Part shown: piece by piece, positions 1 to 64,000 of the stretch
Position numbering within the stretch: position 1 is the stretch's first letter
How the letters are laid out: the number at the start of each line of letters is the position of its first letter
NCBI GenBank assembly: GCA_030648285.1
Contig: JAUSIC010000011.1
Span: forward strand, 1,513-65,512
Length of the DNA stretch: 64,000 nt
Direction: 5' to 3'
Origin: Nanobdellota archaeon
GTDB lineage: Archaea > Nanobdellota > Nanobdellia > Pacearchaeales > GW2011-AR1
Program-made: the position numbers and the translations under genes
Notes under the pieces: model-generated
The model's input: the letters and a program-made list of their open reading frames with translations, nothing else
Told to the model about the DNA's origin: nothing
Database searches by the model: none

Positions 1-1
1 C

Positions 2-970
2 TTGAGTTTCTGGAAAGGATATGAAGAAAATAACAAAAAGCATAAAATTTTATTCGGAGTTTTTTTAGCTCTGGCTGTTTTATCGAGATACACTGCAATT
101 TGGATAATTCCGGTATTCTTTTTATATTTCTTGGCAAGAAATAAATCTCTCAAATTTTTGAAAGATAAATATCTGTGGTATTCTTGCTTGGCTTTTATTT
201 TATGTTTAGTTCCTTTGTTCATTTATGGAATAACTCATTACAATAATTTTCTTGGTGCTTTTATCCATGGATTCAAGGCAGCTCTTTATTCAGGTGGAAT
301 TCAGCCTTGGAATTTCTATTTTAATCATTGGTTTGAAATGTTTTTTGTTATTGGAATTGTTTTTGCAATAGGATTAATTTACATAGCTTATAAAAAAGAT
401 TTTTTCAAAAAAGAAATTTATTTTCTTTTAATCTGGTTTGTATTTTTTCTTGGAATGGCAGTTTACATGCCTCACAAAGAAGATAGATTTATCATAGCGA
501 TTATTCCTGTTATTGCTTTAATCTCTGGTTATTTCCTAGACAAGGTAAAAAAATACAAGAAATTAATTTTAATCGGAATTATTGTAACAAGTTTAATCTT
601 TTTATCAATTAATTTTAGTTCTGTTTACAGGAATACACATACAGACACATTCAGATGTTTCTTGGAAGCGAATAAATTCTTGAAAAATCAGGAAAATGCT
701 TTAGTCATAACAGATGAATCTCCTCTTATTTATCATTATTCAAAACAAGCAACGCATTTTTATCCAAATCCTTGGAGTTATGAATCATTGAAAAGTCTGA
801 TTGAAAATGATTATCCTGATAAGAATGGTTTTGTATTTTTTACAAATTTTGACATGCCTTTGGCTGATGAAGAACATAGGAAAATCAAGGAAGATTTAGA
901 TAAAAACCTCGAAAAGGTTTTTGAATGTGGAGAAGGAGAAGTTTTCTCGATTGTTTATAAGTTTAGTTAA
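2..970 (+). CDS. membrane glycosyltransferase, GT39/ArnT-like (5'-truncated at window edge)
   Basis: Multi-TM N-terminal part followed by a soluble C-terminal domain; the topology is reminiscent of PMT/ArnT-type glycosyltransferases. The ORF starts at window position 2. Confidence 0.4.
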   Translation: MSFWKGYEENNKKHKILFGVFLALAVLSRYTAIWIIPVFFLYFLARNKSLKFLKDKYLWYSCLAFILCLVPLFIYGITHYNNFLGAFIHGFKAALYSGGIQPWNFYFNHWFEMFFVIGIVFAIGLIYIAYKKDFFKKEIYFLLIWFVFFLGMAVYMPHKEDRFIIAIIPVIALISGYFLDKVKKYKKLILIGIIVTSLIFLSINFSSVYRNTHTDTFRCFLEANKFLKNQENALVITDESPLIYHYSKQATHFYPNPWSYESLKSLIENDYPDKNGFVFFTNFDMPLADEEHRKIKEDLDKNLEKVFECGEGEVFSIVYKFS

Positions 971-1008
971 GGAAAAAAGTTTAAAAATAGATTTCATATC
1001 AAAATCAA

Positions 1009-1263
1009 ATGGCAAGAAATTATCAAAAAAGAGTACTAACATACCGCGTTGAGTTACAACATTTTTCTGGAAGAAAAGAAGAAATACATTTTAATGGAGA
1101 AAATAAAGAACAGGTAATTGAAGAGGCTGTAGGACATACTTCGAGAAGAATAAGAGTTCAACTGCTTCCATCTGATATCATGATAATTGGGGTTTACAGA
1201 ATACCCAGAAATTTGTTAAAAAAACCCATAAGATTTTCCCAAACTGTCGAAGATAAAGTTTAA
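1009..1263 (+). CDS. hypothetical protein
   Basis: 84-aa ORF with coding-like composition and no recognisable motif. Confidence 0.3.
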   Translation: MARNYQKRVLTYRVELQHFSGRKEEIHFNGENKEQVIEEAVGHTSRRIRVQLLPSDIMIIGVYRIPRNLLKKPIRFSQTVEDKV

Positions 1264-1287
1264 AAGTAGATTAGTTCTTGAAAAAAC

Positions 1288-1509
1288 ATGATAGAATTAT
1301 CAAAACCAAAATTCAAACTTCGAAAAGAAGATTTTCGTCCATATCATGGAGCTCTCAATTATTGGAACAGAAATCAAGAGAGAAGTACATCATTTGGAGT
1401 TGAACTCAGAGGATATTTTCTTACAGGTTATAATGCTTTTCTTATAGGAGCACCAATTGGCTTCGCTATTCTTGGAGCAATAAAAGGAATAGAGGCTTTA
1501 GTAAAATAA
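1288..1509 (+). CDS. hypothetical protein
   Basis: 73-aa ORF with no recognisable motif. Confidence 0.3.
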   Translation: MIELSKPKFKLRKEDFRPYHGALNYWNRNQERSTSFGVELRGYFLTGYNAFLIGAPIGFAILGAIKGIEALVK

Positions 1510-1744
1510 TTCTGTTTCTCGTCGCAAGGTTTAAATACTCTTTTTAGCAAAAAACTATAATTAAATTGTAAAATTTAAGCATAAAATCGTAAAACAAAAT
1601 TTCAATCATACTCAACTATCAAATGATAGTCGTGGTGCGGCATTCTGCATGTCGTATCATTTTGAGAACTTAATGTTCAATGAAATAAGCACAGAGATTT
1701 TCCCACTATAATATAAAATATAATTAATTCTTAGCAAACAAACT

Positions 1745-4905
<3,161 letters not shown>

Positions 4906-5291
4906 AAGCCTTAATAAATAGTTTTTTGCTATAATAAAAAGAATTTGTTAAATTTCACTTCGTGAGAAAATCTAACCATCTTAATCGGTGGTGAACTGTG
5001 CTTATTTTATGAAGACGGGGAATTCTAAGAAATTGTTAATGTATACTGAGGTCTTTTGTCGCTTGGTAAAACTTGATTTAATCGTTTAAGTTGAACAAAC
5101 GTGTCAATGAACCACAATGGAGATTAATTATTCTTAGGATATTTTTTGTTCAACTCTTTTCTTGCTTCTTCAATTGTGACACATCCTTCTTCATTAAACA
5201 TAAAATCATGAAATTTTTTTCTAGTTTCCTCTTCAGTTATTTTTTGTTTTTGTTTTGTCATTTTATTAATTATTTTGTAGGGTGTCCACAT

Positions 5292-6221
5292 TCACTTATT
5301 TTTATTTTTTGTAGTCACCTTTCTTAATGTCTTGTTGTATTGTTTTATTAAAAATTTAACTGTTGGTTTAAGATTGTGTTTTTTGGAATACTCTTGCAGA
5401 GATAGATAATATTCTGCTCTGTCTTCTAACTTTATATTTATAGGAGGATATTTATTTTTTAAAAGTATAAAATTCAACAGCAATCTGCCAACTCTTCCGT
5501 TCCCATCCTGAAACGGATGGATATGCTCAAATTGATTGTGAATTATTGCAGCCAAAATCAGTGGCTTGAACTTTTTTTTATTTTTAATATACCAGTTTAT
5601 CAAATCAGTTAGTTCTTCATTTAATTCAGAAACAGGCATCCCTACATGAGTAATCTCTCCTTTGGAATTTTTTATAACAACTTCAACATTTCTAAATTGG
5701 CCAGCAAAAGGTTTTGAATCTTCAAAGCATATTTTATGGATCTTTTTTATTAATTCCAAGGATAATTGTTCTTTTGTTTCTCTGATAAATTTAACTGCTA
5801 TTGCAACTCCTTCTGTTTCTTCCTCTTCTGAACCAGACACTCTCTTTTTCTTTTCTAATATTTCTTTAACTTCATCTAATTGAACTGTTGAACCTTCTAT
5901 TGCATTTGTATTATAAACAAAATCTTCTGTGAATCTTTTCCAATTAAACCTCTCTAAATGATGAATTTTTATTTTTCCTTCATATTCATTAAGTTTTTTT
6001 ATTTGGTTTTCTGAAAGAGAAAAATTGAATAGTTCTGTATTAGATTCTTCGATAATTTCCAAGATAACGCTTTCAGTTATTTTTCTTCTTTTTTCTAATT
6101 CTTTTGGGGAGAGATTTAATCCAAGATAGCGCCTTATTTTTTTAATTTCTTTATTCTCCCTATAAGAATGAACAAGATAATATTTTATGCTCTTTCCAAA
6201 TTTTCTTTTTTCTATATACAT
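5292..6221 (-). CDS. fic: Fic/DOC family protein (putative AMPylase)
   Basis: Canonical Fic motif HPFQDGNGRVGRLLLNFIL. Confidence 0.85.
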   Translation of the reverse strand: MYIEKRKFGKSIKYYLVHSYRENKEIKKIRRYLGLNLSPKELEKRRKITESVILEIIEESNTELFNFSLSENQIKKLNEYEGKIKIHHLERFNWKRFTEDFVYNTNAIEGSTVQLDEVKEILEKKKRVSGSEEEETEGVAIAVKFIRETKEQLSLELIKKIHKICFEDSKPFAGQFRNVEVVIKNSKGEITHVGMPVSELNEELTDLINWYIKNKKKFKPLILAAIIHNQFEHIHPFQDGNGRVGRLLLNFILLKNKYPPINIKLEDRAEYYLSLQEYSKKHNLKPTVKFLIKQYNKTLRKVTTKNKNK

Positions 6222-6530
6222 AATATATTATAGGTGTCCACATTTATAAAAGTTTGTATTTTGTGGGCACCTGAGGATTATAAAAACCTATTTCTTTCCC
6301 TTTCCAAACAATTCCCTCTGATTAATTATCATGCACACGACAGCACCAACAATAAACATCCAATAAACAAATATTGCAAGGGCTAGGAAGCCGATGGCGA
6401 GGAGGGAGAGGAGAACGACTTTGGGGGATTTCATGATGATTTATAGAAGAAAGGGTTAATGTATATTGTGGTTCATTGACATCTTGTTTAATTTATAATT
6501 GACGTTTGGGAATTAAAATAATTACCCCCC

Positions 6531-7076
6531 TTATTGAATTTGAAAAGTATAGTCTTTGTCATCAATTTTAACATGAAGTTTTATTGTTCGATTGTTACTT
6601 TGGCTTTTTGATTCACCGATTTTTTTAACAATTAAATATGCTAACTTTGTTAAGCATGCCATCTCAAATTTTAAGAATGGATATTTTCTAACTAATTTTT
6701 CTAATTCATTTGGATTTTCATTTCTTTCATCCCAGTTAATAGTTATATCTCTCATTCGATTAATTATTTTTTCTTTTGGTAGCTCTAATTCATGAGCATA
6801 TTCGTTCCTAATTTTTCTAAGAGTATCTAATACATTATATTCATCAAGACTAATAATTCCTAAGTCATGTAGAGATTTTAACTTTATATCTTGGTTTAGA
6901 TTATTCTTCGGAATCATTTTCATTTTGATAGTTTTATTCTCAAACAAATAATTAATAGCATATTCTGCATAGAGGCCTATTAATAAAACAGCATATCTAT
7001 CATTTTTAACAAAGTTTTTACTATGGAGTTCATTTAATAAATCAATAAATTTTTCCCATTCAGTTTTCTCTTCCAT
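6531..7076 (-). CDS. HEPN-motif protein (putative RNase), operonic with Cas4-like nuclease
   Basis: LRKIRNEYAHEL contains an R-x4-H HEPN-type motif. The start codon abuts the stop of the upstream nuclease gene. Confidence 0.4.
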   Translation of the reverse strand: MEEKTEWEKFIDLLNELHSKNFVKNDRYAVLLIGLYAEYAINYLFENKTIKMKMIPKNNLNQDIKLKSLHDLGIISLDEYNVLDTLRKIRNEYAHELELPKEKIINRMRDITINWDERNENPNELEKLVRKYPFLKFEMACLTKLAYLIVKKIGESKSQSNNRTIKLHVKIDDKDYTFQIQ

Positions 7077-7724
7077 TTATACCCCCTCACACCACACACA
7101 CTTCTTATCAGGACATTCCCCTTCCAATAACTTTAATGCTTTCTTCCAGATTTTTTCAGCATTGGAGACATCAACTTTCATTTTCTTTAATGTTGTATCA
7201 AAAATAACTTCTCCTGTAGCCATTACTTCTTTAGGAACATAAAACAACAAAAATGAGAAATCTTCTGTTTGATAATCATTTTTTCTTAACAAGAAATTAT
7301 AAATGTCCAATTGATTTTGATAATGCTCGTGAGTGTCTTCTTTTAATGCAAATCCACGTGTTTTATAATCAAGAACAATTATCTTTTTTCCTTTCACCAA
7401 GAGATTATCAATTGCTCCATGAAGAATATTTCCTTCCTTGTCTTTCCAAGATATTCCCTTGAAATTATTTCTCCATGTCTTTAACTTTTCTTCATCATCA
7501 AACAATTTCATTTTCACACATTCTCCATTACTGCATAATTCTGGAGGAAGTTCTCCTTTTCTCATGAACTTGTCAAAGTGTGTTTTCAATATGCCGTCCA
7601 TTCCACTTGGCAAACTTGGAAATATTCCCGATGGACGCTTCCATACTTTGTGTTGTGTCAGCCAGAAACATCTCGGGCATTCTTCCATTAGGGAAAGTGA
7701 GGAGGGGGAGAGTTTGGAAACCAT
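7077..7724 (-). CDS. Cas4-like / RecB-family PD-(D/E)xK nuclease with predicted 4Fe-4S cluster (DUF83-like)
   Basis: N-terminal SPSSLSLMEECPRC matches Cas4 motif I with a Cys. It also has ILHGAIDNL, VLDYKT (the D/ExK), the RecB-family Q..Y motif YQNQLDIY, and C-terminal CPDKKCVWC, which would supply three Cys ligands. Confidence 0.65.
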   Translation of the reverse strand: MVSKLSPSSLSLMEECPRCFWLTQHKVWKRPSGIFPSLPSGMDGILKTHFDKFMRKGELPPELCSNGECVKMKLFDDEEKLKTWRNNFKGISWKDKEGNILHGAIDNLLVKGKKIIVLDYKTRGFALKEDTHEHYQNQLDIYNFLLRKNDYQTEDFSFLLFYVPKEVMATGEVIFDTTLKKMKVDVSNAEKIWKKALKLLEGECPDKKCVWCEGV

Positions 7725-7816
7725 AGAAGAGAAAGGGGAGGGGAGTTTTTAAAAATATTGAGATATCAAGAATTAGGTTTCTATTAAATTGTTAGCACAT
7801 CTTTTTAAAGAGAGAG

Positions 7817-8320
7817 ATGTTATTTTTTTATATTAAAATGAAAAAGATGATGATAGATACAAGTATAATTTTAGAACCATTTACGCCAGAAAATAAAAAA
7901 GGTCCAAATTATAAACGAAGATGCTTGGCATTACTTAAAAACGATATTGTATACTTCAAGAATAATTTTTTACCGGTTATCTCTCTAAGTATATTGGGAG
8001 AATTACATGGTATAATCAATGAGAAAAAAATATCTTGGAAGAAAGAGACAATGAATGAAATAATCAATGAATTTTTTGGAAATTGTTTAACTGTAGGAAT
8101 AACAAGAGAATCTATAGACATGGCAAATTGCATATTAAAATCTGATGAACGTTTAGATCCATTAGATATCTTACATTTATCTTGTGCTATTTGTAATGAT
8201 TGTGAAACATTTATGACTTTAGATTCTGAATTAATAAAAAGCGAATTTTTAAGAAAATTTATTAAAGAAAGAGAATTTTATCTAACTCCATTTAACATAC
8301 ATGAAAATAAAGATAGATAA
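7817..8320 (+). CDS. PIN-domain protein (VapC-like nuclease)
   Basis: N-terminal MMIDTSIIL is typical of the PIN first acidic motif. Further Asp residues occur at LDPLDILHL. Confidence 0.5.
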   Translation: MLFFYIKMKKMMIDTSIILEPFTPENKKGPNYKRRCLALLKNDIVYFKNNFLPVISLSILGELHGIINEKKISWKKETMNEIINEFFGNCLTVGITRESIDMANCILKSDERLDPLDILHLSCAICNDCETFMTLDSELIKSEFLRKFIKEREFYLTPFNIHENKDR

Positions 8321-8638
8321 TTATTCTTGTTTTAAAATAGCACCACTAGTAGTTAACACTAGTTTTTTCATTTCTTTTTCTTTTTCTTTGTCTAGTTTAA
8401 ATTCAATAAACAATATATGATCTTCATATTTCATAATCATATCTGGTTTTTTTATTTCTTCTTTCATTAGAATTCACCCCTTCTCTTTTTCATATAAAAG
8501 TATAGTTTTGAGATTTATAAATATTTTACTTTTGTAAACATTATTTTAACCTTTTTTGTTAGTTATTCGGTATAACTTGTAAACAATTTAAATTTTTAAG
8601 ATAAATATCTTTTTTAAGATTCTATTCTATGTTATCTC

Positions 8639-9321
8639 ATGAAGATTAAAGACTTACCCGATTCTTCTAAACCAAGAGAAAGATTTCTTAAATTTGGTCC
8701 AGAAGCTCTAAGTGATGCGGAATTATTCGCAATATTATTAAGGACAGGAACAAGAGAAAAAAAGGACAAAAAGGAGAAAATGTAATTGAAATGTCTAATC
8801 GACTTATTAATGAATATGGATTAGATAAACTTCTTGAATGTTCATTAATGGAATTACAGAAGATTAATGGGATTGGACCTGCAAAAGCAATGCAGATATT
8901 AACAATTGCAGAAATTCAAAAAAGAATTAATCAATCAAAAAAACCTATAAAGAGAATATCTTGTGCCCAAGATGTTTTTGATATTTTCCATGATAAGCTG
9001 AAAGATGAAAAGCAAGAAAATTTCTATATTTTAATGTTAAATAATAAAAATTATATTATTGGAGAGCAATTAATCAGTAGAGGAATTTTAGATTCTGCAA
9101 TTATCCATTCAAGAGAAGTTTTCAAACCAGCAATTAAAAATTCAGCAAGTAGAATTATTTTGGTGCATAATCATCCTTCTGGAAATCCCGAACCTAGTTC
9201 TGAAGACTTAGAAGTTACAAAACAAATAGTTGAAGCAGGGGAATTAATTGGTATAAAGGTTTTGGATCATGTTATTATTGGAGAGGGGAAGTGGTGGAGT
9301 TGGGAGAAGAGCAAGAATTAA
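8639..9321 (+). CDS. radC: RadC-like JAB/MPN protein, split by a frameshift in an A-run (N-terminal 8639-8785; C-terminal ORF 8791-9321)
   Basis: The upstream frame encodes [40 protein letters not shown], a RadC N-terminus, then stops. The C-terminal ORF has the HhH stretch [16 protein letters not shown] and the JAB motif [21 protein letters not shown]. Shifting frame restores GENVIEM continuity. Confidence 0.7.
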
Positions 9322-10079
9322 TTCGAAATAGCGTATATTTTTTTGAAACTATTAAACAATTCTTGTATCTCCAAAAAGTGTTCATTATTTGATAATTTAT
9401 TAATTTCAAAATTCAAACAAAATTCAATGTCTTTATTTGAGAAATAACTTAGTTTAATTAAAATTTCTTCTATTTGCTCATTATCATCTGGGTATTCTCT
9501 TTCTTCTTTATTCCAATTTTCTAATAAAAATTTTTCAAAACAAAGCAAGATTATTGGTTTAGAAAATTCTTCTATTTCTTTAATATAATCTAAAATATCG
9601 TTGATCTTCTCATCTAAGGTATCTTCACTAATGAAAGTAATATTCCCTGAAGAATGAGCTATATTGTTTCTTATTTCAACCAATTTTTTATAGTTACCAA
9701 TTTTGCAATTGTCACAATTAATTAATTTAAAATATCTCAAAATAACTTTTTCGTCAATTAAACTAAACTTAAACGGGTTATCTCCTCTTAAGAGAGCATC
9801 CTCATGTTCTTGTTTATTAAAACCTATAATTGTCTTATCAAAATCTTCTCTTTTATTTTCTCTTATTTGCCAGATGTCAAAGTAAACAAAACACATAAAT
9901 AACATATGAAAAGCCAAAAAAGCAAATTGATATTTTCTATTTTTATAATTTGATTCAAATGTTTCTTTTAAAAAATTTATATAGTCTCTTTCGGGTTCAT
10001 TCTTAAACGATAGAGGTAAATAATCAAAGATTTCATAAGAATCTTCAATCATTTTTATCTCCTTCACCCCAAACTTCAC
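9318..10079 (-). CDS. HEPN/Abi-like protein (possible abortive-infection component) at the 3' end of the type I RM operon
   Basis: LVEIRNNIAHSSGN fits an R-x4-H HEPN motif of the Abi_2/AbiD type. It overlaps the hsdMS 3' end by 35 nt. Confidence 0.4.
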   Translation of the reverse strand: MKFGVKEIKMIEDSYEIFDYLPLSFKNEPERDYINFLKETFESNYKNRKYQFAFLAFHMLFMCFVYFDIWQIRENKREDFDKTIIGFNKQEHEDALLRGDNPFKFSLIDEKVILRYFKLINCDNCKIGNYKKLVEIRNNIAHSSGNITFISEDTLDEKINDILDYIKEIEEFSKPIILLCFEKFLLENWNKEEREYPDDNEQIEEILIKLSYFSNKDIEFCLNFEINKLSNNEHFLEIQELFNSFKKIYAISN

Positions 10080-12516
10080 TTATTTTATCCTTAATCTTTT
10101 TCTCAAAAATTTCAATAAGTTTTTTATTTGAATCAACAAGTTTTTGTTCTTCTTCAATATTTGCCGCAATTTGTTTTTGAGTCTCTAATGAAGGTAAAGG
10201 AATTTTAACTTTTTTTACAAGTTCGCTATTTAAATTTCTTACGACTCCTCCAGTTGCAGCATTTTCAAATTGTTGTATTACAAAAATAGAACCGAGTGTA
10301 TGATAAAAGTAGTTTTTATCTATTTCTTTTTCGTTTATACGAAGTAACAGCCAACCATCATGGATACATCCAGAAGTCTTCATTATATATGGTTTCCCAA
10401 AACTCATAGAATTAGACAGTATAAAATCTCCATCATGTACTGCTCTCGATTTTTTAGCCCCTTCTGGAGTTATTTTTTCTTTAGTTTCTGATATGTATTT
10501 TGTGGCATTTTTAGTATCCCCAATTTTAATCCAATTTACTCCGTTTTTACTTTCAGTTATATATTCATCGATTGGTCTTGGAGAAGCCCCCCGCTCTATC
10601 TCACAAATAGATCTAATCTCAACCATCTCCCAATTTGGATCAATCTTAAAACTGGGTTTATAATTATCAACAACTTCTCTGGCTCCGTCAATTATTTTCT
10701 GATAGCTCTCAAGTTCTTCAACAGTTTTTTCTTGAACTTCTAAAGGTGGAAACGGAACTTTAACCTTCTCTATTTGTTTTGTGGAAATATGTTTAACAGT
10801 TACTGCCCAAGTATTTTTTTCTATTTCTTTCAACGGTTTTTCTAAATTAAGATTAATCCATTCTTTTGAACACTTTTTAAAGTTAGATAATTTACAAACT
10901 CGCTGATTTAGTAATGCTTTTCCTCCATTCCAAACAACATGATTAAATTCTCCATCCATTCCAATTATTAGGTCCCCATTATCTATAAGATACTTTTTAT
11001 CGTATTCCCCAGAATATTTTGTTTCTGTAGAATTTGTTTTTATGTCTCTTATTCTGATTAATGGAAAACCTTCTTGAGGATTGAATAATTTCGAATCAAA
11101 TGCGTACCCTGAAAGAATTTCACAAACATCTCCTAATTCAACCAAAGGCCAATTTCCAGAATAAACTTCTTGCTTTCTATATCTATCTTGGCTTAGATTA
11201 AAATCTCCTGCAAGTTCGTCTTTTTCTATGATTAAAGCATTTCTTTTTTCTAATTCATTCAACTCGAACTCTTTTCCATTTTTAATCGCATCTTTGTATC
11301 TTTTAATTATTTCCAATGCTATTGGCAAATCGCTACCAGAAACCTCTCTTCTTTGAGCACCCAAACCATATCCATCGTTCTCAATTTTAACAAATAAAAT
11401 TTTTTTTGTTTTCTTTACAAGAGATTTATCTAATAATAAAACAGATGTCTTAACACCAGAATAGGGGTTAAATACTCCCGCGGGGAGAGAAATAACTGCA
11501 TAAAGAGAATTTTCTAAAAGCATTTTTCTTAAATCTTTATAAGCATTTCCTGATTGAAATATAATTCCTTCTGGAACAATAATCCCTGCTCTTCCTTGAG
11601 AAGTTAAATGTTCTGAAATATAATCAACAAATAAAACTTCTGAACGATTCGCTTGAACTGAGAATCTCTTATGTGGTTTTATTCCCCCTTTGGGAGTCAT
11701 AAAGGGGGGATTTGCCATTATTACTTCAAATTGGTCATTCCATCTTTCTTCTGAAGTTAAAGTATCATATTCAAAAATTTTAGGATCAGGAAACCCATGA
11801 AGATAGAGATTCACTAATGAAAGTCTAACCATATCTGGAGAAATATCATATCCAACAAAATTATTAATTAGTCTTCTTTTTTCATCCGGAGTTAGAGTTA
11901 TTTTTCCATTTTCGTCTTTATATTTATTAAGAATATGCTTGTAAGCTGAAATCAAAAAACCCGCTGTTCCACAAGCAGGATCTAAAACAGATTCATTTTT
12001 GTCTGGATCAATAGTTTTGACAATAAAGTCGATTATATGTCTTGGTGTTCTGAATTGTCCAGCATCTCCCTGTGATCCCATAACAGAAAGAAGATATTCA
12101 AAAGCGTCTCCTAGTTTTTCTGAATTATCATAATTAAACCAATCAATTTCCTTAAGGAAACTCTTAAGAGTTTCTGGATCTCTATACGGAAGATAGGCAT
12201 TTTTGAAAATATCTCTAAATAGTTGGGGGATATTCTTGTTTTGATTCATTTTCAAAAGAGATTCATTATAATAACTAATTAACTCATGTCCGGATATTTT
12301 TGGACTAACTAAATTACTCCAAGAATATTTTTCAAATTCTCCAGTAAAAAATTTAGGTTTTCCCCCAAGCTCTTCAGACTGCTTGTCCATATCATCCATA
12401 AATTTGTAAATTAAGGCAATAGTAATCTGTTCAATCTGAGATTTTGGATCAGGAAGTTTTCCAACTAAAATATCTCTACAAGTATCAATTTTTCTTTTGG
12501 TTTCGGAATCTAACAT
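10045..12516 (-). CDS. hsdMS: type I restriction-modification HsdM methyltransferase fused to HsdS specificity subunit with two TRDs
   Basis: N6-adenine methyltransferase motifs DPACGTAGFLISAY and IMANPPF are in the first roughly 450 aa. The C-terminal roughly 370 aa carries two TRD-like repeats, each with a conserved LGDV-type segment: VELGDVCEILSG and MVEIRSICEIERG. Confidence 0.8.
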   Translation of the reverse strand: MLDSETKRKIDTCRDILVGKLPDPKSQIEQITIALIYKFMDDMDKQSEELGGKPKFFTGEFEKYSWSNLVSPKISGHELISYYNESLLKMNQNKNIPQLFRDIFKNAYLPYRDPETLKSFLKEIDWFNYDNSEKLGDAFEYLLSVMGSQGDAGQFRTPRHIIDFIVKTIDPDKNESVLDPACGTAGFLISAYKHILNKYKDENGKITLTPDEKRRLINNFVGYDISPDMVRLSLVNLYLHGFPDPKIFEYDTLTSEERWNDQFEVIMANPPFMTPKGGIKPHKRFSVQANRSEVLFVDYISEHLTSQGRAGIIVPEGIIFQSGNAYKDLRKMLLENSLYAVISLPAGVFNPYSGVKTSVLLLDKSLVKKTKKILFVKIENDGYGLGAQRREVSGSDLPIALEIIKRYKDAIKNGKEFELNELEKRNALIIEKDELAGDFNLSQDRYRKQEVYSGNWPLVELGDVCEILSGYAFDSKLFNPQEGFPLIRIRDIKTNSTETKYSGEYDKKYLIDNGDLIIGMDGEFNHVVWNGGKALLNQRVCKLSNFKKCSKEWINLNLEKPLKEIEKNTWAVTVKHISTKQIEKVKVPFPPLEVQEKTVEELESYQKIIDGAREVVDNYKPSFKIDPNWEMVEIRSICEIERGASPRPIDEYITESKNGVNWIKIGDTKNATKYISETKEKITPEGAKKSRAVHDGDFILSNSMSFGKPYIMKTSGCIHDGWLLLRINEKEIDKNYFYHTLGSIFVIQQFENAATGGVVRNLNSELVKKVKIPLPSLETQKQIAANIEEEQKLVDSNKKLIEIFEKKIKDKISEVWGEGDKND

Positions 12517-15044
12517 TGTAAAAATTTGTTTATTGGAACATAATCTTTTATATAATTAACAATAAACTCTGGCCCCCCATTCCATTCTTTTAATTCTTTA
12601 AATTCCTTCATATTAAAAATTGGATTTGTTGCTAATCTCTGGTATTCTTTTGTTTCCATAATTTCTTGCAATTCTTTATCTGTAAGATATGCTTTGAAAA
12701 ATTCTTTTATTAGATAGTAATATTTAATTTCGTTTTCATTAATTTTATTAGTAATTACAAATTTTTGTATTTCATCTTCCATTAGTTCATCTTTATTTTT
12801 TAATTGTTTTATCTTTCCAAAAATATACTCTAAAATCTCTCGCAAACTCAATCTCCTATTTAATTTCAAAGCTTTCCTCAATTTATCAAGTGTATAAAAT
12901 TCTTTTGGTTTATCTAAAATATTATTTTTAATATATTCTTCTGCTTCTTCATATTCTCTTTCATTAACTTTTGATACAATGAAAGTATTTTTCCTAATTT
13001 TTTCGGAAAAACTTTCAAATAGTTTTCTATCTATTTTCATACCTTCTATTCCAATTTTAGATTCCAAATACTGCTTTAATGGATCTTGATTATAATTTTC
13101 ATACTCTTTATCTCGGACTATCATTACATCTACTTCGTTTTTTTTCTTTGAACTCATAGGAGGTAATTTTAAAAATTGTCCGTAATTAAACTTCTTTTCA
13201 AAATACTCACAATTTCCAAAAAAGTCAAATAGTTTAAATGTATTCTTAGATTTGATATCTTCTTCAATTTCTCCAAGTTCATTCTTTTTTTTAAAACTAA
13301 ACTTAAAGGTTCTCGTTCCTCTACCTTTTATCTGAACAAAATCTGTAGGAGAGAATATTGGCCTCATAAGACAGATATTAAGTAAATCTTCACAATCATA
13401 ACCGGTAGTCATCATTCCAACAGTCACACAAACTCTCGTTTTGCTTGAATTATAATCTTCTTTGAATTTTGTGTGTCCATTCAAATTATTATTTGCAAAA
13501 TTCATTGCCATTTGTTGTGCAGAATCTACTAGAGAAGTTATTTGAATTGCAAAATCCGAAGTATATTTTTCGGGGAATAGTTTAGTTGCTAATTTATTGA
13601 GCATATTTGTTATTTTAGCTGCATGGTCTTGACTAACACAAAAGATAATTGTCTTTCCAATTTCTTCGGTTATAGGATCTCTTTGTGCATTTTCAATAAA
13701 AGTCCTACAAAAAGTTTCATTTGTTTCTTCTGAGAAGAATTTCTTTTCGAAGTCTTTATGAATATAGACTTTCTCTTCTTTTTTTCCTTCTTCATTTTCA
13801 GTAACTATTGCATATCCTTTTTCAGCAAGTAATTCTGTGGTAATATCTGTTCTCGCATCTACTGCTAAAGGATTAACAAGATATCCATCTTTAACTCCTT
13901 CAAGCAAAGAATATCTAAATGTTGGATCTCCAGTTTCACATCCAAATGTTTTATAAGTATCTCTAAGTTGCCTCAATTCCCATTTTCTTGGATCCATATT
14001 AAAAATATCTTTATCATCTAAATTTTTTATATAATCTTTAGGAGTGGCAGTTAATCCTAATTTATAACCGACAAAATATTCAAATACTGCTCTGCTATTT
14101 CCCCCAATAGATCTGTGTGCTTCATCAGAAATTATTAAATCAAAGTCTGTTGGTGAGAAAATTTCTTTATATTTATCACTTACCATAAGAGATTGCACTG
14201 TTGAAATAACTATATCTGCTTTCATCCAATCATCTTTATTTTCTTTATAAATTTTAACTATGAAATCATTTTTTAACATTAAATTCAAATTTTTCCATGC
14301 TTGATTTTCTAATTCAATTCTGTCTACTAAAAATAAAATCCGGTTAACATTTTCAGTCCTTAGAAATAACTTACAAATTGCTGCTGAAACAAGTGTTTTT
14401 CCAGTTCCAGTAGCCATTTCAAATAAAAATCTATTTTTTTTATTTTTTACTGCTTCTTGTAAATGTGTTACAGCGTTTATTTGGTATGGCCTTAAAAATT
14501 TTAATTGATTTTCTTTAATATAACTTACTTGTTTTTCATCATCTAAATATTTTGGATCATTATTATAATCTGGTTTCTGTGTCAAAACAATATAATCTGT
14601 TTCTATTTTTTCCTTTACAATTGCTTCTGGATTAGGAGTAAATTTATTTTTATGATTTAAATCTTCTTCTGTAGGAAATGAAGTTACTTGGTTTGGATCT
14701 CCTGTTTTTAAATCCCAAAGGTAATGAATATTCCCGTTGCTTAAAATGACAAATCTAGCATTTTCGCTATTCGCATATCTTCTTGCTTGTTCTTTTGCTG
14801 ATAGAGGATGTTTATCTTCAGATTTTGCCTCTAAAACTGCTAATGGTTTTTTGTTTTTACCTAACAAAAGAAAATCAATAAACCCATTTTTCGTCTTTTC
14901 AAAATCGTCTCCTAACTCCTCAATTTTTACATTTGCCTCTAATTTAATATTTGCTTTTTCATCTTTAGAATCAAAAAATCTCCAACCACTTACTTCTAGT
15001 AATTTGTTAATTTTTATTCTTGCTTTGGCTTCCTTTTGTACCAT
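12510..15044 (-). CDS. hsdR: type I restriction enzyme HsdR helicase-nuclease subunit
   Basis: Walker A EMATGTGKT, the DEAH box ISDEAHRS, and an N-terminal HsdR-type region. The start is taken at internal Met MVQKEAK (15044), which avoids overlap with the upstream gene. Confidence 0.85.
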   Translation of the reverse strand: MVQKEAKARIKINKLLEVSGWRFFDSKDEKANIKLEANVKIEELGDDFEKTKNGFIDFLLLGKNKKPLAVLEAKSEDKHPLSAKEQARRYANSENARFVILSNGNIHYLWDLKTGDPNQVTSFPTEEDLNHKNKFTPNPEAIVKEKIETDYIVLTQKPDYNNDPKYLDDEKQVSYIKENQLKFLRPYQINAVTHLQEAVKNKKNRFLFEMATGTGKTLVSAAICKLFLRTENVNRILFLVDRIELENQAWKNLNLMLKNDFIVKIYKENKDDWMKADIVISTVQSLMVSDKYKEIFSPTDFDLIISDEAHRSIGGNSRAVFEYFVGYKLGLTATPKDYIKNLDDKDIFNMDPRKWELRQLRDTYKTFGCETGDPTFRYSLLEGVKDGYLVNPLAVDARTDITTELLAEKGYAIVTENEEGKKEEKVYIHKDFEKKFFSEETNETFCRTFIENAQRDPITEEIGKTIIFCVSQDHAAKITNMLNKLATKLFPEKYTSDFAIQITSLVDSAQQMAMNFANNNLNGHTKFKEDYNSSKTRVCVTVGMMTTGYDCEDLLNICLMRPIFSPTDFVQIKGRGTRTFKFSFKKKNELGEIEEDIKSKNTFKLFDFFGNCEYFEKKFNYGQFLKLPPMSSKKKNEVDVMIVRDKEYENYNQDPLKQYLESKIGIEGMKIDRKLFESFSEKIRKNTFIVSKVNEREYEEAEEYIKNNILDKPKEFYTLDKLRKALKLNRRLSLREILEYIFGKIKQLKNKDELMEDEIQKFVITNKINENEIKYYYLIKEFFKAYLTDKELQEIMETKEYQRLATNPIFNMKEFKELKEWNGGPEFIVNYIKDYVPINKFLQC

Positions 15045-15969
15045 TTTCTTTCTTCTCCAATTTAAAATGAATTTTATATGTATAAAAATCAATATTTTGG
15101 GCAACAGCTAAAGCTCTATGAATTTTTATATCATCTTCAAAAGCAATTATAACTCCCTTAACAGACTGACCCTTTTCAGCTAACTCTTCTTTAACATATC
15201 CCATATATCTTTGAATTTGACCTACGACAACATCACTAACTCTTCCTCTTTTAAGTTCAACAACCAGAAGTTCTTTTTTATCTTTACTAATTGCTAAAAT
15301 ATCTATTGGTCCTGTATCACTTGGATATTGTTGACCAACAATTTCTCCATCTTCTTCATAAATATCATAATGTTTGCCTAATTCCGTATGATGCCAATTT
15401 TTTACTAAAAATTCTTCTAAATGTTCTTCAAGTGCAAAAAGACTAACATCCTCTATAGTTTCATCATTTGCACTTATTAAAGAAGGTCTATTCCCTGAAA
15501 TAAAAGATTCTATCTCATTAGCATGTTTAGTGATATCACTTACTGTTCCTATTGAACCAGCAGAATTTCTTAAAGAGTCACTCATCTCTTCTCTTTTTAA
15601 AACTCTTGGAAGCCAACGAACAGCTCTTTGATGGGGAAGATTTTGACCTTGTTTATATTCATAATTACCTATAACTTCTCCTATAAAATAATTTCCTTGT
15701 CCATCTGGACATAACACAATATCCCCTATGAGGATACCTTTTGAAATAGTATATAACATTCCACATGCAAGCCCTGCTGCAATTTTTGTTTTATGATATT
15801 CTTCTAAATATAATGGAATAAATTCACGATTGAATTGTCTCCAATCCTCAGGGAATTTTCCAGTTAAGTCCCTATTTCCAAAAAATCCGGCACCAATAAA
15901 ATTTCCATCATGTGATTCTTTGGCAAATATACTTTTTGCCCCCAACATTATACGATAATAGTTTTTCAT
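15007..15969 (-). CDS. PD-(D/E)xK nuclease-fold protein (Mrr/NucS-like restriction endonuclease domain)
   Basis: C-terminal DILAISKDKKELLVVELKRGRVSDVVVGQIQRY fits a D...E-x-K ... Q-x-x-R-Y restriction-endonuclease-like core. It sits immediately upstream of hsdR. Confidence 0.5.
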   Translation of the reverse strand: MKNYYRIMLGAKSIFAKESHDGNFIGAGFFGNRDLTGKFPEDWRQFNREFIPLYLEEYHKTKIAAGLACGMLYTISKGILIGDIVLCPDGQGNYFIGEVIGNYEYKQGQNLPHQRAVRWLPRVLKREEMSDSLRNSAGSIGTVSDITKHANEIESFISGNRPSLISANDETIEDVSLFALEEHLEEFLVKNWHHTELGKHYDIYEEDGEIVGQQYPSDTGPIDILAISKDKKELLVVELKRGRVSDVVVGQIQRYMGYVKEELAEKGQSVKGVIIAFEDDIKIHRALAVAQNIDFYTYKIHFKLEKKENGTKGSQSKNKN

Positions 15970-15986
15970 ATTTTATCAAAAGCTTC

Positions 15987-16682
15987 TTAGATTTTAAGTT
16001 TGTCTATCCTTTTCTTTAGAGTAGTTAATTCCTTTTCTAGATTCATCATAGGTTGTGTAATTCTCGTATAATTATACTCATCTATTGCTTTAGCAAAACT
16101 TCTATCATTTTTTTCTAATTTTATATCTTTAAATTTCTCTTGCATTTTTTTTAAAAATTCGATATAATTCTCTGCAGAATCACTTCTAAATCCATAATAT
16201 TCCCTTATTCTTCTGTCCCAAAGAACAAAAACTTCTGGAACTCTTAAATGCATTATTTTGGTCGCACCAACAGACTTTACTTGTTTTGAAAGAGTATCAT
16301 AAATTTTTATTATCTTTTCTTTATATTCCTCAAATTTTATTGTTCTTAGATGTTTTTCTCCAAATTCATTAAATAATTGTTCAAGTTCATCTATATTTTC
16401 ATTAAACTTATTAATATCAAAATTTCCTATTAAATATCTAAAACCTGCAAAATTCCAGGTAGATAAAATAAACAAATATGCTGTTAATCTATCTCCCCGC
16501 CTCATTAATTTAGTAAAGAGAGGATAAAGGCTTCCTCTTTTTTCTGTTTCTTCAAATTCTTTATTCGCTTTATCAAAATTCTCTTGTATGACACTTTTAA
16601 TTCCTTCACTTTCTTTGTATCTTAACTCGTGCAATTGTATTTTTATTTCATACATTCTCTTTTGAAGTTCTTCTTTCTCCAT
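15987..16682 (-). CDS. hypothetical protein in defence island
   Basis: 231-aa ORF that is coiled-coil rich, with no recognisable catalytic motif. Confidence 0.35.
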   Translation of the reverse strand: MEKEELQKRMYEIKIQLHELRYKESEGIKSVIQENFDKANKEFEETEKRGSLYPLFTKLMRRGDRLTAYLFILSTWNFAGFRYLIGNFDINKFNENIDELEQLFNEFGEKHLRTIKFEEYKEKIIKIYDTLSKQVKSVGATKIMHLRVPEVFVLWDRRIREYYGFRSDSAENYIEFLKKMQEKFKDIKLEKNDRSFAKAIDEYNYTRITQPMMNLEKELTTLKKRIDKLKI

Positions 16683-16760
16683 ATCTTTTTTAGAAAAACC
16701 CCCTTTTTACACCTTTCCCCTCCCCAAAACCTTTTTATACAATAAATTCTTATCTTCTAT

Positions 16761-17261
16761 ATGAGAAGAAGAGGGAGAAGGAATAGACTTAGAAAGAATC
16801 CTGCTGCACTTTTTGCAATCGCTCTTGTTTTAATTTCTGGTTTTTTATTTCCGTTATTCAGTTTTAGTATATTCGGAGAGGACTTTTCAGATAAAAGCGG
16901 AGTTGTAGTAAATTTAGTTATTGATTTATTCTCTAAAAAATATTCTTTTACAGAAACATCAGAATTTGTTATATTATTTATGGTATTATCTTATTTAGTA
17001 ATTGCAACTTTATACTTATTAAATGGTTTAGGAATTATTTACAATAGATATTCAAGATATGCTTCATTCCTATCATTTGCTTATTTATTATTAGGATTAA
17101 TTGCAGTAGTATTATTAAATAGACAAATGACTATTCCATTCTTTGGAAATACTGTTGGTTCTATGACTATTGGATTGGGAACTTATTTATTACCTATAGT
17201 AGGAATTTTATATTTAATATTTCACAGACAAATTAATTCAATGTTCGGAGGACATAGATAA
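16761..17261 (+). CDS. hypothetical membrane protein
   Basis: Several predicted TM helices. Confidence 0.4.
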   Translation: MRRRGRRNRLRKNPAALFAIALVLISGFLFPLFSFSIFGEDFSDKSGVVVNLVIDLFSKKYSFTETSEFVILFMVLSYLVIATLYLLNGLGIIYNRYSRYASFLSFAYLLLGLIAVVLLNRQMTIPFFGNTVGSMTIGLGTYLLPIVGILYLIFHRQINSMFGGHR

Positions 17262-17543
17262 ATGAACGAGGTGTTACTAGCGGGAATTCTCGGAGGCATT
17301 GGTGGATTAACACGCGGGTTCGTTGGACTGCTTAAGGCACTTTCTATGAGAAGACGAATATTATGGGGATACTACGCCATAACTGTTCTAGTTGCTCTTG
17401 TTATAGGGATTTTTATCGGGATCATATTCAATTTTGATACAAGGCTTTCTCTTCTTGCAGGTTATGCAGGAACAGACATACTGGAAGGAATTTACAAATC
17501 ATTCAAGGTAGAGAAAGTTTATGTGGGTTCTAAAAAGAAATAA
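17262..17543 (+). CDS. hypothetical membrane protein
   Basis: Two TM segments; the start directly abuts the previous stop. Confidence 0.35.
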   Translation: MNEVLLAGILGGIGGLTRGFVGLLKALSMRRRILWGYYAITVLVALVIGIFIGIIFNFDTRLSLLAGYAGTDILEGIYKSFKVEKVYVGSKKK

Positions 17544-17713
17544 GATTGGTGCTTACGCACAATTAATATTAGGTTAACTGGATACTCGGGGGTTGACTTT
17601 AAAACGATTATATTAATTTGAAAAAATGTCAATGAACCTCAATATAGGTTAATTATTTCCCCAAAAAGAAAGATTTACAAACATATCTTCTTTATTTTAA
17701 TAAAGAGGGAATT

Positions 17714-18076
17714 ATGATAGAACAAAGACTTTTATATTTCATTACAGAAGCAAGAAAACGTGGTTTCTCTGATAATAAAATAAAAGAAGCATTGCTTGAC
17801 AAAGGATGGCAGATTGAAAAGATTGACAAGGCGTTTGAAACTTTAAATCCTAAATTCAAATCAAAAAATCAAGTTTGCGTTTTTCTTTCAGATGATTTGC
17901 TAAATGCACTTGAAAAAAGAGCAAAGAAAAACATGCAAACAATAAGCGAACAAATCGAAGACATCTTGAGAAAGAGTTGCGTGACATACAAAGGCGGAAC
18001 AGTTAAACCTGAAAAGTTAGATGATAGTTTAGTTGCTGTGTTTAGTAGGAAGAATACGGGGAAGAAAAAGAAATAA
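17714..18076 (+). CDS. hypothetical protein
   Basis: 120-aa ORF with a basic C-terminus. Confidence 0.35.
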   Translation: MIEQRLLYFITEARKRGFSDNKIKEALLDKGWQIEKIDKAFETLNPKFKSKNQVCVFLSDDLLNALEKRAKKNMQTISEQIEDILRKSCVTYKGGTVKPEKLDDSLVAVFSRKNTGKKKK

Positions 18077-18106
18077 ACTTTTAAAGTATATTTTCTTAGA
18101 TAAATT

Positions 18107-18325
18107 ATGGTTGAAAAGAAGTATAATATATTTTCAGTATTAGCTATTATATTTGCGTTCCTATTTCCTCTTGCTGGAATAATTTTTGGAGTAATTGCTC
18201 TTAAACAAATAAAGAAAACAAAAGAAAAAGGCAGAGGGCTTGCAATAACTGCTATTGTTCTTCCTATTATCATGATTATTCTTGTTGGAATTGTATGGGC
18301 AATTGTTCAGAGCATAATGAGATAA
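18107..18325 (+). CDS. small membrane protein (DUF4190-like)
   Basis: Two TM helices around GIIFGVIALKQIKK...GRGLAITAI. Paralogous to 22301-22600. Confidence 0.4.
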   Translation: MVEKKYNIFSVLAIIFAFLFPLAGIIFGVIALKQIKKTKEKGRGLAITAIVLPIIMIILVGIVWAIVQSIMR

Positions 18326-18449
18326 ATTTATTTAGCGCTAAGGCGCAATTGATAATTGTGATAATGTAGAAACTCTGGTGTGCAGTTTAAAACGATTATA
18401 TTAATTTAACAAGATGTCAATGAACAGCAATAGGGGTTAATTATTCCTA

Positions 18450-18836
18450 TTATCTTTGCTCTTTTACCATTCTTTGGACTTCTTCATAAATAGCTATCAC
18501 TCTTTCTGCGAAATCTGGAGGACATACAGCTTTTGCAACATCAGGAATTCTCATTCTTAAAAAACTGTAAATTACTTGTGGATAGCCGACTAAATTAGAA
18601 GGTACTGCAACTCTTCCCTCTTTTCCATAATCTCCACCTCTTCTCAAATTTTCTAAAGAAAGTTCACATGTTAAATTAAAACCCTCTGGGACCAATTCAG
18701 GATTTAGCTCATCTGCCAAATAAGATGCAAATCGGTATAGAGTTTCATATTCTCCTTTCATATGTTCTCTAAGATTTTTCAGTTTAGCCTTTACAGGTTC
18801 CATTGAAATTGCTTCATCTAGCGCCATAAAAAACAT
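18450..18836 (-). CDS. hypothetical protein
   Basis: 128-aa ORF with a GC content higher than its neighbours. Confidence 0.35.
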   Translation of the reverse strand: MFFMALDEAISMEPVKAKLKNLREHMKGEYETLYRFASYLADELNPELVPEGFNLTCELSLENLRRGGDYGKEGRVAVPSNLVGYPQVIYSFLRMRIPDVAKAVCPPDFAERVIAIYEEVQRMVKEQR

Positions 18837-18882
18837 ATCTAAAAGCCGTTTATAAATTTAATTATTCTAATAGAAAGGGGGT

Positions 18883-19449
18883 TTACATCACTGTTGCTTT
18901 GATTATCTTCACTACACTAACTGGCTTATCATTGCTGTCTGTTTCTACTTTTGCGATTTCATCAATTACGTCCATCCCTTCAACAACTTTACCAAAAACA
19001 GGATGCTTGCCGTTCAAGAAGTCGTTGTCAACTAGATTTATGAAGAATTGAGAGCCCCCTGTGTTGGGACCTGAATTTGCCATTGCAATTGTTCCTCTAT
19101 TGTTTTTATCCAAATCTGTGTTTGTGAATTCATCTTTTATTTCATAACCAGGTCCGCCATATCCTGTTCCTTGTGGATCTCCCCCTTGAACCATGAATCC
19201 ACTCATAACTCTATGAAATATTGTGTTATCATAAAATCCTTGCTCTACTAAACTCTGAAAATTTCCTGCTGTTACAGGCATTTCTTTGCTGTAAAGTTCT
19301 ATTACAATTGTTCCCATGTTTGTTTCTAATTTGACTTTTGTATTTGTCATTGATGTATCTCCTGTTATGTTTCCTGTTGATCTAAACATAATAAATCCTG
19401 CAACAAGGATTAAAAATATTGCTATAAGGAATATGTATGCTCTTTTCAT
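18883..19449 (-). CDS. ppiB: cyclophilin-type peptidyl-prolyl cis-trans isomerase with N-terminal membrane anchor
   Basis: FHRVMSGFMVQGGDP...GTIAMANSGPNTGGSQFFI...HPVFGKVVEGMDVIDEI matches the cyclophilin signature. Confidence 0.85.
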   Translation of the reverse strand: MKRAYIFLIAIFLILVAGFIMFRSTGNITGDTSMTNTKVKLETNMGTIVIELYSKEMPVTAGNFQSLVEQGFYDNTIFHRVMSGFMVQGGDPQGTGYGGPGYEIKDEFTNTDLDKNNRGTIAMANSGPNTGGSQFFINLVDNDFLNGKHPVFGKVVEGMDVIDEIAKVETDSNDKPVSVVKIIKATVM

Positions 19450-19484
19450 TTAATAAGAAAAGTTTTTGGGGTTTTTATTTATTT

Positions 19485-19580
19485 CGATTAATTTGGCGCT
19501 AAAGCGCATGGATAATGATAATGTAGAAACGCGGGTTAAGTTGAAAAAAGTGTCAATGAACCGCAATAGGGATTATAATT
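19485..19580 (+). repeat. intergenic repeat family 1 (representative copy)
   Basis: Small hairpin GCGCTAAAGCGC, then ATAATGTAGAAAC, then GTGTCAATGAACCGCAATAGGGATTA. Related copies are at about 5080-5130, 6445-6490 (reversed), 17543-17660, 18330-18447, 19950-20070, 33310-33450 (reversed) and 48815-48960. Confidence 0.55.
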
Positions 19581-19592
19581 TCTTATGGGGGG

Positions 19593-19916
19593 TTATCCAA
19601 CATAACTACCACTAGTAGTTTTTACTTCTGTTTTTTCCTGTTCTTCTTTTAAGGATTTTGGAACTTCCTTGTTTCTCAAGTCTTCTTTGATTTTTCTTAT
19701 ATTTTCACCAATCATATTTGGAAGTTCTTCCAAAACACTCATGGGAAGAACAATTCTTGCAATTGCTGCTTTTCTCACTGCATCAATAAAAACAAGTTCT
19801 GTGTAAGCTTCTTTTTTCACATTGCCTTTTTTTGTCTTTTTTGTCTTTGTGACTGTTGACATAGCAACATCATGAGCGAATATTGGAACAGCATTTCCTA
19901 AGTTAATTTCAACCAT
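19593..19916 (-). CDS. hypothetical protein
   Basis: 107-aa ORF. Confidence 0.35.
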   Translation of the reverse strand: MVEINLGNAVPIFAHDVAMSTVTKTKKTKKGNVKKEAYTELVFIDAVRKAAIARIVLPMSVLEELPNMIGENIRKIKEDLRNKEVPKSLKEEQEKTEVKTTSGSYVG

Positions 19917-20139
19917 AAGAAAGAAATGAGTGTGATGTTTTTATTTATTTCGATATATTTGTCTCGCTTCGCTCGGAGTGATAATAAGGATAACTTAAAT
20001 TCGCTGATTTAAACTAATTGTTAGACTGCTCGAGATGTCAATGAACAGCAATAGGGATTAAAACTTCCCCTTCAAAAAACTGAAAATCAAAAGTAAAAAA
20101 AAAATAAAAAAAATAAAAGAGAACTAAGAAAAACTAAAT

Positions 20140-20514
20140 TTAGAATCTTCTTGGTCTATCTCTGCCGAAATTTCCTCTACCGCTACTACCACCACCGAAT
20201 CCGCCTCGACTTCCGCCTCTATCTCCGCCTCTGTCGAAACTTCTTCTTGGGCCATCAGACCTTGCTGGTCTTTCTTCCATAGGTCTAGCTTCAGAAACTT
20301 TCAATTCTCTGCCTTCAATTGCTTTTCCGTTCATTTCAGTCAATGCTTTTTGTGCAACTTCTTCGTTAGAAATTGTCACGAAACCAAATCCTTTTGATCT
20401 TCCGGAAAACTTGTCTTTTATAAGACTTACTTCCTCTGGTGCATATGCTGCAAACAGAGCTTTCAATGCTTCTTCATCGACGCTGAAAGGCAAATTACCT
20501 ACATATATCTTCAT
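20140..20514 (-). CDS. RRM-type glycine-rich RNA-binding protein
   Basis: RNP2 KIYVGNL and RNP1 KGFGFVTI, followed by an RGG/Gly-rich tail. Confidence 0.8.
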   Translation of the reverse strand: MKIYVGNLPFSVDEEALKALFAAYAPEEVSLIKDKFSGRSKGFGFVTISNEEVAQKALTEMNGKAIEGRELKVSEARPMEERPARSDGPRRSFDRGGDRGGSRGGFGGGSSGRGNFGRDRPRRF

Positions 20515-20658
20515 TTTATCCTCCTTACAACTAATTGAGAATTATCTATAATTGATGTCTTTCTATTGCTTGTTTCAACTTTCATAACTATTTCTCACAT
20601 TGAGGGTATTTAAAGATTTAGAATTCAAAAATAAAATAAAAATAAAGCATTTTTTGGC

Positions 20659-20868
20659 TTATTTTCTTCTCTTCTTCATGCCTTTCATCTTCATTGCTTT
20701 GAAAACAATCAAAACAACAGCAGACACACCTACAGCAGCATATATTACGTTTGCTGCTTTAGGAAGTAATGATGCTACTAAATTATAATTGAAGAAACCT
20801 ATAAGTCCCCAGTTTAAAGCACCAATTACTACCAAAATCCATGTAATCCACTTTAAAACGTATTTCAT
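20659..20868 (-). CDS. small membrane protein (DUF378-like)
   Basis: LNWGLIGFF motif and two TM helices. Confidence 0.45.
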   Translation of the reverse strand: MKYVLKWITWILVVIGALNWGLIGFFNYNLVASLLPKAANVIYAAVGVSAVVLIVFKAMKMKGMKKRRK

Positions 20869-20949
20869 TTCACCTCTCTACCCCCTTTCATCTTTTTTAA
20901 GTATATACTTTGATATATATTATGAATAATCAGTTTGGTTTTTTAAATC

Positions 20950-21474
20950 TTACTTTGGAAACAAGATAATTATGGCATTTATTGCTGCTGCGTATGCAAC
21001 CCAGAGAGCATAAGGCACCAGCAAAAACTGAGATTTCTTGTCTATCTTGTGAACAAAACCAATCATGTAGAGTATTGAAATCCAAAGAATAACCAATTCA
21101 ATCATTGCTGCTTCTGGACTTCTGACAATAAAGAACAAAAACACCCAGAGAACATTCAAGAATAAATTTACTGCATAGACTATTGCAATTTTCTTTTTTT
21201 GTTTCTTGTCTGCTTTGGATTTTATCCAAACAAAATACAAAGACAACGCGATTAAAGCAAACAAAACATTCCAAACAACACTAAAAACCCAGTTAGGAGG
21301 AGTAATGTAAGGTTTTATTTTCTGATACCAGATTGTGTCAACGTTTTGCGACGTGAAAAAACCTCCAATAACAGCTGCTGCGTAGACAGCAACAATGCAA
21401 AGAAACATGACGTTGAAATTTATTCGTTTAAGACAACTTTTTTTAGATTTCCTTTTAGTCACCTTTCTTTTCAT
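20950..21474 (-). CDS. tspO: TspO/MBR family tryptophan-rich sensory protein
   Basis: PPNWVFSVVWNVLFALIALSLY and five TM helices. The start is taken at MKRKVT, because the longer ORF would run into the tRNA. Confidence 0.7.
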   Translation of the reverse strand: MKRKVTKRKSKKSCLKRINFNVMFLCIVAVYAAAVIGGFFTSQNVDTIWYQKIKPYITPPNWVFSVVWNVLFALIALSLYFVWIKSKADKKQKKKIAIVYAVNLFLNVLWVFLFFIVRSPEAAMIELVILWISILYMIGFVHKIDKKSQFLLVPYALWVAYAAAINAIIILFPK

Positions 21475-21696
21475 GAATATAATAAAACAAATGAGATTAA
21501 AAATATTTGCTCGCTCACTTTGTTTGCTCGTAATTAATAAAATTATAATATTAAGTTGAACCTTAAGTATCTGATTAAAATTTAAATCAATTTCTGCTTT
21601 AGCAGACAAAAATGGGACCCCCGTACTCCCAACCCCGCTCACCTGTAGATTATCTCGCAAAGTTGCTCGGAGTCGAACGTTCGACATAATAATTTA

Positions 21697-21768
21697 TGGG
21701 ACCCCCGGGAGTCGAACCCGGGACACCTTGGTCTTCAGCCAAGTGCTCTCCCGCTGAGCTAGGGTCCC
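21697..21768 (-). tRNA. tRNA-Phe (GAA)
   Basis: Reverse complement GGGACCCTAGCTCAGCGGGAGAGCACTTGGCTGAAGACCAAGGTGTCCCGGGTTCGACTCCCGGGGGTCCCA forms a cloverleaf with a CTGAAGA anticodon loop. Confidence 0.85.
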
Positions 21769-21814
21769 AATATACAGGATTATAAAAAATAAAGTTAGAA
21801 TTCTTTTTTAAATG

Positions 21815-22160
21815 TTTAGAATAAAAGTGTAAGTCGGGAATAGGCCACCTTCTGTCGTTCTCAGTCTGCTTTCGCAGTCTGACAGAACGTGTTGACATTC
21901 CACTATGCAGCATAAAGCCTTGCACCAGTCAAGACGGCTGTTTCATCAAATCTCGTCTCTCAAAGTTCCAACCATGTCTTCATTACTCAAGACGAGCTGT
22001 GTCATTTCTGTTCCGGAGCTTTACCTCACGGCAATTTGCATTTCTACAAATGACTTATATTATGGTGGGCGGACCTTCCTCAGAACTAAAATCTATATTT
22101 CGATTTTTGATAACTTAATATCTAGTCCCGAAGTCAACTACCCGACTTACAAAATATCAA
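21815..22160 (+). ncRNA. candidate structured ncRNA (class unresolved; weak RNase P P4/CR-I and CR-V-like resemblance)
   Basis: About 330 nt with roughly 45-50% GC and no ORF. The termini GTAAGTCGGG (21831) and CCCGACTTAC (22140) are perfectly complementary. There are internal helices such as ATCTCGTCTC/AGACGAG. Confidence 0.3.
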
Positions 22161-22300
22161 CAAAGAATGAGTTTTTAAGGCTTTTCTTTTGACAAAACTT
22201 TTATAAATCACTCTTAGTTAATATTACTATAAAAAGAGAAAATGAAAAATAGGAAATTTTCCATAAATACAAAATTGGCTTGGAGGTATTTTGCATAAAG

Positions 22301-22600
22301 ATGGAAAAAGAAAAGAGGCAGAGAAATCCAGAAGCTTTAGGAATAGCTGGTTTCACGTTGGGAGTAATGAGCTTGGTGATGATGTTAGTCTCGCCACCAA
22401 TTGCAGGAATCTTGACTGCCATAGTAGGAACTGTATTATGCCTTGCCCAACAGAAAAAACACAAAACAAGAACAGCAAAAACAGGATTAATACTTAATGT
22501 ATTAGGAGTAGTCTTGAACGCTGTATGGTGGGTTTTATTAATCAAGATAATTTATCCTTTCATACAAGAAAGATTGGGAAGCGTATTCCCTTCAGCATAA
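22301..22600 (+). CDS. small membrane protein (DUF4190-like)
   Basis: Two TM helices. Preceded by the conserved leader motif. The start is ATG 22301 in GCATAAAGATG. Confidence 0.4.
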   Translation: MEKEKRQRNPEALGIAGFTLGVMSLVMMLVSPPIAGILTAIVGTVLCLAQQKKHKTRTAKTGLILNVLGVVLNAVWWVLLIKIIYPFIQERLGSVFPSA

Positions 22601-22601
22601 A

Positions 22602-23168
22602 ATGACAAACAAAAAAAGAGGAGCAATGGAAATGTCAATGGGAACAATTGTAACAATTGTTCTTTCAATCAGTCTTTTAGTTGTTGGAATATTTTTCATA
22701 AGCCAAATTGGCAAGGTTTCAAAAGGAGTAATTGATTTGACAGAAGAGCAGTTGAGAGACCAGATTAACAAATTATTCTCAGAAGAAAGCAAATTAGCTG
22801 TTTATCCTGGAACAAGGTTTGTTGAAATAAAACAAGAAACAACAGACGGAGCTGGTTTTGGTATAAGAAATTTATTAACAGGACAAGCAGGAACAAAAAC
22901 TTTTTCTTATGAGGTTGTTGTTGCAGATTCAGATGCTGATTTGAATACAAAATGTGGAATTAACAAACAAATAGCATTGGGCTGGATTGTTACAGGAAAA
23001 TCAGAAACAAGCATTCCTATTGCTTCTGGAGATTATTCTGTTCAAAAGGTTTTGTTTGAAATTCCTGTTGGTTCTCCTCTTTGCACAATAAGATACAGAG
23101 TTAATGTAAAAGCAGATACATCTGCTTATGCAACAGATTTCTTTGATGTGAAGATTAAGGCGAAGTAA
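22602..23168 (+). CDS. secreted/pilin-like protein with putative class III (type IV pilin-like) signal peptide
   Basis: N-terminal KKRGAMEMSMGTIVTIVLSISLLVVGIFF. Confidence 0.4.
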   Translation: MTNKKRGAMEMSMGTIVTIVLSISLLVVGIFFISQIGKVSKGVIDLTEEQLRDQINKLFSEESKLAVYPGTRFVEIKQETTDGAGFGIRNLLTGQAGTKTFSYEVVVADSDADLNTKCGINKQIALGWIVTGKSETSIPIASGDYSVQKVLFEIPVGSPLCTIRYRVNVKADTSAYATDFFDVKIKAK

Positions 23169-23266
23169 TTTTTGAAAGGAAAGATTAATTAATAATTGAA
23201 GTCTGTTGTCGATGTTATTAAGTTGATTAACCTAATATTTAAAAATTCCTTACACCTATCTAAATC

Positions 23267-24628
23267 ATGGCACTTAAACTCTATAATACATTAACAAGAA
23301 AGGAACAGAAATTTAATCCTATACAGAAAGATTTAGTTAAAATGTACATCTGCGGACCTACAATTTATGATTATGCACACATTGGAAATTTAAGAGCATA
23401 TCTATTTGGAGATATCTTGAGAAGATTTTTGAAATTCTCTGGTTATAGAGTAAAAGAAGTCATGAACCTGACTGATGTTGATGACAAGACAATAAGAGGA
23501 AGCAAAAAAGCAGGAGAAAGCTTGAGAAAATTTACAGACAAATATGAAAAAGTATTTCTTGAGGACATAAAAGAAATAAATATTGAAAAACCAGAAGTAA
23601 TGCCAAGAGCAACAGAACACATAAAAGAAATGGTGGCTCTTATTAAAAAACTTCTTAACAAGGGAATTGCATACAAGGCAAATGACGGAATTTATTTTTC
23701 AATAAAGAAATTCAAAGATTATGGAAAACTCTCTGGAGTAAAAGTTGAAGAATTAAAGATAGGAGCAAGCGAGAGAGTAAAAAAAGATGAATATGACAAG
23801 GAAAATGCAAATGATTTTGTTCTTTGGAAATTTTATGACCAAGAAGATGGAGATGTTTTTTGGGAAACAGAGATTGGAAAAGGACGCCCTGGTTGGCATA
23901 TTGAATGTTCTGCAATGTCGATGAAATATCTTGGAGAAAGCTTTGACATTCATCTTGGTGGAACAGATTTGGTTTTTCCTCACCACGAGAATGAAATTGC
24001 ACAAAGCGAAGCAGCAACAGGAAAGCCATTTGTAAGATTCTGGCTTCATAACGAATGGATTTTAGTTGATGGAAAAAAAATGTCAAAATCCTTGGGAAAT
24101 TTTTACAAATTAAAAGACATAATAGACAAGGGATATTCTGCAATGGACCTGAGATATTTTTATTTGTCAAAGATTTACAGACAACAGTTGAATTTCACAT
24201 GGGAAAACCTGGAAAATGCAAAAAATTCTCTTGAAAGACTGAAAAATATTCTTTCAAACCTTGATAAAAGCAAAAAGATAAACAAGAAAAGTGTTGATGT
24301 TGCATTGAAGCAGTTTTCAGAAATAATGAATGATGATTTGAATTCTGCAAAAGCACTTTCATTCTTGTGGGATGTTTTGAGAGACAGCAGATTAAATGAT
24401 AGTGAAAAATATGAAATTGCTATTGAACTTGACAAGGTATTTGGATTAAAGCTTGGAGAAGAAGAGAAGATTGAAGTTCCAAAAGAAGTTGAAAGATTAG
24501 TCAAAGAAAGGGAAAAAGCAAGAAAAGAAAAGAACTGGAAAAAGTCAGATGAATTAAGAGAGAAGATTAAAAAACTTGGTTATGCTATTAGTGATACAGA
24601 AGAAGGAAGCAAGATAAATAAACTATAA
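23267..24628 (+). CDS. cysS: cysteinyl-tRNA synthetase
   Basis: MYICGPTIYDYAHIGN (HIGH motif) and KMSKSLGN (KMSKS motif). Confidence 0.9.
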   Translation: MALKLYNTLTRKEQKFNPIQKDLVKMYICGPTIYDYAHIGNLRAYLFGDILRRFLKFSGYRVKEVMNLTDVDDKTIRGSKKAGESLRKFTDKYEKVFLEDIKEINIEKPEVMPRATEHIKEMVALIKKLLNKGIAYKANDGIYFSIKKFKDYGKLSGVKVEELKIGASERVKKDEYDKENANDFVLWKFYDQEDGDVFWETEIGKGRPGWHIECSAMSMKYLGESFDIHLGGTDLVFPHHENEIAQSEAATGKPFVRFWLHNEWILVDGKKMSKSLGNFYKLKDIIDKGYSAMDLRYFYLSKIYRQQLNFTWENLENAKNSLERLKNILSNLDKSKKINKKSVDVALKQFSEIMNDDLNSAKALSFLWDVLRDSRLNDSEKYEIAIELDKVFGLKLGEEEKIEVPKEVERLVKEREKARKEKNWKKSDELREKIKKLGYAISDTEEGSKINKL

Positions 24629-24629
24629 T

Positions 24630-25079
24630 ATGGAAAAAAACGAGAGATTCTTTGAATTTAACAAAGAAATAGTCTTTGGAGAGATTGGAGCAATTTTAGG
24701 TTCTTCTTTAGGAGCATATTTATCTTTTTTAATCTCGGGGAATGAAAAATTAATTCCTACATTTACAGTAGTTGGTTCAATAATCGGAAGCACAACTTTA
24801 TATTTATCCACAAAAATATATCACAAAATAAAAAGAAAAGAATTATCTTTGAAAAATATATTTCATGATTTAAAATTTTACACCCCTGTTGCAGCACCCT
24901 TGAGAATTTTTTTGGGTTATCCTATCTTGTATTTCCTTACAAGATATTTTGTAAGAAACACTAACATGGGGGCTTTTTATGCAGGAGCATTAGGAGAATT
25001 CTTGTCCTTTTTGGTTTTCTTATTTCTAATAAACATGTATAGAATTATTCTTTTTCGTTTTTTCAAGAAAAGAATCTGA
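24630..25079 (+). CDS. hypothetical membrane protein
   Basis: 149-aa ORF with about four TM helices. Confidence 0.4.
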   Translation: MEKNERFFEFNKEIVFGEIGAILGSSLGAYLSFLISGNEKLIPTFTVVGSIIGSTTLYLSTKIYHKIKRKELSLKNIFHDLKFYTPVAAPLRIFLGYPILYFLTRYFVRNTNMGAFYAGALGEFLSFLVFLFLINMYRIILFRFFKKRI

Positions 25080-25118
25080 TAAAGAAAAGATTATAAACTG
25101 TTTTTTAATTGGAAAAGA

Positions 25119-25541
25119 ATGGTAACAGATTATGAAAAACGTATAGAAGAAGACATAAACCAAATAAAGAGACAGTTTGAGGGAGGAGTTTCAGGAACAA
25201 AACGGTTTCAGATAGATGTTTCTGGAACAATCGGAAGAGTTCTCTATAGTTTTGTATCTTACTGGAAAAATCCTAAAAAAGAAGACAAAGGAAAATTAAT
25301 TCCAGTAGAATTTCACAATGTGATTCGTGGACTTGAAGCATATCTCCTTCAGAAGATAAGGGAAGTAGCAACACTAGAAAACACTTTTAAGAGTGGTGGT
25401 GAAATATGCAGAATAATAACAGAAGGAGATAAAAGAAAAATAGCAAAATTAGAACAATATCTTCTTGAAATGACAGTAAAAAAACCAGAAGAAGGAATAA
25501 TCGAGTTATCTCTTAATGCACCTCAGAAAGAAAATATTTAA
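25119..25541 (+). CDS. hypothetical protein
   Basis: 140-aa soluble ORF. Confidence 0.4.
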   Translation: MVTDYEKRIEEDINQIKRQFEGGVSGTKRFQIDVSGTIGRVLYSFVSYWKNPKKEDKGKLIPVEFHNVIRGLEAYLLQKIREVATLENTFKSGGEICRIITEGDKRKIAKLEQYLLEMTVKKPEEGIIELSLNAPQKENI

Positions 25542-25694
25542 ATCCTGTTCTACTTGATAGAATTAGGTGAAAAGAGATGACAGAAACAGAAGTTTCAGCA
25601 CAAATACAAAATTGGCATGGAGTGAATTGAAACGAACAGGAAGTTCATTTCACGCTATTTTTCAAAAAGAAAAATATCAGAGGTATTTTGCATA

Positions 25695-26216
25695 ATGGTA
25701 AAAAATAAATCCGCACAAATGAAAATACAACAAATGGCTTTCATGCTAATGGCTATTACATTATTTTTTGTTTTGGTGGGAATTTTTGTGTTGGTAATAA
25801 GGTTTTCAGGACTAAAAGAAGATTCTCAGACTCTTGAACAAGAAAATGCCATGCTATTAGTATCAAAACTTGCTAATTCAGGTGAATTTTCCTGTGAAAA
25901 TGCTTTTGGAACATTGTCCAACTGCATTGATGCTGATAAGGTAATCGCATTAAGCAGCAGAGAAGAATATGAAAGATTTTTTGGTGTTGCCAAGATAGAA
26001 ATAAGAAAAATTTACCCTGATAATGGAAACACACTTTGCAATGAAGAAAATTATCAAACATGCGGAGTTATAAGAGTACTAGATAGAAATGTAAAAACCC
26101 TTCCTTCTTCATCTAATTTTGTCTCTTTGTGCAGAAGAGAGATAGATAGTACTGGAATAGGATATGATAAATGTGAAATGGCGAAATTAATTGTTACAGG
26201 AGAAGATAAAACATGA
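25695..26216 (+). CDS. pilin-like/secreted protein (putative class III signal peptide)
   Basis: N-terminal KSAQMKIQQMAFMLMAITLFFVLVGIF. Preceded by a leader motif that carries a roughly 56-nt insertion. Confidence 0.4.
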   Translation: MVKNKSAQMKIQQMAFMLMAITLFFVLVGIFVLVIRFSGLKEDSQTLEQENAMLLVSKLANSGEFSCENAFGTLSNCIDADKVIALSSREEYERFFGVAKIEIRKIYPDNGNTLCNEENYQTCGVIRVLDRNVKTLPSSSNFVSLCRREIDSTGIGYDKCEMAKLIVTGEDKT

Positions 26217-26695
26217 AAAGGAAGATTAAAGGACAAGAAGAAATAGTAGGGTTTGCACTAATAATCATAATTGTGGCAGTTATCCTGCTGGTTATTTTAG
26301 GATTATCGCTTGGAGGAAAAGGAAAAGAAGCTGTTCAGAGTTATGAAGTTGGAAGTTTTATACAAACTACTTTACAATATACTAGTGATTGTTATAATGG
26401 GATTGAATATTTACCCATACTAAAATTAATTTTTGAATGTGAAAATGAAAATTCCTGTGATGATGAAAGAAATACCTGTGATGTTTTGAATTCCACATTA
26501 AGGGAGATTAGTGAAAAAAGCTGGAAAGTTGGGGAACAAGCCCCTATAAAAGGCTATAAAATAAGAATCGTAACAGAAGAAAGAGAAGTCTTGCTGATTA
26601 AACAAGGAAATGAGACAAAAAGTTACAAGAGCTCGATGCAGAGTTTTTCAAGGCAAGGAATAGACTATGACATGAGTTTTAGTGTGTATTACTGA
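26213..26695 (+). CDS. archaeal type IV pilin-like protein
   Basis: N-terminal KIKGQEEIVGFALIIIIVAVILLV fits the K-G-Q / hydrophobic class III signal. Confidence 0.5.
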   Translation: MKRKIKGQEEIVGFALIIIIVAVILLVILGLSLGGKGKEAVQSYEVGSFIQTTLQYTSDCYNGIEYLPILKLIFECENENSCDDERNTCDVLNSTLREISEKSWKVGEQAPIKGYKIRIVTEEREVLLIKQGNETKSYKSSMQSFSRQGIDYDMSFSVYY

Positions 26696-26852
26696 AAGGA
26701 AGGGAATTTCGCATCAGACTTCGTCATGATGCTTTACTAAAAAATAATTAATGTGTAATAACTTGGATGTAGATTAAGTTAAACAAACGGATTTAGATTA
26801 ACATTTTATCCATTTTCGAGCGATAGCGAGAAGTATTATGACTCAAAAAAGG

Positions 26853-27200
26853 TTAAACTTTCAAACGTATAATTATATTATCCACAATTACTTCTGGCCT
26901 TAGTCTTGAACGTCCCTTTGTTTTTTCTTGAATTAAATCAATAAAACCAAACCTTTTTAGGAGCTTTACATCATCATTGACAGACTTAAAGCCACGATTG
27001 AGAATCTTTGAAAGCTCATATATTGACTTGGGTTTTTGAGTCTTTATGACATGGATAATCCTTGCTTTTTCATTGCTTAAAAGCTGTCTTAAAGCTAAAA
27101 CTCCTGAGAAGTCATAAGCTTCTTTAGAGGACTCTTGCTTTTTGAATATAGAGAATGCTCCCTTTGATTGAGTTATAGTTATTTCCCTTGTTTTAGTCAT
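26853..27200 (-). CDS. winged-HTH transcriptional regulator (putative)
   Basis: KSIYELSKILNRGFKSVNDDVKLLKRFGFIDL is an HTH-like segment. Confidence 0.4.
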   Translation of the reverse strand: MTKTREITITQSKGAFSIFKKQESSKEAYDFSGVLALRQLLSNEKARIIHVIKTQKPKSIYELSKILNRGFKSVNDDVKLLKRFGFIDLIQEKTKGRSRLRPEVIVDNIIIRLKV

Positions 27201-27550
27201 TTTTCATATATATGTTATTTCTTGATATATAATATTTTTAATTACCATATATTAATAAATGTTTAGTTTGAGGCTTTCTGACTAATGCCCTAAATATGTA
27301 GTAAATGATAGTAACAACGCAGTATTTATAAATAAAATACAGGAAAGAGGGGGGTTTTGGGGGTAAATAGTAAAAAGGGTGGGTAAGGTTTTTAAAGGAA
27401 AAGCGATTTTAGGTAATACTAACGCCTCAGGCATGAGGTGTCTACATGGGGGATATATTCAAACGACTAAAAGCTAACCCTATGGCTTTTGGACGGGAGA
27501 CAGTTGTCGTAGGCAACATGCTTATACAGGTGAAAGGAGGTTAATGAGAG

Positions 27551-30052
27551 ATGAAACAAATTTTTAAAAAGATTTCAGCAATCGCTGCAAGCGCATTAAT
27601 GATGGGTATGTCTTTGGGTGTCGCTGCTGCTGCAAATTATCCTAGCCCATTTACGGCAGGAGATACAGCAATAGTTTATGGTAGTGGAACAGGTGTTTCA
27701 CAACTAGATTCTGTTAGTGCGGCAAATATCCAAGCAGATTTATCTGTAAAAGTTGGTACTGGAACTGGTACAGGAGGCGGAAGCGTTACTGGTGGAGATA
27801 GTGTATTACTTGCAAAGTCAAGTGATAAGCTTAACATCAATAACACTTGGTCTGTTTTCTCTGGAACAGTAACAAAGGACAACTTGAAGACTTTGCTTAA
27901 AGATGGAACATATGCTGCTAGTGATAATGATGAGTTTGATTACGAACAAAAAATCGCACTTGGAACTCCTGAATTAAAACATTTCAGAGATTCTGATTAC
28001 GAGAGCCTTGTTGGTTTAACAGCAAAGACTCCTGTTGTGGGATTTAGATTAACATCAAACACACCTGTCTTAAATTATACACTTGACTTCTTAACAGATG
28101 TAACAAGTGATGTAGTTAGTAGCAGAATGGATGACATTGAGGGAAGTGATATTCCTTTAATGGGAAGAACATACTATGTTTCAGAATTGCAAAATGGCTC
28201 AAGCACAACTAGCTTTGGTAAGCTTGTTCTATTAGATGCTGCAACTGTCGGAAGCGTCAAGGAAGGAGAAACCGCGACTGTTGCCGGACACACAGTTAGC
28301 ATTGACTGGATTGACCCAGATGAAGTAGTTTTCATGGTTGATTCAATAAGAGCTCCTGCAAGCGGAAAACTTGTTAAAGGAAATTCTTACAAATTAGCAG
28401 ATGGCTCTTATATTGGTGTTAGGGATATCTCTTCAAAGGATGTTTCTGGAACTGTTGGTAGTGCATCATTCAGCATGGGTACAGGAAAATTGGAATTACC
28501 AAGTTTCGGTGCTGATATAAAAATGAATGATGAAACAATTACTAACCTAAAAGGTTGGGTATACAAATCAACAGGAGACAAGCTAGATAAAATTGTTATA
28601 GAATGGAAGACAGATGGTGAAGATTATCTTTCACCTACAGAAGAACTTAAAATGCCTGGTTTTGATGCACTTAAGTTCACTATGAACAATTTAGTAAGAA
28701 ACCCTGAAGAAAAAATAATAGTTGAGAAAGATGGAGATACAGCTATAGAACTAACTTTACCTATTAAAAGAGGTGAAGTTGCTGTAGACATACTATACTC
28801 TAACGCAAGTGGAGAATTCGCAGGAGTAGGAAAATCTGCTACAGAAAGATTGGCAACAACAAACTCTTCTACTATTAGGTTCTTTGAAAGACAAAATGGT
28901 GCTGATTACCATAAGTATTTCTTTGCAACTTATAATGTTAGTAAAGAAGGGCAATCTTATTTGTTGAGAGCACAAGTTTCAGGAGATGTAACTGCTGGTA
29001 GAAATGAAACAACTATTCAGAGTTATGAAAATGGTGCATGGGTTGATGCTTGTGTCGAAAAAGCAAACGGAGACACATGTAACATTGGTGATGTAACCTT
29101 AACAATGGGTACAATCAATTATACCTCTGGAGGAGATGAAAGTGTAAATATTACTGCCGGAACAAACGTTAATTTCAGAAGTGTAATTACTCCGGGAGGA
29201 TTGGTAGTTTACTTACCTTTCGGTAATGCTTCTCTTGATTTGGGTAGCACAGGTGGACCAGTAAATGGATCTACTGTTGTGGGTGCTCTTGATTTAGGAG
29301 TTCTTGCAGAATCTGTAAATGTCGCTGGACACAGTTTTGATTCATTCTACCTTACTTTTAATAGTGAGGATAAAGATGAAACTCTGGGTACTGGTAAAGC
29401 ATTTAGCCTTACTATAAATGACAACACAGATAACAACTTGCAGGTTCAACATGTAAATACTACAGGAGGTAATGATGCTGGTTCAGGTTCAGGTGGACTT
29501 GATGGCTTAGAAATAGGCGATACAAGTACATATGAAGCATATGTGAAATCAGATGTTGCCCCTAGAATATTGCATTACACACAACCTGATGAAGATTGGG
29601 CTGAATTGTACTATCCAACTAATTCCCCAACAGGAAGTTCTGAAACTTATGGAGAAGTATTCTTAGCTGAAGCTGGAGCTATATTAGTTCCAGGAACAGG
29701 AGGACAACTTGGCTTAGTTCTTGTAAAAGATACAGAAGTAAGTACAGTAAGTTCAAAGAATTTAATTGTTGTTGGTGGAAGTTGTATTAACTCAGTTGCT
29801 GCAAATCTTGTAGGTGGTGCTTATTGTGGAAATGCTTGGACTGAAAAGACAGGTGTTGGAACAGGACAATTCTTAATCAAGAGTTATTCTGGAAAATACA
29901 CTGCTGGAAAGATTGCTTTGTTAGTTGCAGGTTATGAAGCTGCAGATACTACTGCTGCTACTACTGCTTTAATAAACAAAGTAATTGATACAAGCAAAGA
30001 GTACAGAGGTACAACAAGCACAACAACTGTTACAGAAGTAACTGCTGCTTAA
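27551..30052 (+). CDS. large secreted surface (S-layer-like) protein
   Basis: Signal peptide MKQIFKKISAIAASALMMGMSLGVAAAANY. The 833-aa sequence is rich in Thr, Gly, Ser and Val. It has a long GC-rich 5' UTR and a strong oligo-T tract downstream. Confidence 0.55.
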   Translation: MKQIFKKISAIAASALMMGMSLGVAAAANYPSPFTAGDTAIVYGSGTGVSQLDSVSAANIQADLSVKVGTGTGTGGGSVTGGDSVLLAKSSDKLNINNTWSVFSGTVTKDNLKTLLKDGTYAASDNDEFDYEQKIALGTPELKHFRDSDYESLVGLTAKTPVVGFRLTSNTPVLNYTLDFLTDVTSDVVSSRMDDIEGSDIPLMGRTYYVSELQNGSSTTSFGKLVLLDAATVGSVKEGETATVAGHTVSIDWIDPDEVVFMVDSIRAPASGKLVKGNSYKLADGSYIGVRDISSKDVSGTVGSASFSMGTGKLELPSFGADIKMNDETITNLKGWVYKSTGDKLDKIVIEWKTDGEDYLSPTEELKMPGFDALKFTMNNLVRNPEEKIIVEKDGDTAIELTLPIKRGEVAVDILYSNASGEFAGVGKSATERLATTNSSTIRFFERQNGADYHKYFFATYNVSKEGQSYLLRAQVSGDVTAGRNETTIQSYENGAWVDACVEKANGDTCNIGDVTLTMGTINYTSGGDESVNITAGTNVNFRSVITPGGLVVYLPFGNASLDLGSTGGPVNGSTVVGALDLGVLAESVNVAGHSFDSFYLTFNSEDKDETLGTGKAFSLTINDNTDNNLQVQHVNTTGGNDAGSGSGGLDGLEIGDTSTYEAYVKSDVAPRILHYTQPDEDWAELYYPTNSPTGSSETYGEVFLAEAGAILVPGTGGQLGLVLVKDTEVSTVSSKNLIVVGGSCINSVAANLVGGAYCGNAWTEKTGVGTGQFLIKSYSGKYTAGKIALLVAGYEAADTTAATTALINKVIDTSKEYRGTTSTTTVTEVTAA

Positions 30053-30054
30053 AC

Positions 30055-30092
30055 ATAATTTTTATTTTTTTCTTTTTTTTTCTTTTTTTAAC
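30055..30092 (+). terminator. oligo-T tract (archaeal-type terminator) after the surface protein gene
   Basis: TTTTATTTTTTTCTTTTTTTTTCTTTTTTT immediately 3' of the stop. Confidence 0.5.
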
Positions 30093-30260
30093 TTCCTGAC
30101 GAAGGTTTCGTGGGTTATTGGGGGGAGGGTTAATAGAAAAATTGAAGTCTTTTGTAATTGATTTAAAATTAACAACGTCGTTTTTGATTAATTATATATA
30201 AATCTTACGAAGCAACTATTATATCCAAACCTATAAAAATACAAATTTATTTTATTAAAC

Positions 30261-30833
30261 ATGCGAAAGATAGTTTCAAGAGAAACAGAGGCAAAAAAGA
30301 GGAAAAGAAACCAATTAATTATCGGGGGGATTTTGGTTGGAATCATGATATTAAGCACTGTCGGTTATGCTGTTAATAGAGAGAGCCCTTCAGGAGCAAA
30401 AAAGATAACTTACAAAGGAATTGAATTTGTTCAGCAAAATGGTTACTGGTTTGCAACAATTGGGGGTGTGCAATTTGCATTCAAATACAATCCCCAAGAA
30501 ACAGAAGAAATTAACGGATTTGCAACCATAAGAATCAATGATTATTCTGGAAAACCACTCTATATTTCTTCTGATAACCTGGATGCTGAAAATGAATTAT
30601 ATCAAAATCTTGATTCTATAATCCTTAGAAGGCAATCTGCCTGCTTGCAAGGACAAACCTGCAGTAACAAAGATTATCCTGTAAAAACCTGCGATGATAA
30701 TTTTATCATAATAAAAGAAGCAGGAAACACTTCAATAAGTCAGGAAAAAAATTGTGTTTTTATAGAAGGTAAAAAAGAGGATTCTGTCAAACTAATTGAT
30801 AAATTCTTGTATAAAACACTTGGTATTCAATAG
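30261..30833 (+). CDS. membrane-anchored hypothetical protein (paralogue of 30884-31594)
   Basis: N-terminal TM. Shares the YKGIEF/YKGVEF segment with its neighbour. Confidence 0.4.
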   Translation: MRKIVSRETEAKKRKRNQLIIGGILVGIMILSTVGYAVNRESPSGAKKITYKGIEFVQQNGYWFATIGGVQFAFKYNPQETEEINGFATIRINDYSGKPLYISSDNLDAENELYQNLDSIILRRQSACLQGQTCSNKDYPVKTCDDNFIIIKEAGNTSISQEKNCVFIEGKKEDSVKLIDKFLYKTLGIQ

Positions 30834-30883
30834 AAATATTAAGGTATAACAATTTTTAAAAACATCAAAAAAGGAGTATAAAG

Positions 30884-31594
30884 ATGGATAGTGAAGAAAA
30901 AATTGAGGAAGAGAAAATAGATGAGGAAAAAGCAGAGGATAAGAATAAGCATAACAAAATTATCATTGGAGTTTTTATAGCAATAATCTTTGTTGCAGCT
31001 TTGTTTGTTGTTGTTCATCTAATTGTCAACTCAATGAACCAATTTACTTACAAAGGGGTGGAATTTGCAATTGACAAAACCACACTCGTAGGAAAAACAG
31101 TTTACAGGACTTCTATTCCTGTTGAAAGAAAAGATTCAATAACAGGAAAAATGATATCCAGTGCAGATTATAATTTTTGGCTGAGAAATGACCCAAGGCA
31201 ACTGGATAAAAAAGTTCCTGTCACAAATGGAAAATTAAACTTTGCCAAAAACATTGTTCTAGATTTAACAACAGACAAACTTTTTTGCGAAGGAGACTGG
31301 AATATTGGACTCCAGAATTCTCTAAACTTGTTTCATCTTCTTGGATTCAATGTATCTGTAAAGAATAACACCACTGAATATGGGTCTGCAAGTGAATTCA
31401 TGTTCATAACCATACAAATTGGAAATTCAACTAACATTGAAAAAAAATCTCCTGAAATGAACCTGGACAACAAGGGTGAAGTTCAGACAAAAGATGAAAA
31501 CTCGTATAATCTAAATGTAAATAATTGCGAGGTTATTCCTGCTTTTGAAAGATTAATGCTTGAAGCATTTGCCAGATATGCTGAGGTTGCTTAA
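30884..31594 (+). CDS. membrane-anchored hypothetical protein (paralogue of 30261-30833)
   Basis: N-terminal TM with a shared motif. Confidence 0.4.
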   Translation: MDSEEKIEEEKIDEEKAEDKNKHNKIIIGVFIAIIFVAALFVVVHLIVNSMNQFTYKGVEFAIDKTTLVGKTVYRTSIPVERKDSITGKMISSADYNFWLRNDPRQLDKKVPVTNGKLNFAKNIVLDLTTDKLFCEGDWNIGLQNSLNLFHLLGFNVSVKNNTTEYGSASEFMFITIQIGNSTNIEKKSPEMNLDNKGEVQTKDENSYNLNVNNCEVIPAFERLMLEAFARYAEVA

Positions 31595-32074
31595 ATGGAT
31601 TTTAGGCTTCTTATAGGGATAATTCTATCTTTCCTTCCAATTAGTGAATTAAGAGGAGGGATTCCTTTTGCTATTCCTTATGCAATTGATCATCAAATCC
31701 CAATAATTATTGTTTTTTCTTTAATTGTTTTAGTAAATATACTGGGATTTTTCTTTGCATTTCTCTTCTTAGACAATGCTCATCATTTGTTCCTGAGAAA
31801 TAAATTTTATAACAAAATATTTGAAAAATATGCTCTGAAACTCCAGAAAAAAGCAGATAAATTTGAAAAAAGTTACAAGAATCTTGGATTTATAGCCTTG
31901 ATGATTTTTGTTGCTGTTCCATTGCCTGGAACAGGAGCATGGACAGGTGCCTTGATTTCCTGGTTTTTGGGATTAGACAGGAAGAAAAGTTTAGTTTATA
32001 TTTCTCTTGGAGTTTTAATAGCAGGGGTAATCATGCTTTTAGGAACTCTTGGAGTAATTAAGGTTTTTTCTTAG
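31595..32074 (+). CDS. small multidrug-export-like membrane protein (COG2426-like)
   Basis: LPISELRGGIPFAIPYAI N-terminal motif, four TM helices. Confidence 0.45.
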   Translation: MDFRLLIGIILSFLPISELRGGIPFAIPYAIDHQIPIIIVFSLIVLVNILGFFFAFLFLDNAHHLFLRNKFYNKIFEKYALKLQKKADKFEKSYKNLGFIALMIFVAVPLPGTGAWTGALISWFLGLDRKKSLVYISLGVLIAGVIMLLGTLGVIKVFS

Positions 32075-32585
32075 CAAGCGAGAAGATATATTTAACATCT
32101 GTGTAAAAAGGAATTTCTTTTATCTTGAACAGCTTCATGCTAAAGAACCAAATTCCGACGACAAAAACAATACTTCCGATATACCAGAACAACAAATGAG
32201 CAAAATCAAACCATACTGCTCCTGAGATAAAAAGGGCACTTGAAACAATAATCCTAATTATATTCACTATAAAAAATAATAAAAAAGAAAACAACAAAAG
32301 CAATAATCTTTTCTTTATCTTGATGCTTGGAATTGAAAGATTAAAAATCAGCATCAAATAATAAGCAGAACCTGCAACACAAGCTTCAATTATTTCTATT
32401 GGAATTGAATTAACAAGAATTATGTTGCCCATTAACAAGGTATTTTCATAAAATAGCTTAAGAAAGAAATAAGAAACATAAACTGTCAAAGGAGTAAACA
32501 AGAAATAAAACAGCCAGAAATTTGGGGTTCCTGTTATTATCAGAATTAAATATCTTATAAGAATGCTCAATAAATTCTTTTTCAT
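32058..32585 (-). CDS. exosortase/archaeosortase family protein (short)
   Basis: Multi-TM protein with IEACVAGSAYY (a conserved Cys) and IVNIIRIIV (Asn...Arg) spaced as in sortase catalytic residues. Confidence 0.4.
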   Translation of the reverse strand: MKKNLLSILIRYLILIITGTPNFWLFYFLFTPLTVYVSYFFLKLFYENTLLMGNIILVNSIPIEIIEACVAGSAYYLMLIFNLSIPSIKIKKRLLLLLFSFLLFFIVNIIRIIVSSALFISGAVWFDFAHLLFWYIGSIVFVVGIWFFSMKLFKIKEIPFYTDVKYIFSLAKKKP

Positions 32586-32638
32586 TTATATTAAAACAAA
32601 AAGCTATTTAAATAATTTAATGTTAATATAAATATAAA

Positions 32639-33289
32639 ATGAAGAAGAAAAGATGGTTGATTTCAGTATTCTTGTTTGTCTTAATAACGGGAATAAGCCT
32701 GTATTTTGATACTGGATTCTCAAAATTAATTTCTTTGTTAAGAACAAGGTTTTTGGATAATATTTTTCTTGGAATAACTTTTGTAAGCTCAGAAATAATA
32801 ATATTTTTTATTCTCACAAGCCTTTTTTTATGGAAAGATAACAAAAGAAAGTGGATTGTTCCATTATGGTTTAGTCTTGCAGCTTCTGCTATTGTCAGTT
32901 TTTTCCTGAAAATTGCTGTGCAGAGAAACCGTCCTTTCCAATTAGGACTTGTTCCTGCTCTCACTGTGTTGCAGGAAGCAAGCTTTAACATCTGGAATTT
33001 TTCATTCCCTTCATTCCAAACAATGATGGCTTTTAGTGCTGTTCCTATTTTGTCAAGAGAATACCCAAGATTGAAATACTTCTGGATTGCATTCGCAGGA
33101 TTAATCGGGTTCTCTAGAATTTACTTTGGATTACATTTCCTTAGCGATGTTGTTATAGGAGGATTTTTAGGGTATCTGATAGGAATGTTTATTGTCCAGA
33201 AAGAAGAAGAAATAAAGTTTGGAGAAAAAATAGCAAGAATGGTTTTCAAGAAGAAAGTCAAGTATAAGTATAAGGAGAGGGAGAAATAA
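32639..33289 (+). CDS. PAP2-family membrane phosphatase
   Basis: KIAVQRNRPF (KxxxxxxRP) and SRIYFGLHFLSDV (SRxxxxxHxxxD). Confidence 0.65.
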   Translation: MKKKRWLISVFLFVLITGISLYFDTGFSKLISLLRTRFLDNIFLGITFVSSEIIIFFILTSLFLWKDNKRKWIVPLWFSLAASAIVSFFLKIAVQRNRPFQLGLVPALTVLQEASFNIWNFSFPSFQTMMAFSAVPILSREYPRLKYFWIAFAGLIGFSRIYFGLHFLSDVVIGGFLGYLIGMFIVQKEEEIKFGEKIARMVFKKKVKYKYKEREK

Positions 33290-33471
33290 AAATTTAATAG
33301 AGAAAAATTAATCTATACTGAAGTTCATTGACACTTTTTAATTCGTGAGTTCACTTGGACAAATGTTGGGGCGAAACTCGTGAACATCACTCACAACTTA
33401 TAACCAGTGTTTCTACATTAATATTATATCAATATTTGCGAAGCAAACTATTTGTATCTATCCAGAAAGAA

Positions 33472-33756
33472 TTAATCTTTTTTATTCGGTTCAAATAAAG
33501 CGTCACCTTGCCAATATTTTTCTTCATCATCTTTTGTTCTAAACCACAGGGTTCTGCTATCTGAAGAAGAATAAAGTATCTTTGCATCAGGATAATTTGC
33601 TATAGTTTTTCCTCCAGAATAAAGAGTTACATTTCCTTTTTTTCCAACAAGAGTTTTGTAACCGAAGGTTTGTTCTTTCATTAGATTTACAACACCACAA
33701 CTTGTTAATGTTAACAATGCTAATCCTGTTAAACCTAATTTAGTTCTTGTTTTCAT
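33472..33756 (-). CDS. lipoprotein-like hypothetical protein
   Basis: LTLTSCGV lipobox-like signal. Confidence 0.35.
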   Translation of the reverse strand: MKTRTKLGLTGLALLTLTSCGVVNLMKEQTFGYKTLVGKKGNVTLYSGGKTIANYPDAKILYSSSDSRTLWFRTKDDEEKYWQGDALFEPNKKD

Positions 33757-33766
33757 TTTATCAGAA

Positions 33767-35380
33767 TTATTTCTTCACTAATCTCACTGCTACTAAGATA
33801 ATTATCAAAACCAAAACTATATTCAATGCTCCTATTGCCCATACATACCAGTTGCTATTTCCGATTACAGAACCTGTTCCTGGAAACAAACTGAATCCTG
33901 GTTTTTCTACTGTTACTTCAACAGGCTGAGGAATAACTTTACTATCTTTGTCTGTCAAATCCAAGTTAAATGTTTTCTTTCCTGAAGCATCTGAGTTTAC
34001 CAAGAATGTCAATTCAACTTCTGCACTATCTCCTGCTCCAAGTACTAATGTATCTGGAGAGAACTTTACTAATTTTGCCCAAGCGTCATATCCGCTTGAA
34101 CTTACTGTAAATGTTCTTGAAACAGTGTCTGTGTTTGTGACTGTAACTTTAACAGCCATTTCCTGTCCTGCTTTTCCACCTGATGTCAAGTCAGCTGATG
34201 TTATTAATTTAGCATCAAAGACACATGCACCACCTTGGATTTTAAGAGGAACGTTGAACTTTGATTCGTCATCATTGAACCCATTAGTATAAAGGTCATC
34301 ATTTTCATCATAAACCAAGAAAGTAATAGGATAACTTCCTTCCTGAGCATCTTGTGGAACATTGAATGTAAAATCCATTGTTGTGCTATCTAAAGAATCT
34401 ATATCTCCGATTTGAACTGTTTCATCAAGTCCAAGTTGAGAATTAATTATTTCAACATAAACATTATTCTGATTATCTGAACCTACATTTGAAATATCTG
34501 CTGTTATTTCTATCTGTGAACCGCAATTTACAAGTTCAGGAACCTGAATATTGCTTAGTATTACAAAATCATTTTCAAACTGCACGTCTATGCTTTCTGA
34601 ATCAATATCTGATGTTTTATTACTGCTGAACTCTTCATCTTCTCCTGTAACCCATGCATAAAATCGATAATTGCTGTTATCTGCATCAAACTTAGAAAGA
34701 CTATCTAAAATGAAATCAACTGTCAGAGACTTGTCATCTCCGTCGTTTAGACTAAAAGAACTTTCTTTTTCTTTAATTATCCATTTTCCTGCATCTATAT
34801 CATAAAGCCCATAATTCAATACTATACTTTTTATCTTATCTGCGCCGTCATTTGTCACATCTACTTTTGCACGAATTTCATCTAAAGGAAACCAAGATGT
34901 ATCTTCTCCAAATCCATTTTCAACATTAAGAGTATCTATGCTGACATCTAAATTATCTCCTAGGTTTTTATCCTGATTAGGAGAATTCATAAAATTAAGT
35001 GTTAAATTATCATTATTTGTTGCATTTCCAACTTCACTGATTACATAATTTGTTGAAAATGTTTTTCCAAAAACAAAAGCAGAATCAACAGGTATAGTAA
35101 TTGAAGCATTTATAGGTACACTGCTACTTGCAGGCACAATTACACTTCCTGTAGGGCTGAAGGTTACTGTAGCAGTATGTCCTTTGCCATCTGAGATTGT
35201 TTGTGAACTTAAAGAAACTGTTACTGGTGATGCAACACTATTAGAAATAGTGAAACTCACAACATCCCCAAACTGATTGAGAGTAATTGCATCTGTTGGA
35301 AGAGTAATTGCAGCGCTTACAGTGCTTACCATAAGCATTAATGCAAAAATACCAAAAATCAAAGTTATTTCTTTTTTCAT
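33767..35380 (-). CDS. cell-surface protein with PGF-CTERM-like C-terminal sorting signal
   Basis: Signal peptide. C-terminal KPGFSLFPGTGS...TM helix...RLVKK. Confidence 0.55.
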   Translation of the reverse strand: MKKEITLIFGIFALMLMVSTVSAAITLPTDAITLNQFGDVVSFTISNSVASPVTVSLSSQTISDGKGHTATVTFSPTGSVIVPASSSVPINASITIPVDSAFVFGKTFSTNYVISEVGNATNNDNLTLNFMNSPNQDKNLGDNLDVSIDTLNVENGFGEDTSWFPLDEIRAKVDVTNDGADKIKSIVLNYGLYDIDAGKWIIKEKESSFSLNDGDDKSLTVDFILDSLSKFDADNSNYRFYAWVTGEDEEFSSNKTSDIDSESIDVQFENDFVILSNIQVPELVNCGSQIEITADISNVGSDNQNNVYVEIINSQLGLDETVQIGDIDSLDSTTMDFTFNVPQDAQEGSYPITFLVYDENDDLYTNGFNDDESKFNVPLKIQGGACVFDAKLITSADLTSGGKAGQEMAVKVTVTNTDTVSRTFTVSSSGYDAWAKLVKFSPDTLVLGAGDSAEVELTFLVNSDASGKKTFNLDLTDKDSKVIPQPVEVTVEKPGFSLFPGTGSVIGNSNWYVWAIGALNIVLVLIIILVAVRLVKK

Positions 35381-35574
35381 CTGTATTCATTTTGGAGTTA
35401 AGGCGATTTATAAACATTCTCGCGTTAAGAAATATATTTTAAGAATTGTATTTTGAAAAAATATTCTTTAACAAAATTTATATATTTCAAGAACTATAGA
35501 ATTAAGTAAAAAAGGAATATGACAGAACTAACATTCAGCACAAATACAAAATCGGCACAGAGGTATTTTGCATA

Positions 35575-35964
35575 ATGATAACATCAAGAGAGAATTCAAT
35601 TGGTGCATGGGCATTTCTCATTGGGGTTATATTGGCTATCCTGATTGGGTTGTTGAGTGCAATTATATTGGATGTTGCTTCAATGAAAGTCTACAGTTCT
35701 ATTATTTATACTATTCTTGTAATCCTTGGATTGATTGTTGGATTTTCAATAAAAGTGGAAGGAAAAGACAGCCAGACATTCATGATAGCAGGAACAATAC
35801 TTGTTTTAGTCAGCAAGTTCGGAATGGAAAGTGTCACAAGTTCTCTTATAGGAATTGGAATAGGAGACATTGTTTCTTCAACATTCGCAGCACTTCTTAG
35901 CTTATTTGTACCTGCAACAATAATTGTAGCTATAAAGACTGTTTTCTCTATTGCGAAGGTTTAA
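35575..35964 (+). CDS. hypothetical membrane protein
   Basis: Four TM helices. The conserved leader motif ends at its ATG. Confidence 0.4.
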   Translation: MITSRENSIGAWAFLIGVILAILIGLLSAIILDVASMKVYSSIIYTILVILGLIVGFSIKVEGKDSQTFMIAGTILVLVSKFGMESVTSSLIGIGIGDIVSSTFAALLSLFVPATIIVAIKTVFSIAKV

Positions 35965-36085
35965 TTTAATTAATAGATAGGAAATGTTAATATGAAAATT
36001 GAAGTCTGTTGTCGCTATGTGAAACTTATAATTAACGTTTTTAGATTAACACTTTATTAAATATTGAGCGATAGCGAAACAAATT
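35950..36085 (+). repeat. intergenic repeat family 2 (representative copy)
   Basis: AATTGAAGTCTGTTGTCG ... TTAGATTAACA.TTTAT ... GAGCGATAGCGA. Related copies are at about 23170-23235, 26695-26830, 30110-30185 and 56095-56260. Confidence 0.5.
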
Positions 36086-36099
36086 TTTGGTGGGCTCTA

Positions 36100-36732
36100 T
36101 TATCTTTTTTTAGAAATATCTCCCATATTAACAACACTCGCATCAAAATCTAATCTTGGACAAGCAGTATTAACCCAAGAACCTAAATTAAAGTTTTCAA
36201 ACTCACTTGGAGAAAGATTATTTCCTATTAATATATACGCCTTTTTGTTTTTCATTATTGAAGATTTTTTCAACTCCAAAGCTCTTTTCAGGTTTTCTTG
36301 TCCTGGTTTTGTTGAAACAAGAATTCCAACATTTTCTGAATTGAGAAATTTAAGATAAGCTGCTTTCTTTTTTGTTTTCAAAGATTCAATTTCTTTATCT
36401 GAAATTTCACTCATGCTATTATTATATAGCACATAAACAGGCAAGTTTGTTTCCATTGCCAGAGAAACAGCATGAAATCTTCCTGAACCTATTAATAATA
36501 TTGCTTTTGTTGATTTTTGAAAATTTGGCTTTGAACAACCTAAAACTTGAAGGAAAGAAGTTATTTCGTGGTTTCCATTGCTTGAAAGAATTTCTTTTAT
36601 TTCTTTAGCTGCATCTTGATATTGTATAGAATAAACTATTGCCAGATTTTTTGGAAGTTTTTTTGAAATTTCATCTATGGCTTTCTCGTTTACATTTGAT
36701 TTTATCTTTGCAGGAATGAATAAAGTTTTCAT
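36100..36732 (-). CDS. dph2: diphthamide biosynthesis Dph2-like protein (short form)
   Basis: N-terminal KNLAIVYSIQYQDAAKEIKEIL resembles the Dph2 start (QxPEGL region). Cys-containing LGCSKP and TACPRL. Only about two-thirds of normal length. Confidence 0.35.
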   Translation of the reverse strand: MKTLFIPAKIKSNVNEKAIDEISKKLPKNLAIVYSIQYQDAAKEIKEILSSNGNHEITSFLQVLGCSKPNFQKSTKAILLIGSGRFHAVSLAMETNLPVYVLYNNSMSEISDKEIESLKTKKKAAYLKFLNSENVGILVSTKPGQENLKRALELKKSSIMKNKKAYILIGNNLSPSEFENFNLGSWVNTACPRLDFDASVVNMGDISKKR

Positions 36733-36776
36733 AGAAAACTGAGAGAAATAAGGGTTTTAAAGCTTATCAATTAACT

Positions 36777-37091
36777 CTAAAAGTTAACTTCAAAACCTTC
36801 TGCTTTTAGTCTAGAGGCATATTCTATTTCTCTTAAGTTTAACTCGGGAGAACTTTCGACATAAGGACTATTCTTTTCATCTCTCCTATAGACTGTTACT
36901 GGAAGTCCAGGTCTTCTCTCAAAACCGAAAATACTTTTTATATAAATATTTAATAAAATCCTATTTCCATCAGGACTACGGTACATAGATACTACAGGAG
37001 GAAAACTACACTCTTTTTTAAATTTTTTAAAATAATCAATAAATTCCCTGAAATTTCCGGGTTGTCCACAAAGAATTTTTCTTAAACTCAT
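36777..37091 (-). CDS. hypothetical protein
   Basis: 104-aa ORF. Confidence 0.3.
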   Translation of the reverse strand: MSLRKILCGQPGNFREFIDYFKKFKKECSFPPVVSMYRSPDGNRILLNIYIKSIFGFERRPGLPVTVYRRDEKNSPYVESSPELNLREIEYASRLKAEGFEVNF

Positions 37092-37146
37092 TATTTTTTA
37101 GAGAATAATTATCTTTTAAGGATTATTGTTCTTTAATATATAAGAA

Positions 37147-37545
37147 TTAATCAAACTTGTTCTTTCTCTGTTGATCTTCTTTTGGCTTTGCAGGGTCTTT
37201 GTGTATTGCAGCGAAAGAAGGTGTAACAATCACCATGTTTTCTCCAAAACCAGCAATACTACCTTCAAGAGCATCTGCTGTTTTCTTGATTTTTGAAATT
37301 GCTCTCTTTAACTCAATAGAATCTTTTTGCCTTAATGGCTTTATATCAATAATTGCAATCACATATCCTTCTCTGATTGAATTAAGAACATCGTTAACAT
37401 CTTCATAAACTTTCAATGAGAATAACTTGACGAGAACCTTGTTGTCTTTTGTTGCTTCTTTTTCTAAATCTATTTCAAGATACTCTTCACCTGCTGTTTC
37501 ATCCTTAGGGGAAAACACCTTTTTTAATCTATCAAACGCTGCCAT
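37147..37545 (-). CDS. sepF: SepF-like cell-division protein (DUF552)
   Basis: GYVIAIIDIKPLRQKD...ADALEGSIAGFGENMVIVTP resembles the SepF core. Confidence 0.5.
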   Translation of the reverse strand: MAAFDRLKKVFSPKDETAGEEYLEIDLEKEATKDNKVLVKLFSLKVYEDVNDVLNSIREGYVIAIIDIKPLRQKDSIELKRAISKIKKTADALEGSIAGFGENMVIVTPSFAAIHKDPAKPKEDQQRKNKFD

Positions 37546-37831
37546 ATTAATTTTATAATTGGCGGATTTATAAATATTTCGTGACTATTTTATATATGAT
37601 TGAGTCGAGAGAGTGTCGAGGAGAATTGTATTAGAAAAAATAGTTGCTCATAATTGTTCGCAACCCCACTCGATTTGGATTATCAGAAACTCGTGAAGTT
37701 GCTCATCGCAAGATTATATTATAACAATGTTAATCAAGAAACATTAGTTAAGTTGAACAATATTTACAAAAGGCTTCAATTATTCTATTAATATCTTCCT
37801 TAAAATATCAAATTTTACGAAGTGAACAAAA

Positions 37832-38155
37832 TTATTCCTCTCTCTTACCCAAAACTTCTTCTTTCAATACTTCAAGATTTTCTGAAAAAGAATTTTCCTG
37901 TTTTTCAATTGATTTAATTCTTAATTCAAGAAGTTTTTCCTTGTTTGACAAATCGTCGAGGACTTTTTTTTGGTCAGATTTTATCATCAGTTGCCCAATA
38001 ATCTTGAAAACATCCTCTTTTGCTTGTTCAATTTCTGTTTTTGAAGCCTGGGTTTCAGAAAGTTCCATCTGGAAAGCTTGTCTTTGGTAAGCCAAACTTT
38101 GCAAATTTTGTTCAAGAATTTGCATTTCTTCTATTTTTTGATTTTGTTCTTTCAT
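37832..38155 (-). CDS. pfdB: prefoldin beta subunit
   Basis: Coiled-coil halves flanking a beta-hairpin. Conserved position downstream of L37Ae-RpoP. Confidence 0.7.
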   Translation of the reverse strand: MKEQNQKIEEMQILEQNLQSLAYQRQAFQMELSETQASKTEIEQAKEDVFKIIGQLMIKSDQKKVLDDLSNKEKLLELRIKSIEKQENSFSENLEVLKEEVLGKREE

Positions 38156-38160
38156 TGAAT

Positions 38161-38298
38161 TTATTGTGCTTTTACTATTTTAGTCTTTGTTCTTGGCTTG
38201 TAGAAGATTTTGCTTCCACAATAAGGACAAACAAATCTCTTGTCAAGGTTAGCACTAGAGATTTTTTTCTCGCACTTGAAACATTTATATGTTGCCAT
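38161..38298 (-). CDS. rpoP: DNA-directed RNA polymerase subunit P (Rpo12)
   Basis: 45-aa MATYKCFKCEKKISSANLDKRFVCPYCGSKIFYKPRTKTKIVKAQ with a CxxC...CxxC zinc ribbon. Confidence 0.6.
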   Translation of the reverse strand: MATYKCFKCEKKISSANLDKRFVCPYCGSKIFYKPRTKTKIVKAQ

Positions 38299-38299
38299 T

Positions 38300-38521
38300 T
38301 TATTTTTCTAAGTAAAATATATCTGAAGCAAATTTTTTATCGCATTTTTTGCATTTCCAAATTCCTTTTGATAATCTTTTAACTCCCATTTTTCCACAAT
38401 ATGGACACTTTTGCTTTACTCTTTGCTTTGATTCTATTTTCACTACGTTTGCTCTTACTGAACGTCCGTATCTTGCTCCGTATCTTCCTGATGATTTTGT
38501 TTTTTTTGATTTTGTTGTCAT
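38300..38521 (-). CDS. rpl37ae: ribosomal protein L37Ae (L43e)
   Basis: GARYGRSVR...CPYCG...CKKC zinc ribbon. Confidence 0.8.
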   Translation of the reverse strand: MTTKSKKTKSSGRYGARYGRSVRANVVKIESKQRVKQKCPYCGKMGVKRLSKGIWKCKKCDKKFASDIFYLEK

Positions 38522-38536
38522 GTTATTTTATTTTAA

Positions 38537-38609
38537 TGGGGATACCCGGATTTGAACCGGGGTCGCGAGGTCCCAAACCTCGAAGGCTACCAGACTACCC
38601 CATATCCCC
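38537..38609 (-). tRNA. tRNA-Pro (TGG)
   Basis: Reverse complement GGGGATATGGGGTAGTCTGGTAGCCTTCGAGGTTTGGGACCTCGCGACCCCGGTTCAAATCCGGGTATCCCCA with a TTTGGGA anticodon loop. Confidence 0.8.
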
Positions 38610-38642
38610 TGTAATATTAAGGGTTTTGGGAAATTTATAAAG

Positions 38643-39353
38643 CTATTTCTTCGGCTTTTCTGTCTTCGAAGCAGGTTCTGCTTTTTCCTCCTTCTTCTCT
38701 GCAACAGGTGTTGTGGTTGCTGTTGTTCCTGCAGCAGTTGCAGCAGCTTCTTTTGCAGCCTCAGCAGCAGCTTGTTCCTGCTTCAAGGCTTTTTCCTGTT
38801 TAGCTTTCAATTCTGAAAAATAAGCATCCATTGATTCTTTTTTATCTTGAGGAGTTTGTGTTGATTCTGATTTTATTTCCTTGTCATATTTTCCTGCATC
38901 AATTTCTTTTTCAACTTCTGCTGGTGATTTGTTTTCAACCAACACACCAAGAGTCATGCATGTTCCTACAACACTTTTAACAGCTGCCTTCAAATTTTTT
39001 GCAAGAAGATTTTGATATTTCATTTTAGCGACAGAAATAACTTGCTCAATTGAAGCATTTGCAACCTGCATTTTCTTTTGTATTCCAGAACCTTTTTCTA
39101 TTTTCAATTCTCTTTTCAAAAGCTCTGAGACAGGAGGTGAAAAAACCTTAACATCAAATTTTTTTGTAGAAGGATTCACATCTAATTCAACAGGAACTTT
39201 TAATCCTTCGAATGATTTTGTTGCTTCGTTTACTGATTGTATTACTTGATTAAGATTTATTCCCATTGGACCAAGCTTCTGGCTAAGAGCCGGACCTGGC
39301 TTCATGCTTCCACCTTCGACTAAAAGTTTAACTTGCATCTTCTTCTCCTTCAC
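38643..39353 (-). CDS. rpl11: ribosomal protein L11 with long Ala/Glu/Lys-rich C-terminal extension
   Basis: VKLLVEGGSMKPGPALSQKLGPMGINLNQV... is the L11 core. About 75 extra low-complexity residues follow. Confidence 0.85.
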   Translation of the reverse strand: MKEKKMQVKLLVEGGSMKPGPALSQKLGPMGINLNQVIQSVNEATKSFEGLKVPVELDVNPSTKKFDVKVFSPPVSELLKRELKIEKGSGIQKKMQVANASIEQVISVAKMKYQNLLAKNLKAAVKSVVGTCMTLGVLVENKSPAEVEKEIDAGKYDKEIKSESTQTPQDKKESMDAYFSELKAKQEKALKQEQAAAEAAKEAAATAAGTTATTTPVAEKKEEKAEPASKTEKPKK

Positions 39354-39783
39354 GTCTTATGACTTTAACATTGTCTATTTTAACTGTAACTGGCAATGGA
39401 ACAACTGCTCCAAGCAAGCTTACTACTGCTTCTTCTTTCTGCTTGTCTACTCTTAAAACTTTTGCTTTTTCCTTTTTGAAAGGTTCTGCAAGAATTTCAA
39501 CAATATCTCCTTCCTTGATTGTAATTGTTGTTGCAGAAGGTTCAATCATGTTTTTTATTTCTTCATAAGTGATTGTCTTACCAATTATTCCTTTCACATA
39601 TGGAAGATTAAAAACAGATTCTTCTGCTGATTCCCTGTCTTCTGCTTCGAGAAGAATATATCCTCTTAATCCATGAGGACGAGAAATTGAAAAAACATTT
39701 AAGTTTTTCTTTACAGCTCTGTCATAAATCATATCGAGCGCTTTCTCTTCTTTGTTTGTTGTTACCTTAATAATAAATATCAT
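39328..39783 (-). CDS. spt5: transcription elongation factor Spt5 (NusG homologue)
   Basis: NGN domain plus KOW (KEGDIVEILAEPFKKEKAKVLRVD). Position is upstream of L11. Confidence 0.8.
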   Translation of the reverse strand: MIFIIKVTTNKEEKALDMIYDRAVKKNLNVFSISRPHGLRGYILLEAEDRESAEESVFNLPYVKGIIGKTITYEEIKNMIEPSATTITIKEGDIVEILAEPFKKEKAKVLRVDKQKEEAVVSLLGAVVPLPVTVKIDNVKVIRREGEEDAS

Positions 39784-39873
39784 TTTATCTTTAGTTCCAT
39801 CTACGCCTCAATATTTGAGAAATAGATATAATTATTTGAAAATAAGGGTTTATAAAATTATTGATTTGTAAAA

Positions 39874-40665
39874 TCATTGATCAAATTTTTTATATTCTGG
39901 ATCAACAATCAATCCATTTTCCCTAACTTTTTTGCCTTTTAGGAATACACGTATCATAAAATCTATTTCCCCTGTATCTACATTTATTCTTCTCGTATAA
40001 GTATCAGTCATACCATAGTCTTTTCCATTAAGCCCAATATACAATCTTTGTGTATACTCTTTTGCAGATCTCTCGAGGATTATATTTTGATCATCATCCC
40101 ATTCATAAATTTTTAGCTTTTCTGGGTCTTCATCTCTTATTCTTTTAATATCCTCACCATTAGTATCCATCACATAAAGAGCAAACTTTCCATCTCTTTT
40201 AGAGGTAAATGCTATTCTCTCTTTATTAGGTGAAAGAGAAGGAAATACATCTATCCCCTGTCTATATGTTAACCTTCTTACCTTCCCATCATTAATAAAA
40301 ATTTCAAGATCCCCAGATTTAACATTATATTCATAAACATAAGGAATTTCTCCGTATTTTTTCCCAAGGGGTGAACTTTTTGGGGCAGTATATATTTCTT
40401 CATCTCTTTCCACTAACACTTTCTCTGTCTGTGGTGCTAATTGTGTTGAAACTATACTTTTTGTAACTTCTGCATTAAATACAGAACTAGGATTATTTGC
40501 AATTCTTACTGCTTTCTTATAAGCATCTGTTTCTCCTGTAACTGCTTCACTTGCTTGATTAGTTGTGCTATTAATTAATTTGTTAAGTAAATCGCAACCT
40601 GGAAGAAACAAACTTCCAACTGCAATTAATCCACTTAAAACAATATTTCCTAATGTTCTTCTCAT
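39874..40665 (-). CDS. PD40/TolB-like beta-propeller lipoprotein
   Basis: Signal/lipobox LPGCDL. Repeats such as SPNKERIAFTSKRDGKFALYVMDTNGE. Confidence 0.45.
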   Translation of the reverse strand: MRRTLGNIVLSGLIAVGSLFLPGCDLLNKLINSTTNQASEAVTGETDAYKKAVRIANNPSSVFNAEVTKSIVSTQLAPQTEKVLVERDEEIYTAPKSSPLGKKYGEIPYVYEYNVKSGDLEIFINDGKVRRLTYRQGIDVFPSLSPNKERIAFTSKRDGKFALYVMDTNGEDIKRIRDEDPEKLKIYEWDDDQNIILERSAKEYTQRLYIGLNGKDYGMTDTYTRRINVDTGEIDFMIRVFLKGKKVRENGLIVDPEYKKFDQ

Positions 40666-40722
40666 AATAATCTAACACTTCAATTCTTTATAAGTTTTTC
40701 TATTGTTGTCACTTATAAGTCG

Positions 40723-40905
40723 TTATTTAATAAACATCTTCATAAGAATAGATATAAGAAATCCAAAAAAACCAAGAATTAAAATTCCGATTGCAGAAAC
40801 TTTCGCAACCATTTGAAACTCTTTTCCTGTTGGCTTTTTCAACACAAGCCAGACTCTCTTGCATTTAGCTACAAAAGATTTGAGTTTAACCCATGAATTA
40901 TTCAT
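40723..40905 (-). CDS. secE: protein translocase subunit SecE/Sec61-gamma
   Basis: 60-aa ORF with a basic N-terminus and a single C-terminal TM. Confidence 0.55.
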   Translation of the reverse strand: MNNSWVKLKSFVAKCKRVWLVLKKPTGKEFQMVAKVSAIGILILGFFGFLISILMKMFIK

Positions 40906-40936
40906 GACTTAAAGAAATAGAGGGAGTTTTTAAGTT

Positions 40937-42040
40937 TTATTGAAGAAAATCAATTCCTAACTCTTCCTCAATTTCCCTATGCTTTAAATCTTCTATATTT
41001 TCTTTATGTCCTAAAATCTGAGAACTATTAACTCCTGTAACAACTAGAAGAACACGGATTGTTTTTTCCATGTCATCTGAAATCTGCGCTCCCCAGATTA
41101 ATCTCGCATCTGGATTTAATTTTTTGTTGACTGTTTCAATGACTGTCTTGCATTCATCGAGAGACATATCTTGTCCTCCTATTATATTTACCAAAGCACC
41201 TGTCGCGTTTGAAATGTCTACATCAAGGAGAGGATTATTTATTGCTTTCTCAACTGCTTCTGTTGCTCTCTGCTGTCCATCAGATTCGCCCATTCCAATT
41301 AGCGAAACTCCTCCATCTACCATTACTGTTCTTACATCTGCAAAATCAAGATTTACTAATCCTGTTGTTGTAACTAGTTCTGTAATTCCTTTTACTGCAT
41401 TTGTCAAGATTTCGTCTGCAATCTTGAATGCAGTATGCAATGGCAATTCTGGAGCAAGTTCAAGAAGCTTGTCATTTGGAATAACAATAAGAGTATCTAC
41501 TACAGATTCCATTTTTTCCAAACCATTCATTGCATTTTCAACTCTTTTCTTTCCTTCAATAGTAAATGGAAGGGTCACAATCCCTATTGTCAATGCACCC
41601 TGCTTTTTTGATAATGAAGCAATCACAGGAGCAGCACCTGTTCCTGTTCCTCCTCCTAACCCACAAGTTATGAAAATCATATCGCTTCCTGATATTTTCT
41701 TTTTAATTTCTGATTCTGATTCTCTTGCTGCTTCTTCTCCTATTTTTGGATTGCTTCCTGCACCTAAACCATGGGTGAGTTCTTTTCCAATCAGGATTTT
41801 TTGGTCTGCATTTGTATATAACAGATCCTGAGCATCTGTATTAATTGCTATGAGTTCTCCTCCTTTGATTCCTATTTCTCTCATTCTGCTAAGAGAATTT
41901 CCTCCTCCACCTCCAACACCGATTACTTTTATTTTTGTGTTTTGCTTTTTTAATATCTCTTCAAGCTCTCTGTCAACAATAAGAACTTCTTCAGATATGC
42001 CAGAATTCATACCTTCTTTTTTTCCAAAAACATCAGCCAT
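40937..42040 (-). CDS. ftsZ: cell division GTPase FtsZ
   Basis: GGGTGTG tubulin signature in GLGGGTGTGAAPVIA. Confidence 0.95.
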   Translation of the reverse strand: MADVFGKKEGMNSGISEEVLIVDRELEEILKKQNTKIKVIGVGGGGGNSLSRMREIGIKGGELIAINTDAQDLLYTNADQKILIGKELTHGLGAGSNPKIGEEAARESESEIKKKISGSDMIFITCGLGGGTGTGAAPVIASLSKKQGALTIGIVTLPFTIEGKKRVENAMNGLEKMESVVDTLIVIPNDKLLELAPELPLHTAFKIADEILTNAVKGITELVTTTGLVNLDFADVRTVMVDGGVSLIGMGESDGQQRATEAVEKAINNPLLDVDISNATGALVNIIGGQDMSLDECKTVIETVNKKLNPDARLIWGAQISDDMEKTIRVLLVVTGVNSSQILGHKENIEDLKHREIEEELGIDFLQ

Positions 42041-42092
42041 AAGTAAAGAAATAGTGAATTATTTATAAGGATTATTGTAGTAAAAAAAGGAG

Positions 42093-42773
42093 TTATTCAT
42101 GATTATGGACATGTTCTATAAGCTCTTTAAGTTCAACCTCTTTGATTTCTAACTCTAAGCCAAATAGATCCTTAAATTTTTCGCTAAAAAGCTTGACAAA
42201 ATCAACTGCTGGCTTTTCAACTTCCAAGATTATTTTGTTATCTTTAATTTCAAACTTTAAATCTCTCTTGAAAAGAAATTCTATGAAAGACTTCACTTTT
42301 TCAGCTAATTTATCAATTTTTCTTAAAATCCTTATTTTGTAAACAACATCTTTTCCTGCTAAAGGATTATTGAAATCAACCATTACTCTTCCTCCTGATA
42401 CTGCAAGAACTTTCGCAATTTTTCCGTCAAAGTTGAACATTGCTCCAATAGAAGGATTTAATTTACTTTGGATAAAAATCTTCAAGGGTATCATTTGTAT
42501 TAACTTTGTATCTCTTTTTCCAAATGCATTTTCAGGAGAAAGCGCTATTTCATATGTTTCAGGTGTATCTGGTTTTCCGATGAGAAAATCATCAATTGCC
42601 TGAAGAAACATTCCCTCACCAAGGCAAAAAACGAACGGTTTTGTTTCAATAGGGTGTGTATGCCCTTCATGCAATTTAGCAACATCTTCTCTTATGTTTG
42701 AATCAAATATCTCTCCATCTTTGATTTTTCCTGTAAATTCTATTTCAACAAAATCTTTTTTTTCCAAAGACAT
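42093..42773 (-). CDS. FKBP-type peptidyl-prolyl isomerase (long archaeal SlyD/FKBP type)
   Basis: N-terminal DFVEIEFTGKIKDGEIFDSN FKBP core, an IF-like insert and a C-terminal domain. Confidence 0.75.
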   Translation of the reverse strand: MSLEKKDFVEIEFTGKIKDGEIFDSNIREDVAKLHEGHTHPIETKPFVFCLGEGMFLQAIDDFLIGKPDTPETYEIALSPENAFGKRDTKLIQMIPLKIFIQSKLNPSIGAMFNFDGKIAKVLAVSGGRVMVDFNNPLAGKDVVYKIRILRKIDKLAEKVKSFIEFLFKRDLKFEIKDNKIILEVEKPAVDFVKLFSEKFKDLFGLELEIKEVELKELIEHVHNHE

Positions 42774-42824
42774 TTTATTCCTTGAGCAAAAACGTTTATA
42801 AATATATTTTTTCTAGGTTGTTAT

Positions 42825-43214
42825 ATGGTTTTAAAGATTATCAATGCAACAGAGGCAAAAGTAGGGACTAATATTATAGTTGATGGCGAGGCATATACTG
42901 TCAGAAAAGTTGATATAAGCAAGACAGGAAAACATGGACATTCTAAATGTAGGATAGAAGCTATTGGGATTATTGATGATAACAAAAAAAAGATTCTGGT
43001 TCTTCCTGGACATGAAAGAGTAGAAGTTCCAATGATTGACAAGAGAAAAGGACAAGTATTGTCTGTAGGAGACAGGGTAAGTATTATGGACATGGAAAGC
43101 TTTGAAACACTTGAAGTTGATTGCCCTGAAGATATAAAACAACAATTAACAGGCGAAGCAAATGTAGAATATTGGGACATTGAAGGGAAAAAGATAATCA
43201 AACGTAAGGTATAA
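42825..43214 (+). CDS. eif5a: translation initiation factor 5A (aIF-5A)
   Basis: Hypusine-loop motif SKTGKHGHSK. Confidence 0.85.
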   Translation: MVLKIINATEAKVGTNIIVDGEAYTVRKVDISKTGKHGHSKCRIEAIGIIDDNKKKILVLPGHERVEVPMIDKRKGQVLSVGDRVSIMDMESFETLEVDCPEDIKQQLTGEANVEYWDIEGKKIIKRKV

Positions 43215-43261
43215 AGATTATCAGCAAGGTTTAAAAATCATTTTCATCTCTTCTTATAATC

Positions 43262-43483
43262 ATGACAAACCTATATGAACCAAGAAAAAATGTTTATATA
43301 ATCCAGAGAAAAGGAAAGGTAGAAAAAATTGTTGGAGAGAGAGAAGATTTGCCCTTTATGACAGGAGTTGCTAGATTAACAACACAACCAACAAATTCAG
43401 ATATAATGGATTCTATCAAAGAACTTTCAGAGATTAGTGGGAAGATTGCGAGAAAGAAATCAGAGGTGCCTTACAGTGGCTAA
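43262..43483 (+). CDS. hypothetical protein
   Basis: 73-aa ORF. Confidence 0.3.
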   Translation: MTNLYEPRKNVYIIQRKGKVEKIVGEREDLPFMTGVARLTTQPTNSDIMDSIKELSEISGKIARKKSEVPYSG

Positions 43484-43637
43484 GATATTAGAAGCAACAA
43501 ACAGATTATTCAAGAATGTTTTTGTATGCAAGAAATGCAAGCTTAAAGTCAGAGCAGATCCTCAAAAAATATTGGCTGGAAAAGTTAAATGCAGAAAATG
43601 CAGGAGAAATGCTTTCAGGCCGCTTCGTAAAAAATAA
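43476..43637 (+). CDS. rpl40e: ribosomal protein L40e
   Basis: From GTG 43476: VAKILEATNRLFKNVFVCKKCKLKVRADPQ...CRKCRRNAFRPLRKK, a C4 zinc ribbon typical of L40e. The longer ATG 43437 form would overlap the upstream ORF. Confidence 0.55.
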   Translation: MAKILEATNRLFKNVFVCKKCKLKVRADPQKILAGKVKCRKCRRNAFRPLRKK

Positions 43638-43683
43638 ACAAAAAAGAGAATGAAAAACAGACAAGCTGTTTTAAAGGAGATAA

Positions 43684-45120
43684 ATGAACTTCATAGTATA
43701 TGATATAGCATTATTGGTAATTTTTGCCATAGTTGTTGCAATATTTCTTATAAGGAACAAGAAAAAATTAAAGAGAGAAGGATTATTATTTCTTTACAAG
43801 GCTGATTGGGGAATAAAACTTATCAATAGAATTGGAAAAAAGCATGAGAAAGCTCTTCGTGTTTTGAGTTATGTTTCTATTGCGATTGGATTCTTGTTGA
43901 TGGCTGGAATTTTTTATCTGTTCGGAAGAATTTTGTGGATTTACATTTTTAATCCAGCTGTTGTCAAAGCAATAAAAATTCCTCCTATATTGCCCTTGTT
44001 TCCTTACCTGCCTCAGGTTTTCAAGTTAGATTTTCTTCCTCCTTTTTATTTTATATATTGGATAATAGTAATCGCAATAGTTGCAATAACTCATGAATTT
44101 TCACATGGAATTTTTGCTGCATATAACAAGGTAAAAATAAAGAAAACCGGATTTGGGTTTTTTCCATTCTTTCTTCCTGTATTTTTGGCTGCTTTTGTAG
44201 AATTAGATGAAAAGATAATGGCTACAAAAGAAAAAATAAAGCAGATGGCTATACTTTCTGCAGGAGCATTCGCAAATGTCATTACTGCAGTATTATTTTT
44301 CTTCCTATTATGGGGGTTTTTTGTAGCCTCATTTACCCCCGCAGGAGTTAGTTTTGATATTTATTCTTATTCACCAGTAATCATGTCTCAGATTAAATCA
44401 ATAGACAATATTACTTTTGCAATGGTTCCTAACCAGCAGGATTTATTAAATTCTGTGAATCCAAATGGAACAAGTGTAATTAAAACTGTAAATAATCAAT
44501 ATGTGGTTACTAAAGATTTCTTAGAGCAGCAAAAGAATACTGTGAATTATATTCTTCTTTATAATAATCTGCCTGCAATTAATGCGGGGTTAACAGGAGC
44601 AATCTCAAAGATAAACGGAGTTTCAATTGACAGCAGAGAAAAACTTTCCAGTGAAATTTCCAAATATTCTCCTGGAAATGTAGTAACCATAGAAACAAAA
44701 TCTGTGGAAGGAGATAAAACCTATAAAATAACTCTTGGAGAAAATCCAGAAGATAAAACAAAGCCTTTGATTGGAATCGGATTCATGAACCAGCCTGATA
44801 CAGGGATAATGGGCAAGATTTCAAATCTGATTTATTCAATGAAAAAGCCTAATGTTTATTATGAACCTAAGTTTGGTGCTGCATCATTCATAAATGATTT
44901 ATTATGGTGGCTTGTCTTGATTAGTTTCAGTGTTGCATTAGTGAACATGCTTCCTGTTGGAATTTTTGATGGGGGAAGATTCTTGTTCTTGGCTGTTTGG
45001 GGAATAACAAAAGACAGAAATAAAGCAGAAAAAACTTTCAAGTTCTTGACTTATCTAATATTGCTTTTTGTTTTAGTTCTTATGATCTTCTGGGGAATTG
45101 GGGTTTTTGGAAAGGCTTAA
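43684..45120 (+). CDS. site-2 protease (M50 family zinc metalloprotease) with PDZ-like insert
   Basis: HEFSHGIFA (HExxH) in a TM helix, and NMLPVGIFDGGRF (LDG motif). Confidence 0.8.
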   Translation: MNFIVYDIALLVIFAIVVAIFLIRNKKKLKREGLLFLYKADWGIKLINRIGKKHEKALRVLSYVSIAIGFLLMAGIFYLFGRILWIYIFNPAVVKAIKIPPILPLFPYLPQVFKLDFLPPFYFIYWIIVIAIVAITHEFSHGIFAAYNKVKIKKTGFGFFPFFLPVFLAAFVELDEKIMATKEKIKQMAILSAGAFANVITAVLFFFLLWGFFVASFTPAGVSFDIYSYSPVIMSQIKSIDNITFAMVPNQQDLLNSVNPNGTSVIKTVNNQYVVTKDFLEQQKNTVNYILLYNNLPAINAGLTGAISKINGVSIDSREKLSSEISKYSPGNVVTIETKSVEGDKTYKITLGENPEDKTKPLIGIGFMNQPDTGIMGKISNLIYSMKKPNVYYEPKFGAASFINDLLWWLVLISFSVALVNMLPVGIFDGGRFLFLAVWGITKDRNKAEKTFKFLTYLILLFVLVLMIFWGIGVFGKA

Positions 45121-45144
45121 AACTCTTTTAAATTTTAGATTTCT

Positions 45145-46155
45145 ATGCTTCCTGAAAAAATAAAGAAAACATTAGAAAAACAGCATTATGAAATTGCTGG
45201 GAAGAATGAACATTCTGCTGTTCAAATTTGCAGATGGACAAAGAATTCTTTGAATGGAAAAGGCGGATGCTGGAAAGAAAAATTTTATGGAATTGATAGT
45301 GGAAGATGCTGTCAAATGTCTCCTGCTGTAATGTGGTGTGAGAATAAATGCCTGCATTGCTGGCGTCCTATTGAAATGAATTTAGGAATTAATATTGGAA
45401 AAGTTGATGAGCCAAAAGAAATAATTGATGAAATAATAAAAGCAAGAAAAAAATTAATGGTTGGTTTTGGAGGAGATGAAAATATTTCCAAGAAAAGATA
45501 TAAGGAAGCATTAGAACCGAATTTATTCACATTTTCTCTTTCAGGAGAAGCAACTCTTTATCCAAAACTTGATGGATTAATAAAAGAAATAAGAAAAAGA
45601 AAGGCAATTTCATTCTTAGTTACTAACGGGCAAAATCCAGATGTAATAAAGAAACTTGAAAAAAATAATGCTCTCCCCACTCAGCTGACAATTTCAATGA
45701 ATGCTCCTAACAAAGAACTTTTCAAGAAATGGCACAACTCAGTAAGAAAAGATGCTTGGGAAAGATTCAATGAAACTTTGAAATTAATGAAGAAACTAAA
45801 AGGAAAAACAAGAAGAGTCGTGAGATTAACTTTAGTGAGACAGGGGGATGACACAGAGAAACTTAAAGAACTAAACAACATGAAACAAGAACATGTTGAA
45901 GAATACAAAAAATTAATTCTTATTGCAGAACCTGATTTTATTCACGTGAAAGGTTTCAAGTCTTTAGGTTATTCAAGAGAGAGAATGGGTTATTCAAAGC
46001 AACCATTCTACGAAGAAGTTAGAGATTTTGCTAAAAAACTTCTTGAAGAATTAAAATCAAAAGGATACAAGAAACTTGCAGAAGATGAAAGAAGTTGCGT
46101 TGTGTTGTTAGGGAAAGATAAGAAGATGATGAAGATTAAGAAGGGGGAGATTTAA
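45145..46155 (+). CDS. taw1: tRNA wyosine biosynthesis radical-SAM enzyme TYW1/Taw1
   Basis: HSAVQICRWTKNSLNGKGGCWKEKFYGIDSGRCCQMSPAVMWCENKCLHCWRP closely follows the TYW1 N-terminal and radical-SAM cluster pattern. Confidence 0.8.
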   Translation: MLPEKIKKTLEKQHYEIAGKNEHSAVQICRWTKNSLNGKGGCWKEKFYGIDSGRCCQMSPAVMWCENKCLHCWRPIEMNLGINIGKVDEPKEIIDEIIKARKKLMVGFGGDENISKKRYKEALEPNLFTFSLSGEATLYPKLDGLIKEIRKRKAISFLVTNGQNPDVIKKLEKNNALPTQLTISMNAPNKELFKKWHNSVRKDAWERFNETLKLMKKLKGKTRRVVRLTLVRQGDDTEKLKELNNMKQEHVEEYKKLILIAEPDFIHVKGFKSLGYSRERMGYSKQPFYEEVRDFAKKLLEELKSKGYKKLAEDERSCVVLLGKDKKMMKIKKGEI

Positions 46156-47140
46156 TTACAAATTTTTCTTTTAATTGATAACTATTACTCCACTTTGTAT
46201 AAGCATTCCAACCTTGTAAAATTTCCACAAATTTTTCTTTTGATATTTTATTATCATTAAATTCTTTTATCTTTAAATTCATTTTCTTTATATTTCTCTT
46301 TCTCAAAAGTCGAAAATGGTAAAAATTTCTAAAACCAACAAAATCAACCCCTCTTGAAAGAGAAATTATCTTAGATTTTTCCTTATGTAGTTCAATTTTT
46401 AAATTTTCTTCTAGAAATTTATCAATCCGTAATTTCCAAATTTCAAGTTGCTCTCTTGAACCATGAAGTATTATAAAATCGTCAACATATCTTATATAAT
46501 GTTCTATTTTTAATCTATGTTTGATAAAATAATCCAATTCGTTTAAATAAACATTTGCAAAGAATTGTGAAGTTAAATTTCCGAGGGGCATTCCCGTGTC
46601 TTTATTAAAATTGTCAAGGATTAATCTGATTAAATGTGTAGTCTTTATGCATTTAATCTTTTCTTGGATTATTCTTATCAAAACCTCTCTATTCATCTCT
46701 TGAAAATAATGTTTAATATCTGCTTTTAGGCAAAATGCTTCCTTTCTTAGATTGCAAGTAACTTTTCTTTTAAATCTATCAAATCTTTTTATTGCAAACA
46801 GAGTTCCTTTTCCTATTCTATTTGCACAAGAGTCATAAATAAATATTTTATCAAAAATTGGTTCAATAATTCTTATTAAGGCATGATGAACAATTCTATC
46901 CCTGAATGCAGATTTTGAAATTTTTCTTGTTTTTGGGTCTCGCAGAATAAATGTTTTTAATGGTGCTGGTTTATATGTCTGATTTTTTAATTCATTATTC
47001 AAAGTTTTTAGATTGCTGATAAGATTTTCTTCAAATCTTTTTACATAATCTTTCTTTGTTTTTCCTTTTTTTGCTTTTTTATAAGCAAGAAACAAATTTT
47101 TCATAGAAATAATTTCATCATAGAGATTATCTGTATTCAT
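46136..47140 (-). CDS. diversity-generating retroelement (DGR) reverse transcriptase
   Basis: RT motifs: N-terminal DRIVHHAL, GMPLGNLTSQFFANVYLNELD (the GxxxSQ variant characteristic of DGR RTs) and YVDDFIIL. It has no maturase or endonuclease domain. It is adjacent to the TR. Confidence 0.8.
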   Translation of the reverse strand: MNTDNLYDEIISMKNLFLAYKKAKKGKTKKDYVKRFEENLISNLKTLNNELKNQTYKPAPLKTFILRDPKTRKISKSAFRDRIVHHALIRIIEPIFDKIFIYDSCANRIGKGTLFAIKRFDRFKRKVTCNLRKEAFCLKADIKHYFQEMNREVLIRIIQEKIKCIKTTHLIRLILDNFNKDTGMPLGNLTSQFFANVYLNELDYFIKHRLKIEHYIRYVDDFIILHGSREQLEIWKLRIDKFLEENLKIELHKEKSKIISLSRGVDFVGFRNFYHFRLLRKRNIKKMNLKIKEFNDNKISKEKFVEILQGWNAYTKWSNSYQLKEKFVIKSPPS

Positions 47141-47167
47141 AGTAATTATTCCTGTCCTGAAAATAGA

Positions 47168-47252
47168 CTATTCCGAGACTAGAATTCCTGTTATGAGGAT
47201 TCCTGTTGCAATTGAGATTAGCCCTGTCAGAGTTGGCATTGAACCTGGCAAC
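47168..47252 (-). repeat. DGR template repeat (TR)
   Basis: 85-bp near-copy of 47503-47587. At 12 of the 13 mismatches this copy has A on the RT-coding (minus) strand. Confidence 0.75.
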
Positions 47253-47481
47253 TTGTAGCCAATGTTATCAATTAGGAGATAATAATCTCTTCACTGAAAT
47301 TTCTCGCGAGAAATTTCTGTATTTCATAACTTAAAATAAATCTAAATGATGTGCTAATAAATTGGCGTGTAGTCCATATTTTGTAATTCTTGCTCAAGGA
47401 AAAACAAAATTTCAGGACAGAAAGAATAATAAAGAGATCTTTAAAGAATTTAGTTTTTTAATTTATTTAGCGAGCAATACC

Positions 47482-48099
47482 TTACTCGTGTCTGGTGGCA
47501 CGTACTCCGAGACCAGAATACCAGTAATGAGGATTCCTGCCACAATTGAGATTAGCCCTGTCAGAGCCGGCATAGAACCAGGCAACTGAATCTGCTCTCG
47601 GATACCAATAATATAAATTTCCTTCTCTGACATCTTTTCTTGGAAGTCCTTGAGATGTTGGATTATTAACCCAAGATTCTAAATCTATTCTTCTGTCATT
47701 CATTAGGGTGTTTCCGTCTAATTTTTCTGTTCTTGCCTTATTTTCTGTAAGCATATACAAACCATCTTGTCTTTTTTCGAAAAATGCATCAAACCATTCT
47801 GCTCTCCAAGGCTCTCTGACCCCGGTAATATCTTCATAAATTTCTGGATGATTATTCTTAATCTCTTTTAGAAATTCAACAAACTTCAAAGGAGTTTGCA
47901 TACTTAATCCTTGTTTTCTTAATTCTTTTTGAGTTTCGAACCAATTTTTTTCCTGTAATGTTCTTTGTTTTGCAACCCAGAGATTTGCTGATGGAACATA
48001 AACTGAATCATTTGATGTTTTTTGTCTCAAAGTATAAGAAACTCCTAATTGTTCAAGTCCTTTCAGTGTTTTTTCACTTACTTCTATCAAAGGTGCCAT
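47482..48099 (-). CDS. DGR target (variable) protein
   Basis: The VR encodes the Tyr/Trp/Ser/Asn-rich C-terminal stretch YYWYPRADSVAWFYAGSDRANLNCGRNPHYWYSGLGVRA. Confidence 0.7.
   Translation of the reverse strand: MAPLIEVSEKTLKGLEQLGVSYTLRQKTSNDSVYVPSANLWVAKQRTLQEKNWFETQKELRKQGLSMQTPLKFVEFLKEIKNNHPEIYEDITGVREPWRAEWFDAFFEKRQDGLYMLTENKARTEKLDGNTLMNDRRIDLESWVNNPTSQGLPRKDVREGNLYYWYPRADSVAWFYAGSDRANLNCGRNPHYWYSGLGVRATRHE
47503..47587 (-). repeat. DGR variable repeat (VR) at the 3' end of the target gene
   Basis: Lies inside the C-terminal 30 codons of ORF 47482-48099. It differs from the TR almost only at TR adenines. Confidence 0.75.
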
Positions 48100-48143
48100 G
48101 AATTTTCAATAAATTCTGCGTTTTTAAAGATTTCTATATATTT

Positions 48144-48527
48144 TTACAAATCAATAACTCCGTCTCTTGTTAATGCTGCAAAACGAATTCCTGCAGGAAG
48201 ATTAAGAAGAGCAGAAATCAGAGCCATGTGTTCTTTTCCATCTCCACTCGCAATGCTAAGAGCAACTTCTGTTCCATTAATTTTTCCTTTTAACTTTTGC
48301 TGAAAATCTTCTTTCAAGTCTTTTATTCTTTTGCTCAAATCAACTTTAATGAATTCAAACTTTTTTTGATGTTGAAATTCTTTTGCGAAATCATCGCCAA
48401 AAAGAATTATTTTTTCCCAATCGCCCTGTGTCATTAATCCGGATACTTGTGCCCATGTTCCTTTTCCTGATGATAATAATGCAACGAGTTCCATTTTAAA
48501 GAGATCCTGACGCAGAACGTCCATCAC
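48144..48527 (-). CDS. hypothetical protein
   Basis: 127-aa ORF. It overlaps the next ORF in another frame, so these may be one frameshifted gene. Confidence 0.3.
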   Translation of the reverse strand: MMDVLRQDLFKMELVALLSSGKGTWAQVSGLMTQGDWEKIILFGDDFAKEFQHQKKFEFIKVDLSKRIKDLKEDFQQKLKGKINGTEVALSIASGDGKEHMALISALLNLPAGIRFAALTRDGVIDL

Positions 48528-48777
48528 AATCAGGACAATAAGGATTTAGATATTTTAATTTGGTTGGAGCTTGACACATTGAACAACGTTTAGCAAAACC
48601 ATTCAAGAGTAATGCAAAATCATCCCCCAGAGTATTTCCACCAAATCTTGATTCTGAATATCTAAGAGGCCTATAAGAAAACATTTCTCTTGCTTCTTCT
48701 TTAGTCAAAGGAGAGATAACAGTAGTAACCTCTATTCCATTAAGAGTTACTTTTTTTGTCTTATCTTCAAGTCCCAT
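48496..48777 (-). CDS. hypothetical Zn-ribbon protein
   Basis: C-terminal CSMCQ...CPDCDG. Confidence 0.3.
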   Translation of the reverse strand: MGLEDKTKKVTLNGIEVTTVISPLTKEEAREMFSYRPLRYSESRFGGNTLGDDFALLLNGFAKRCSMCQAPTKLKYLNPYCPDCDGRSASGSL

Positions 48778-49080
48778 ATTAAAGAAAAATGAATTTTGTT
48801 TTTAAGGATTATTGTGATAATTTGTCTGCTTACGCAGGATTGATAATATGATAATTTAGAAACGCTTACTCCCGACTTCACCCATATGTTTGGGCGAGAA
48901 GCTGAAATCGCTCGGTTTAAGTTGCTCAAACGTGTCAATGAACACAATATAGATTAACCCTTCTTTTTCCCCAACCAAATAATTTATAAATCTCCTTTTT
49001 CTCTCAAAATTACGCAATTAACTACTTCGATGCAAGATAGGTTCTATGCTTGCGACGTATAAAGTAGAAGCGAACAATTA

Positions 49081-49142
49081 ACGAAAATGACAGAAAATAA
49101 GAAATTTTCAGCACAAATACAAAACCAAGGAGGTTTTGCATA
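49081..49142 (+). promoter_or_regulatory. conserved upstream leader module (representative copy; others end at 22300, 25694, 35574, 52757 and 63850)
   Basis: Consensus AATGACAGAA..TAA...TTCAGCACAAATACAAAA-N8-GAGGTATTTTGCATAATG ending at the start codon. Confidence 0.5.
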
Positions 49143-49775
49143 ATGGCAGAACTTAAAGAAGACTTAGAAAAAGCTTTGATTGAATTAAGAAAAAATATCA
49201 AAGAAAGAAAATTCAACCAGTCAGTAGACTTGATTATAAATCTGAGAAAATTTGACCCAAAAAGAAATTCATTGAATCTCTTTGTTCAAGTTCCTTTTAA
49301 AATAAAAGACAAAAAAATAGCTGCTTTTCTTGAATCAAAAAACAAGAATGTTGAAACAATTTCAGCAGAAGAGTTCAGAAAATATTCAGACAAAAAAGAA
49401 GTTGATAAGCTCGTAAAAGAATTTGACTTTTTTATCAGCCAGGCAAGTTTAATGCCAAAAGTTGCTGCAACATTCGGTAGAGTTTTGGGTCCTGCGGGAA
49501 AAATGCCTTCACCACAATTAGGAATAATAATGAATGCTGATGAGAAAATAATAAATGAAATCAAAACAAAAATAAACAACAGCGTAAAAATAAGGACAAA
49601 AGAGCCAAGCATAAAAGTCTTAATTGGAAAACAAAACATGAAAGACGAAGAAATTGTTGAAAACATTCTTACTGTTTATAATTCTGCTTTGAAAAATCTT
49701 CCAAAAGGAAAAGAAAATATAAAAAATATTGAAATAAAATTCACAATGAGTAAACCTCAGAAGGTGAGAATATGA
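49143..49775 (+). CDS. rpl1: ribosomal protein L1
   Basis: L1 family sequence; the conserved leader ends at its ATG. Confidence 0.9.
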   Translation: MAELKEDLEKALIELRKNIKERKFNQSVDLIINLRKFDPKRNSLNLFVQVPFKIKDKKIAAFLESKNKNVETISAEEFRKYSDKKEVDKLVKEFDFFISQASLMPKVAATFGRVLGPAGKMPSPQLGIIMNADEKIINEIKTKINNSVKIRTKEPSIKVLIGKQNMKDEEIVENILTVYNSALKNLPKGKENIKNIEIKFTMSKPQKVRI

Positions 49776-50575
49776 AAACGCAAAATCCTGTATCAGACGA
49801 GAAGAAAGAAGTTGTAAAAGACTTAGTTAACTTAATAAAAGGAAACAAGACAATCTTGGTAGTATCTATCAAAGATATTCCTGCTTCACAATTCCAGGAA
49901 ATTGGAAAAAAATTAAGAGGAAAAGCAGAAGTTCGTGTTCCTAAAAAAAGCATGATACTAAGAGCAATTGAATCTTCTGGAAATGAAGAACTAAAGAAAC
50001 TTGAAAGTTCAATAAAAGAAAGCACTGCAGTTTTATTCTCAAACACAGATTCATTTGAATTGGCTTCTGAATTAATAGAAGGAAAAAGAGCAGCAAAAGC
50101 AAAACCAGGACAAGAAGCTCCTGAAGACATTGAAGTTCCTGCTGGACCTACTGAAATGATGGCTGGACCTGCTGTAAGTGAATTCGGAGGATTAGGAATA
50201 AAGATTCAGATTGAAGGTGGAAAAATAGTTGTCAGAGAAGCAAAAATAATCGCGAAGAAAGGAGACAAGGTTACTCAAAAAGCAGCAGACATGATGTCAA
50301 AGATGGATATAAAACCATTTTCAATTGGATTAATTCCCTTAGCAGCATTCGATACAAAAGAAGGAAAATTATACTTGAATATAAAGATAAACAGAGAAGA
50401 AACATTAAGAAATTTGAAAGAATTGTTTGCAAAATCATTGGGCTTTGCAGTAAAGATAACTTATGTATGTCCTGACACAATAAAATTCATATTAGGAAAA
50501 GCAGGAAGACAAGAAAAAATTATTGAAAATTTAATGAGTAATCACACTCCTCAAATAAATGAGGGAGGAAACTAA
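49772..50575 (+). CDS. rpl10: ribosomal protein L10 (P0), short form
   Basis: Position after L1 and N-terminal domain similarity. Lacks the usual acidic tail. Confidence 0.8.
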   Translation: MKTQNPVSDEKKEVVKDLVNLIKGNKTILVVSIKDIPASQFQEIGKKLRGKAEVRVPKKSMILRAIESSGNEELKKLESSIKESTAVLFSNTDSFELASELIEGKRAAKAKPGQEAPEDIEVPAGPTEMMAGPAVSEFGGLGIKIQIEGGKIVVREAKIIAKKGDKVTQKAADMMSKMDIKPFSIGLIPLAAFDTKEGKLYLNIKINREETLRNLKELFAKSLGFAVKITYVCPDTIKFILGKAGRQEKIIENLMSNHTPQINEGGN

Positions 50576-50577
50576 AG

Positions 50578-50835
50578 ATGGGAAAAATAATGCCCTTGTA
50601 TAGCTCACAGAGAGCAGAAGAAGAATTAGCTAGATTAGAATTTGAAAGAGCGAGTATGGAAAACTCAGAATATTTTGTAACATGGGTTGCTTCTACTCTT
50701 GGATTGTCTTCTGAACAAGAACAAAAAGCTAGAGAGATAATTGGAATGCCCAAGGGGAGATTTGATGAGATTCAAAGGAGAATAAGAATAATGGAACAAT
50801 ATACTCAACCAACAATGTTGGGAGGAAATAAATAA
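50578..50835 (+). CDS. hypothetical small protein inserted between L10 and L12
   Basis: 85-aa ORF in a different frame from L10, with coding-like composition. Confidence 0.3.
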
Positions 50836-50836
50836 A

Positions 50837-51124
50837 ATGAAAAACGTATACGCAGCACTTTTGTTGCACAAACTCGGAAAAGAAGTAAGTGAAGAGAATG
50901 TGAAAAAAGTTGTTGCAGCTGCTGGCGGAGATGTAGATGAATCTGAAGTTAAGTCTCTTGTCGCTAGTTTGAAAGGTGTTAACATAGACACAGAACTAGA
51001 AAGTGCTAGCTTGGTTTCAAGTGCTCCTGCAAGTGCAGTTGCTCCTGTAGAAGCTAAGAAAGAAGAAAAGCACGAAGAAAAGAAAGAAGCTGCAGCAGAA
51101 GGATTGTCTGCTTTATTTGGGTAA
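50837..51124 (+). CDS. rpl12: ribosomal protein L12 (P1), archaeal stalk protein
   Basis: [30 protein letters not shown]...[16 protein letters not shown]. Confidence 0.85.
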
Positions 51125-51229
51125 TTATTAGTTTAATAACCGTAGGTAGGCAATCTCACTTTTTCTAGTTGGAAATTTGAGATAATTTATCACAATAATT
51201 CTTAAAAAGAGATAATTTTTAATGAGAAG

Positions 51230-51457
51230 ATGAAAACAAAGATTGTTGAAAAAACATTTTGGGTTTATGAAAGAGATGAAAGTGGGTTAATACCTGATGG
51301 AGTTAGCCAAGTTAGAGTATATTATAAAAATAATCAGCCAGAGGATGTTTGGTTTATCCCAGATGAAAAATATGGGAGAACAAGTGATAGAATAAATCGG
51401 ACAAGAGCAGAAGTAATCCAAATAGTTAACATATTGGAGACATCTTTATCTGATTAA
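51230..51457 (+). CDS. hypothetical small protein (tandem paralogue 1)
   Basis: Starts MKTKI and shares GLIP...V.Y..NN.PE.V.F with the next ORF. Confidence 0.35.
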   Translation: MKTKIVEKTFWVYERDESGLIPDGVSQVRVYYKNNQPEDVWFIPDEKYGRTSDRINRTRAEVIQIVNILETSLSD

Positions 51458-51458
51458 A

Positions 51459-51797
51459 ATGAAAACAAAAATAATTTCTAAGATACTAGGTAATATTCCT
51501 CTGTATGAAATATTAGAAAGTGATGAACTTGGATTAATACCTTTGAAAGCAGGTTATGCTAGAGTGATTTATGATGAAAATAACAAACCCGAATCTGTAT
51601 TCTTTGGTTCAAAATCTAAACATCCTGGATTAGATATAGGTGATGATTTAAGTAAAGGAGAAACAAGAAAATATGAAAGAATGTGCAGAAGATATGACAG
51701 ACAAAATCGAAGGGCGACTAAGGGAATGAACAGGGAAAGAACATTAGAACAAATAAGAAAAATTGCAATAAGACTAGAAAGTTCAGTAGTTAATTAA
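51459..51797 (+). CDS. hypothetical small protein (tandem paralogue 2)
   Basis: Same motifs as 51230-51457. Confidence 0.35.
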   Translation: MKTKIISKILGNIPLYEILESDELGLIPLKAGYARVIYDENNKPESVFFGSKSKHPGLDIGDDLSKGETRKYERMCRRYDRQNRRATKGMNRERTLEQIRKIAIRLESSVVN

Positions 51798-52594
51798 TTC
51801 TCAGCCAATTTTCTCCTAACAATTTCTTCATCATCTGGATTAGTAACTCCAAGCCAAGTATCAGGAGTTGAATATAATTTCATTGAAATCTTTTTTTGTT
51901 TTATTAAAGAACAAATATCTTCAGGAAGAAGAGCTTCTATTTTTCTATTAGCTTTGTTTTTTTCCTTGAATTCTCTAAGAATAATCTGCAATTCGTTTAG
52001 CATTTCTGGTTGTAATGCAAATAAATTCATGCTGCAAAGAGTATCTTCGCCAAAGCGTGTTCCAATATCTGATTTTTCTATTCCAATGATTTCTTTCAAA
52101 TCTGTTATATAACCATTTTCTTGCTGAAAGATTCCTCTGTTAACTTTTCCAATTTCAGGTACAACTGATTTTAAATTAAAACCTATTGATGCAGAATCAG
52201 AATTATTTTTCAAATGTTCTGCAAGAATTCTAAAAGAATTTTTCCCATAGATATCATCTCCATTGCATACAACAAAAGGACAATCAAGAAAAGATTTTGC
52301 AGAGCATAAAGCATCTGTTGTTCCCCATGGCTTGTCTCTTGTATTCTCATCATAGTATTGAAGAGCATAGTAAATTGGAATTCCTTTATAGGAATTTCCA
52401 AATTTTTCCATGAAAGGTTTTTCTGTTTTATTTCCAACAATGAAAATTATCTTTGTAAATCCTGAGAGAAGCGCCTGATTTAAAGAGTACTCAATAAGAG
52501 TTTCTCCATTAGAACCTACTTTTGCAAATTGCTTTATTTTTCCCATGAACCTGCTTGAAATTCCTGCAACCATGTAAACCAAGGCTATTTGCAT
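51794..52594 (-). CDS. sugar-phosphate nucleotidyltransferase
   Basis: N-terminal LVYMVAGISSRF (GxGxR-like NTP-transferase loop). Confidence 0.6.
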   Translation of the reverse strand: MQIALVYMVAGISSRFMGKIKQFAKVGSNGETLIEYSLNQALLSGFTKIIFIVGNKTEKPFMEKFGNSYKGIPIYYALQYYDENTRDKPWGTTDALCSAKSFLDCPFVVCNGDDIYGKNSFRILAEHLKNNSDSASIGFNLKSVVPEIGKVNRGIFQQENGYITDLKEIIGIEKSDIGTRFGEDTLCSMNLFALQPEMLNELQIILREFKEKNKANRKIEALLPEDICSLIKQKKISMKLYSTPDTWLGVTNPDDEEIVRRKLAEN

Positions 52595-52757
52595 GAAATA
52601 TCTTCTTTTGTCAAGTAAATAAATTTGTCTATATTCCAGTTCAATAACATTTATAATCGATTTTTAACAAGTTATTATCTCGAGGTAAATCAAATGACTG
52701 AAAATAAGAGATTTTCAGCACAAATACAAAATTGACAAAGAGGTATTTTGCATAAAG

Positions 52758-54662
52758 ATGTGGAGTTTATACGATAAAGATAAATTTCTTGAACCCTTGA
52801 AATTTTCAAACGGAAAAAATCAAGAAGATGTTGTAAAAGAAATTTTGAATTCTATAAAAGAAGGCAAGAAAGTTATTTTTATAAAAGGAATGTGTGGGAC
52901 AGGAAAATCTGCTATTGCACTAAATGTTGCAAAAGAACTTGGAAAGACGAGCATTGTTGTTCCTGGAAAAGCTCTTCAAAACCAATACAAAGAGGATTAT
53001 GAGAACAACAAATATCTTTTGAAAAACAATGGAGAGAGATTAAAGATAAGTGTTGTTACAGGAAGAAATAATCATAAGTGCAAATTTCTTGAAGGAAGAA
53101 ACGTTCCTGTATTCAAAGAAGAAAGAAACCTAAGGCTTAATGAAATATTCATGAAGAAAGAAGCAAGAGAAATGGGGAGTGATACTTCTGCGGACAATCC
53201 AAATCTTCCTTGCAAAATAGAAATCAAAGACAAGAACAAAAAGATGATTATGGAATATGTGAGAGAGAACAAGGCAATAAATCACAAAAATATTCAAAAC
53301 ATAAAAGATGTGAAGCGAGCAACAATCGCTCCTGCTTGTCCTTATTGGAGTCCTGTATTTCCTGAAAAATTTGAATTAGGGGGAAAGAATTTTGAAAACG
53401 CAAAAAAAAGAAGTTATGAAGGACTTAAAGGAACAAAATATAATTTTTACCAAAGAGAACAAGGATGCAAATTTTATGAGCAATTTAATTCTTTCATTGA
53501 TGCCGATGTTATTGTTTTTAATTCTTTGAAATACAAATTAGAATCTGCAATGAACAGGAAGCCATTGACAGAAGTTGAAATCATTGATGAATGTGATGAA
53601 TTTCTTGATAGTTTTTCAAGCCAGAGAAGAATAAATGTTGAAAGATTGCAAAATTCTCTGAATATGTTCTATAGTGAAAATGAAAATTTTTACGAAGTTG
53701 CAAAAGAAATAAGCGAATTAACTAAAAAAATAAAAAATGACGAAAGAATGAATCACGCAATTTACAACGGAGACATAATTCCTCTGAAGCAAACTCCTGT
53801 TTATGCTCTATTGAAAATATTTCTTGAAAACAGCAGTTTGCTCATTGATTTGGATGATGAAAGTTATTTGTTTGAGATTGCAGAAACAGCAAAAACTTTT
53901 GATGAATTTTTTGATGAAACATTCATGACATTAAGCAAAAAAGATGATAACATGCTTATTGAATTAGTAACGACAAATCTTGCAAAAAAGTTCAAGGAAA
54001 TGATGGATAAGAATAAAATAATAATTTTAATGTCAGGAACTCTTCATTCTGAAAATGTTTTGAAAAATGTTTTTGGAATAAATGAATTTGAAATTTTAGA
54101 TGCAGAAACAGAAAGACAAGGAAGAATTGAAATTTTAAGAACAGGATTAGAGTTTGACTGCAAATATCCAATACCTAGCAGGGAAAAATATCTTAAAGCA
54201 CTGGATAAATGCGTTGAGATTTCAAAAAAACCAACATTGATTCATATAAACTCTTTTACAGACTTGCCGAATGAAAAAGAAATAAAAGAATTTGAATTAA
54301 AAAATTTAATCAACAGAGAAGAACTGAAAGATATTCAAGAAAATGACAAGAAAGAAGAGAGAGTTAAGAAATTCAAGAATAAAGAAATTAATATTCTATT
54401 TTCAACAAAATGCAATAGAGGAGTTGATTTTCCAGGAGAAGAATGCAGAAGCATTATTTTCACAAAATATCCTAATCCTGATGTCAAATCTCCATTCTGG
54501 AAAATCCTTCAAAAAAATTCTCCAAGTTACTATTGGGAATTTTATAGAGACAAAGCAAGAAGAGAACTGCATCAAAGAATTTATCGTGGCTTAAGGTTTA
54601 AAGAAGATTATGTTTATTTGTTATCGCCGGATGAAAGGGTGTTGAAGGGGTTTGAGGGTTAG
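52758..54662 (+). CDS. XPD/Rad3/DinG-family (FeS) DNA helicase-like protein
   Basis: Walker A GMCGTGKSAIA, motif II IIDECDEFLD, C-terminal ILFSTKCNRGVDFPGEECRSIIFTKYPNP (motif VI-like), and several Cys between motifs I and II. Confidence 0.55.
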   Translation: MWSLYDKDKFLEPLKFSNGKNQEDVVKEILNSIKEGKKVIFIKGMCGTGKSAIALNVAKELGKTSIVVPGKALQNQYKEDYENNKYLLKNNGERLKISVVTGRNNHKCKFLEGRNVPVFKEERNLRLNEIFMKKEAREMGSDTSADNPNLPCKIEIKDKNKKMIMEYVRENKAINHKNIQNIKDVKRATIAPACPYWSPVFPEKFELGGKNFENAKKRSYEGLKGTKYNFYQREQGCKFYEQFNSFIDADVIVFNSLKYKLESAMNRKPLTEVEIIDECDEFLDSFSSQRRINVERLQNSLNMFYSENENFYEVAKEISELTKKIKNDERMNHAIYNGDIIPLKQTPVYALLKIFLENSSLLIDLDDESYLFEIAETAKTFDEFFDETFMTLSKKDDNMLIELVTTNLAKKFKEMMDKNKIIILMSGTLHSENVLKNVFGINEFEILDAETERQGRIEILRTGLEFDCKYPIPSREKYLKALDKCVEISKKPTLIHINSFTDLPNEKEIKEFELKNLINREELKDIQENDKKEERVKKFKNKEINILFSTKCNRGVDFPGEECRSIIFTKYPNPDVKSPFWKILQKNSPSYYWEFYRDKARRELHQRIYRGLRFKEDYVYLLSPDERVLKGFEG

Positions 54663-54704
54663 ATTTACACATATGTTTTTAAAATATAAAAAACTAATAG
54701 ATAA

Positions 54705-55358
54705 ATGAATAGAAGGGGAATTAGTACCACAACAGGTATTCTAGTTGCTATAATCGTTTTAGTTGTTATTGGTGGGGGTTATTATATTTACAATGAGAAT
54801 CAAAAAACAATCACTGCAAATGCTATATCTGGATTGGAAAGACAATTAGAAGAACAGGGAAAATTAACTGAAGAACAAGAAAAAGAATTAGAAGAACTAG
54901 CAAAAGTTACTTGTAAAGAAGTTCAAGTCCCTTATGATGCTCAAGAACAATATACAGAACAAGAACCTTATAGTGCAGAAGAGTGTGAAGGTGTTGGTTT
55001 AGCATATAATAAAGTAGACAATTATTGTATTAATTATCAAGATAAAATTATTTTTGAAGACGAACCTGCAAAATATTCAGTAACAGTAAATAATTTAGAC
55101 GCAGAAAATGGAGGTTATTTCCATGTGGATATTGGATTTAATTTTGAAGGTCAAGTAATAAAGGAGTCACAACAGAGATATATTTATCCTGCTTCTTCAG
55201 AAACGTTCAACGTAGAACGTATGGCTTATATTGATAGTTGTTATTTTGTTATGTTAGATGTTCCGGAAAAACAAGTTTGTGAAACAGTAACAAAATATGA
55301 AACCGTTACAAAATATAGAACAATTACTAAATATAGAACTGAAACTGTTTGTGAATAG
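54705..55358 (+). CDS. hypothetical membrane-anchored protein with C-terminal TKY heptad repeats
   Basis: N-terminal TM. Ends in ETVTKYETVTKYRTITKYRTETVCE. Confidence 0.35.
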   Translation: MNRRGISTTTGILVAIIVLVVIGGGYYIYNENQKTITANAISGLERQLEEQGKLTEEQEKELEELAKVTCKEVQVPYDAQEQYTEQEPYSAEECEGVGLAYNKVDNYCINYQDKIIFEDEPAKYSVTVNNLDAENGGYFHVDIGFNFEGQVIKESQQRYIYPASSETFNVERMAYIDSCYFVMLDVPEKQVCETVTKYETVTKYRTITKYRTETVCE

Positions 55359-55427
55359 ACTTTAAGAAAATTCTTCCCGGATTTAATATAGTAACCTTTA
55401 AATTCTATATTTTATTTGAGAAATTAA

Positions 55428-55554
55428 GCCTCCATCGCATAGTGGTATTGCACCGGTCTTGAGTAAGGATAAACCTTTCACTTGTTCGTCAAGGTTTTGT
55501 CAAACAAGAGAACCGGGCCCTTGTGGCTCGCAGGTTCGATTCCTGCTGGAGGCG
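55428..55554 (+). tRNA. tRNA-Ser (TGA) with a 47-nt intron (55464-55510) after anticodon-loop position 37
   Basis: Acceptor GCCTCCA/TGGAGGC, anticodon stem CCGGT/ACCGG, loop CTTGAG|A, a long variable arm GCC-CTTGT-GGC, and T-arm GCAGG TTCGATT CCTGC. Confidence 0.7.
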
Positions 55555-55596
55555 ATTTTTAAATAGATTTTTAAATTTAAATCCCCTTAAAAAAGA

Positions 55597-55773
55597 ATGG
55601 CTAAAAAAAAGAATAATCCTATATTTTATTTATCTGGATTTCTTCTTATCTTTGGAGTTTCTGGTTTAATTTATGGACTGGTTCCATATTCTTCCTTGAT
55701 TATAGGCTCTGTTTCCACAATAATCAGCTTAATTTTAATAAGTATATTAATGCTAATTAAGAAGAAAAAATAA
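55597..55773 (+). CDS. small hypothetical membrane protein
   Basis: 58-aa ORF with two TM helices, below the track cutoff. Confidence 0.25.
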   Translation: MAKKKNNPIFYLSGFLLIFGVSGLIYGLVPYSSLIIGSVSTIISLILISILMLIKKKK

Positions 55774-55775
55774 AT

Positions 55776-56051
55776 TTACTTCCCAAACATTCTTTTCCAC
55801 CAAGACTTCTTTGGCTGTTGTTGTTCTAATTGCTGAATGTCTTCTACATGAAGATATTCAATCTTAGGTTCTACAACTTTAGCAGCTTCTGCGGCTACTT
55901 CTTTTTGAGCATCGTCAGAAGCAATTTCAACAGCAGAACGTGAATTTCCCTGCTTTATCAAAGCCCACTTTAATGTGTCTGCAGAATACCCTTTTGCAAG
56001 ATTTTTTTTGAAATATTCCTGTAATCTCTTTTTATAATTTTCATCCCTCAT
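55776..56051 (-). CDS. hypothetical protein
   Basis: 91-aa ORF. Confidence 0.3.
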   Translation of the reverse strand: MRDENYKKRLQEYFKKNLAKGYSADTLKWALIKQGNSRSAVEIASDDAQKEVAAEAAKVVEPKIEYLHVEDIQQLEQQQPKKSWWKRMFGK

Positions 56052-56267
56052 TCGCTTTTGAAGAATATTGAGTTTAAAAGATTAGTTGTGATAAGTTATA
56101 TAATTTTGCTCGACTTCGTCGTAAGAAAGGAATGGTTAATAGAAAAATTGAAGCCTGTTGTCGACGTTGGGCAGTTGAATAAAGTAGGTTTAAACTGATA
56201 ATAAGTTGAAGTTAGAGTATCCAGTTAATCTAAAATTATTTCGAACGAAGTGAGTGTAAATAGGGGG

Positions 56268-57785
56268 CTACTTGATAGTTATCGGCTTATGCTCATTATA
56301 AAAAGAAACAGCCTCTCTTAGCTTTGAAGGAATATCTGAATATAGAGTAACTAAGGGTTCTCCTTTCTTTACTTTTTCTCCAACATGATGATGAAGATAA
56401 ACTCCTGAAAACTTGTTCAATGGAGAACCTGTCGCTCTTGTCAAAGAATTGATTTTTTTATTATGGATTTCTGCAATTGTTCCTGAACGAGAAGAGGAAA
56501 TTATTTTCTTGAATTTTCCATACCTCAATCTATTTACGCTTCCTCTTTGGGCTTTTATAATCTCCTTGAATTTTTCAAAGGCTTTTCCAGAATCCATTAT
56601 TATCAAAGCAAGCTGTTTTCCTTTTCCTTTTTTTGCCATTCCTGTCATTTCAAGCAATTCTCCTGCGAGAAAAACAGATTTTTTTTCCAAGTCATAAGGA
56701 TATTTGATATTATTTTCAGATTTATCTCTGCTTAGAATTTTTACAATGTCCATTAATTCCAAAGCAGGACCGATTCCATTGCCAATAGGCTGTTCTCCAT
56801 TTGTAAGAACAACTTTCAATTTTCTCTTGAAGTATTTTCCAAGATATTCAAATTTCTTTTTTAATTTTAATCCGTGTTCTCTTGTAACTTTTGCTGTTTT
56901 TCCGTAAGGAATATCTATGAGAATATATTTTGCTCCCATCGAAAGTTTTTTTGCCATTATCGAAGCCAAGAGTTGTGCTTCTGGGTCAATCTCAAGAACT
57001 TTTTCTATTTTTATTATCTTTGAATCGGCAGGAACAATTCCCAATGAACCTCCCCACACCATGCAACCATTTGTCTTGCTTACAATTTTTTTTATTTCTG
57101 GAATGGAGAATTCAACATCTGCAATTGTTTCAACAACATCTGATGTTCCTGCTGCTGTTGTTATTGCCCTTGAAGAAGTTTTTGGAATCAATAATCCTGC
57201 AGCAGCGAGAATTGAAACTACTAGGGGAGTTGTCCTATTTCCAGGAATTCCTCCTATAGAATGCTTGTCAACAACAATTCCTTTTTTCCAGACAATTTTT
57301 TTTCCTGACTCTGCAATCGCCTTGACTAATGAGATTGTTTCATTCATGCTTGTTCCATTCCTGTACATTGCGGAAACAAAAAGAGCAATTTCTGCTTCTG
57401 AAAGAGAATTGCTGACAATTCCGTCAATGATTGTCCTGACTTCCTCAAGAGATAATTCTTTTTTGTCTAGCTTCTTTTTTATATAAATCAAGCTCTTTGA
57501 AATTGGGGCGTGAGTTACTTCAACTTTCTGGCCTACTTTTAATTCCAAGGCATCTTTCATTTCAGAAGAAACTGCAATTTCATTTTCTTTCACTAATCCA
57601 GAACTAATATCTACTATGCTTGAAATTGTTTTATTTGAAGAAGTCTTCATGAAAATCCTGTCCTTTGTAAAAATTCCTATTTTCTTGGCTGTTTTTTCAT
57701 TAAGCATGACAACAGGAAGTCCTGCAGACCATTTCAATATTTTAATTTTCAGTTGCATTTTAAGCCGGTTTCTTTCTGTAAACAT
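56268..57785 (-). CDS. deoA: AMP/thymidine phosphorylase (glycosyltransferase family 3, archaeal long form)
   Basis: HSIGGIPGNRTTPLVVSILAAAGLLIPKTSSRAITTAAGTSD matches the pyrimidine-nucleoside phosphorylase core. Confidence 0.8.
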   Translation of the reverse strand: MFTERNRLKMQLKIKILKWSAGLPVVMLNEKTAKKIGIFTKDRIFMKTSSNKTISSIVDISSGLVKENEIAVSSEMKDALELKVGQKVEVTHAPISKSLIYIKKKLDKKELSLEEVRTIIDGIVSNSLSEAEIALFVSAMYRNGTSMNETISLVKAIAESGKKIVWKKGIVVDKHSIGGIPGNRTTPLVVSILAAAGLLIPKTSSRAITTAAGTSDVVETIADVEFSIPEIKKIVSKTNGCMVWGGSLGIVPADSKIIKIEKVLEIDPEAQLLASIMAKKLSMGAKYILIDIPYGKTAKVTREHGLKLKKKFEYLGKYFKRKLKVVLTNGEQPIGNGIGPALELMDIVKILSRDKSENNIKYPYDLEKKSVFLAGELLEMTGMAKKGKGKQLALIIMDSGKAFEKFKEIIKAQRGSVNRLRYGKFKKIISSSRSGTIAEIHNKKINSLTRATGSPLNKFSGVYLHHHVGEKVKKGEPLVTLYSDIPSKLREAVSFYNEHKPITIK

Positions 57786-58767
57786 CCAGAATTATAATTA
57801 GGTATGCAAGTATCAAAGGACCGATTATAAATCCAAGGACTCCGAACATCATGAATCCTCCAATCATCCCAATAAGCACAACAGCAGGACTTAACTCTGC
57901 TTTTCTTGAAACAAAGAAAGGACGCACTAGGCTGTCTGAAAATGAAGAGATTAGCCCGAAAATTATTATTCCTACTCCTGCAAAAGTATTATCTCCTGCA
58001 AAAAGGAAAACTGCGGTAGGAATCCAAACCAGCGCAGGACCTACTATAGGAAGAACTCCTGCAATTACCGAAAATATTGTCAGCAACAATGCATTCGGAA
58101 CCTTGAAAATAAAAAGTCCTGCTCCAAGAATTGCTCCCTGCATCATACCCAGAACAATTTGTCCAATCAAAACAGAAGAGGTTATATCTTTTGAAAGCTT
58201 GAACATTCTTTTTTGTACATCTGAGGTGAATGGCAAAAGGCTCTGTATGTAATTTATTATTCTTTCTCTGTCTTTAAGCACAAAGAACAATGTGAAGAAT
58301 ACAACAGCTGTTTGAAGCATTATTGTAGGAAATTGCAAAAGCAAATCAGCGAACCCATTCATTATTGAATTAGTTGTATTTGTAACAAAAGTATGAATCA
58401 TAGGGCCTATTTGTGCTGCCAAATCATTCGATGCAAAAAGTGCAGGGAATATTTTTCTAAGAGGGGTTACAAAATCCAATTGTTGTGAAGCAATGTAAAG
58501 TTTTACTGACTGGTTTATGATAATAGGAAGAAGAAACCATACAGGAAGAACTACCAACCAAATCAATAAAATACAAACTAATATCGCTGTAATCTTTGGT
58601 GCTTTTAATAATTTAAGAATTCTGTTATGCAAGGGAGTAAAAATAAATGCCAACAATATTCCAAATATTATTGCAAGCAAGATTGGCCTTAGCATTAAAA
58701 ATGCCAAAACTGCAAGTCCTAAAATAATCACTACTGTCAGTCCTTTTTTAAAAAATACGTCATCCAT
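57760..58767 (-). CDS. AI-2E family (UPF0118/PerM-like) membrane transporter
   Basis: About eight TM helices with family-typical topology. Confidence 0.55.
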   Translation of the reverse strand: MDDVFFKKGLTVVIILGLAVLAFLMLRPILLAIIFGILLAFIFTPLHNRILKLLKAPKITAILVCILLIWLVVLPVWFLLPIIINQSVKLYIASQQLDFVTPLRKIFPALFASNDLAAQIGPMIHTFVTNTTNSIMNGFADLLLQFPTIMLQTAVVFFTLFFVLKDRERIINYIQSLLPFTSDVQKRMFKLSKDITSSVLIGQIVLGMMQGAILGAGLFIFKVPNALLLTIFSVIAGVLPIVGPALVWIPTAVFLFAGDNTFAGVGIIIFGLISSFSDSLVRPFFVSRKAELSPAVVLIGMIGGFMMFGVLGFIIGPLILAYLIIILDVYRKKPA

Positions 58768-58860
58768 TTTATATTGTGTATTATATATTATTCATAGATA
58801 GATTAAATTTATAAAAGTTTGTAAGGAAAAATTTATAAGCAAAATTTAACAAAAGGTTTT

Positions 58861-59556
58861 ATGAATTTTATAAAAAAAGTGTGGGATGGAAGAATTGATG
58901 ACATTGTTCATCAGCAATTTCAGAAATTCAGCAGAGGAGAATTTAGAGATAGAGCACAAATAAAAGTCAAAAGAGTAAAAGACAAGTATACTATCTCTAC
59001 TGGAAACGAATTTGCTAATGATTTTGTAAGAATTTTGGCTGAAAAATTAGGAGACAAGAAAACTCCTGTCACAGGAGCTATTGTTTCAACTCTAGATTTA
59101 GTTGGTTTAGACTATCAAGGAAAAAAGCAATTCATGGGCATAAAGCAGTATGTCATAAAAAAAGAGATGTCTGGAAAAGAAATGCTTGATTTATTGAATA
59201 GATTTCCAAAAGGATTTTTCGCGTTGAGTTTTGAAACAGGGAATTACTTGTTAAAGATAAAACCAAAGGCTCCAAAATCAGCAAAACCTTCAACAAAAGA
59301 CAATGAGAAAATAAAGCCAGATTTTTGCAAGCTCGTGACTAATGACTCTTCAATCGCGAAAAGCTTTGTTTTTGAAAAAGAAGACTTTAAAGATGCAGAA
59401 GTAACTCATACTTTTTTTATCAATGAAATGGTTCTTCCGAAAGGGGAAACTGATTTTGCCAAAGTAAGGGAAATGGCTAAAAGAAAAGGCAAGATTGTGA
59501 GGAAAGCCTTGATTGATGGACAGCAAATGAATAGTGAGAAAGAGTTTGAAGCGTAA
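58861..59556 (+). CDS. hypothetical protein
   Basis: 231-aa ORF immediately upstream of the L3 operon. Confidence 0.35.
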   Translation: MNFIKKVWDGRIDDIVHQQFQKFSRGEFRDRAQIKVKRVKDKYTISTGNEFANDFVRILAEKLGDKKTPVTGAIVSTLDLVGLDYQGKKQFMGIKQYVIKKEMSGKEMLDLLNRFPKGFFALSFETGNYLLKIKPKAPKSAKPSTKDNEKIKPDFCKLVTNDSSIAKSFVFEKEDFKDAEVTHTFFINEMVLPKGETDFAKVREMAKRKGKIVRKALIDGQQMNSEKEFEA

Positions 59557-59648
59557 TTCTTGACTATTAGAAACCCTTTTAAACCCCGATTTTCTCTCTA
59601 TTTTATCCAGGGTAAAGAATAAAATGTATTCCGCAAAAATATTAAGAA

Positions 59649-60602
59649 ATGGGTACAATAAGAAGACCAAGAAAAGGAAGTTTGCAGTATTGGCCGAGAA
59701 AACGAGCCACTAGGTTTTTGCCTAGTGTTAACTGGAATTTTATTAAGTCTGGAAATAATCTCAAAGGTTTCATATGTTACAAAGCAGGAATGGCTTCTGC
59801 TTACGTAAAAGACAACACTCCTAATTCTATGACAAAAGGAAAGAACATTGCTATTCCTGTCACAATTCTTGAATGCCCAACAATGAAAATTTTATCAATA
59901 AGATTCTACAAAGATGGGCAAGTTAGAAAAGAAATTCTTGCTGAAAATCTTGAAAAAGAATTAAGCAGAATAATCAAGATGCCAAAGAAAAAAATGGGCA
60001 AGATTGAAGATATCAAACAAGAAGATTATGATGATGTTAGAGTCATATTTTATTCACAAGTTAAAAAGACAAACATAAAGAAAACACCTGATATTGTTGA
60101 AATAGGACTTGCTGGAGAATTAACTGCAAAGATAAATTTCATAAAAGAAAATCTCAACAAGGAAATTTCTGTTCTTGATATTTTCAAGACAGGACAATTA
60201 GTTGACTTGAGAGGGTTGACAAGAGGAAAAGGACTTCAAGGACCAATGAAAAGATTTGGTATTGGAATGAAATCACACAAATCTGAAAAAGGTAGAAGAA
60301 ATCCAGGAAGCTTAGGACCATGGCATCCTGCAAGAGTAACTTTCAGAACACCACAAGCAGGACAATTAGGTATGTTCACAAGAGTTATTTACAATAACAA
60401 AATAATTGATTTGGGAAAATCTTCTGATAATGGGAAAAAATTTACTACTAATCTAAAAAATTTCGGTGATATAAAAACAGATTATGCTTTGGTTTTTGGA
60501 AGTGTTCAAGGAACAGTTAAGAGACAATTGCTTATGACTCTTCCATTGAGAGAAACAAAAAGTCAAGTAAAGAAAAGTTATGACTTGGTGGAGATAAGAT
60601 GA
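59649..60602 (+). CDS. rpl3: ribosomal protein L3
   Basis: MGTIRRPRKGSLQYWPRKRA N-terminus. Confidence 0.9.
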   Translation: MGTIRRPRKGSLQYWPRKRATRFLPSVNWNFIKSGNNLKGFICYKAGMASAYVKDNTPNSMTKGKNIAIPVTILECPTMKILSIRFYKDGQVRKEILAENLEKELSRIIKMPKKKMGKIEDIKQEDYDDVRVIFYSQVKKTNIKKTPDIVEIGLAGELTAKINFIKENLNKEISVLDIFKTGQLVDLRGLTRGKGLQGPMKRFGIGMKSHKSEKGRRNPGSLGPWHPARVTFRTPQAGQLGMFTRVIYNNKIIDLGKSSDNGKKFTTNLKNFGDIKTDYALVFGSVQGTVKRQLLMTLPLRETKSQVKKSYDLVEIR

Positions 60603-61405
60603 AAACAAAAATATTCGACATAAACGGGAAAGAAAAAGGAAGCATTGAATTGCCTAGTTTTTTCTCTGAAAAAATAAGAGAAGATATTCTATCAAAAGTT
60701 CTTGAAACAAGAAAAACAAAACAACCTTATGCTCCTTCATTAGTTGGAGGAAAGCAACATTCTGCTTCTGGTATTGCTAAACACACAAGAAGTGTTTGGA
60801 AAACACAATATGGAAAAGGAATGGCAAGAGTTTCCAGAAAAATAATGTCAAGAAGAGGAACTCAGTTCAATTGGGTTGGTGCAGAAACAGCACAGACAAG
60901 AGGAGGAAGAAGAGCACATCCTCCAAAAGTTATCTCAATGATAAATTCCAAAAAAATAAACAAGAGAGAACTTGAAATTGCATTAATATCTGCTTTAAGC
61001 GCTACTGCAAATGAAAAGAAAGTTTTGGGGAAATATTCAACATTAGAAGGAAAGAAAATAGAAAATCTTCCTATTGTTGTTGAAGATAAACTTCTTAAGC
61101 TAAAGACAAAAGAATTGCTATCTAGTTTAAAGAAAGTTCTTGGTGAATTATATGAAGTTGCGATAAGGAAAAAGAAAATAAGAAGCGGAAGAGGAAAATC
61201 AAGAGGAAGAAAATATAAATCAAACGCAGGAGTTCTTTTAGTAACCGGAAATAAGGAGAAATTCAGCACAAACGCATTTGAAGTAAAGAGTGCAGGAAGC
61301 GTCAGTGTTATGGATTTGGCAAAAGGCGGAGCAGGAAGATTGACAGTTTATACTGAACAGGCAATAGGTGATTTAAATGAAAGACTTGGAGGAAAAAACA
61401 AATGA
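60599..61405 (+). CDS. rpl4: ribosomal protein L4
   Basis: Position and sequence similarity to the L4/L1e family. Confidence 0.85.
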   Translation: MKTKIFDINGKEKGSIELPSFFSEKIREDILSKVLETRKTKQPYAPSLVGGKQHSASGIAKHTRSVWKTQYGKGMARVSRKIMSRRGTQFNWVGAETAQTRGGRRAHPPKVISMINSKKINKRELEIALISALSATANEKKVLGKYSTLEGKKIENLPIVVEDKLLKLKTKELLSSLKKVLGELYEVAIRKKKIRSGRGKSRGRKYKSNAGVLLVTGNKEKFSTNAFEVKSAGSVSVMDLAKGGAGRLTVYTEQAIGDLNERLGGKNK

Positions 61406-61638
61406 AACCAATAGTAACAGAAAAAGCAGTTATGGCAATTGAAAAAGAAAATGTTTTAACATTTGAACTTCCAATGAAAAAGACAAAACCTGAAATTAAA
61501 AAAGAAATTGAAGAACTTTTCGATGTTAAAATAGAAAAAATCAGAACAATAATCCAATCAAATAAAAAATATGCGATGGTAAAATTAAAGAAAGATTTCC
61601 CTGCTATTGACATAGCAACGAAATTAGGAATGATGTAA
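61402..61638 (+). CDS. rpl23: ribosomal protein L23
   Basis: Position and sequence. Confidence 0.85.
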   Translation: MKPIVTEKAVMAIEKENVLTFELPMKKTKPEIKKEIEELFDVKIEKIRTIIQSNKKYAMVKLKKDFPAIDIATKLGMM

Positions 61639-61639
61639 T

Positions 61640-62341
61640 ATGGGTAAAAGAATAATCACACAAGCGCGTGGGCATGGAAGCATGAGTTATCGTGTTAGAA
61701 GAAAAGCATACAGATTCAGATTAAAATATCCAAGAAAACTTGAAGGAGAAGGAACTGTTGTGAAATTGCAAAGTTCAACAGGACATACTGCTCCTTTGGC
61801 AAAAGTGAGATACAATGAGGGATTTTTTTACATGCCTGCATTCAGAGGAATGATTGAAGGACAGAAAATAAATTTCAATGGAACAGAAATTAAAGAAGGA
61901 ACCATAATGAAATTAAAAGACATCCCTGTAAAAACACAAATTTATAATATAGAATCAAGATTAGGAGACGGAGGAGTTTTCATAAAAACAGGTGGAAGTT
62001 CTGCAATAGTAAACAGAATCGTAAAAGAAGGAGTTTTTGTATTAATGCCTTCTAAAAAAGAAAAACTATTCACAGGAGAAAGCAGAGCAACAATAGGAGT
62101 AATCGCAGGAGCAGGAAGATTAGACAAGCCATTAGTCAAGGCAGGAAAAAACTTTTATATTAAAAAATTAAGAAATAAACTTTGGCCAAGGACTTCAGCA
62201 GTCAAGATGAATGCAATCGACCACCCATTCGGTTCTGGTAGAGGAAAGCATCCGAAGAGCAAGATTGCAAAGAGAAACGCTCCTCACGGAAGAAGAGTAG
62301 GATTGCTAAGACCAAGAAGAACTGGTAGGAAGAAAAGATAA
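61640..62341 (+). CDS. rpl2: ribosomal protein L2
   Basis: MGKRIITQARGHGS N-terminus and C-terminal GRGKHPKS... Confidence 0.9.
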   Translation: MGKRIITQARGHGSMSYRVRRKAYRFRLKYPRKLEGEGTVVKLQSSTGHTAPLAKVRYNEGFFYMPAFRGMIEGQKINFNGTEIKEGTIMKLKDIPVKTQIYNIESRLGDGGVFIKTGGSSAIVNRIVKEGVFVLMPSKKEKLFTGESRATIGVIAGAGRLDKPLVKAGKNFYIKKLRNKLWPRTSAVKMNAIDHPFGSGRGKHPKSKIAKRNAPHGRRVGLLRPRRTGRKKR

Positions 62342-62343
62342 AA

Positions 62344-62592
62344 ATGAAAACAATAACACAACCAAAAATTCAAGAATTAGAATCTAAAGAAGATTTAGAA
62401 TTACTTGTAAGTGGAGATTTAGTTAATGTTGATTTTGAAGAATATAAGGGTTATCTAACTTATTATGGTAGATCTAATAGGTTTTTGATGTTTAAGGGAA
62501 AATTATACCAAGATAGAACAGAAAGTATTGTTTATTATAATATTGAATTATTAGATGTTCAAGATAATAAAGTTATTAAGAGATCTCAATAA
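62344..62592 (+). CDS. hypothetical small protein inserted between L2 and S19
   Basis: 82-aa ORF sitting tightly between the L2 stop and the S19 start. Confidence 0.3.
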   Translation: MKTITQPKIQELESKEDLELLVSGDLVNVDFEEYKGYLTYYGRSNRFLMFKGKLYQDRTESIVYYNIELLDVQDNKVIKRSQ

Positions 62593-62594
62593 AA

Positions 62595-62999
62595 ATGGAA
62601 AAAATAGAATCAACAAAAAAAATATTCAAGTACAGAGGAAAAACACTCGAAGAGCTCAAAGAACTTGATGTGAGAGAGTTTTCAAAACTTTTGAAATCAA
62701 GAACAAGAAGAATGGTATTGAGACAATTCAATGAAATAAATGAATTCGTCAACAGGTCAAAAGTAAAAATTGAAAGAAAAAAGACAATAAAGACACACGA
62801 CAGAAATCTTGTTGTTGTTCCTCAAATGGTTGGAATGAGAATACACATTTACAATGGACATGCTTTTATTCCTGTAGATGTTATTGGAGAAATGCTTGGA
62901 CACAGGTTCGGAGAATTTTCAATGACAAGAGGAAAAGTTAAACATGGAACAGCTGGAATTGGTTCTACAAAAGGAAGCAAGTCCCAGTCTAAGAAATAA
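62595..62999 (+). CDS. rps19: ribosomal protein S19
   Basis: VVPQMVGMRIHIYNGHAFIPVDVIGEMLGHRFGEFSMTRG. Confidence 0.9.
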   Translation: MEKIESTKKIFKYRGKTLEELKELDVREFSKLLKSRTRRMVLRQFNEINEFVNRSKVKIERKKTIKTHDRNLVVVPQMVGMRIHIYNGHAFIPVDVIGEMLGHRFGEFSMTRGKVKHGTAGIGSTKGSKSQSKK

Positions 63000-63000
63000 A

Positions 63001-63228
63001 ATGACAAATCAATTAATGCCTTTGGAAATAATAATAAGACTAGAAAGAACAATTGATGGAATAAGTAAATCAAAAGATAATGTGAAAACGTCTCTTTATA
63101 TTGTAGCAAGTAACTCCCTTTTAAACGCAGCAAGGGATGCTGGATTTTCACCAAAATTGATACAAAATTATCTTAGCAGGATTGTTCATTCAGTAAGAAC
63201 TTCATACCTGGAGCATATATCATTATAA
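63001..63228 (+). CDS. hypothetical small protein inserted between S19 and L22
   Basis: 75-aa ORF starting two nt after the S19 stop. Confidence 0.3.
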   Translation: MTNQLMPLEIIIRLERTIDGISKSKDNVKTSLYIVASNSLLNAARDAGFSPKLIQNYLSRIVHSVRTSYLEHISL

Positions 63229-63229
63229 A

Positions 63230-63799
63230 ATGGCAGAAGAAAATAAAGAAACAAAATTGGAAGAGAAAACTGAAGAGACTAAAACAACAGAAAAAGAAGA
63301 AAAAGTTGAAGAGAAAAAAACAGAAACAGCTGAAAAAACAAAAGAAAAGAAAAAAGAAGAAGTCAAGAAAGTTGTGAAAGTCAAGAAAACAGAAGCTGTT
63401 GTAAATGCTAAAAGTCTTCCGATATCAACATTAGATGCAATGTACATTTCAAAATTCATAAAGAAGAAAACAATTGAAAAAGCAATTGAAAATTTGGAAA
63501 TGGTTTTGAAGTTCAAGAAAGCTATTCCAATGAGAGGAGAAATTCCCCATAGAAAAGGAAAAAGAATGATGTCTGGAAGATATCCATTGAAAGCAGTTGA
63601 ATCTTTCATAATATTATTGAAAAGTCTTCAGTCAAATGCAAACGCAAATGGAATGGATGAACCAATAGTTGTTGAGGCAATTGCAAACAAGGCTTACCAG
63701 CCTTTCGGAAGATTTGGAGCAATAAGAAGAAAAAGAACTCATATTACAATTAAAGTAATGGAGAAGAAGTTAATCTCTAAGAAGAAAACAAAAAAGTAA
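63230..63799 (+). CDS. rpl22: ribosomal protein L22 with Lys/Glu-rich N-terminal extension
   Basis: L22 core AKSLPISTLDAMYISKFI... Confidence 0.85.
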   Translation: MAEENKETKLEEKTEETKTTEKEEKVEEKKTETAEKTKEKKKEEVKKVVKVKKTEAVVNAKSLPISTLDAMYISKFIKKKTIEKAIENLEMVLKFKKAIPMRGEIPHRKGKRMMSGRYPLKAVESFIILLKSLQSNANANGMDEPIVVEAIANKAYQPFGRFGAIRRKRTHITIKVMEKKLISKKKTKK

Positions 63800-63850
63800 A
63801 ATGACAGAACTAACGTTCAGCACAAATAAAAATTCAGGAGAATTTTCATA

Positions 63851-64000
63851 ATGGAAGAGAATAATGTAGTAGCATTCAAGAAGAAAGAATATTCTGTAAA
63901 AGAATATATCAAGACATTACTTGAAAAAGGAAAAGTCAGCAAGGTAAGAATTGAATACACTCCTATAGGAGAAAAAATAATCATTGCAACTCACAAGCCA
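63851..64000 (+). CDS. rps3: ribosomal protein S3 (3'-truncated at window edge)
   Basis: KH-domain N-terminus and position after L22. Preceded by the conserved leader. Confidence 0.75.
   Translation, partial: MEENNVVAFKKKEYSVKEYIKTLLEKGKVSKVRIEYTPIGEKIIIATHKP

Follow-up and report, generated by a model that had tools for sequence, protein, structure and literature searches.

Two abutting genes in a defence island

The window analysed here, a 64-kb stretch of DNA, carries on its minus strand an open reading frame of 215 aa (7077-7724) and, behind it, one of 181 aa (6531-7076), which encode a Cas4-like nuclease and a HEPN protein, respectively. Read directly from the sequence, the junction (7074-7079, minus strand) leaves a spacer of zero nucleotides: the nuclease stop codon TAA (7079-7077) is followed immediately by the HEPN ATG (7076-7074). 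A GAGGGGG motif located 5 nt upstream of this ATG resembles a Shine-Dalgarno site and also encodes the C-terminal E-G of the nuclease. Since the HEPN ORF starts directly behind the nuclease stop codon, the layout of the junction suggests that the two genes are probably co-transcribed and translationally coupled. As there is no intergenic space for a separate HEPN promoter, the A/T-rich TATA-like stretch TTTTTAAAAA, positioned ~21-33 nt upstream of the nuclease ATG (7725-7760, minus strand) and likewise read directly from the sequence, is a putative archaeal promoter that would drive both genes.

The surrounding region, from ~5.1 to 16 kb, holds genes for Fic, PIN and RadC proteins and for a NucS-like nuclease, as well as a type I restriction-modification (R-M) system that includes a second HEPN-like gene. 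The type I R-M operon ends in this HEPN-like gene, which is other than the 181-aa one. The PIN-domain gene lies on the other side of the nuclease (7817-8320, plus strand; PF01850, E = 6.7e-5) and is a second lineage-specific insertion; in a close relative (L101), the PIN gene is absent and RadC is found 58 nt from the nuclease start. No CRISPR-like array was detected in the 64 kb, and the 61 ORFs include no cas proteins other than the nuclease and a DinG/XPD-like helicase. The preliminary description had reported two abutting genes in a defence island devoid of CRISPR and other cas genes, and the ORFs, the TAA/ATG junction, all quoted motifs and the setting were confirmed.

The Cas4-like nuclease and the HEPN protein

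The 215-aa protein is a PD-(D/E)XK / Cas4-like nuclease encoded outside CRISPR-cas. It matches the PF12705 PDDEXK_1 profile (36.4 bits versus a cut-off of 22, E = 6.9e-9) and the PADLOC Cas4 models, down to E = 1.9e-8; its score against the Cas4 equivalog TIGR00372 is below the cut-off (24.9 versus 65 bits), and PF01930 gave no match at E <= 1. Its homologues carry the NCBI annotation "PD-(D/E)XK nuclease family protein". In the nuclease, SPSSLSLMEECPRC spans residues 6-19, VLDYKT residues 117-122, YQNQLDIY residues 135-142 and CPDKKCVWC residues 204-212. Eighteen nuclease sequences share the invariant residues C16, C19, C69, C204, C209, C212, D106, D119, K121, Q138 and Y142, and the RecB-type motifs are thus kept (D106, D119-Y-K121 and Q138-x3-Y142). 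The top Foldseek match of the AlphaFold2 (AF2) model is Cas4 SSO0001 (4ic1, E = 3e-5), and its other structural neighbours are Cas4-Cas1-Cas2, RecE, MGME1, ACE1, AddAB and lambda exonuclease. A PDB sequence search with the nuclease profile returned nothing relevant; the fold search alone placed the protein beside Cas4. Together, the PF12705 and Cas4 profile matches, the fold match and the invariant residues bear out the Cas4/RecB-type PD-(D/E)xK core first proposed from inspection of the sequence.

Canonical Cas4 proteins (TIGR00372 / COG1468) have a four-cysteine Fe-S cluster with one N-terminal C and a C-terminal CX2CX5C. The cysteines of the nuclease are arranged as CX2C ... CX4CX2C, with the N-terminal pair in a poorly modelled region (residues 12-40 of the AF2 model, pLDDT below 50). 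A putative 4Fe-4S site is plausible, with a cysteine spacing that departs from that of canonical Cas4.

Homologues of the nuclease number over 3,500, and the top 120 are 75-95% identical to it. It is found in at least 470 species-representative genomes at 68-95% identity, essentially all of them DPANN metagenome-assembled genomes. In 85% of 273 comparisons its conservation exceeds that of neighbouring orthologues (median 71% versus 57%). By this measure the lineage-wide nuclease gene ranks among the most conserved genes of these fast-evolving genomes, which points to an important DNA-processing role in organisms without CRISPR-Cas. Nearly all Pacearchaeota/Woesearchaeota-type DPANN archaea carry this solo Cas4-like nuclease with its RecB-type catalytic residues kept, and a putative Cys-ligated metal site would tie its N- and C-termini together. 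Judging from its family, the enzyme would most likely degrade DNA from its ends, as an exonuclease that serves repair or the general processing of foreign DNA.

The 181-aa protein is a stand-alone DUF4145-type HEPN protein. Its match to PF13643 (DUF4145; E = 3.3e-5) is marginal, with 24.3 bits versus a cut-off of 23.1, and covers model positions 27-81 of 88; weak HEPN_Swt1 and RNase 2-5A matches fall on the same stretch. The string RKIRNEYAHE (residues 87-96) provides the R-x4-H motif, R90-N-E-Y-A-H95, of which R90, N91, A94 and H95 are invariant in 20 HEPN-family sequences. C141 is the sole invariant cysteine of the family, and no Cys4 zinc-finger motif was found. AF2 predicted with high confidence (pLDDT 86, pTM 0.84) a fold of eight helices and a C-terminal hairpin. 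Foldseek support against the PDB was modest (E = 5e-3 to 1e-2, TM 0.4-0.5), with MtlR (6kcr, E = 5e-3), HepS (9oij, E = 1e-2), YggD, HepT/MntA toxins and AF_0298 as matches. The top match, MtlR, is a non-nuclease member of the HEPN superfamily. The HEPN-type R-x4-H motif of the preliminary description is thereby upheld by the DUF4145 match, the invariant R90 and H95 and the HEPN fold neighbours, and the objection that the protein might lack a HEPN fold fails on both the Pfam and the fold searches.

The prominence of MtlR and YggD among the best structural matches, together with a weak NCBIfam MltR match (E = 0.016), could indicate a regulator of the MtlR/YggD type, HEPN-like in fold but catalytically inert and with no RNase activity. 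We consider this very unlikely: R90, N91, A94 and H95 are family-invariant and align with IRNKYAHK of the active nuclease HepS, and the sporadic, cassette-like distribution of the gene suits a conflict gene better. The 181-aa protein is predicted to be a metal-independent RNase acting via R90 and H95, probably as a dimer or higher oligomer like other HEPN enzymes; the helices and beta-hairpin at its C-terminus may have a regulatory or sensory function. Its most likely role, by comparison with HepS and RAZR, would be that of a self-contained abortive-infection or toxin-type effector, kept inactive until triggered and then predicted to cleave tRNA or mRNA.

Probably separate histories of the two genes

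The HEPN family is small (~20 sequences), and the seven other contexts in which it occurs have no neighbour in common. A Cas4-like gene was present in none of these seven. The closest copy, on another contig (L001), is 86% identical at the nucleotide level and lies 2 nt behind the type III-like res gene of a Mod/Res pair; nucleotide similarity between the window and L001 is limited to 6537-7071, i.e. to the HEPN ORF. Other family members have a type I R-M system, small ORFs together with a resolvase, or housekeeping genes as their neighbours, or else they overlap a LigT-like gene or follow an M48 peptidase gene. Seven different neighbourhoods thus describe an effector encoded without a conserved partner gene.

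Similarly, a tblastn search with the HEPN protein found no HEPN gene at any of 87 orthologous nuclease loci, which sets a 95% upper bound of ~3.6% on the frequency of the pair when ~82 of the 87 loci are taken as independent. The downstream neighbours of the nuclease fall into 58 clusters in 79 loci and belong to unrelated families, and among 77 downstream proteins only that of the window itself matched DUF4145. From the nearest relatives of the nuclease, 93-95% identical in amino acid sequence, the HEPN insertion is absent.

Two of these relatives define the boundaries of the inserted segment. By blastn, window 7712-7077 corresponds to 1565-2200 of L100, and the next block, window 6486-6451, to L100 2362-2397. 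Homology to L100 therefore ends at the last base of the nuclease stop codon and resumes 590 nt further on; where the window has 6487-7076 (minus strand), an inserted or replaced segment made up of the HEPN ORF and a 44-nt tail, L100 has 161 unrelated nt. In L101, whose nuclease is 95% identical, the stop codon is likewise followed by unrelated DNA. Both relatives end the nuclease gene in ...TGTGAGGGGGT(A/T)T(A/G)A and continue with unrelated non-coding DNA. The 36-nt conserved non-coding block at 6451-6486 (minus strand) is 97% identical to L100, above the 87-88% of the flanking genes, and is probably the promoter region of a small downstream ORF. This ORF, a predicted membrane peptide of 48 aa taken from the ORF list (6288-6434, minus strand), is 87% identical at the nucleotide level to L100 2576-2724 and is part of an ancestral scaffold common to the window and L100. 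The HEPN ORF is not bounded by terminal repeats; all notable repeats either bracket the Fic gene or form a probable promoter block, and a mobile-element origin of the insertion was rejected on these grounds.

The preliminary description had interpreted the two genes as a coupled HEPN plus Cas4-like module, possibly a toxin-antitoxin or abortive-infection pair. A lineage-specific version of this idea, in which the HEPN RNase and the Cas4-like DNase cooperate as a nuclease-controlled toxin or in a combined attack on DNA and RNA, can point to the abutting of the genes on one strand, which makes co-expression likely, to their common location inside a defence island, and to a canonical MNT-HEPN pair that overlaps the nuclease start in the close relative L100. 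DPANN solo-Cas4 proteins have also been suggested to act in uncharacterised defence pathways (Hudaiberdiev et al., PMC5704561). However, the genes do not co-occur at the 87 nuclease loci or in the seven HEPN contexts, and the closest nuclease relatives are devoid of the HEPN gene. The same HEPN ORF lies just as close (2 nt) to a res gene unrelated to the nuclease, the conservation of the nuclease is much too strong for co-evolution with a sporadic partner, and tight gene spacing is the norm in the compact genomes of nuclease carriers. We regard such cooperation as quite improbable. Because the pair lacks conserved synteny and the closest relatives lack the insertion, the reading as a two-gene module is not supported; the co-occurrence check, named in the preliminary description as one that could refute it, found the pair not syntenically conserved elsewhere. 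"HEPN + Cas4" does not stand as a new defence architecture and should not be carried forward.

Further arrangements around the nuclease were considered. A recurrent theme of Cas4 with any HEPN protein is unsupported; R-x4-H-like strings at L039 and L042 had no Pfam match at E <= 0.05. Among the tightly coupled neighbours checked for HEPN, a canonical MNT-HEPN pair was found in L100 only, upstream of the nuclease. A conserved upstream partner was also rejected: large same-strand upstream genes are frequent but heterogeneous, comprising type IIG and type I R-M genes, SLFN-like helicases, gyrase and others. In a few relatives the nuclease shows synteny with SIMPL, MgtC or cyclophilin genes, which extends to no more than 4-7 of the 87 loci.

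In our preferred interpretation, the window holds two independent genes that very probably became neighbours through recent insertion and do not form a dedicated two-component system. The sporadic HEPN ORF would have landed exactly behind the nuclease stop codon in the window's lineage. Against complete independence, the zero-nucleotide junction makes joint expression almost certain, and there may be a lineage-specific functional interplay. The case reduces to an ordinary insertion, in which a single-gene HEPN candidate for a toxin or for abortive infection has come to lie beside a solo Cas4-like gene.

Alternatively, the HEPN protein could be an accessory, second-line module of R-M systems, acting in trans with the window's type I R-M system at a distance of 3 kb, its position beside the nuclease being incidental. 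DUF4145 is an established HEPN family whose members have been described as fusions with R-M components or as their operon partners (Anantharaman et al. 2013, PMC3710099). The closest homologue behind a Mod/Res pair, another near a type I R-M system, a weak NCBIfam match to the N-terminus of an HsdR model and the different HEPN-like gene at the end of the window's own type I operon agree with such a role. Most family contexts (L092-L099), however, have no R-M genes nearby, and in the window the HEPN gene is outside the R-M operon, separated from it by the nuclease, PIN and RadC genes. On balance, we consider an accessory R-M role unlikely, though deserving some weight.

R-M genes are enriched next to the nuclease itself. 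R-M families account for 24 of 76 immediate downstream neighbours and for 7 of 79 genes at ±6 kb (Fisher p = 5e-4), a ~4.7-fold enrichment directly downstream. What had been an anecdotal note is now quantified, with about one third of immediate downstream neighbours belonging to R-M versus ~9% at 6 kb. A distance decay was also seen for the downstream-neighbour families around the nuclease, with seeds that are biased because they are the downstream neighbours themselves; the hotspot claim rests on the Pfam control set, one sample, which corrects this bias. The flanks of the nuclease, above all the 3' flank, form a hotspot for the gain and loss of R-M, toxin and other accessory genes.

Stand-alone N4/N6 or C5 methyltransferases make up 10 of the 76 downstream neighbours, several of them overlapping the nuclease stop by 4 nt, as would be expected if the 215-aa nuclease were the restriction endonuclease partner of adjoining DNA methyltransferases. 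We give this hardly any credence, since a nuclease 68-95% identical is found beside unrelated methyltransferase classes and non-R-M genes, and most loci, the window included, have no adjacent orphan methyltransferase. Moreover, restriction enzymes are not conserved to such a degree, and by its fold the protein groups with Cas4/RecB/lambda-exo-type exonucleases.

A more speculative reading of the hotspot is that the 3' end of the nuclease gene is a dedicated capture site, at which promoter-less defence ORFs are slotted in directly after the stop codon, to be driven by the promoter of the nuclease. The cargo might be the HEPN gene in the window and methyltransferases, Doc, GmrSD and others elsewhere. 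The ORF-limited HEPN homology in two unrelated contexts and the homology break at the stop codon would fit, as would the many junctions of -4, 0 or +2 nt and the enrichment of R-M genes downstream. If true, the nuclease would be a hub enzyme working with whichever effector sits behind it or, alternatively, would anchor an integron-like, integrase-independent cassette system in DPANN archaea. We judge a dedicated capture site improbable and favour ordinary insertion.

Comparison with known systems

The stand-alone HEPN proteins form a small family specific to DPANN and are reasonable candidates for an archaeal abortive-infection system of a single gene; in their catalytic motif they are almost identical to the characterised abortive-infection nuclease HepS. 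HepS, encoded by the Gifsy-1 prophage (PDB 9oij), is a single-HEPN abortive-infection protein (PMC13043305) which, like the window protein, measures ~180-210 aa, has no partner gene and, in addition, is among the top structural matches. The motifs align almost residue for residue (IRNKYAHKLE against IRNKYAHKIE). In contrast to this agreement, sequence similarity is confined to the motif region (E = 0.012), and the window protein is archaeal and, as far as visible, not prophage-borne.

RAZR / PD-T7-4 offers a second precedent, a one-gene abortive-infection system with a DUF4145-type HEPN as sole effector, in which the catalytic R and H are required for defence (PMC13017515); the window protein differs in having no N-terminal zinc-finger domain. 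With the DUF4145 family as a whole (PMC3710099) it shares a profile match above the cut-off, the Rx4H motif, an alpha-helical build and neighbourhoods of defence and R-M genes. It differs in being small and stand-alone, in carrying its own C-terminal extension of helices and a beta-hairpin, in having no fused REase, helicase or zinc ribbon, in matching the profile marginally, and in belonging to a tiny subfamily restricted to DPANN.

The nuclease resembles the DPANN solo-Cas4 proteins, which were noted to adjoin R-M genes already in 2017 (Hudaiberdiev et al., PMC5704561), in being stand-alone, outside CRISPR-cas, DPANN-wide, often next to R-M genes and conserved as an ordinary cellular gene. 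It departs from them in scoring best against PF12705, in falling below the TIGR00372 cut-off and in its CX2C ... CX4CX2C cysteines. In the supplements of that Cas4 phylogenomic study (PMC5704561), there were no searchable Pacearchaeota entries and no names matching the nuclease family.

The flanks of the nuclease, finally, recall a known pattern. Defence hotspots flanked by core genes occur in bacterial pangenomes, and the DPANN locus shares with them a conserved gene, hypervariable defence-rich flanks and gene-sized indels that separate close relatives at one and the same spot. Unlike the bacterial hotspots, it loses synteny within a short distance on either side and has as its anchor a nuclease whose own family is associated with defence; neither an integrase nor an attachment site was identified.

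The gene pair and its defence island

The window is low-GC archaeal DNA carrying an archaeal RNase P RNA and an archaeal 23S rRNA gene (1738-4926, plus strand). Some 2 kb away from the defence island, the 23S gene contains a group I intron at 3593-3929 (Rfam RF00028, 50.9 bits, narrowly exceeding the gathering score). Within the island, the 215-aa nuclease ORF (7077-7724, minus strand) ends in TAA and is followed directly by the ATG of the 181-aa HEPN ORF (6531-7076, minus strand). Reading the sequence confirmed that the two ORFs abut and that every motif quoted in the preliminary description is present where it had been placed. The 181-aa protein has an identical entry at NCBI, which is assigned to a Nanoarchaeota MAG. 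Nearby genes encode Fic (5292-6221; PADLOC SoFic, E = 4e-38), a PIN-domain protein (7817-8320, plus strand), RadC and a NucS_C-like nuclease (15007-15969). A type I restriction-modification (R-M) operon comprises hsdR (12510-15104) and an hsdM-hsdS fusion (10045-12516), trailed by a second HEPN-like ORF (9318-10079, minus strand; 253 aa) with the motif EIRNNIAHS and a RiboL-PSP-HEPN match under the cut-off (E = 1e-4). This ORF overlaps the 3' end of the fusion gene, which gives the operon (hsdR / hsdMS / HEPN-like) a HEPN candidate of its own at its tail. Housekeeping genes (ribosomal proteins, FtsZ, a tRNA synthetase) fill the remainder of the window. We found no CRISPR array in the window and no cas genes among its 61 ORFs, in agreement with the preliminary description.

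RadC is seemingly divided between a 48-aa UPF0758 N-terminal ORF (8639-8785) and a 176-aa JAB-domain ORF (8791-9321), both on the plus strand, which could mean that the gene is frameshifted or a pseudogene, or that the assembly is wrong here. No obvious antitoxin-like ORF adjoins the PIN gene. The Fic gene is abutted by a 55-aa ORF (5124-5291) and bracketed by two similar imperfect hairpins (5281-5320 and 6233-6272; GGTGTCCACA ... TGTGG(G/A)CACC) that could be cassette boundaries or terminators; the hairpin 10-mer occurs five times in the window versus one occurrence expected by chance. Far from the island, an RT-16 RNA motif (47250-47417, 65 bits) adjoins the ORF at 46136-47140 (region 46136-47417, minus strand). 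Reverse-transcriptase matches of one window protein (Pfam RVT_1; PADLOC RT, E = 8e-51) presumably belong to this ORF, in which case motif and ORF would make up an element of the retron or DRT kind. A match to the PADLOC candidate family PDC-S02 (E = 6e-157) was obtained for one protein of the window, and the 127-nt span of a tRNA match at 55428-55554 (plus strand) suggests an intron-containing archaeal tRNA gene.

Domain assignment of the two proteins

Profile searches matched the nuclease to PF12705 PDDEXK_1 (E = 6.9e-9) and to several PADLOC Cas4 models (best E = 1.9e-8), its score of 24.9 bits lying far under the curated Cas4 equivalog cut-off of 65. The solved structure nearest to its AlphaFold2 model (mean pLDDT 73, residues 12-40 at the N-terminus poorly defined) is the Cas4 protein SSO0001 (E = 3e-5); further neighbours are Cas4 in the Cas4-Cas1-Cas2 complex, RecE, MGME1, AddAB, lambda exonuclease and ACE1, an Argonaute-associated Cas4-family protein. 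In an alignment of 18 homologues, D106, D119-Y-K121, Q138 and Y142 are invariant, as are cysteines C16, C19, C69, C204, C209 and C212, so the initial assignment to Cas4/RecB-type DNases is correct. The cysteines form a candidate 4Fe-4S site, although their spacing, CX2C ... CX4CX2C, differs from the canonical Cas4 pattern.

The downstream product likewise passes as a HEPN protein. It matches DUF4145 (PF13643) narrowly above the gathering score (24.3 versus 23.1 bits), with sub-threshold HEPN_Swt1 and RNase 2-5A matches on the same stretch. AlphaFold2 models it with confidence (pLDDT 86) as eight helices plus a C-terminal β-hairpin, and the best PDB neighbours, at modest scores (E = 5e-3 to 1e-2, TM 0.4-0.5), all belong to the HEPN superfamily: MtlR, HepS, YggD, HepT/MntA toxins and AF_0298. 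The family is small, with only about 20 relatives (all 157-185 aa) recovered by profile search. R90, N91, A94 and H95 are invariant in its alignment, and a profile-to-PDB sequence search aligned its consensus IRNeYAHkLE with IRNKYAHKIE of HepS. With MtlR among the structural neighbours, the protein might be taken for an inert MtlR-like regulator; the comparative data count against this reading.

Synteny and insertion boundaries

Homologues of the nuclease number over 3,500; the top 120 share 75-95% identity with it, and almost all of these measure 215-218 aa. A scan of species-representative genomes found a close relative in at least 470, essentially all Pacearchaeota, Woesearchaeota or Nanoarchaeota MAGs; two MAGs hold two copies (L065/L070 and L053/L072). 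A tblastn search with the HEPN protein detected its gene in none of 87 nuclease loci with flanks of up to 8 kb. Immediate downstream genes fell into 58 sequence clusters across 79 loci, on both strands and from 60 to 1,084 aa, and among 77 downstream proteins the only DUF4145 match was the window's own. Conversely, no Cas4-like gene occurred in the seven other HEPN-family contexts inspected. In one, a type III-like Mod/Res pair ends 2 nt before an 87%-identical homologue; other members adjoin a PIN gene and a type I R-M system, sit among a resolvase and small ORFs or alongside housekeeping genes, follow an M48 peptidase, or overlap a LigT-like 2',5' RNA ligase gene. Thus, although both domain assignments stand, the HEPN and nuclease genes are no coupled two-gene module, and the comparative data also disfavour a lineage-specific functional pair.

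The LigT-like / 2H phosphoesterase gene is overlapped at its 3' end by 13 nt by the HEPN-family member P0132 (L095 4312-5549; L096 4101-5338). The 2',3'-cyclic phosphate termini left by HEPN RNases are substrates of this enzyme class, and the enzyme might therefore be a repair or antidote partner of P0132.

Comparison with related loci shows the HEPN gene directly as an insertion behind the nuclease. Between the window and the Mod/Res contig, 86% nucleotide similarity is confined to 6537-7071, inside the HEPN ORF. In L100, the closest relative of the window nuclease with flanks (93% aa, 88% nt), homology extends through the stop codon and ceases exactly at its final base (window 7077), beyond which L100 has 161 unrelated nt versus 590 nt in the window (the HEPN ORF plus 44 nt). 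It restarts at a 36-nt non-coding block (6451-6486; 97% identity, above the neighbouring genes) and continues through a 48-aa membrane-peptide ORF (6288-6434, 87%). The block probably serves that ORF as promoter or regulatory element, and part of it recurs in inverted orientation at 5102-5127 (26 nt, 88% complementary). In L101 (nuclease 95% aa), a TGA stop is followed by unrelated DNA, and 58 nt separate RadC from the start of the nuclease, so the window's PIN gene is a second, lineage-specific insertion, between RadC and the nuclease. A canonical MNT + HEPN (PF05168) pair overlaps the nuclease start in L100. The nuclease gene thus stays in place while the toxin-type genes around it are gained and lost.

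Across loci L005-L091, interspecies nucleotide similarity is limited to the nuclease gene, an island of conservation at the DNA level; for the majority of 2,299 locus pairs compared by blastn, similarity stops within 10 nt of its stop codon, which many downstream genes overlap by 4 nt (ATGA). Set against neighbouring reciprocal-best-hit genes in 273 comparisons, the nuclease was the better conserved protein in 85% (median 71% versus 57%). R-M families (N4/N6, C5 and D12 methyltransferases, type IIG enzymes, HsdR/Res, GmrSD, ThaI) made up 24/76 immediate downstream neighbours versus 7/79 control ORFs 6 kb away, which were otherwise mostly housekeeping (odds ratio 4.7, Fisher p = 5e-4); in a seed-biased phmmer scan, the share dropped from 32% within the first downstream kb to 2-6% past 4 kb. 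On the upstream side, R-M, MNT, Fic, RadC and STAND genes are likewise frequent, at non-significant enrichment. The methyltransferases downstream could suggest a restriction-enzyme role for the nuclease, which the comparative data disfavour.

Proposed roles and known counterparts

We infer that the nuclease is a housekeeping-grade DNA-end exonuclease that would act in repair and/or degrade broken foreign DNA, its flanks forming a variable, defence-rich slot. The HEPN protein would be an RNase effector that needs no partner, of the abortive-infection or toxin type. Like HepS and RAZR, it would presumably stay inactive until a trigger appears, and its C-terminal extension is a candidate regulatory part. 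In the window genome, the nuclease promoter probably drives the HEPN gene as well; a TATA-like TTTTTAAAAA lies about 21-33 nt upstream of the nuclease ATG at 7724. The HEPN gene may also be translationally coupled to the nuclease, since GAGGGGG, which encodes the end of the nuclease, sits 5 nt ahead of the HEPN start codon.

Among the recognised HEPN families, DUF4145 is often in operon with or fused to R-M components (PMC3710099), and the protein could by that token be an R-M accessory acting in trans; the comparative data weigh against this. Stand-alone counterparts of the proposed effector include RAZR, a single-gene system whose defence requires the DUF4145 catalytic Arg and His (PMC13017515), and HepS, a single-HEPN abortive-infection anticodon nuclease (PMC13043305). 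The locus is a DPANN solo Cas4-like nuclease plus a stand-alone DUF4145/HEPN protein, both of known kinds, and no new architecture. Its remaining interest lies in how strongly the nuclease is conserved, in the nuclease's part in anchoring a variable slot rich in defence genes and in a HepS-like catalytic motif in a DPANN-specific HEPN family. Most DPANN genomes encode solo-Cas4 without CRISPR-Cas; the solo-Cas4 genes evolve like ordinary cellular genes, mostly vertically, and are adjoined by R-M genes in several DPANN genomes (Hudaiberdiev et al., PMC5704561); the nuclease locus agrees with the description of that group.
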